NCBI RefSeq assembly: GCF_000195755.1
Contig: NC_002937.3
Location: 1,440,001 to 1,472,000 of the forward strand
DNA: 32,000 nucleotides
Direction: 5' to 3'
From: Nitratidesulfovibrio vulgaris str. Hildenborough
GTDB taxonomy: Bacteria; Desulfobacterota; Desulfovibrionia; Desulfovibrionales; Desulfovibrionaceae
The position numbers were made by a program, and so were the translations under genes. Below the pieces are notes generated by a model that did not search any database, was not told the DNA's origin, and was given only the letters and a program-made list of their open reading frames with translations. This document shows, piece after piece, positions 1 through 32,000 of the stretch (position 1 is the first letter of the stretch; each line of letters opens with the position of its first letter).

Positions 1-1050
1 GGTGCGCAGGACGTCAAGTTCGGAGCGCACTGCGGCAAGGGCCTCGGGGGCATCGAGCCATGCTGCGGCGTGCTGTGCGATGACAGGGCCGGTGGCCTTC
101 TCCTGAAGGAGTTCAGGGAAGACCTCGCGGTCGAGAACGAGATTGGGCAAGGCGGCGAAGCGCACTTTTACCAGTTTGCGGCCAAGCCAGTAGCTGAAGG
201 GCGAGACCTTGTAGGTGACGAGGGTGGGGGTGCCGATGAGTGCCGTCTCAAGGGTGGCGGTGCCGGATGCTGCGATGAGCATCTGGCACGAGCGCACGGC
301 GTGGTAGCGGTCTTCGGGGGCCACGATGTGCAGGGGGATGTCCTGTGGCCATAGGGCGCGCAGGGCCGCTTCCGTGGTGGAGGGGGCGCGCATGCAGTGG
401 AATTCGAGACCGGGACGGTGTTCGAGCATGAGCCGCGCCGCGTCGCCGAATGCAGGCATCAGCGACTCCACTTCCTTGCGACGGCTGCCTGGCATGAGGC
501 CGATGCGCCCCGCGACGGGTGCGATGGCGGCAAGTGCGGGCCAATCCACCATGTCGACCAGCGGGTTTCCCACATAGTCGACCTCCATGCCGTGGCGGCG
601 GTAGAAATCCACCTCGAAGGGCAGGATGGAGAGCATGCGCCGCACATGACGTTTGATGAACTGCACCCTTCCGGTGCGCCACGCCCATATCTTGGGGCTG
701 ATATAGTAGTAGACGGGAATGCCGAGGTCGGTCGCCGCCTTCGCCACACGGAAGTTGAATTCCGGGGCATCGATGAGCACGACGGCGTCAGGGCGGGTAC
801 GGGCGAGTTCGGCGCGTATGTCGCGCAGCATGGAGAAGATGCGCGGCAGGTAGGCGATGACCTCGGTGATGCCCATCACCGAGAGGTCTTCCACGCGCAG
901 CATGGCCTGTTGTCCCGCCGCCCGCAGATAGGGGCCACCCATGCCGGTACACGAGAGGTCCGGGGCGAGGGCGCGCAAGGCCTCAAGCAGGGCGGCCCCG
1001 TGCATGTCGCCCGAAAGTTCACCGGTATTGATCCAGATGGAAGGGGGCAT
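1..1050 (-). CDS. lpxB: lipid-A-disaccharide synthase, partial (C-terminus runs off the left edge)
   Basis: The ORF track omits it because it has no in-window stop. My reverse-complement translation from ATG 1050 reads MPPSIWINTGELSGDMHGAALLEALR...RIGLMPGSRRKEVE...IAASGTATLETALIGTPTLV...FPELLQEKATGP. It stays open to base 1 (350 codons). The motifs are typical of LpxB (GT19). Confidence 0.85.
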   Translation of the reverse strand, partial: MPPSIWINTGELSGDMHGAALLEALRALAPDLSCTGMGGPYLRAAGQQAMLRVEDLSVMGITEVIAYLPRIFSMLRDIRAELARTRPDAVVLIDAPEFNFRVAKAATDLGIPVYYYISPKIWAWRTGRVQFIKRHVRRMLSILPFEVDFYRRHGMEVDYVGNPLVDMVDWPALAAIAPVAGRIGLMPGSRRKEVESLMPAFGDAARLMLEHRPGLEFHCMRAPSTTEAALRALWPQDIPLHIVAPEDRYHAVRSCQMLIAASGTATLETALIGTPTLVTYKVSPFSYWLGRKLVKVRFAALPNLVLDREVFPELLQEKATGPVIAQHAAAWLDAPEALAAVRSELDVLRT

Positions 1051-1051
1051 G

Positions 1052-2020
1052 TCACGCGCTCCTGGCCGCTGCGGGAGACGTCCGGCGTGGGGTGAGACGC
1101 CCGATGACCGCCACGAAGAGAAGGGCGAAGAGCAGCCTGCCGCCCAATGTCGCGCTGATGTCCCCGCCGATGAGCACCATCAGCAGGGTGTCTTCGATGA
1201 GCGCGTGGGCGAGTCCCATGAGGGTGATGGAACAGAAGACGTCGTGTCTGTCGAGCGTTCCCTTGTTCACTTCGCGGATGATGAGGCCGCTGCCGTAGAT
1301 GATGCCCATGCACATGCCCACCACGGTGATGGTGGCGGCGTTGGGGCCGATGCCCAGCAGGCGCAGTACGGGGCGCAGCGCGGCGTTGAGCAGCGGGGTG
1401 ACGTCGAAATGGTCGAGGGCCCGCTTGAACAGCATCAGCGCGAAGATGACCCAGAACAGCGAGAAGAGGTTGCGCAGTTCGTTCAGCCCCCACGGCACCA
1501 GCCCCGGTTCGACACGGCGGGGTTCCCACAGCATGGTGGCAGGGTCGGCAAGCCAGCCTGTGGCGGAGTACACCCTGTGCAGGACGAAGCCGCAGACGAT
1601 GGCGCAGACGATGCGGATGGCGAGTTGCGGCATCATGCGTACGCCGCATTGCTGCGCGATGCGCCCTTCGACAGGCAGGCTGTGGGCGATGAGCATCATG
1701 GTGGCGAACACGGTCGCCTGTGCGCCGGAAAGCGGTTCCATGGAGGTCATCAACGAGGCGAACACCAGCAGCCCGCTGTAGATGTTGACAGCCATGCCGG
1801 TGGCCCATGCAAGGCCGAGGTCCGGCGGCAGACCCACAAGGCGCATCACGGGTTCGAGGGGCAGTGCGAGGTAGCGGATGAGGTCGAGCTCAGCCAGTAT
1901 CTTGACCGTGATGATGATGGGTACCATGACCCTGAACAGGCCAAGGCTCACATGGATGGCGTCACGGAACGAACCGGTCGCCGCGCCGAGAACACGGGAG
2001 AGAAGCGGGGGCAGGGGCAT
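1052..2020 (-). CDS. nucleoside-recognition (Gate) domain integral membrane protein
   Basis: 322-aa ORF. It is polytopic and hydrophobic (GLAWATGMAVNIYSGL, ITVVGMCMGIIYGSGL) and resembles Gate / FeoB-C-like domain proteins. Its stop abuts the lpxB start (1052 versus 1050), so the two are probably co-transcribed. Confidence 0.6.
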   Translation of the reverse strand: MPLPPLLSRVLGAATGSFRDAIHVSLGLFRVMVPIIITVKILAELDLIRYLALPLEPVMRLVGLPPDLGLAWATGMAVNIYSGLLVFASLMTSMEPLSGAQATVFATMMLIAHSLPVEGRIAQQCGVRMMPQLAIRIVCAIVCGFVLHRVYSATGWLADPATMLWEPRRVEPGLVPWGLNELRNLFSLFWVIFALMLFKRALDHFDVTPLLNAALRPVLRLLGIGPNAATITVVGMCMGIIYGSGLIIREVNKGTLDRHDVFCSITLMGLAHALIEDTLLMVLIGGDISATLGGRLLFALLFVAVIGRLTPRRTSPAAARSA

Positions 2021-2047
2021 GGCACGGGGGTGCGGCGTTGCCGCGGG

Positions 2048-2923
2048 TCAGTTCCCGGAGGGGATGCAATCCTTGTAGATGTAGTCCCGCAAGGCCTGTG
2101 GCCATGGGCGGGGGACGATGCCGGTGACTTCTGTGAAACGTGACGTGTCGAGTACGGAGTAGGCAGGGCGGGCGGCCTTCTGAGGCCAGTCCTTGGAAGT
2201 GATGGCGTGCACCTTGCAGTGCAGGCCCGCCAGATGCACGGCTTCGGAGGCCAGTTCGCACCAGCTTGCCTGCCCTGCGTTGACCACATGGAAAAGACCC
2301 GTTGCCCGCAATTCGGCAAGGCGTACACAACCGGCGGCAAGGTCCACCGTGTAGGTCGGCGACCCCGTCTGGTCGTGCACCACCTGTATGTCGTCCTTGG
2401 CGGCGCACAGTCCCAGAATGGTCTGAACGAAGTTGCGTCTGCCGGGACCGAACAGCCATGCGGTGCGGACGACGCAGCAGTTGTCGGGGGCGATGGACAG
2501 GAGGGCGGTTTCGCCAGCCAGTTTGGTCGCCCCGTAGACTGAAGCCGGGTCGGGGGTGTCGTCGGTGGAGTAGGGCGTCGTCTTGCGTCCGTTGAACACG
2601 AAGTCGGTGCTCAGATGCACAAGGTGCATGCCGGTACCACGAACGATGCGTCCAAGAGAGGCGGGCAGCGCCCGGTTCAGTTGGGCGGCTTCCTGCTCAT
2701 GCTCTTCTGCAAGGTCGACCTGCGTCCACGCCACGGTGTTGAAGACCGCTTGTGGCGAAGCCTTGTCGATGAAGTCGGCCAGGCGTTCTGCGTCAAGGAC
2801 GTCGACATCGTCGCGTCCGACGGGCACGGCATCCCAGCCGCCGTTTCGCAACGCAAGCACGAGGGACTGCCCCAGAAGCCCGGTGCGTCCCCCCAGTACG
2901 ACCGCACGCGGCCGCGCGGTCAT
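2048..2923 (-). CDS. rfbD: dTDP-4-dehydrorhamnose reductase
   Basis: MTARPRAVVLGGRTGLLGQSL...STDFVFNG...YGATKLAGE is RmlD-like, with the GxxGxxG and YxxxK motifs. I chose the internal ATG at 2923 because it makes an ATGA overlap with the rfbB stop (2920-2922). The track ORF extends to 2989. Confidence 0.85.
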   Translation of the reverse strand: MTARPRAVVLGGRTGLLGQSLVLALRNGGWDAVPVGRDDVDVLDAERLADFIDKASPQAVFNTVAWTQVDLAEEHEQEAAQLNRALPASLGRIVRGTGMHLVHLSTDFVFNGRKTTPYSTDDTPDPASVYGATKLAGETALLSIAPDNCCVVRTAWLFGPGRRNFVQTILGLCAAKDDIQVVHDQTGSPTYTVDLAAGCVRLAELRATGLFHVVNAGQASWCELASEAVHLAGLHCKVHAITSKDWPQKAARPAYSVLDTSRFTEVTGIVPRPWPQALRDYIYKDCIPSGN

Positions 2924-3942
2924 CGTCTGTCTCCATACCAGCGGTCCATGAATTCCCTGTACGCTCCGGATTCCACACTGGCAAGCCACGCATCGTTGGC
3001 GCGGTACCAGTCTACGGTGGCAGCAAGGCCGTTTTCGAAGCTGTGTTCAGGGGCGTAGCCAAGTTCACGGGCAGCAAGGGTGAAGTCCATGGCGTAGCGC
3101 CTGTCGTGCCCCGGTCTGTCCTTCACGAAGCGTATGAGTTCCTCGGAGCGCCCGGTCAGCTTCAGTATCAGGCGCACGACGTCAAGGTTCGTCCTTTCGG
3201 AGGCACCCCCGAAGTTGTAGACCCCGCCGGGGCGTCCCTTCTCCAGCGCCAGCAAAACACCCCGGCAATGGTCTTCGACATGTATCCAGTCGCGGACATT
3301 GCCGCCGTCGCCGTATACGGGTAGCGGTTCGCCCGCTGTCGCCTTGCGGTACATGAGCGGAATGAGCTTCTCGGGAAACTGGTAGGGCCCGTAGTTGTTG
3401 GAACAGCGGGTGGTCACGGTGTCGAGGCCGTAGGTCTCGTGAAAGGCGCGCACCATGAGGTCTGCCCCCGCCTTCGAGGCGGAGTAGGGGCTGTTGGGCG
3501 CAAGGGGGGTGTCTTCCCTGAACAGTCCTTCAGGGCCGAGGGTCCCATAGACTTCGTCTGTGGATATGTGGACGAAACGGGGTATTCCCCTGTCGAGGGC
3601 CGCCTGAAGCAGGACTTGCGTACCCAGCACGTTGGTCGTGATGAAGGGCGTCGAGTCGTTGATGGAGCGGTCGACATGGGTCTCGGCGGCGAAGTTGACG
3701 ATGGCGTCTATGGCATGGCGTTCGAGAATGTCGCGCACTCGTCCGGCGTCGGCGATGTCGCCATGTTCGAAACTGTAGCGGTTGCCGCCGTGTTCACCTT
3801 CGATGTCGGTGAGGTTGGCGGGGTTGCCCGCGTAGGTGAGCTTGTCGAAGTTGACGACCGAGACTTCAGGGCGGACGGCGAGCACGTGCCGGATGAAATT
3901 GGTGCCGATGAAGCCGCAGCCGCCGGTGACGAGAAGACGCAT
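2920..3942 (-). CDS. rfbB: dTDP-glucose 4,6-dehydratase
   Basis: MRLLVTGGCGFIGTNFIRHVL...STDEVYG...YSASKAGADLMV...RPGHDRRYAMD is the classic RmlB signature. The track ORF (2920..4620, 566 aa) carries a long Arg/Ser-rich N-terminal extension that I regard as non-coding. The real ATG is at 3942. Confidence 0.9.
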   Translation of the reverse strand: MRLLVTGGCGFIGTNFIRHVLAVRPEVSVVNFDKLTYAGNPANLTDIEGEHGGNRYSFEHGDIADAGRVRDILERHAIDAIVNFAAETHVDRSINDSTPFITTNVLGTQVLLQAALDRGIPRFVHISTDEVYGTLGPEGLFREDTPLAPNSPYSASKAGADLMVRAFHETYGLDTVTTRCSNNYGPYQFPEKLIPLMYRKATAGEPLPVYGDGGNVRDWIHVEDHCRGVLLALEKGRPGGVYNFGGASERTNLDVVRLILKLTGRSEELIRFVKDRPGHDRRYAMDFTLAARELGYAPEHSFENGLAATVDWYRANDAWLASVESGAYREFMDRWYGDRR

Positions 3943-4186
3943 GAAAACTCCTGATGCATGGGTGTGATGAGCGATGATTCTACAGCCATGCATACCGCCG
4001 GTCAATGTGCGCGAGGGTGCGCATGGTGCAGAAATTACTTGCAGAATGTGAAGATGGTAGATAGCCTGTACAATCAGGCTGCGGACTTGCGCGCGCGTTT
4101 GCCCGCACGGTTTGCGGGCAGGGCTTGCTATGGTTCCGCCCCGTTGGGGTAGCCTCGATTCACTGAAACCGCAACAGCATCTTCCC

Positions 4187-4978
4187 ATGACCAAAAAGGG
4201 TATACTTCTCGCCGCGTTCGGTTCGGGCAACAGGCAGGGCGAATCGACGTTGCGTCTTTTCGACGAGCGCGTACGCGAACGGTTTCCGGGGGTTCCGGTT
4301 CGATGGGCCTTCACGTCCGTGATCATGCGCAGGCGTCTCGCAGCAGCCCGCAAGAAGACCGATTCGGTACTCAAGGCCCTGCAGAAGATGTGGTTCGAGA
4401 AATACACGCATGTGGCCGTGCAGTCGCTGCACATCATTCCCGGTGCCGAATACGGCGACCTCGTGGCTGATGTGGAGGCCATGCGCAGGGACGATGGCTT
4501 CACCGCTGCCACCGTGGGTGCCCCCCTCCTTGCCGGAAGCGGTGACATGGAACGCTCTGCCGCAGCGCTGCTGGCGCATCTGCCTGCCGGACGCAAGCCC
4601 GACGAGGCCGTGGTCTTCATGGGGCACGGAACGCGGCATCCTGCCGAATCCAGCTACGAAGCCCTTGCGGCGCTGGTGCGACGTGTCGACCCGCATGTGC
4701 ACATCGGCACCATGGGCGGTTCACGCACACTCGACCACATCCTTCCCGAGTTGCAGCAGGGCGGGGTGAAAGGGGTATGGCTCATGCCCCTGCTTTCTGT
4801 GGTGGGGCGTCATGCCACAGAGGACATGGCAGGCACCGACCCGGAATCGTGGAAGTCGCGGCTTGAGGCGTCAGGGCTTCGCTGTATTCCCGTGCTGCGT
4901 GGTACGGCGGAGTACGAGGGGTTCGTCGACATCTGGCTTGACCATCTGACGGCTGCGGTGTCGGCCCTCGACGACTGA
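4187..4978 (+). CDS. cbiK: sirohydrochlorin cobaltochelatase (anaerobic, CbiK type)
   Basis: MTKKGILLAAFGSGNRQGESTL...HVAVQSLHIIPGAEY...VVFMGHGTRHPAES...MPLLSVVGRHATEDM matches CbiK-family His-containing motifs. I chose ATG 4187. The track start at 4112 adds 25 residues that do not look conserved. Confidence 0.8.
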   Translation: MTKKGILLAAFGSGNRQGESTLRLFDERVRERFPGVPVRWAFTSVIMRRRLAAARKKTDSVLKALQKMWFEKYTHVAVQSLHIIPGAEYGDLVADVEAMRRDDGFTAATVGAPLLAGSGDMERSAAALLAHLPAGRKPDEAVVFMGHGTRHPAESSYEALAALVRRVDPHVHIGTMGGSRTLDHILPELQQGGVKGVWLMPLLSVVGRHATEDMAGTDPESWKSRLEASGLRCIPVLRGTAEYEGFVDIWLDHLTAAVSALDD

Positions 4979-5132
4979 CGGCATCGGTTGCGGCCTTTCC
5001 TTTCCAGTGTCTTTGCAGGTCGTGCGGCGCTTGGGCGCCACTTCCGGCTGGCATCCGGCAGCGGGCCTGCCGCTGGCGCTCCGGGGCAAAATCCGGTAGT
5101 CATTGCCGAAGTCCCGATTTCAAGCGGAGCAT

Positions 5133-6044
5133 ATGCCGATGCGTTTTCGTCATCTTTTGAACATGTTCGGCGCGGCGTTCGTCTGCGCCTGCACCCTGTC
5201 GTTCATCGCCCCTGACGTGTGCGAGGCCCGCCGCGTCGATGTGGGCTGGCAGGATTCCGGCCCCGTGAAGACCCGCGCACAGGCGCTGGGCGAGGCCTTC
5301 GCCCTTGCCGCCGTGGACGAGTCGCTCGACATCCTTCGGGTCTCGCTGCCCGAAGCCCGCCGTGTCGCCCTGCAGGAGTATCTTGCCGCCTCTTCCAGCG
5401 AATTCGTGCGCTCGTACCATGAAGAGGGCATGACACAGGTCGAGGGGGGCGGCTACCGGATGTCGGTCGAGGTCGACCTCAACCGGGAGCATCTCAAGGA
5501 AAGGTTGAAGCAGGCGGGCATCTACTACACGACCGATTCCGAGATTCCCTGCAATCTTCAGGTGTCTGGCGATGCCGATTCGCAGGCCCGCGTGAAGCGG
5601 CTGCAACTGGTGGCGGGCATCGTCACCCGGCCCGGGGCGTCCCTGCGTTGCGTCATCAAGCCGTCCGGCAAGGGCTGGTATGGTACTCTTGACGACGCTG
5701 GCGTGGCTTCGTCCGCATCTGGCGCCACAGCCGAAGAGGTATGGGCCAGACTCTGGCCCGACTATCTGGCACGGCGCACCATGCCCGCTACGGCATCCGG
5801 CACGCAGGAGGCCATCGTGCGGGTCTGGGGCTGGCTCACCCCTGATGGTACCGAGGTCTTCGACAAGACCTTGCGTGACTGGGACAGGGCCCTGACCGGG
5901 GCTGCACTGGCCGAAGTCTCCATGCGTCCTGACGGAATGGCGGGTGTCTGGCGGGTTCAGCTTGTGGACAGGGCGGAACTTGAGCGTCGGCTGGCCGAAT
6001 ACGCCACCCCGCGCAAGCTGCGCTTCGAGATTTCTGCGCCCTAG
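5133..6044 (+). CDS. hypothetical exported protein (N-terminal signal-like segment)
   Basis: ATG 5133 follows GGAG at 5125-5128. The N-terminus MPMRFRHLLNMFGAAFVCACTLSFIAPDVCEA looks like a signal peptide. I recognise no family. Codon third positions are G/C-rich, as in neighbouring genes. Confidence 0.6.
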   Translation: MPMRFRHLLNMFGAAFVCACTLSFIAPDVCEARRVDVGWQDSGPVKTRAQALGEAFALAAVDESLDILRVSLPEARRVALQEYLAASSSEFVRSYHEEGMTQVEGGGYRMSVEVDLNREHLKERLKQAGIYYTTDSEIPCNLQVSGDADSQARVKRLQLVAGIVTRPGASLRCVIKPSGKGWYGTLDDAGVASSASGATAEEVWARLWPDYLARRTMPATASGTQEAIVRVWGWLTPDGTEVFDKTLRDWDRALTGAALAEVSMRPDGMAGVWRVQLVDRAELERRLAEYATPRKLRFEISAP

Positions 6045-6051
6045 GGGCGTA

Positions 6052-6086
6052 AACAGAGAATCCCGGTCTTGCCGGGATTCTCTGTT
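6052..6086. terminator. bidirectional stem-loop between convergent genes
   Basis: Perfect 15-bp inverted repeat aacagagaatcccgg / ccgggattctctgtt with a 5-nt loop (tcttg). It lies between the stop of 5133..6044 (+) and the stop of tatA (-). Confidence 0.75.
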
Positions 6087-6106
6087 GTAAACGTCTGACG
6101 CGGCAG

Positions 6107-6304
6107 TTAGGCCTGCTTGTCGTCGTTCTTGTCTTTCTTGTCGGTCGGGGTGACGTCAATCTCGTCTGGTTCCGACGCGGCCCGCTTGAAGTTACGGATG
6201 GCCCGGCCAAGCCCCCCCCCGATCTCCGGGAGCTTGTTGGCTCCGAAGACGAGCAGGACGAGGACGAGGACGACCAGCAGTTCCTGAAAACCGATACCGA
6301 ACAT
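6107..6304 (-). CDS. tatA: twin-arginine translocase subunit TatA/E
   Basis: 65 aa: [42 protein letters not shown]... This is the canonical TatA TM helix, FG hinge and amphipathic helix. It forms the C-terminal end of a spurious 654-aa track ORF. The ATG is at 6302-6304 (complement). Confidence 0.9.
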
Positions 6305-6415
6305 GGCATGCCTCCGCGTTGTGTCTTGTCGCTGGCTATACACAGCGCCCAACGACAGGTCAAGGCGACGCGGAGCAGGCAAGGCCCCCGTAACACGGGG
6401 AAACAGGAGAATCAT

Positions 6416-8038
6416 ATGCGGCGCGTTATCATAGTCGGCAGCAGTCTGGCGGCGGCCAAGGTGGCTACACGCCTGAAGCGCAAGGATCCTTCCTCCGAGG
6501 TCAACATCATCGTTCCCGCGGTGGAGTCCGGACAGGAGTCGGTGAAGGACGGTGTTTTTTACAAGGCACGGGCCGAACGGCACGCCGTCGCCGAACTTCT
6601 TCGTTCGCGTGAGGTGGGTGTGGTAGAGGCTTCGGACCTGAGTGTCGATTTCGACGCTCGCGTCGTGTTGCCCACATCCAGCCGTGGCAGCCTGCCCATC
6701 CGCTACAATGTGCTGGTGCTCGAAGTGCAGGCACAGCCGCGCATCCCCAGGGTCTTGCGCGGTGCGCCCAACGTCATCGGCTGGCCGGGTGAAGGTGCCG
6801 CTACGCTCGATGCCATGCTCTCCACCACTGCCGAGGTGCGCGTCGTCGTTGTCGGGCAGGGGCAGGCTGCCATGGAGGCCCTGCGCCTTGTGGCCCGTTC
6901 CGGACAGGTGCCCGTATGGCTGCGCCTCGGCGATGTGGGCCCCGATATCCTTGACGGTGACACGTGGCGCATGGTCGAGCGTCTGGCTGCCAACGGCGGC
7001 GTCGAAGTCCACGACTGGAGTCACGTGCCCATGGAACGCATGGGGGCGCGGCCTGACGAACACGGCGGAGTGGCTGCGCTGGTGGCTGCCCTCGAAGGCG
7101 GCAACGACCTGCGCGTGGAGGGCGATGTCTTCATCTGGACGGCGCCCACTGTCGTGCAGCATCCCGTCGTCGCGCAGGAGGGTATCACACTCGACGCCCA
7201 CGGGCGTATCGAGGTCGACGGCAACCTCGCCACCGTGGAGGAGGGCGTGTACCTCATCGGAACCGGTGTCGCCATGGCTTGTGGCTGCGGTTCGGCACCT
7301 CTCCACGTGGGTGAGCACGACCTTGCGGGGCTTGCACGCGGTCTGGCCGACCATCTCGCGGGCGACGCCACGACGACCATGCCTCCCTGCACAGGGTTGG
7401 TGCACGCCGAAGGCCCCGGCTTTGCCGTGAGCCGTGCCGGTGTCACCCTCGAAGAAGCGGTGCGCCGTGGGCTGGAGGGCGAATTCGCCCTGTTGCCCCT
7501 TGAGGATGGCGGACTGCTCAAGCTGGTGGCCGATAAGGTTTCGCGTCAGGTGATCGGGTATCAGGCCACCGGGACGGGCGAATCGCTCGACCTGCTTGCG
7601 CCTTTGCTTTCTTTCGCAGTGGGCCGTTCTGCAACGGTGGACGAGCTTGCCGCATCCGACTGCCCCGGCCCTGTGGGCACAGTCGTGCGCAAGGTGGCTG
7701 GCATTCTCGCCAACAAGATGGAAGGGCGCTTCTACGGCATCACCGCCGATGAACTGCGTGCCTCCCGCGAGGCAGGGGCCGAGTTCTTTCTGCTCGACCT
7801 GCGTGCCATGCCCGAATGGCGCAACGGCCACATTCCCGGGGCCTACAACATCCCCCTGCCGCAGCTTGCCAAGCGTTTGCAGGACGAAGTGCCGCGCTTC
7901 ACGCCCATCGTACTCGTCAGCCGGACGTCCGACGCCGCGTGGAGTGTCGCATGCAAGCTCTTCGGGCTTGGTGCCACGGCCCTCTACGTGCTCGATGGCG
8001 GCATGCGTTGCTGGGACTACGAACTGGAGACGGCGTGA
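6416..8038 (+). CDS. pyridine nucleotide-disulfide oxidoreductase-like protein with C-terminal rhodanese-homology domain (CoADR-RHD architecture, degenerate active sites)
   Basis: ATG 6416 is preceded by AGGAGA (6405-6410). Key segments are [17 protein letters not shown] (atypical dinucleotide-binding loop), [13 protein letters not shown] (second Rossmann motif), and C-terminal [24 protein letters not shown]...[12 protein letters not shown]...LDGGMRCW (rhodanese fold with Ser in place of the catalytic Cys). Confidence 0.7.
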
Positions 8039-8484
8039 CGGCGAAGGTGACGCGCCTGCCGGGAGTCGCATGTCGCTTCTGGCTGACGGGGCGTTGCGCC
8101 TACGACGAGATGCTCAACCCCGGCCTTCACGATGCGTGGCGCTGCCCTGAAGAGCAGCGGCTGCTCGGCTACTATGACGGCTTCATCGAACGGGTCGACG
8201 TGTTCGACCTGCCGCCGGAAGAGGTTGCGGGCCTGTGGGCGCGCCGTATGGAGCGTTTTCCGCCCGTGGGAGCCCTGTGCGGCAACTACGAGGCGCAGGG
8301 TGATGAAGGCGCAGATGACGCCGCGGACGGAGACCTGCCCGATGCGGAAGGCGGAATGCACGATGTTCTGGTCGATTGCATCCGCTTCCGCGACGGGATA
8401 TGCCTTTTGCTGCTGCCCCCTTGCGAGGGTGTGTGCGAACGCTTCCGACGCGCAGACACCCCCGGAGACGGGCGAAACGGATAA
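8035..8484 (+). CDS. hypothetical 8-cysteine protein
   Basis: The in-frame GTG at 8035 overlaps the upstream TGA (GTGA). The next in-frame ATG is about 25 codons downstream, inside the first Cys block (YDEMLNPG), so the overlapping GTG is preferred. Product [26 protein letters not shown]... has Cys at 13, 21, 37, 82, 115, 123, 130 and 134, plus an acidic linker. Start choice is uncertain (GTG 8047 is also possible). Confidence 0.5.
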
Positions 8485-8496
8485 CCCAGGGATGTC

Positions 8497-9369
8497 ATGC
8501 TGAAGACCCATACTCGACGACTCGTCTATGTCCCGCACCTCCACCGCGAGAGTGCCCCGGCATGTCTGCCGCAGGTTGTGCAGTTCCTTTCCGTCGGCCT
8601 GACGGACAGGTCCGTTGCCGGAGAGTTGCTCCCCGACGGATTGCCCTACACACCGGCAGAGGCCCGTGCCTGCCTGCGCGACCTGCTCGAATACGGTCTT
8701 TCTGTGGGGCGTGAAGGCGACCTGTACGCCCTGACTGCCGCCGCCGATGACTCGCAAGCCGTCGCGGCGCGACGCGCCGAATCGAGGGCCCTGGCTCGCT
8801 TCGCCGATACGGGCGAGTCCGAAGCCGCGTCCTCCGCCGGTGAAGCGTTGCCCGGAGAGAGGCTTCGCAACGCGCAGAAGACGTTGCTTCTCGCCTCCTA
8901 TCTTGAGGAACGTGCCCGTGAACTGGATGCGCTTCAGGCCCGCTTTGCCGATGGGCGCAAAGGTCTGGCGCAGGTCATCGGCGTAGAGGACGGCGATGAC
9001 GACATCGACCTGCCCGCACTCGACGCCTTCACTCCCGACCTGCCCGGTAGCGGCATGGACGTGCTGCGTCCCTCATGGCGGGTGGTGCTCGACAATATGG
9101 CCTGCTTCCTGCCGGAAGACGCGGCACTCTTCACCTGCGACCATGTCATGCTTGCCGCCCTGGGTGACGCCGGGGTCGTTTTCGAGCCTGTCTCGGTCGA
9201 GACGCTGCGCCGCTTCGAGGGGCTCGATGCCGCACTCGCGCCCAAACTGGTGCAGGCGTGCGTTCCCCTGTGGCAGGCTCTAGGGCTTTCGGGGCCGCAG
9301 GCCGAGCGTCCGTGGCTTGACCGCGAGGCACTGTTCATCGGGTGCGCCGCCTGTCAGACCGGGGCCTAG
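8497..9369 (+). CDS. hypothetical protein (290 aa, no recognised domain)
   Basis: ATG 8497 lies 12 nt after the previous stop. Codon usage is consistent with neighbouring genes. There is an acidic central stretch (GVEDGDDDIDLPALDAF). I recognise no family. Confidence 0.55.
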   Translation: MLKTHTRRLVYVPHLHRESAPACLPQVVQFLSVGLTDRSVAGELLPDGLPYTPAEARACLRDLLEYGLSVGREGDLYALTAAADDSQAVAARRAESRALARFADTGESEAASSAGEALPGERLRNAQKTLLLASYLEERARELDALQARFADGRKGLAQVIGVEDGDDDIDLPALDAFTPDLPGSGMDVLRPSWRVVLDNMACFLPEDAALFTCDHVMLAALGDAGVVFEPVSVETLRRFEGLDAALAPKLVQACVPLWQALGLSGPQAERPWLDREALFIGCAACQTGA

Positions 9370-9379
9370 CGGGGGAGTC

Positions 9380-10054
9380 ATGCAAGGCATCAGGTACGGC
9401 CTCGACAGGCATTTCCCCGAGGGGATACGGGGCATCGTCTTCGATTGCGATGGTGTTCTGTTCGATTCGCGCGCCTCGAACATCCATTACTACAACCTCC
9501 TGCTTGATGCGCTGGGTCTGCCGCGCATGACGCCTTCGCAAGAGGACTACGTGCACATGCACACCGTGGGTGAGTCGCTCAACCACATCGTGCCGACGGA
9601 CTACCGTGACAGGCTGCCGGAGGCACGGTCGCGCATCCGCTATCGGCAGCACATCCTGCCGCTTCTCGAGCCTGAACCGGGGCTGCGCGAGACGCTGTGG
9701 TGGCTGCGTGATGCGGGCGTGAAGCTTGCCGTGCATACCAACAGGACAGACTCCATGGAGTACGTCCTAGACCATTTCGGCATGACGGACTTCTTCTTTC
9801 CGGTCATGACGGCAGGGCGTGTGCGTGCCAAACCCCACCCCGAAGGACTGCATGTCATCCTCCGTTCGTGGGGGGTCGCCCCGTCGAGCATCGTCTTCAT
9901 CGGCGACACACGCCTCGACGAGGAGACAGCACGCGCAGCCGGTGTGCCCTTCTGGGCGTACCGTAGCCCGACCCTGACGGCACAGGTGCATGTCACGGAC
10001 TACTGGTCGCTTTCGCAGACGCTGCGAGGAGTGCTCGCGCGCGACTGCGACTGA
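9380..10054 (+). CDS. HAD-superfamily hydrolase (phosphoglycolate-phosphatase-like subfamily IA)
   Basis: MQGIRYG...GIVFDCDGVLFDS carries HAD motif I (DxDGV). AVHTNR is motif II-like and FIGDTRLDEETARAAG is motif III/IV-like. ATG 9380 follows GGGGGAG. The track start at 9317 overlaps the upstream gene. Confidence 0.8.
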   Translation: MQGIRYGLDRHFPEGIRGIVFDCDGVLFDSRASNIHYYNLLLDALGLPRMTPSQEDYVHMHTVGESLNHIVPTDYRDRLPEARSRIRYRQHILPLLEPEPGLRETLWWLRDAGVKLAVHTNRTDSMEYVLDHFGMTDFFFPVMTAGRVRAKPHPEGLHVILRSWGVAPSSIVFIGDTRLDEETARAAGVPFWAYRSPTLTAQVHVTDYWSLSQTLRGVLARDCD

Positions 10055-10158
10055 GGGCCGAGGCCCCGGAAGTTTTCGCTTGATTCCGGAGGCCGACCAA
10101 TGGAAATATCGCCACAACGGGTACTCCACACTCCGGGTACCCCAAGTCTGGAGGATAC

Positions 10159-10461
10159 ATGTTCGTCGTCGCCAATATCGTCGTAGGCATCGCCAAAATC
10201 CTCGACGCCATCCTGAATCTCTATTTCTGGGTCATCATCGCCGCAGCGGTACTGTCGTGGGTGAACCCCGATCCCTATAATCCCGTGGTGCGCGTGGTTC
10301 GCAATCTCACCGAACCCGTCTTCTACCGTGTGCGCAAATGGCTGCCCTTCACCTATGTGGGCGGACTCGACCTGTCGCCGCTGGTGGTGCTTCTCGGCAT
10401 TCAGATCATCAATTCGGTGCTCGTGCAGTCGCTGTACCAGCTTGCCGTGAGACTCTACTAG
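10159..10461 (+). CDS. yggT: YggT-family membrane protein
   Basis: 100 aa: ...LNLYFWVIIAAAVLSWVNPDPYNPVVRVVRNLTEPVFYRVRK... This is the typical YggT/Ycf19 signature. Confidence 0.85.
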   Translation: MFVVANIVVGIAKILDAILNLYFWVIIAAAVLSWVNPDPYNPVVRVVRNLTEPVFYRVRKWLPFTYVGGLDLSPLVVLLGIQIINSVLVQSLYQLAVRLY

Positions 10462-10469
10462 GAGCGGGC

Positions 10470-10979
10470 ATGGCCGTCAGTCGCATCGACATCCTCAACC
10501 AGCGGTTCGCGCGCTCCCTGCGGGGGTATGACACGGCAGAGGTCGACCGCTTCGTTCAGGAGGTGGCCGACACCGTGGGCACCCTCAGCGAGGACAAGGC
10601 TGCGCTTGCTGCGCGTGTCTCCGACCTCGAGGCGCGGCTTGCCGAGTTTCGTGAGCGGGAGACGGCACTTCGCGACACCCTGATGACCACGCAGAAGATG
10701 AGCGCGGAAATCAAGGCGGGGGCACAGCGAGAGGCGCAGCTCATCATCGATGCGGCCCACGCCAAGGCGGAGAATCTGCTCAATCAGGGTAATCTTCGCC
10801 TCGCACGCCTCGAAGAGGAGATAGCCTCTGCCCGCAAGCTCAAGGCCCAGTTCGAGATGCGGGTGAGGGCCGTGGTCGAGCAGCATCTTTCGCTTCTCGA
10901 CATGAGCGCCCGTGAGGATGCCGCCCTTGATGCCGCGGCAGCACGGGCAGCCGCCCGGGGCAGGGGTGAGAATGGCTGA
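10470..10979 (+). CDS. DivIVA-domain protein
   Basis: MAVSRIDILNQRFARSLRGYDTAEVDRFVQEV is the canonical DivIVA N-terminal domain. It is followed by a coiled-coil-like heptad-rich region. ATG is at 10470. The track start at 10338 overlaps yggT. Confidence 0.85.
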   Translation: MAVSRIDILNQRFARSLRGYDTAEVDRFVQEVADTVGTLSEDKAALAARVSDLEARLAEFRERETALRDTLMTTQKMSAEIKAGAQREAQLIIDAAHAKAENLLNQGNLRLARLEEEIASARKLKAQFEMRVRAVVEQHLSLLDMSAREDAALDAAAARAAARGRGENG

Positions 10980-11292
10980 CCGCCCCGCCTACGTCGAGGC
11001 CATGGGTGACGGCCGCTGGGCCTTGCTCGTCTGGGTGCAGCCCGGCGCGAAGAAGGACGGCCTTGCGGGAGTGGCGGACGGCAGGCTGCGGGTGCGTCTC
11101 AGTGCCCCGGCAGTTGACAACAAGGCGAATAGAGGGCTTGAAAGATATATGGCTTCGTTGCTCGGGGTCAGACCGGCAAGGGTGTCGGTCGCATCCGGGC
11201 AGACAAGTCGCAGAAAGAGGGTTGTCATCGAATCGGACGCGGAGCCGGACTGGGCTTCGCTGTATGAGACAATGCAAGAACGCAACCTCTAG
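10972..11292 (+). CDS. yggU: YggU / DUF167 family protein
   Basis: MADRPAYVEAMGDGRWALLVWVQPGAKKDGLAGVADGRLRVRLSAPAVDNKANRGLERYMASLLGV is DUF167-like (the 'PAVDGKAN' motif region). ATG 10972 overlaps the DivIVA stop by 8 nt. Confidence 0.8.
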   Translation: MADRPAYVEAMGDGRWALLVWVQPGAKKDGLAGVADGRLRVRLSAPAVDNKANRGLERYMASLLGVRPARVSVASGQTSRRKRVVIESDAEPDWASLYETMQERNL

Positions 11293-11312
11293 CCTCCAGG
11301 AGATGAGTTCCC

Positions 11313-11543
11313 ATGGAACAGCACGAACTTCGCTTGGTAGAGAAGTATGCAGCGCAGGACACCGAACTGAAGGCCCTGTGGGAGGACCACGTTCTCTTTG
11401 AAAAGCAGCTCGCGAAGCTCGAATCCAAGGCGTATCTGACCCCTGTCGAGGAGAAGACCGTCAAGGAACTCAAGAAGCAGAAGCTCGACGGCAAGACACG
11501 CCTGCTGTCGATGCTTGAAAGGTACAGAGCCACGGAGGTCTAA
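11313..11543 (+). CDS. DUF465 (YdcH-like) small coiled-coil protein
   Basis: 76 aa: ...ELKALWEDHVLFEKQLAKLESKAYLTPVEEKTVKELKKQKLDGK... This pattern is typical of DUF465. Its TAA stop is immediately followed by the ilvB ATG. Confidence 0.7.
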   Translation: MEQHELRLVEKYAAQDTELKALWEDHVLFEKQLAKLESKAYLTPVEEKTVKELKKQKLDGKTRLLSMLERYRATEV

Positions 11544-13235
11544 ATGCAACTGAACGGGGCCCAGATCCTGCTCGAATGTCTCAAGAAGGAAGGCGTGGAC
11601 GTCTTCTTCGGCTACCCCGGCGGGGCTGTCATCGACATCTATGACGAGATTCCCCGCCACCCCGAATTGCACCACGTGCTGGTGCGCCATGAGCAGGCAG
11701 CGGTCCATGCGGCAGACGGTTACGCCAGAGCCTCGGGCAAGGTGGGCGTCTGCCTCGTGACATCCGGTCCCGGTGCCACCAACACCGTCACCGGTATCGC
11801 CACAGCCTATAGCGACTCCATCCCGGTGGTCATCCTTACCGGGCAGGTGCCAACGCCGCTCATCGGCAATGACGCCTTCCAGGAAGTGGACATCGTGGGT
11901 ATCACGCGTCCGTGCACCAAGCACAACTATCTCGTGCGCGACGTGAAGGAACTCGCAACGGTCGTGCGTCAGGCCTTCTACCTTGCCCGTACGGGCAGGC
12001 CGGGCCCCGTTCTTGTCGACCTTCCCAAGGACGTCATGCAGGCGAAGACGGATTTCGTCTGGCCTGAAGACGTGTCCATGCGAAGCTACAACCCGACGTA
12101 CAAGCCCAACCTCAACCAGATTCGCCGGGCTGCCGACGCCTTCTTCGAGGCCGAACGCCCTCTGCTTTTCGTAGGCGGCGGCGTGGTCATGTCCGACGCC
12201 AGCGAGGAACTCGGCTGGTTTGCGCGCACCTTGCGTATTCCCGTGGCTTCAACGCTCATGGGGCTTGGCGCCTTTCCGGGCGATGACCCCCTGTGGCTTG
12301 GGATGCTGGGGATGCACGGCACCTATGCCGCCAACAAGGCCGTCAACAATGCCGACCTCATCGTGGCGGTGGGGGCGCGTTTCGACGACCGCGTGACGGG
12401 GCGCCTGTCAGCCTTCGCCTCGAAGGCACGCATCATCCACATCGACATCGACCCGACGTCCATCCGCAAGAATGTTCAGGTGGGCATTCCGGTCGTGGGC
12501 GATTGCCGGCAGTCGCTCGCCAACATACGCGAGATACTCGTGCCGCGCCTTGAGGAGAAGGACTGGGGGGCGGCCCATGCGCGCTGGCTCGAGCAGCTTG
12601 CCTCGTGGCGTGTCGAACAGCCGCTCGGCTTTTCGCGCGAGGGGGGCATCAAGCCCCAGCAGGTCATCGAACAGCTTTTCGCCATCACTCGCGGTGACGC
12701 CATCATCACCACGGAGGTGGGGCAGAACCAGATGTGGACGGCGCAGTTCTACACTTTCCGCAAGCCGCGTACGCTCATCACCTCGGGTGGACTCGGTACC
12801 ATGGGGTACGGTTTTCCCGCGGCCATAGGGGCGCAGTTCGCCTTTCCGGACAAGCTTGTCGTCGACGTGGCGGGAGACGGTTCCATCCAGATGAACATCC
12901 AGGAACTCGCCACGGCGGTATGCAACAAGCTGCCGGTGAAGATACTCATCCTCAACAATGGCTATCTGGGCATGGTGCGCCAGTGGCAGGAGCTTTTCTA
13001 CCAGCGCAACTACTGTTCCACATGCATGGATGCGCAGCCTGATTTCGTGAAGCTGGCCGAAGCCTACGGGGCTGAAGGCTATCGCATCACCGAGGTGGAA
13101 AGCCTTGAATCCACCCTGCGCGAGGCCCTTGCGTCGCCGCATCCGGCCATCATCGATGTCCGCGTCGAACGTGAGGAGAATGTCTACCCCATGGTGCCCG
13201 CAGGCGCGGCGCTCGATGAAATGCTGCTGGTGTAG
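11544..13235 (+). CDS. ilvB: acetolactate synthase (AHAS) large subunit
   Basis: 563 aa: MQLNGAQILLECLKKEGVDVFFGYPGGAVIDIYDE...GGLGTMGYGFPAAIGAQ...GDGSIQMNIQELAT. These are ThDP-enzyme / AHAS motifs. Confidence 0.95.
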   Translation: MQLNGAQILLECLKKEGVDVFFGYPGGAVIDIYDEIPRHPELHHVLVRHEQAAVHAADGYARASGKVGVCLVTSGPGATNTVTGIATAYSDSIPVVILTGQVPTPLIGNDAFQEVDIVGITRPCTKHNYLVRDVKELATVVRQAFYLARTGRPGPVLVDLPKDVMQAKTDFVWPEDVSMRSYNPTYKPNLNQIRRAADAFFEAERPLLFVGGGVVMSDASEELGWFARTLRIPVASTLMGLGAFPGDDPLWLGMLGMHGTYAANKAVNNADLIVAVGARFDDRVTGRLSAFASKARIIHIDIDPTSIRKNVQVGIPVVGDCRQSLANIREILVPRLEEKDWGAAHARWLEQLASWRVEQPLGFSREGGIKPQQVIEQLFAITRGDAIITTEVGQNQMWTAQFYTFRKPRTLITSGGLGTMGYGFPAAIGAQFAFPDKLVVDVAGDGSIQMNIQELATAVCNKLPVKILILNNGYLGMVRQWQELFYQRNYCSTCMDAQPDFVKLAEAYGAEGYRITEVESLESTLREALASPHPAIIDVRVEREENVYPMVPAGAALDEMLLV

Positions 13236-13244
13236 GAGGCTTTC

Positions 13245-13733
13245 GTGCGTCACGTCCTTTCCGTCCTCGTCGAAAACGAACCCGGTGTGCTCTCCCGCGT
13301 GGCGGGGCTTTTCAGCGGTCGCGGCTTCAATATCGAATCGCTCAACGTCGCCCCCACGCTCGACCGTGGGGTGTCGCTCATGACCATCTCGACCAGAGGC
13401 GACGAGCAGGTCAAGGAACAGATAGTCAAACAGCTTCGAAAGCTGGTCACCGTCATCAAGGTGGTTGACTTCGAGGGGCTTGCCACCGTAGAGCGTGAGA
13501 TGGTTATCGTGAAGGTGCAGGCAGAAGATACGCGGCGCGCAGAAGTGCTGCGCATCGCCGACATCTTCAGATGCAAGGTCGTGGATGTAAGCCTGAATGA
13601 CCTGACCCTCGAGGCAACGGGCGACCATGGCAAGATAGAGGCGATCATCAGCCTCTTGCAGAAGTTCGGCATCAAGGAAGTTGCGCGCACGGGCACCGTA
13701 GCCCTACGCCGTTCCATGCAGCCCGAAATCTAG
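13245..13733 (+). CDS. ilvN: acetolactate synthase small (regulatory) subunit
   Basis: GTG start at 13245. HVLSVLVENEPGVLSRVAGLFSGRGFNIESLNVAPT is the ACT-domain AHAS small-subunit signature. Confidence 0.95.
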   Translation: MRHVLSVLVENEPGVLSRVAGLFSGRGFNIESLNVAPTLDRGVSLMTISTRGDEQVKEQIVKQLRKLVTVIKVVDFEGLATVEREMVIVKVQAEDTRRAEVLRIADIFRCKVVDVSLNDLTLEATGDHGKIEAIISLLQKFGIKEVARTGTVALRRSMQPEI

Positions 13734-13750
13734 CAACCACCCGGTCGGCT

Positions 13751-13792
13751 CCCCGTTTCCGAGCCCCGGAAGGGGTGGAAGCGGGGTTTTTT
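13751..13792 (+). terminator. intrinsic-terminator-like hairpin plus T6 between ilvN and ilvC
   Basis: ccccgtttcc (13751-13760) pairs with ggaagcgggg (13777-13786), with one G-U pair. An inner cccc/gggg stem surrounds a ggaa loop. The stem is followed directly by tttttt (13787-13792). Confidence 0.7.
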
Positions 13793-13797
13793 CATAA

Positions 13798-14850
<1,053 letters not shown>

Positions 14851-14870
14851 CCGTAGGGCATATGATTGAT

Positions 14871-14906
14871 AAAAGGCCGCGCCATCAGGCGTGGCCTTTT
14901 CTTTTG
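14871..14906 (+). terminator. rho-independent terminator of ilvC
   Basis: ggccgcgcc (14875-14883) pairs with ggcgtggcc (14888-14896), a 9-bp stem with one G-U pair and loop atca. It is followed by ttttcttttg. Confidence 0.8.
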
Positions 14907-15323
14907 TCATCCGACTTTGGCGTATGGCAGGGTGGCCACTCGTGCATCGACTGTCCTTCAACGTGCCGGGGCAAGGGGAAGGCTTGAACCTTACGCCCCG
15001 CAGAAAGGCCACGACATCTGCGGGAAGGTACGGCTGCACTATGCCCGCAGAGGGCTTCTCGACACGTCTTGTCCCTTATCGTCGGGCAAGTAAGAACAAA
15101 AGTGGGGACCGTTCACGCAGAAAGAGCACCAGCCTCTGCGGTGTGGCGGCAGCAAGGGATGCCTTCTGGCAGGCTCGATGCGGTGCATGCAGCATAGTGG
15201 TGTATCGCTCTCGAAATACTGGCATTGCCGTCAGCAGTACGGGCAATACCTGCCAGCGTCCAGATGGGAGAGACATCGCATGCCGCGGGTAAGTTGGCGG
15301 CTGTGGTCGGGACCGATGTGTGA

Positions 15324-15539
15324 TCAAGCCCCTTCAGCGACAAGACGCGCGAAGAGGTCTTCGTCTTCAGGATATTTGATGCCGTCGCCTGTGACAATCA
15401 GGCTGGGCGACAACTGGTCGGAGCGCGAGTCGTCAAGGGGCATGATTTCCCATCGTCCTTCCTGACGTCCCACGACGAGTTCGCGCTGCTGTTTGCGCGC
15501 GAGTTTGATGGCGAGTATGACCGATTCCTTGAAGACCAT
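15324..15539 (-). CDS. hypothetical small acidic protein (71 aa)
   Basis: ATG at 15539. Codon third positions are mostly G/C, as in neighbouring genes. The Shine-Dalgarno sequence is weak. Product is MVFKESVILAIKLARKQQRELVVGRQEGRWEIMPLDD...YPEDEDLFARLVAEGA. I recognise no family. It lies directly downstream of the selenoprotein gene on the same strand. Confidence 0.5.
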   Translation of the reverse strand: MVFKESVILAIKLARKQQRELVVGRQEGRWEIMPLDDSRSDQLSPSLIVTGDGIKYPEDEDLFARLVAEGA

Positions 15540-15556
15540 GCGTACTCACGAATGTC

Positions 15557-15580
15557 GCGGCCTCCCGTTGGGGAGGCCGC
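15557..15580 (-). other. perfect 10-bp GC-rich hairpin between the selenoprotein gene and the downstream small ORF
   Basis: gcggcctccc gttg gggaggccgc. There is no flanking U-tract on the minus strand, so its function is unclear (terminator, processing site or stabiliser). Confidence 0.5.
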
Positions 15581-15599
15581 GTTCTGTTGTCCGGGATAT

Positions 15600-15923
15600 C
15601 TACGAGCAGCAGCTGCTTGAGCTGCCGCATCCGCCGCAGCTTCCACCGCCGCCTGCAAGCGGCTTTCCGGGTTCGACCTGGAAACCCATGTAGGTGAGGT
15701 CGATGCGGACAGATTCAATCTGGCTCAGCAGATCGCTATTCACGCAGAAGGTGAAGTCGCCTTCCTTGAAAACATTGTCGCTCTCGTTCGGCTCATCCAG
15801 AGCCAATGCCAGCCGGGGGCCGCTTCAGCCGCCGGGGGCGAGATAGACGCGAATGGGGGTCTTCTGCTTGTCCGCAAAGTAGGCTTCAAGCTCCTTGCGG
15901 GCGTTATCAGTAAGCTCGAACAT
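15600..15923 (-). CDS. HesB/IscA-like selenoprotein (in-frame UGA = Sec at codon 33)
   Basis: ATG 15923 is preceded by GGAGG 5 nt upstream (minus strand). Translation is MFELTDNARKELEAYFADKQKTPIRVYLAPGG-[TGA, plus-strand coordinates 15825-15827]-SGPRLALALDEPNESDNVFKEGDFTFCVNSD...GGGGSCGGCGSSSSCCS. The frame is continuous across the TGA. The TGA occupies the position of the conserved Cys of the GGCSG-type IscA/HesB motif. The upstream paralog aligns on both sides of it. The track reports only the 68-aa tail (15600..15806). Confidence 0.8.
15788..15806 (-). promoter_or_regulatory. candidate bacterial SECIS stem-loop
   Basis: On the mRNA, UU-GGCUC-[UGGAU]-GAGCC-GA forms a 5-bp perfect stem plus U-G and U-A extension, with a 5-nt loop that has G at its second position. 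The loop begins 25 nt downstream of the UGA. As I recall it, that is inside the spacing window used for bacterial SECIS searches. Confidence 0.45.
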
Positions 15924-16012
15924 GCAATCCTCCACGGTTGGTATACGGAAAGCCAGAGTTAAGTGCGGCTCCCGTCTTTGTCAATGGATGAACTGCCGAG
16001 CAATCAGTTGTA

Positions 16013-16315
16013 TCAATGATTTTCAGGGGTGGCGTCTCGACGCACGGGGAAGGGGCGCTGCGGAATGACCTCAAAACCCGAGCATTTGCCCCGGATGATG
16101 ATGTCGCCGACCTGCTTCTCAAGTCTCTCGCTGATGATGAACATGTAGGGGCCACACGGGTAGTGACGGTCGTGGTCGCTGGCTTCGTCAGGGGCGAGGG
16201 CAAGGCGGGGGCCGTGGTACGACCTCGTGGAGACGTAGACGCGGATGGGGCGCACTTCGTTTTCTGTGAAGTACTCGTCGAGGATGGCCCTTGCCGATTC
16301 TTCGATGGTGATCAT
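16013..16315 (-). CDS. HesB/IscA-like paralog without Sec or Cys at the ligand position
   Basis: ATG 16315 is preceded by GGGAGAG. Product is MITIEESARAILDEYFTENEVRPIRVYVSTRSYHGPRLALAPDEASDHD... It aligns colinearly with the selenoprotein (shared PIRVY and GPRLALA blocks). Tyr33 is opposite Sec33. Confidence 0.7.
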   Translation of the reverse strand: MITIEESARAILDEYFTENEVRPIRVYVSTRSYHGPRLALAPDEASDHDRHYPCGPYMFIISERLEKQVGDIIIRGKCSGFEVIPQRPFPVRRDATPENH

Positions 16316-16460
16316 GGTTCTCTCCCTGCGGCGTTGCCGCACGTTGAACCGATAGCAGAGACCAGCCCGAATTGCCATGTGTTGCCGGGGCTTTTCCTGC
16401 TGCTTGAAAGAGGCTATCGTACAGAGTCCGTTACACTATAGTCAACACAGGTGCAGGACT

Positions 16461-16997
16461 ATGCAATCCACTGTTATCCTCGACCACGACGCCATGGGGC
16501 GTACCATCGAACGCCTCGCCTATCAGGTCCTCGAACGGCATGGCGACTGCTCCTCTCTGATGCTTGTGGGCATACGGCGGCGTGGTGTCGACATTGCCGG
16601 GCGCCTTGGCAAGGTGCTGGCCGACCGTCTCGGTTGTGCGCCTCCAGAAGGTGCTCTCGACATCAATCTCTATCGCGATGACTGGACGACCCTATCAGGC
16701 AAGCCCGCCATAGGTCAGTCGTCGATGCCGTGCGACCTTGAAGGGCGCGATGTGCTGCTGGTCGACGATGTGCTCTTCACTGGACGCACCATTCGGGCGG
16801 CACTCGAAGCCCTTCTCGATTATGGCAGACCGCGGCGCGTCGAGCTTCTCGTGCTCATCGACCGAGGCCATCGTGAGTTGCCCATCCATGCCGACTATGT
16901 CGGCAAGGTCGTTCCTACCTCGCGTACGGAGCAGGTGGATGTGTTGCTCGCCGAGCACGATGGATGCGACGAGGTGCGTCTGTCGCATATGGCATGA
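16461..16997 (+). CDS. pyrR: bifunctional pyrimidine regulatory protein / uracil phosphoribosyltransferase
   Basis: MQSTVILDHDAMGRTIERLAYQVLERH...LVGIRRRGV...DVLLVDDVLFTGRTIRAAL...LIDRGHRELPI. It has the PRPP-binding motif and a PyrR-family pattern. ATG is at 16461. Confidence 0.9.
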   Translation: MQSTVILDHDAMGRTIERLAYQVLERHGDCSSLMLVGIRRRGVDIAGRLGKVLADRLGCAPPEGALDINLYRDDWTTLSGKPAIGQSSMPCDLEGRDVLLVDDVLFTGRTIRAALEALLDYGRPRRVELLVLIDRGHRELPIHADYVGKVVPTSRTEQVDVLLAEHDGCDEVRLSHMA

Positions 16998-17200
16998 GCT
17001 CCCTCTGGCTGGGCGCAGACACGGCACGAGCGTAGGCCACCCCCGTCTTGTGACGTACTCCCGGCACCCTGTGGAACGGGTGCACTCGGTGTCCCTGTTC
17101 AGGTCTTGCAAGCCCTGACATGCCGTGGCTATGCATTCTCCGTTGGCTGTCGTCGTGACGATTGCCTCTTGACGGTGCCGGATTTGCCTGAATCAACAAG

Positions 17201-17241
17201 CCAAAAGGCGAGTGTCTCCTGCGGGGGCACTCGCCTTTTGG
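17201..17241. terminator. bidirectional rho-independent terminator
   Basis: 14-bp perfect inverted repeat ccaaaaggcgagtg / cactcgccttttgg with a 13-nt loop. A/T runs are built into both stem ends. It lies between the convergent pyrR (+) and the MprF-like gene (-). Confidence 0.8.
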
Positions 17242-17329
17242 CGTTACTCCCGGTGGGCCGAGTCGCCGTATGCCTGCTTCAGCGAAGCGGGGCGGGCCTC
17301 ATCGCCAAGATGACAGCGGGAGGAGGGGG

Positions 17330-18880
17330 CTACTGCTTATGCAGCGGCAGCAACAGTCGGCGCAGGGTGAAGGCCACCATGACGGCACAGGCGGCGGCGA
17401 TGCCACGCACCGCACGCGCAGCACCGGCATCGTCACTGATGGCTTCCCATAGGCCCCTTATGCCTGTACCGGCATCGCCGAAGGCAAAGAGTGCGACCGC
17501 GCCAGCGCAACCGATGACGGCGGCGGAGGCGAAGAACCAGCGAAGCGGATATTCTTCCCGGATGAGCGAAGACTTCCGGTAGAACCGACGGCGTGAGCCC
17601 AGAAGTCCTGCAAGGGCAAACGACAGGAGTACAGCCTCGTGCCAGTCGAAGCCCTTGAGCAGGGCGCACACCATGCCCGTAAGCAGCAGGGTGACGACGA
17701 CCTTCCATACCGACGCAAGGCGGCGCTCGATACCGCGTGAGAGCAGCAAGAGTCCGGCCCCGGCCATGCTTCCAAGAATGTGGGCGGCCTCCTGCACTGC
17801 AGGCGGAACGACAAGGGGCGACTGGGCGATGAGCAGCTTGTTCGGGGGAATGCTGCCGGAAAGCAGCAGGATGACACCTGCCGCGAATGTCACATACGAA
17901 AGCAGGATATGGGAGAGTACCCACATCCAGCGTCCTGCGTCACGAAATGCCTTTTCAGCCTGATGGCGTCGTACCTGCACTTCGTAGCCCGCCAGCAGAA
18001 GCGCCGCGAACAGGAGCGGCAGCAGGTAGTAGATGACCCGGAACGCCAGAAGTGCCGCGATGACGGCCTGCGGGTGCGTTGTCTGTGAAAGGCTGAGGAT
18101 GACAAGTTCGAAGACTCCCGCCCCGCCGGGAACGTGGGTGAGGACCACCACGACTGTGGCCAGCAGATACACGGCGAGAAACGTGAGAAAGTCGAGTCCG
18201 AGGTCGCTCGGCATCAGCATGTAGAGGCAGCCCGCGGCGGCCACAAGGTCGGCGCATGCCGTCAGTGTCTGCGCGAAAGCGATTTTCGGACAGGGGAGCG
18301 CGAACTCCCTGCCAAAAAAATGCAGGGGCTTGCGAACGAAGAATGTCAGAAGAAGATAGCCTGTCGTCGCCGCAAGCAGGGCAAAACCGAGAGGGCGCAC
18401 GTCATCTATGGGCAGACCAAGCCCCGGTGGGAGTGGCAATGGTTCGATGACGAATGATAGACCCGCCAGTCCGAGGGCGCCCACCCAGAAGGTGACCGCC
18501 AGCATGAGCACAAGCCGCACGACATCGGGGATGGTGAAACCCCACGCCGAATAGAAGCGGTAGCGGACGGAACTGCCGCCCAGCAGTGCGCCGAAATTGT
18601 AGCTGCATGCGCAGCCCACGAACGATACCAGCGCCGTCTTCCCGAGAGGCAGCGGTCTCCCTATGGCCTTGAGCGCAAGGGCGTCATAGCCCACGAGGAT
18701 GAGGTAGTTGACGATCATGAGCCCGAAAGAGGCAAGAAGCCTCAGGTCGGGAATGAGTTCAATGCTTTGTCGGATGTCGGCAAGATGGTATTTGCGAACT
18801 TCGTGGTAGAGCAGCCATGCGGCACCGGCGAAAATGCAGAGAACGACGAACGACCCGAGAGAGCGGAGATGTCTGTTCAT
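17330..18880 (-). CDS. MprF-type polytopic membrane protein (LPG-synthase TM / UPF0104 domain only, no C-terminal synthase domain)
   Basis: 516 aa, strongly hydrophobic throughout. The N-terminus ...LLYHEVRKYHLADIRQSIELIP...IVNYLILVGYDALALKAIGRPLPLGKTALVSFVGCACSYNFGALLGGSSVRYRFY matches the MprF/YbhN TM-region pattern. Confidence 0.65.
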   Translation of the reverse strand: MNRHLRSLGSFVVLCIFAGAAWLLYHEVRKYHLADIRQSIELIPDLRLLASFGLMIVNYLILVGYDALALKAIGRPLPLGKTALVSFVGCACSYNFGALLGGSSVRYRFYSAWGFTIPDVVRLVLMLAVTFWVGALGLAGLSFVIEPLPLPPGLGLPIDDVRPLGFALLAATTGYLLLTFFVRKPLHFFGREFALPCPKIAFAQTLTACADLVAAAGCLYMLMPSDLGLDFLTFLAVYLLATVVVVLTHVPGGAGVFELVILSLSQTTHPQAVIAALLAFRVIYYLLPLLFAALLLAGYEVQVRRHQAEKAFRDAGRWMWVLSHILLSYVTFAAGVILLLSGSIPPNKLLIAQSPLVVPPAVQEAAHILGSMAGAGLLLLSRGIERRLASVWKVVVTLLLTGMVCALLKGFDWHEAVLLSFALAGLLGSRRRFYRKSSLIREEYPLRWFFASAAVIGCAGAVALFAFGDAGTGIRGLWEAISDDAGAARAVRGIAAACAVMVAFTLRRLLLPLHKQ

Positions 18881-19170
18881 GCGCTGGAGCTTTCCCGTGC
18901 AGAAGGTGATGGCGGGCGGGCATTGAACGCTGGCTGAAAGGCCACGCGTAGTCGGACCCGGTGGCGTCGGTGGGAGATGGATAACCGCTCTTCACCCGGT
19001 GAGGCAAGGGGGGGATGCTGTATGATGTAATATTCATGAAAAAGACATCATTCACCGATTGCAGCGCGAAACGGCTTGGCGTAGAAGCCTGTCGGTTGGC
19101 TGCTGTAGTGGTGTTCCCGTGATGGAAAGGTCGCGCTGTAGCCTTCAGAGGGCCAGTTGACGTTGTTCTC

Positions 19171-20499
19171 ATGACGGATGCCCATACGATGCAAGAGGTG
19201 CAAGTAGTGACAGGTTCGAATCCCGGCCAGGATATGTACAAGTGGGCGTGTGATCTGTTTCCGGTGTGCAGAAGTCTCACCGGAGATGGTGTCCGAACGA
19301 CGCTGGACTACCTTGGAAATGTCATGGGTGGGCTCGGGTTGCATGAGATTCCTTCAGGAGCTGCATGCTTCGACTGGAATGTCCCGGATGAATGGAACAT
19401 CCGTTCAGCATTCGTCATGGATGAGAACGGGAACAAGGTCATCGATTTCGCCCGCAACAACCTGCACGTCGTCGGTTATTCCGAGCCTGTGGATGTCACA
19501 CTCTCTCTTGATGAACTCCAGCAGCATCTTCATTCGCTCGAAGAACAGCCCGATGCCATCCCCTATGTGACATCCTACTACCGCCGTACATGGGGGTTCT
19601 GTCTCAGCCACAACGAGCGTATGGCGTTGCGCCCCGGCAACTACCGTGTGGTCATCGACAGCACGCTTGCGCCCGGATTCATGACCTACGGTGATGTCGT
19701 CATCCCGGGGCGTTCAGAAAAGACGGTGCTGCTGACAAGCTATGTCTGTCACCCTTCCATGGCCAATAACGAACTTTCCGGTCCCGTGCTGCTGGCGGCC
19801 CTTGCACGGCTGTTGCGGTCGCGTGAAAACAGGCTGACGTACCGTCTCATTCTGGTGCCGGAGACCATCGGTACCATCTACTATCTGAGCAGACATCTAG
19901 AAGAACTCAAGCGTACTGTCATCGCCGGGTTCGTACTCAGTTGCGTGGGTGACGACCGCGACTACTCGTACCTGCCATCACGTCGAGGCAACACTCTCGC
20001 AGACAGGGTGTTGCGACACGTACTCGACGCCTACCATCCGGGTTACAGCCGCTATACCTTTCTCGACAGGGCGAGTGATGAGCGGCAGTACAACAGCCCC
20101 GGTGTTGACCTGCCCGTTATTCCGTTTGCAAGAAGTCTGTACAGACGCTACCCCGAATACCACACATCCCTTGATGACCTTTCCGTCATCTCTCCCGAAG
20201 GGTTGCAGCATTCTTTCGAGACGATGTTGCGCTGCATCGACATCATGGAAGGCAATCAGACCTACAAATGCAACTGTCTCTGTGAACCGCAACTCGGCAA
20301 GCGCGGTCTCTATCCCACGACATCGGTCAAGAACGGCTATGGTGACGCCGTACGTATCACCATAGATTCTTTGGCTTATTGCGATGGTCAGACAGATGTT
20401 CTTGGCATCGCGGAGGCCATCGGCATACCTGCAGACAGGTGCATCCCCATCATGGAACGCCTCGCGCAGGGGGGCGTGCTCTCCTGTGTGACCGACTGA
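19171..20499 (+). CDS. aminopeptidase-like protein (DUF2172/DUF4910 family, M28-like fold, C-terminal winged-helix-like tail)
   Basis: ...MYKWACDLFPVCRSLTGDGVRTTLDYL...IPSGAACFDWNVPDEWN...TSYVCHPSMANNELSGPVLLAALARLL...PETIGTIYYL...SDERQYNSPGVDLPV. This pattern is typical of the family. The start is uncertain: in-frame ATGs occur at 19171, 19189 and 19234. Confidence 0.65.
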   Translation: MTDAHTMQEVQVVTGSNPGQDMYKWACDLFPVCRSLTGDGVRTTLDYLGNVMGGLGLHEIPSGAACFDWNVPDEWNIRSAFVMDENGNKVIDFARNNLHVVGYSEPVDVTLSLDELQQHLHSLEEQPDAIPYVTSYYRRTWGFCLSHNERMALRPGNYRVVIDSTLAPGFMTYGDVVIPGRSEKTVLLTSYVCHPSMANNELSGPVLLAALARLLRSRENRLTYRLILVPETIGTIYYLSRHLEELKRTVIAGFVLSCVGDDRDYSYLPSRRGNTLADRVLRHVLDAYHPGYSRYTFLDRASDERQYNSPGVDLPVIPFARSLYRRYPEYHTSLDDLSVISPEGLQHSFETMLRCIDIMEGNQTYKCNCLCEPQLGKRGLYPTTSVKNGYGDAVRITIDSLAYCDGQTDVLGIAEAIGIPADRCIPIMERLAQGGVLSCVTD

Positions 20500-20671
20500 T
20501 GTTGAGCTGACCCGCAATAGGCTGTCTATCCTTTCACGCGTTCTGCGGTGAGGGTGGACAGCCGTGTCATTCCATCTGCTTCCCTTACTTGTTGCACGCG
20601 GCGATGCACTCGTGTATTCGTGTGTATAGCTGTGGCTATTTCATGCCTGAGGTTTTGTGTCGGGGGGCGAT

Positions 20672-21427
20672 ATGCGTTGCGGGTGGCTGCTCGGTTTCCT
20701 GTTCCTTTTGTCCGTACTCTCATATCCCCGTCCTGCCGTGGCGATGACGGTGCTGGCTGAAGAGTATGCTCCCCTGTCATACAGTGTAGACGGGCAGCCA
20801 CGCGGTTTTGCCGTGGAGTTGTTCCACGAACTAGAACGGAGGCTGGCACTGCCGCCTTCGGATGTGACGTTCATGGCGTGGAGCAGGGCCTACCGCCTTC
20901 TTTTGCGTGGACCGCGTCATGCCATCCTCTTCATGGGCAGAACCATGGAGCGCGAGGACAAGGTCTGGTTCGTCGGTCCCATCTGGGTCGAAGACGACTA
21001 CTTCTACAAGAAGGCGGGTAGCCACGTTGCCGCTGCGACGCTCGATGAGGCTCGCACCGTATCCCGTATCGGGGTCGTCCGTGACGATTTCTACCAGTTG
21101 CGTTTGCAGGAGATGGGGTTCACCAATCTTGACCTCGGCACCAGCCATGAACAGGGGCTGCGGAAGCTCGCCCAAGGGCGTGTCGACCTTGTGCCCATGG
21201 GGGAACTTACGGCAGCCAGCCAGATAGCGAACTACCCCGGACTTTCCATGGATTCGTTCGAACGGACGGACATCCACCTGCTCAGGTCCGAGATGTACAT
21301 CGGGTTCTCACGTGACATGGCATGGGTTGAGGTCGAAAGGTGGCAGAAAGCGCTCGACCATCTGCGACAGGACGGAACCTATGACCAGATTCTGCGCAAG
21401 TTCGTCCCACAATGGCGTTCCCGCTGA
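20672..21427 (+). CDS. periplasmic solute-binding protein, family 3 (amino-acid-ABC-type SBP), orphan
   Basis: ATG 20672 follows a G-rich SD sequence (20662-20668). MRCGWLLGFLFLLSVLSYPRPAVA is a signal peptide. ...EEYAPLSYSVDGQPRGFAVELFHEL...GRVDLVPMGELTA is an SBP_bac_3-like pattern. No permease or ATPase gene is adjacent. Confidence 0.65.
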   Translation: MRCGWLLGFLFLLSVLSYPRPAVAMTVLAEEYAPLSYSVDGQPRGFAVELFHELERRLALPPSDVTFMAWSRAYRLLLRGPRHAILFMGRTMEREDKVWFVGPIWVEDDYFYKKAGSHVAAATLDEARTVSRIGVVRDDFYQLRLQEMGFTNLDLGTSHEQGLRKLAQGRVDLVPMGELTAASQIANYPGLSMDSFERTDIHLLRSEMYIGFSRDMAWVEVERWQKALDHLRQDGTYDQILRKFVPQWRSR

Positions 21428-21663
21428 CGAGGCGGTTGTGCCCTCCGCACTCGAGCATCCACGATGCTGACACCGGCAGGGAGTCACGCCTCTTTGCGGT
21501 TGGGGCTGTCACCATTGCGGGTGAGCCTTTTCCCGCTTTGCCGGTGATTCTCCGAACGCGCCTTGCGCCCGCTTCTGCCCCGAAGTAGCGCCGGGGCCCG
21601 ACGGGGCCTCATATAGCCACACGTTCTTGCCAGTGAAAAACCGGGCAGTGCGCCGCGGGTCGT

Positions 21664-22797
21664 TTACATGTCACGAACCTGGAGAATGGTGCCGTTGTCG
21701 AGCAGCATCATGTGCACTTCTGCCTCGCAACGTAGCGGGGTCTTCGCCTGTGCCAGTGCCCGGGCTTCGGCCCTGCTCATGTCCAGCGAGATGGGCCATG
21801 ATTCGACGAACCGTCCATCGTGCGAAAGGGGTGTTCCCATGACGAGGCGCAGCGTGTGCACCGGCCTGCCGTCGGCATCGAGGATGCGGAACGTGAACCC
21901 CACCTTGCGGGGAGGCATCTCGCCAAGGAGCCCCTCCACGCGCAGGATGAGCACCCTGTCGTTGGCTTCGGTCAGGGTGTCGAGCCCTGCATAGGCGGCA
22001 GAAATGGACAGGCGTGAAGCCATCTGGGAGCGTGTACGGGCATTGAAGGCCTCTACCGACTGCCGATAGGCCGCCTTCAGGTCCGCGACCCGCTGACCAT
22101 AGATGTCACGAAGCTCTTCCGCATTGGCAACTTCAGTGACCCGCCACTTCCAGAACCCCTTTCTCATCGCAAGCCGCAGAGGATACTCGACCCCAAGCTT
22201 CTCATGGGCGACTTCGGTCGCCGCAATGGCGATTTCACCATCCCGGGCGAAGAGCCTCAAACCGTGTCTGGCAATCTGCGGGCCGAGGTCTTCGGGCACA
22301 GGGCCCGGTATCGGCGGGGGGGGCGGAAGCGTGTTGCTGTCACTGGCATGCGCGGTGCTCGCACCGCTGCTGGCGTGAGATTCTTCCTTGGGTGCTTCGG
22401 CAGGGGGCGTCGTCAGTTGCAGCAGGACTGCCAGCGCCGCCTTCGTCAGTTCCTGCTCATCGGGAACAGGATTCGCCGTTGGAGAGGCCTGCCGTTTTGT
22501 CAGCTCACGTACCAGTCCGCCTGTGAGTGCGTCGCGGTCCACTGCTTCGGCAAGACGTTTCGTGTCGTGCTCACGCAATGCCTGTTCGATCTGCCGAAGC
22601 GTGTATTCGGGTTGTGAGGCCGTATAGCCGTGCCATGCTGCAGCAGCTGCGATGCCTGTGAAGACGCACGCCCCGAGGGCAACGGTCAGGCGCCGGAGAA
22701 GCTGCGGGGTGACCCATCCCGGCATCTTGTCATAGGGGATTGAGGGCAGGCTTGGCAGCTTGATGCGGGGCAGGCTGACTTTGGGCAGTTTTGGCAT
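21664..22797 (-). CDS. hypothetical membrane-anchored protein (possibly DUF2939-like)
   Basis: I prefer ATG 22797 (MPKLPKVSLPRIKLPSLPSIPYDKMPGW...) over the track start at 22905. It has one TM segment (LTVALGACVFTGIAAAAAW), followed by YTLRQIEQALREHDTKRLAEAVDRDAL and a Pro-rich linker. The family assignment is tentative. Confidence 0.5.
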   Translation of the reverse strand: MPKLPKVSLPRIKLPSLPSIPYDKMPGWVTPQLLRRLTVALGACVFTGIAAAAAWHGYTASQPEYTLRQIEQALREHDTKRLAEAVDRDALTGGLVRELTKRQASPTANPVPDEQELTKAALAVLLQLTTPPAEAPKEESHASSGASTAHASDSNTLPPPPPIPGPVPEDLGPQIARHGLRLFARDGEIAIAATEVAHEKLGVEYPLRLAMRKGFWKWRVTEVANAEELRDIYGQRVADLKAAYRQSVEAFNARTRSQMASRLSISAAYAGLDTLTEANDRVLILRVEGLLGEMPPRKVGFTFRILDADGRPVHTLRLVMGTPLSHDGRFVESWPISLDMSRAEARALAQAKTPLRCEAEVHMMLLDNGTILQVRDM

Positions 22798-22899
22798 GTG
22801 GGCTCCGTTCCCTATGGACACGCGGATGCCTTGCACGGGCATTGTGCCTTGTGGACCCGTTTCGGCGTATCCTCGCAGGATACCCGTGTGGACGTCTTC

Positions 22900-22930
22900 G
22901 GGCAATGCGTCCGGGCAATGCGTCCGGGCA
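22900..22930. repeat. 13-bp direct tandem duplication (2 full units plus a 5-nt partial)
   Basis: gggcaatgcgtcc (22900-22912), gggcaatgcgtcc (22913-22925), gggca (22926-22930). It lies in the 5' region of the 21664..22797 gene. Confidence 0.9.
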
Positions 22931-22981
22931 TGGCGCGAAGCGGCTCATTGCGCCGCTTCTAAAATCCCGGGTAGGCTGGAC

Positions 22982-23449
22982 CTAGCGGCAGACGTTCCTT
23001 TCAGCTGTGCCTTTGGCATCCGTGATGGTCACAGCCGTCCCAGAGAGCCCGTGAGCCGCCAGTTCCCGGCAGATACGCTCGGACATGCCCGAAGCGTCGG
23101 CAACGTCGGACTTGCTGCTGACAGAGAGTTCCAGCGGGCCTTGTTGCGGTGCGGACCACGTGACGTTGGCAACATGCTCGATGGACGCCACGGCCTTCAG
23201 GACGCTTTCGCGTGTCTGGAGAGGGATGGATGGGGCGGGGGCCTCGGTTTGTGGCTGTGCTGCTGGCATGGGCTGGCGTTCGACAGGCAGTAAGGAGACG
23301 ACGATGAGGCAGGCGATGCCGCCTATGATCATCTTTCGCGAGCGCCAGATGGCTGTGGGATGCCCTTTGCGGTGCAGGACGAGATTGAAGACGGCACCAG
23401 CCGTGAGCACCATGCCGGTGATGGAGAGAATGTAGGAGAGGATTTCCAT
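22982..23449 (-). CDS. hypothetical membrane protein (two N-terminal TM segments plus a soluble C-terminal domain)
   Basis: 155 aa: MEILSYILSITGMVLTAGAVFNLVL...MIIGGIACLIVVSLLPV..., then a Pro/Gln-rich linker and a roughly 80-aa domain. I recognise no family. Confidence 0.5.
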   Translation of the reverse strand: MEILSYILSITGMVLTAGAVFNLVLHRKGHPTAIWRSRKMIIGGIACLIVVSLLPVERQPMPAAQPQTEAPAPSIPLQTRESVLKAVASIEHVANVTWSAPQQGPLELSVSSKSDVADASGMSERICRELAAHGLSGTAVTITDAKGTAERNVCR

Positions 23450-23670
23450 GGAGACCTCACAGGTTCATTTTCCAACGGGGAAGAGCTGTAGTTCTGAAAA
23501 GGTCCGGTCTGAGAGGCTGAAGAACTGCCTTGTGACCTCAAACGGGTGTACGGAGCAACGTTCTGGTATCCAGGGGGAGGGGCGCCCGCGTTCCCGTCCC
23601 TGTCTCCGGCTATCATCCGGCTAGCCATCCTGCACAAGGGGCGGCATGAGCCGTAGTGGGGGCGTTCGCA

Positions 23671-24156
23671 TCACCCGACTTGAGCAGGGGAGAATCGGCC
23701 TGTCGTCTGGAAGAGGTGGAGCATCTCGGTGATGGGCAGTGAGCGACAGCAAGGACGCGGAGTGGGCAACGTGTCGGGAAGTGCCGTCGTGAGCGTGCAG
23801 TCGGCCGGAACGCTATCGCAGGATTCGGGGAGGCAGCGGCATCCGATTGCATAGGGTGGTAGTTTTTCCATCAGGCCGGGCAGCGACGCCGGCACACAGA
23901 TGCCGTCGAGGGCGTCACATGCGTCACACGCGTGCGCCCCCTTGCAGACACGGAAAGCCACAAAGCCCGAAGGGGTCTCGTCAATGCGCTGGAGCGTTTC
24001 AAGCAGGTGCTCCCGCCATGCGAAATACCAGTCCATGAATTGTTCGACTTCATCGGGAGAGGCTCCCGCGTCCTCAACCAGATTCCAGATGACCTGCCCG
24101 GAGAGGATGCCGAGAAGCCCGTGGCGTGCAGCAATGTTCGCGTAATTGTCTGGCAT
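23671..24156 (-). CDS. hypothetical Cys-rich protein with a phage MuF / SPP1-gp7-like C-terminal motif
   Basis: I prefer ATG 24156 (MPDNYANIAARHGLLG...). The track start at 24402 would overlap the divergent promoter region. The segment ACDACDALDGICVPASLPGLMEKLPPYAIGCRCLPE resembles the C..C..LDG...PP.H..CRC signature of phage head-morphogenesis (Mu F-like) domains. That comparison is from memory only. Confidence 0.45.
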   Translation of the reverse strand: MPDNYANIAARHGLLGILSGQVIWNLVEDAGASPDEVEQFMDWYFAWREHLLETLQRIDETPSGFVAFRVCKGAHACDACDALDGICVPASLPGLMEKLPPYAIGCRCLPESCDSVPADCTLTTALPDTLPTPRPCCRSLPITEMLHLFQTTGRFSPAQVG

Positions 24157-24437
24157 GTGCGGGTCTACCTTGTGGCGTGGAAAGATGCATTGGCCCGGAA
24201 AACAGGGTGCGCAGCTGGCTGGCGGATGGTCGCAGTGCCGATGCTGCGCGACAGGACGACACGTGGGGTTGCCCTCCGTATGTCGATACCCAACAGTAGG
24301 AGACAGATACCCGGCCCGTTCCGTGTCGGCAAGGGGGAGGGGTTGCAAAAAATGAGATGTCTTGGCATCAATGGAAAGGCTTAGTGCATGTGGCTTGTAC
24401 ATCGTGGTTCGCTCAACCTTTGGCCCCTGAATCGCCT

Positions 24438-25154
24438 ATGCAGAAGACGCGCTACTCATCATCCTGCCTGTTCACGTCATGCCTTCTGGCACTGTGCGTT
24501 TGCTTTCTTTCCACGGGCTGCGTGCGGCAGCCGACATCGAGCAATTCCCCCGAAAAGGCGGTGTCTGCCTCTGCATCCCTTGCCGATGCTGACGATGCCG
24601 GTGATGCCTCCATCTTCGATGCTGCGGCAGAAGAGGACGCCACGCTCGCCGATGATGTCCTCGCGGATATCGCCGAGCTGGATGAGCTTCTCGCCGAGGG
24701 GACAGAAGACGAGAGCGACCTCATCGCCGGAGGCATGAGCCCCGTACCGGCCAACCAGATGGAGTTCGGCGACGGAAACGCCGCCTACAGGCTTGTGAAT
24801 CTGGCGCTCAGCCAACTGGGAACACGCTACAGAAGGGGTGGAACCGAACCCCGGACGGGCTTCGACTGCTCCGGGTTCACCTCATGGGTGTACAGCACGA
24901 TGGGGATCGATCTCCCCAGAAGTTCACAAAGCCAGTATCTTGAAGGGCGCAAGATCAACAAGTCTCAGTTGCAGACAGGTGATCTTGTATTCTTCCAGCG
25001 CAAGAAGCGCAGAATATCGCATGTGGGCATCTACCTCGAAGACGGCAAGTTCATCCACAGCAGTTCCCCCGGCGACACCGTCAAGATTTCCCGGCTTGAC
25101 GAGCCAGTGTGGCAACGTCAGTGGGCGGGGGCGCGTCGGGTGATACGCTACTAG
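24438..25154 (+). CDS. NlpC/P60-family lipoprotein (cell-wall peptidase)
   Basis: MQKTRYSSSCLFTSCLLALCVCFLSTGC contains a lipobox (LSTGC). The C-terminus GTRYRRGGTEPRTGFDCSGFTSWVY...ISHVGIYLEDGKFIHSS carries the NlpC/P60 catalytic Cys and His. Confidence 0.85.
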   Translation: MQKTRYSSSCLFTSCLLALCVCFLSTGCVRQPTSSNSPEKAVSASASLADADDAGDASIFDAAAEEDATLADDVLADIAELDELLAEGTEDESDLIAGGMSPVPANQMEFGDGNAAYRLVNLALSQLGTRYRRGGTEPRTGFDCSGFTSWVYSTMGIDLPRSSQSQYLEGRKINKSQLQTGDLVFFQRKKRRISHVGIYLEDGKFIHSSSPGDTVKISRLDEPVWQRQWAGARRVIRY

Positions 25155-25173
25155 ACACGCTGCAATCATGATG

Positions 25174-25197
25174 GGGCACCCTTGGGTGCCCTTTTTT
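25174..25197 (+). terminator. rho-independent terminator of the NlpC/P60 gene
   Basis: gggcacc cttg ggtgccc, followed by tttttt. Confidence 0.8.
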
Positions 25198-25416
25198 CGT
25201 GCACTGTTCTTCCGGCCCGCAACGCATAGTACGAAAGCGAATGGGGATGCCGTGGACTGCGTTATGCCGGGTGCGCTTTTTGCCTCTTGCGTCTCATGCG
25301 CTTTCGTCGTATCTCGCCCGCCTTCATCGTGAACGGCTTTCGCGCGTCACCAGACACGAACGGCGAAAGCACGACATGCTCCCGGTACTCATCGAAGCGT
25401 AATGACTGGAGGTTCC

Positions 25417-25638
25417 ATGGCCGATATTTTCGATCAGGCTTCTGACTATGAGGCGCGCGACCGCGAGGCGGCCATAAGTGCTGCCCGCAACAGGCTTGCT
25501 TCCGGCCCCGGGCCTGAGTGGATTGACGGTAAACCTTGCTGCCGTGAATGCGGCGAGGTCATTCCCGAAGCGCGGGTGAAGGCGCTTCCGGGGTGCGGCC
25601 TGTGCCGCGAATGCGCTGAAGAGATGGAAGGGGCCTGA
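25417..25638 (+). CDS. TraR/DksA-family C4 zinc-finger protein
   Basis: ATG 25417 lies 5 nt after GGAGG (25407-25411). Product is MADIFDQASDYEARDREAAI...CRECGEVIPEARVKALPGCGLCRECAEE, with the CxxC-N17-CxxC pattern. The track start at 25402 is also possible. Confidence 0.8.
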   Translation: MADIFDQASDYEARDREAAISAARNRLASGPGPEWIDGKPCCRECGEVIPEARVKALPGCGLCRECAEEMEGA

Positions 25639-25829
25639 GGCTGCATCCGCGGTAATGCCGCGAAAGACCCCGACATGCGCTGAAGTGGCCTGAAGTCCCA
25701 CGTCATCTGGGTCTCCGGACTCCCCCCAAGCGACATCGGTGCTTCATCTGGGGCCATCTGGTTCTACTCTGTGCGGTTGTCGAAACCGCGCAGGAGGCTG
25801 GCCGGGGCCCATGCAATCCAGCCGAAACA

Positions 25830-25866
25830 AAGCCCTCCTTGCACTCGACGTGCATGGAGGGCTTTT
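25830..25866. terminator. strong bidirectional stem-loop in the middle of a roughly 450-bp convergent intergenic region
   Basis: aagccctcc-t-tgcac [tcgac] gtgca-t-ggagggctt gives 14 paired positions with one T-T mismatch. T-rich sequence follows on both strands (cttttg on plus, tttgtttc on minus). Confidence 0.7.
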
Positions 25867-26086
25867 GTCGTAGGGTCAATCAAGCGGCACGAAGGTCGTG
25901 CCAGAGGCTGCATGGAGTGGGAAAGGGCCTCTTTCGGTTTGCCGGGAGAATCCAGAGGCAACGTCTCGTGCCCCATACGCGGACGGCCCGTCCGCTTGGA
26001 GATGCCCGGCAGCAGGGTCATGCGTCTGCATTCATTCCTGTGCCCTGTGAAGGCGGCCCGTCGACCGAAAGGTCGCTCGCTCCCTG

Positions 26087-26626
26087 CTAGCCCCCCTTGT
26101 TCAGGAGAAAGCCCTTGGTCGAGGGGCCGGTAGAGGCAGAAGTCCCGGCAATCTTGGACAGGTAGGTGTCGCCGAGCGTTCTGATGTGACCGCCGACATT
26201 GTCGAAGTAGTTGAAGTGGGCCTGCTCTTCATCGATGATGGTCTCGAAGAGCTTCATGCTCACGCTGTCGCCACATTCACGGCAGACGAGCAGGAACTGG
26301 TTGTAGGCATCGATGGTGTCGTCTTCGAGGTCTGCATCGAAGGGGAACACGATGCGTACTTCCTGCCCCTTGATGATGGCACCTTCGGGGTCGGTGGTGG
26401 GTTCGCCGCCCAGTTCCTTGATGCGTTCGGCGAACATTTCCGCGTGGCGCATCTCGTCAATGGCGATGAGCTTCACGTTGGCGGCAAGTTCTCCGTAGTC
26501 CATGCTATCGAGACCGTAGTGCTGGTTCATGTACTGTGTGATGGCGTAAAGCTCCATGGCACGTGCCTTGTTCAGCACTTCGATGACTTTCGCCTTGCGC
26601 TGTTCCCTGTCAGTGGCTGTTGTCAT
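26087..26626 (-). CDS. bfr: bacterioferritin
   Basis: ATG 26626 is preceded by GAGGAG. Product is MTTATDREQRKAKVIEVLNKARAMELYAITQYMNQHY...IDEMRHAEMFAERI...IIDEEQAHFNYF. It has the ferroxidase-centre E/H ligands and a Met at the expected haem-ligand region. Length is 179 aa. Confidence 0.9.
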   Translation of the reverse strand: MTTATDREQRKAKVIEVLNKARAMELYAITQYMNQHYGLDSMDYGELAANVKLIAIDEMRHAEMFAERIKELGGEPTTDPEGAIIKGQEVRIVFPFDADLEDDTIDAYNQFLLVCRECGDSVSMKLFETIIDEEQAHFNYFDNVGGHIRTLGDTYLSKIAGTSASTGPSTKGFLLNKGG

Positions 26627-26894
26627 TGGTCTGGCTCCTCTCGAACGCCCCGCCGAACGGGACAGTTTTGCCGTACCTTGAAGCACGGTGTTGCGTGAGA
26701 AATCCACTATAACCTAGTATTAAGATGGCAGGCCACGTGTCAAGCCATGCAGTGTTGAAATTGGAAAGTCAGAGTATAATTACCGAATTGTCCATGTTTC
26801 ATGGCTGTTGTGTATGGCAAGTGTGTAAAGATTCGTTTACGGTCGCCGATAGGATATCTGGGGGGCGTAGCGAACCATAACGCTAGGAGCGGTG

Positions 26895-27007
26895 ATGAAG
26901 CTATCCATCATGGCGAAACTTTTGACGATGGTCGTTGCTGTCGTCGTATTGTCAGGCGTTTCCATCTTTCTGACATCGCACTATTTCATGTCGCTTGGTT
27001 TCGATGA
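26895..27007 (+). pseudogene. 5' fragment of a methyl-accepting chemotaxis protein gene (start codon plus TM1), severed by IS insertion
   Basis: AGGAGC lies 4 nt upstream of ATG 26895. The fragment encodes MKLSIMAKLLTMVVAVVVLSGVSIFLTSHYFMSLGFD (an N-terminal TM helix). The frame then runs into the IS end and stops at 27056-27058. Confidence 0.8.
27003..27007. repeat. target-site duplication, left copy (GATGA)
   Basis: An identical 5-mer GATGA immediately flanks both IS termini (27003-27007 and 28319-28323). Confidence 0.75.
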
Positions 27008-27039
27008 TGGAGTTGCCCCCGCTAAACCGGACACCCTGC
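27008..27039. repeat. terminal inverted repeat (orfB-proximal end)
   Basis: tggagttgcccccgctaaaccggacaccctgc compared with the reverse complement of the other end, tggagtagcccccaattaggccggacctctctgcc. Of the first 13 positions, 12 are identical. A conserved ccggac block follows after a 1-nt indel. Confidence 0.75.
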
Positions 27040-27913
27040 GGTTGCTGACAGTCGGATGAATTGTCTTGGCGAGCGCATCCGTAATCCCTTGTGTGGAGCA
27101 TTTTCGTTGTAGTCTTCGAACCACTCGGAAAGGCGCTTCAGAACGCTCGGTGCGTCGGGACAGATGTTGCAGTCAACGTAATCACGCTTGAATGTCTTCA
27201 CGAATGCCTCTGCCATGCCATTGCTCTCTGGACTGCGCACCGGGGTAAAGCAGCTTCGCAGGCCTAGCCACGAGGCAAACTCCACTGTTTCCTTCGCAGT
27301 ATAACAAGATCCATTGTCTGAAAGCCATTCCACTGTATGGGACGTGTGCGCATTGCCGAATCGGCGCTCCACGCTTTCCAGCATCAGATCGCGGACCATA
27401 GAGCCTGAGATGCCCCTGGTCGTCGCAACGTAGCTGATGACTTCCCGGTCGCACGAATCGAGGACGAACGCGACACGCACGACCTCCCGGTTATCGCATG
27501 GGATCTCAAACCCATCAGAACACCATCGTGTATTGCGGTGCAGAGTAACAATCTTGCCTTCGTGCGCCTTGTCTGGACGTTTGCCGTTATGACGGGTGAG
27601 CAACAGGCCATTCATCCGCATGATGCGGTAAACGCGCTTGTGATTGACTTCAGATTGCCCTGTAGCTCTCAAATGGGCATTGAGGCACGCCTGTATCCGC
27701 CGATAGCCGTAGGTTTGCCGCTCATCAAGAATGGCACGGATGAGACGAAGCAATTCCTCATCCTGCGCCTTCACGTAACGAGGCTTTCTGGTACGATGTG
27801 GACCGTCAAGCCGCTCTGCCAAACGCGAACGGGAGACTTGCAGGGAGTCCGCTACACGCTTCATAGGGAACCGTCCTCGAATGGCAACGGCGAACGCGAG
27901 ATCAGTTTTTTTT
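27022..27913 (-). CDS. IS3-family transposase OrfB segment (DDE integrase core), expressed as an OrfAB fusion by -1 frameshift and/or from internal ATG 27864
   Basis: ...KKTDLAFAVAIRGRFPMKRVADSLQVSRSRL...YGYRRIQACLN...WCSDGFEI...WLSDNGSCYTA...PESNGMAEAFVKTFKRDYV shows the rve-domain D, D, E spacing. The frame is -1 relative to orfA. The stop at 27022 lies inside the terminal IR. Confidence 0.85.
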
Positions 27914-28259
27914 CGCGTGCAATGTCGATAGCTTCCTTCAGGATTTCGACTTCCATCGTCTTTCGGCCGAGAAGCCGTTCCAAATCCCGAATGCGCTTCT
28001 TCAAAGCCTTCGCCTCTGCCACGCTCACCACTCGGTCGTCGGCCTGAATAGCCACTTTTCCGCCATCGCTCATGAGCTTTCTCCATCGAAAGACAAGATT
28101 CGGAGCGATGCCGTATTTGCGAGCCACGAAGGAGACGCTCATTCCGGGTAAAGACGACTCTTCAACTACCCGTAGCTTCTCGGCAATGGTCCAACGACGA
28201 CGTTGAACCATGGTCACGACCTCGACCGTGGAAATCTCTTTAGCACTCTGTCTGGACAT
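27861..28259 (-). CDS. IS3-family transposase OrfA (helix-turn-helix plus leucine-zipper-like region)
   Basis: ...MVQRRRWTIAEKLRVVEESSLPGMSVSFVARKYGIAPNLVFRWRKLMSDGG...KALKKRIRDLERLLGRKTMEVEILKEA is an IS2/IS3 OrfA pattern. An alternative start is ATG 28211. The stop overlaps the orfB ATG as ATGA (27861-27864). Confidence 0.85.
   Translation of the reverse strand: MSRQSAKEISTVEVVTMVQRRRWTIAEKLRVVEESSLPGMSVSFVARKYGIAPNLVFRWRKLMSDGGKVAIQADDRVVSVAEAKALKKRIRDLERLLGRKTMEVEILKEAIDIAREKKLISRSPLPFEDGSL
27906..27913 (-). promoter_or_regulatory. programmed -1 ribosomal frameshift site (A8 run; heptamer A_AAA_AAA in the orfA frame)
   Basis: orfA codons GAA AAA AAA CTG (E K K L) occupy 27914..27903 on the minus strand. 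Slipping -1 gives AAA AAA ACT GAT CTC (K K T D L), which is exactly the orfB-frame sequence in the track ORF. Confidence 0.7.
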
Positions 28260-28283
28260 ACCTCTAGCACTACCTCTTCGGTT

Positions 28284-28318
28284 GGCAGAGAGGTCCGGCC
28301 TAATTGGGGGCTACTCCA
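28284..28318. repeat. terminal inverted repeat (orfA-proximal end)
   Basis: The plus strand ggcagagaggtccggcctaattgggggctactcca is the imperfect reverse complement of 27008-27039. Confidence 0.75.
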
Positions 28319-28323
28319 GATGA
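28319..28323. repeat. target-site duplication, right copy (GATGA)
   Basis: Identical to 27003-27007 and immediately outside the IS terminus. Confidence 0.75.
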
Positions 28324-30241
28324 AGAGGCCGTCCGTAACATCAAGGGAATGCGCAATGTCATCGAGAAGGACATTGACGATAGCATGCGCGCCTACCTTG
28401 TTTCGGCGAAGCTCTTCGGAGAAAAGCCCGAACTCGCACAGGCTGTGGTGGCGGGTGATCATGGCAAGGTCATGGCACTCGCCAAACGGTACATGCACGA
28501 TGCCGACGCCGACTTCATGACGGTGAGTGACGCCAGCCTCAAGGTCGTGGGGCGCGGGCACTCGGATAAGGCGGGGGACGACATCAGCAATCAGGCAACG
28601 GCGCGCAAGGCCCTTCAGGGACAGACATCGGTAGGCGTCGTGTCGGGAACGGTCGTTCCCTTCTCTGTGCGGGCATCTGCGCCTGTCATGCTCGACGGGC
28701 GTGTCGTCGGTTCGGTCTCCCTCGGGCGCTCCATGGTCACCGAGGCATTCGCCGATAGCATCAAGGGCTATTCCGGCGTCGAGTTCACCGTGTTCAAGGG
28801 TGACACGAGGGCCATGACCACCATCATCAAGGCTGACGGCAAGCGTGCCATCGGTACCAAGATGGACAATCCCAAGGTGCTTGAGACCGTGCTGCAGCGT
28901 GGCGCGCAGTTCCTCGCGCGCAATGCCATCCTCGGCAAGGAGTACCAGACGGCCTACTGGCCCATAAAGGATATCGACGGTGCCGTGGTCGGCATGTGGT
29001 TCATCGGCGTACCGCTGGCCTCCATTCAGGCGGCCATTGCCAAGGTAGAGCAGTCCACAGTCGGGGTGTCGCTTGGCATCATGTTCGTGATGGCTGCTGC
29101 CGCCTTCTTCTTCGCCCGGTCACTAGCCCGCCCCATCGGCATCACGACGGCCTTCGCCGGCAAGGTGGCGGCCGGTCAGATGAACGAGACCCTCGATGTG
29201 CATTCGAATGACGAGGTCGGGCAGCTTGCCGACGCCTTGCGGACGATGGTGTCCTCCCTCAAGGAGAAGATAGCCGAGGCGCAGGCCCAGTCTGAACGTG
29301 CAGCCGAAGAGACGGTGAGGGCACAGCAGGCGACCCGGGAGGCCGATGAGGCGAGGCGCGAGGCCGAGAACGCACGCAGAGAGGGGATGCTTCAGGCGGC
29401 TGACAGGCTTTCGGGCATCGTCAATGTCGTCGGTGCCGCCTCGGAACAGCTTTCGGCGCAGATAGAGCAGTCCTCACGCGGGGCCCTGTTGCAGAGTCAG
29501 CGTGCGGGCGAGACCGCCACCGCCATGGAGGAGATGAACGCCACGGTGCTCGAGGTCGCACGCAGCGCCTCCGAAGCCGCGGCAAGTTCCGACGCCACAC
29601 GAGACAAGGCCGAGGCCGGGGCGGGCATCGTCAAGTCCGTTGTCGACGGCATCGCCGGGGTACAGCGGCGTTCCGAGACCCTGCAGGAAGGCATGAACGA
29701 CCTTGGCAAGCGTGCCGAAGAGATAGGGCGAATCATGAACGTCATCTCCGACATCGCCGACCAGACCAACCTTCTCGCCCTCAATGCGGCCATTGAAGCC
29801 GCGCGGGCCGGTGACGCGGGGCGGGGTTTTGCCGTCGTCGCCGACGAGGTTCGCAAACTCGCTGAAAAGACCATGAATGCCACCAAGGAAGTCGGCGAGG
29901 CCATCGTCGGCATCCAGAAGGGCACGCACACCAACGTCGCACATGTGGGCGAGACCGTGCGCGAGATCGAAACGGCGACGAAGCACGCGCATGAGGCGGG
30001 CAACGCCCTGCATGAGATCGTCCGCCTTGCCGAGGCGGCATCCGATCAGGTGCGTTCCATCGCCACTGCGAGCGAAGAGCAGTCGGCTGCATCCGACGAG
30101 ATCAACCGTGCCATTGAAGAGGTCAACCGCATCGCATCCGAAACCAGCGACGCCATGGGGCAATCGGCTCAGGCCGTTGGTGAACTTGCGGAACAGGCGC
30201 AACAGCTGCAGTCCATCATCACGGAGATGCAGCAGGCGTAG
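28319..30241 (+). pseudogene. 3' portion of the methyl-accepting chemotaxis protein gene (Cache-type periplasmic sensor, TM2, HAMP, MA domain), separated from its start codon and TM1
   Basis: [21 protein letters not shown]...[28 protein letters not shown] is Cache-like. [19 protein letters not shown] is TM2. [39 protein letters not shown] is [42 protein letters not shown] is the MCP signalling hairpin. It is in frame with the 26895 fragment once the IS and one GATGA copy are removed. Confidence 0.85.
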
Positions 30242-30321
30242 CACAGACTGTCGCACAATGGCACTGTCGTCCTGCTGTTGCCGTTCAGCAACCGCATATC
30301 AGGACGCAGTGGTCTACGATG

Positions 30322-30362
30322 AAAAAGTCCCCGGCAGAGGATAGCCTGCCGGGGACTTTTTT
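30322..30362. terminator. bidirectional rho-independent terminator
   Basis: aaaaa-gtccccggcag [aggatagc] ctgccggggac-tttttt. It lies between the convergent MCP (+) and AEC transporter (-) genes. Confidence 0.85.
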
Positions 30363-30406
30363 CATCGCCTTCTGTCAGCGCCATGCCGTCTGGCGACACG
30401 CCTGCA

Positions 30407-31372
30407 TCACAGGAGGTGCATGTGCTGCAGGGCCGCGATGGTGAGCGGGATGGTGAGCATCGATGCGGCTGTGTTGGCGAGAATGGCCCGTGACGTCTCT
30501 CCGGTACAGGTGCCGTAGTTCTCGGCCAGCACGTACGCGATGGTGCCGGTGGGCATGCCGGAGAGGATGACGCCCATGGCCAGCCATGCCCCGTCGACGC
30601 CGAGGGCCTTGAGGCACAGAAAGGTCACTACCGGCTGTCCAAGCAGTTTCACGGCATTGACCGGTATCTGGCGCAGCAAACCCGCACCGTCACCCTTGCG
30701 ACTTACAAGCTGGTTCGCCAGCACCATGCCGATGGCGAAGAGCGCACAAGGCGATGCCGTGCCGCCAAGCATACGGAACATGCCTTCGATGGATGCAGGC
30801 AGGGGAACGCGCCCAAGGCAAACGGCAACGCCTGCCACAGTGGAGAGTAGAATGGGATTGGTAGCGAGGGAGCGCGCAAGTTTGCGGGCCAGTCCCTGTT
30901 GTTCCGTGCCGTCGGCACTGCGCCTGTACTCCTGCTGCCCGATGACCAGCATGAGCAGCGGAAGCCCGAGAATGGTGCTGATGCTGCTGGCAAGAACGGC
31001 GTCCTCGTTGCCGGGGAAGAGTGCCACCAGCACCGGAAGCCCGAGGAACGCCGTATTCGGAAAGCTGGCGAGGAGGGAGAGCATGCCGCTTTCGCCATGT
31101 CTCCGTCTGAATCCGCCGGAGAAGAGCCCGTAGACGAGCACGAACGAGGCGAACATGCCCGCCACCGTGCCGCCGATGTAGCCGATGCGTGCCAGTTCGG
31201 CCGGTTGCTTGGTGGCGATGGCGATGAAGATGAGCGCGGGCATACCGATGTTGAAGACGAACTGGTTGAGTATGGCGGCTGTGCCGTCGGGCATGATGCG
31301 CATCCGTTCGATGACCATGCCCAGAGCCACGAGGGCGAAGACAGGGAGAAGGGTATTAGCGATGGTTAACAT
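30407..31372 (-). CDS. AEC (auxin efflux carrier) family permease
   Basis: ATG 31372 is preceded by GGAGG. Product is MLTIANTLLPVFALVALGMVIERMRIMPDGTAAILNQFVFNIGMPALIF... It is polytopic, 321 aa. The track ORF start at 31513 adds 47 non-hydrophobic residues that are probably not translated. Confidence 0.8.
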   Translation of the reverse strand: MLTIANTLLPVFALVALGMVIERMRIMPDGTAAILNQFVFNIGMPALIFIAIATKQPAELARIGYIGGTVAGMFASFVLVYGLFSGGFRRRHGESGMLSLLASFPNTAFLGLPVLVALFPGNEDAVLASSISTILGLPLLMLVIGQQEYRRSADGTEQQGLARKLARSLATNPILLSTVAGVAVCLGRVPLPASIEGMFRMLGGTASPCALFAIGMVLANQLVSRKGDGAGLLRQIPVNAVKLLGQPVVTFLCLKALGVDGAWLAMGVILSGMPTGTIAYVLAENYGTCTGETSRAILANTAASMLTIPLTIAALQHMHLL

Positions 31373-31524
31373 GGTTCCTCCGGTCGCGGCGGTGGCGAGA
31401 AAGACGTCCAGCCATTGACTGGCATCGCCTGTGATGCCAGCATGGATACCGCGACGGTGGGAAGATAGGTCTGCTCCTTCCGGGTCGCAAGCTGCAAAAA
31501 CTAGGGATGTCATAAGGAAAACTT

Positions 31525-32000
31525 ATGAAGGACGGATTGCCTCCCCTGAACGCACTGGTCGCCTTCGAGGCTGCCGCCCGGCTAGGCAGCATCACGCGGG
31601 CGGCACGCGAGCTTTGTGTGACACAGGCGGCTGTGAGTCAGCAGGTGCGTCGGCTCGAAGGCCATCTCGGGCTTGCCCTGTTCGCCCGGGGCGGGCAGGG
31701 GCTGCGGCTCACCGATGAAGGGCGACGCTATCTGGACGGCATCGCAGGCCCGCTTGCCTCCATTCGCAGGGCTACGGATGCGCTCATGGCCGAAGACACG
31801 TCGGGCGTGCTCACCGTGATCGCGGCGCCGAGCTTCGCCAATCGCTGGATTGTCCCAAGATTCAACCGGTTCTATGAGCGGCATCCCGACATCGACCTGC
31901 GGATAGGCCCTGCGCCGGTCGCTCCCGAGTTGGGGCGTGGCGTTGACATCATCATCTATCACGACATCGGTGACAGGCCGGGTACCTACAGTATGCCGCT
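31525..32000 (+). CDS. LysR-family transcriptional regulator, partial (runs off the right edge)
   Basis: The track omits it because it has no in-window stop. My translation from ATG 31525 is MKDGLPPLNALVAFEAAARLGSITRAARELCVTQAAVSQQVRRLEGHLGLALFARGGQGLRLTDEGRRYL... This is the LysR (GcvA-like) HTH. It is divergent from the AEC permease gene. Confidence 0.85.
   Translation, partial: MKDGLPPLNALVAFEAAARLGSITRAARELCVTQAAVSQQVRRLEGHLGLALFARGGQGLRLTDEGRRYLDGIAGPLASIRRATDALMAEDTSGVLTVIAAPSFANRWIVPRFNRFYERHPDIDLRIGPAPVAPELGRGVDIIIYHDIGDRPGTYSMP

Follow-up and report, generated by a model that had tools for sequence, protein, structure and literature searches.

The HesB/IscA-like selenoprotein gene DVU_1382 of Desulfovibrio vulgaris and the candidate SECIS hairpin 3' of its in-frame UGA

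Described HesB-like selenoproteins and the gene at this locus

A HesB-like selenoprotein of D. vulgaris appeared in 2006 in Table 3 of PMC1794560, together with SelD and three selenocysteine (Sec)-containing FdhA proteins of this species, and Fujita et al. listed it in 2007 as 'HesB family, TGA, Desulfovibrio vulgaris (DVU_1382)' (PMC1914089). Our literature search for experimental work on DVU1382 returned only this 2007 computational paper. For an archaeal HesB-like protein, the presence of selenium was shown by 75Se labelling, as cited in PMC11097638, and a 2026 review gives the HesB-like family the motif UxGP and names the model TIGR01911 (PMC13188914).

We analyzed a stretch of 32,000 nucleotides of DNA, called the window below, whose minus strand carries a gene that is the published HesB-family selenoprotein gene DVU_1382 of D. 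vulgaris, either as its orthologue or as the identical gene, and that shows no substantive difference from DVU_1382 and the NF038090 family. The existence of the gene was already known, as it was catalogued in 2006-2007 and a curated NCBIfam model (NF038090) is available, and the remark in the initial annotation that the family was probably known was correct. Our addition is a comparison-based account of the SECIS footprint in this gene, and of the Sec-containing, Cys-containing and Cys-less paralogues that occur in tandem with one another.

The window protein can be placed between two better-known groups. Members of the TIGR01911 family, the archetype of HesB-like selenoproteins (e.g., from Methanococcus), and the window protein are both small proteins of the IscA/HesB fold with Sec where the first ligand is expected, in a UxGP motif (U-S-G-P in the window), but the window protein belongs to the separate, Desulfovibrionaceae-centred NF038090 family and has a Gly-rich CxxC...C tail. 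Its likeness to IscA, SufA and ErpA (PF01521; 1x0g, 1s98, 2d2a) lies in the fold, in the GGCSG motif and in the presence of Cys residues in a flexible C-terminal segment, whereas Sec in place of the first Cys, a CxxC-x6-C(C) arrangement instead of CxC, and the lack of an isc or suf operon context set the window protein and its gene apart from these carriers.

The features of the locus are collected in Table 1. Translation of the minus strand over 15597-15923 gave MFELTDNARKELEAYFADKQKTPIRVYLAPGG-U-SGPRLALALDEP...GGGGSCGGCGSSSSCCS, with one in-frame TGA, and the frame originally traced through the TGA at 15825-15827 back to ATG 15923, with GGAGG located 5 nt upstream, was identical in sequence to the one that we read. 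The stop-delimited ORF list likewise agreed with the earlier observation that only a 68-aa tail with a TTG start, at 15600..15806, is represented at this locus. Because the genome has a GC content of 61.5% and long spurious ORFs are numerous, a frame that stays open through one TGA is unremarkable when taken alone. At least 10 other genes of the window, including pyrR, rmlD, the DivIVA and HAD hydrolase genes and the neighbouring paralogue, end normally at a TGA. We therefore rejected a reassignment of TGA in the genetic code, and any read-through at this locus must be specific to the gene.

Table 1. Features of the DVU_1382 locus, in coordinates of the window
Feature	Position	Strand	Description and basis
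Predicted HesB/IscA-like selenoprotein CDS	15600..15923	minus	107 residues + TAG; Sec = residue 33; NF038090, PF01521
ATG start	15921-15923	minus	direct sequence reading
Shine-Dalgarno GGAGG	15929..15933	minus	5 nt upstream of ATG 15921-15923; direct sequence reading
In-frame UGA, predicted Sec codon 33	15825..15827	minus	motif GG-U-SGP; translation and comparative codon counts
Candidate SECIS hairpin	15788..15806	minus	UUGGCUC / loop UGGAU / GAGCCGA; +22..+40; codons 40-46 (L-A-L-D-E-P-N); folding and comparison
Gly/Ser/Cys-rich C-terminal tail, residues 91-107	15603..15653	minus	GGGGSCGGCGSSSSCCS; C96-x-x-C99 and terminal Cys
TAG stop codon	15600-15602	minus	translation
Upstream tandem paralogue, 100 aa	16013..16315	minus	NF038090 51.8 bits, below cutoff 85; Tyr replaces Cys/Sec; without Cys-rich tail
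GC-rich 11-bp hairpin	15556..15581	minus (scan reports + strand)	18 nt 3' of stop codon

Identity between the window and CP116246.1, the sequence of Desulfovibrio vulgaris strain L2 (PMC10146906), is 99.7%, and a Logan contig matches a 6996-nt stretch of the window at 100% identity. The IlvC protein encoded in the window also occurs unchanged in many public assemblies. The CP116246.1 record has a 107-aa call for the selenoprotein gene, with a translation identical to the window product. The four public gene calls at the locus comprise one of 107 aa, two of the 32-aa N-terminal fragment only, and one record in which nothing is called; three of the four thus truncate or omit this selenoprotein gene, as would be expected from the warning in the initial annotation that it is easily mis-annotated. 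When public gene calls were queried for an exact match to the 68-aa truncated ORF, it was absent from them.

Sec/Cys pairing and the hairpin 3' of the UGA

A protein database search with the U-to-C form of the 107-residue protein returned 358 homologues, and Cys was aligned at residue 33 in 116 of the best 120 of them. Nearly all of these best 120 homologues are full length (about 105-110 aa), with one of them, P0071, truncated to 68 aa. Another two carry W at the aligned position, probably as a result of gene callers having applied another genetic code. The placement of the UGA where IscA/HesB-type proteins have their first ligand Cys is borne out by these homologues and by the solved IscA structures described below.

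Our genome scan, which took one genome per species, yielded 80 loci from Nitratidesulfovibrio, Halodesulfovibrio, Oleidesulfovibrio, Mailhella, Lawsonia, Bilophila, D. piger and others, nearly all of them within the Desulfovibrionaceae, with a few MAG records under broader labels. Across these loci the codon aligned to residue 33 was TGA in at least 62 cases (a lower bound, as the counting pattern missed a few TGA genes of the U-R-G-P, or Bilophila, type), TGC in 33 and TGT in 6, so that Sec and Cys codons are indeed found at the position for which they had been anticipated. The flanking peptide IRVYLAPGG-x-SGPRLALALD is kept on both sides of this codon, and tandem copies, one with TGA and one with a Cys codon, are frequent within single loci. 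Upstream of the TGA, codon-position entropy showed that positions 1 and 2 are conserved while position 3 varies, indicating that the 32 codons preceding it code for protein and are under purifying selection. This agrees with what had been proposed for these codons from the neighbouring paralogue, and they are conserved in the at least 62 TGA-containing orthologues.

The initial annotation had also put forward a small hairpin, GGCUC-UGGAU-GAGCC, located 25 nt downstream of the UGA, as a SECIS candidate. Such a hairpin exists, with a core 5-bp stem (GGCUC/GAGCC) at 15790-15804 (+24..+38) and an extended stem of 7 bp at 15788-15806, but the distance of 25 nt is that from the UGA to the start of the loop, and the stem begins 18-20 nt from the UGA (20 nt for the hairpin as it was first delimited).

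We compared this region between 60 unique TGA genes, the window gene included, and 39 Cys genes that code for the same ALALDEP peptide. The five core pairs form in 60/60 of the TGA genes but in only 2/39 of the Cys genes, and the loop reads UGGAY in every TGA gene (UGGAU in 47, UGGAC in 13). Third-position entropy in the TGA genes falls to 0-0.12 bits at +24, +27, +30 and +36, whereas their remaining third positions 3' of the UGA range from 0.75 to 2.0 bits (+33, within the loop, has 0.75 and most have 1.3-2.0). In the Cys genes, in contrast, third positions +24, +27, +30 and +36 show 1.1-1.9 bits, a range similar to that of the other third positions. The same difference was seen in the synonymous-codon entropy at Ala41, Leu42 and Glu44, which was 0-0.12 bits in Sec genes versus 0.95-1.54 bits in Cys genes. 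The hairpin is thus the only part downstream of the UGA with frozen synonymous sites, and it is so only in TGA genes, in agreement with its proposed candidacy.

The constraint extends to the choice of amino acids. Residue 44 is Glu (GAG) in 59/60 Sec genes, and residue 45 in these genes is Pro or Ser, encoded by YCN codons that retain a G-C or G-U pair, whereas the Cys genes are free to vary at residues 44 and 45, where they have GAA, GCC, GAC and Ala/Val/Thr. The Sec gene at locus L015 has GCC...GGG in place of GCU/GAG, which is a compensatory change of the U-A pair to C-G that entails an E-to-G substitution. Counted formally, covariation was weak, with two pairs and one double change in each, because the stem is almost invariant; the SECIS argument consequently rests on the contrast between Sec and Cys genes at synonymous sites. 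A synonymous freeze that is confined to UGA genes is what a putative SelB-binding element predicts, and is not what a protein-level or codon-bias explanation predicts. By this comparison the hairpin is shown to be the presumptive SECIS that would direct Sec insertion at codon 33.

The criteria of bSECISearch place the loop of a bacterial SECIS 16-37 nt from the UGA and require that one of the first two bases of the loop be G. With its loop 25 nt after the UGA and a G in the first loop positions, the present hairpin is one that we take to fit these published criteria. An apical-loop G that is conserved is also mentioned in PMC1794560. The E. coli fdhF SECIS and the window hairpin both lie inside the coding sequence directly 3' of the UGA and both have a G-containing apical loop at approximately 20-25 nt, but the window hairpin is much shorter, with a 5-bp invariant core, a 5-nt UGGAY loop and no bulged U, and it has neither sequence similarity to the fdhF element nor an Rfam model.

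The hairpin was not recovered by RNA model searches: neither a search of the whole window against Rfam with gathering thresholds nor one of 15550-16000 with E values up to 10 gave a SECIS or another credible RNA family, and no general bacterial SECIS model matched. When single-sequence folding was compared with shuffled sequences, the result was unremarkable for 71 nt (z = -0.01) and marginal for 121 nt (z = -2.08). Folding energy was set aside as evidence. Since the ORF and the folding energy of the hairpin are each unremarkable, the case for this gene rests on homology and comparative data.

Fold, ligand residues and neighbourhood

The window protein was entered into profile and domain searches with U replaced by C. 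It is a member of the NCBIfam family NF038090 'IscA_HesB_Se' (113.9 bits, E = 3.6e-33, cutoff 85), with residues 1-97 aligned to profile positions 1-100 of 101, an interval that includes the TGA. The score for Pfam PF01521 (Fe-S_biosyn) was also above threshold (31.5, cutoff 26.3). The TIGR00049 score of 42.6 was below its cutoff of 58.8; the score of 42.5 for TIGR01911 (HesB_rel_seleno, cutoff 66.35) indicated a related protein that is not a member; and the protein scored far under the cutoffs of the IscA, ErpA and SufA equivalog models. A family profile search matched the solved IscA-type proteins 1nwb, 2apn, 1r94/1s98 and 1x0g, with the Sec position aligned with the Cys of their GGCSG motif and the window tail aligned with the CGCG motif at the C-terminus of Aquifex AQ_1857.

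We made a structure model for P0001, the closest Cys homologue, which is 79% identical to the window protein. The model had a pLDDT of 83, with the core above 90 and the tail disordered from residue 93 (pLDDT <50). Its best structural matches were 1x0g (IscA with a [2Fe-2S] cluster), E. coli IscA and SufA, and comparison with 1x0g, 1s98, 1r94 and 2d2a gave a Foldseek probability of 1.0 and TM values of 0.6-0.7 for A-type carriers. DsrR (2k4z), a Cys-less protein of the IscA fold, was also among the fold matches of P0001.

Among the homologues, C33, G35, P36 and L38 are invariant. The window protein has U33, C96, C99 and C105/C106, which constitute the NF038090 motif GG-[U/C]-[SG]-GP-R-L followed by a Cys tail, although its C-terminal motif is CGGC...CC and not the canonical CxC. 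The Gly/Ser/Cys tail had been suggested to supply the remaining ligands. With respect to conservation this suggestion held, as C96 and the terminal Cys are invariant in homologues and C99 is conserved in at least 90% of them; the assignment of C96, C99 and the terminal Cys as the remaining ligands is a presumed one.

Immediately upstream on the same strand, and separated from the Sec gene by an 89-nt spacer, is a tandem paralogue. Its ORF as listed spans 16013-16378, while public records call a 100-aa gene, and 16013-16315 is probably its true extent. It carries PIRVY and GPRLALA flanking the position aligned to Sec, so that the paralogue does align on both sides of the UGA, as the initial annotation had it. 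We found no terminator-like site in the 89-nt spacer, and the paralogue and the Sec gene are probably co-transcribed. A Cys-less paralogue upstream of the Sec gene is kept in the Nitratidesulfovibrio loci and in one further locus (L003), whereas in Oleidesulfovibrio and Halodesulfovibrio a normal Cys paralogue is found in the slot that the Cys-less paralogue holds. Downstream of the Sec gene, the GC-rich 11-bp hairpin is terminator-like but has no U-tract on the strand of the gene.

Beyond this hairpin lies a conserved 71-aa ORF, and the locus is flanked by ilvBNC on one side and by pyrR and a 516-aa protein without a Pfam match on the other. The only widely conserved neighbour across the 80 loci was pyrR, present in 71/80 and divergently transcribed; other recurrent neighbours were shadow ORFs, the small 71-aa ORF and a large protein of roughly 900 aa. 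No link to Fe-S or selenium metabolism was found in the neighbourhoods of the 80 loci, and no isc, suf or nif context was found around the gene. Additionally, selA, selB, selC, selD and tRNA-Sec were sought in the 32-kb window and none was found, so that for the Sec machinery of D. vulgaris we rely on the literature.

Reading of the locus and its alternatives

Taken together, these data make it very probable that the locus encodes the 107-residue IscA/HesB-like selenoprotein DVU_1382, with Sec inserted by means of a SECIS; the functional part of this reading comes from homology only. We propose that translation would initiate at ATG 15923 and that the ribosome would reach the UGA at codon 33, where the hairpin at 15788-15806 (a 5-7 bp stem with a UGGAU loop, 18-20 nt 3' of the UGA) would act as a bacterial SECIS. 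This element would recruit SelB with GTP and Sec-tRNA(Sec), selenocysteine would be inserted instead of termination taking place, and translation would run on to the TAG at 15600. The product is predicted to adopt the fold of an A-type Fe-S carrier with Sec in place of the first Cys that ligates the cluster (GGCSG), and the flexible Gly-rich tail, CxxC...C(C), would presumably supply the other ligands. Most likely, to judge from this resemblance, the protein uses a selenolate ligand to bind an Fe-S cluster (or iron) and pass it on.

If the TGA were instead a genuine stop, the gene would be split or disrupted and would yield a 32-aa peptide, accompanied at most by a 68-aa product from TTG 15806. 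Stop-delimited ORF calling produces precisely that 68-aa ORF, two public calls have the 32-aa fragment only and one has no gene, and the 68-aa homologue P0071 is present in the protein database. However, at least 62 orthologues, drawn from many genera, share the TGA at this codon and show purifying selection to either side of it, which is unlike a pseudogene. Furthermore, the NF038090 profile match runs across the TGA, and the TTG taken as a 'start' encodes Leu40, where the hairpin has its base, and is replaced by CTG in 24/60 orthologues. We consider this explanation to be extremely improbable, and give hardly more credence to one in which the UGA is read through without Sec, either by near-cognate insertion of Trp or Cys or by insertion of Cys via the Sec pathway when selenium is scarce. 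The W seen at the aligned position in two database homologues would be in line with such decoding, but a hairpin of the SelB type, kept in its position and loop specifically in TGA genes, argues against it, as does the fact that the alternative residue in homologues is Cys, forming the classical Sec/Cys pair. Decoding of Sec in D. vulgaris is, moreover, on record for several further proteins (PMC1794560, PMC1914089).

An alternative with more substance, although we still judge it unlikely, accepts a true selenoprotein that is not an Fe-S carrier: Sec33 together with CxxC...CC would form a selenenylsulfide/thiol redox site or a site of chalcogen or metal transfer, possibly with the Cys-less paralogue encoded upstream as partner. 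Consistent with this, the tail has, in place of the canonical CxC, a CxxC carried by a disordered Gly-rich linker, the protein scores below the IscA/SufA/ErpA equivalog and TIGR00049 cutoffs, and DsrR, the Cys-less protein among the fold matches, has a non-carrier role. A review notes a prevailing view that redox proteins make up most of the prokaryotic selenoproteins still uncharacterised (PMC13188914), and, according to PMC11097638, a mutant of the verified archaeal HesB-like selenoprotein was not impaired in nitrogen fixation. Against this alternative, the fold and the Sec position coincide with the first cluster ligand of the IscA that was crystallised with [2Fe-2S], and the three conserved Cys/Sec positions are retained, as in A-type carriers. 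A strictly canonical carrier role is itself weakened by the scores below the TIGR00049, IscA, SufA and ErpA cutoffs, by CxxC in place of CxC, and by the absence of isc, suf or nif context around the gene. Slightly less probable again, in our estimation, is the broader proposal that the locus may specify either a two-gene redox, chalcogen or metal hand-off module made up with the Cys-less, DsrR-like paralogue, or a Se-ligated Fe-S carrier. If the module were real, Sec33 and the flexible CxxC...CC tail would be its selenol/thiol redox or chalcogen/metal hand-off site.

The comparison between Sec and Cys genes provides a clean illustration of how a very small SECIS shapes both codon choice and amino-acid choice.

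A Cys-less paralogue and its genomic setting

The selenoprotein gene DVU_1382 is preceded by a tandem paralogue in which Tyr replaces the Cys/Sec residue (...STRSYHGPRLALAPDE) and from which the Cys-rich tail has also been lost. A Cys-less paralogue is kept at the same position in the Nitratidesulfovibrio loci, where the residue at this site is Arg or Lys, whereas in other genera a normal Cys paralogue occupies this slot. The Tyr-bearing paralogue is similar to DsrR (2k4z), a Cys-less protein of the IscA fold that was present among the structural matches of the model of P0001 (a Cys homologue 79% identical to the selenoprotein). In 71 of the 80 Desulfovibrionaceae loci of the genome scan (L001-L080), the HesB-like gene cluster is adjoined by a divergently transcribed pyrR gene. 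Synteny thus seems to be conserved here, but no functional connection is obvious.

Gene calls and neighbouring features

Public gene calls of the selenoprotein locus (L081-L084) disagree with one another: CP116246.1 has the 107-aa product, two of these records have the 32-aa N-terminal ORF only, and BJMT01000002.1 lacks any call for this gene. Two database homologues (P0032 and P0086) have W at the Sec position, which is probably TGA translated with another genetic code.

The 71-aa ORF that follows the selenoprotein gene had no Pfam match, and is kept in at least 14 related loci, including that of Nitratidesulfovibrio HK-II. The hairpin between the two has a T-rich tail on the + strand, not on the strand of the selenoprotein gene; its Rfam match to HIV_FE was weak and was dismissed as meaningless. 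Between ilvC and this 71-aa ORF lies an intergenic segment (14900-15313; 413 nt) that could not be aligned with its 383-nt counterpart in D. vulgaris BJMT01000002.1. Its flanks are 98.8-99.8% identical; judging from these alignments, the segment itself varies between strains. Elsewhere in the window, the domains HTH_21 and rve suggest that the ORF containing them encodes the transposase of an IS element, and a long antisense ORF (6107-8071) was rejected as spurious apart from its C-terminal end.

Features of the window around and beyond the selenoprotein gene
Feature	Position	Strand	Remarks
Paralogue of selenoprotein gene	16013-16315	-	Tandem, upstream; Tyr at Cys/Sec site; no Cys-rich tail
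71-aa ORF, MVFKESVILAIKLARKQQRELVVGRQEGRWEIMPL...	15324-15539	-	Directly downstream of selenoprotein gene; gene call in public records
Perfect 11-bp GC-rich hairpin	15556-15581		18 nt past selenoprotein stop codon
ORF, HTH_21 and rve integrase core domains	27022-28086	-
Ferritin-like/rubrerythrin gene	26087-26707	-	Adjoins HTH_21/rve ORF
Pyridine-nucleotide disulphide oxidoreductase	6308-8038	+	Rhodanese domain fused
TatA/B/E-family gene	about 6161-6295	-	C-terminal end of antisense ORF

Cys-form homologues with a retained hairpin

Two homologues of the Cys form (TGT/TGC; L071:595 and L076:3094) have kept the GGCUCUGGACGAGCC hairpin in full where the SECIS would lie, just 3' of the codon that is UGA in the selenoprotein gene, and their sister sequences have TGA. 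From their sequences, these two genes appear to have changed from Sec to Cys recently and to retain the SECIS as a fossil, comparable to the HesB-like gene of D. hafniense, for which a fossil SECIS after such a conversion has been described (PMC1794560 Fig. 4).
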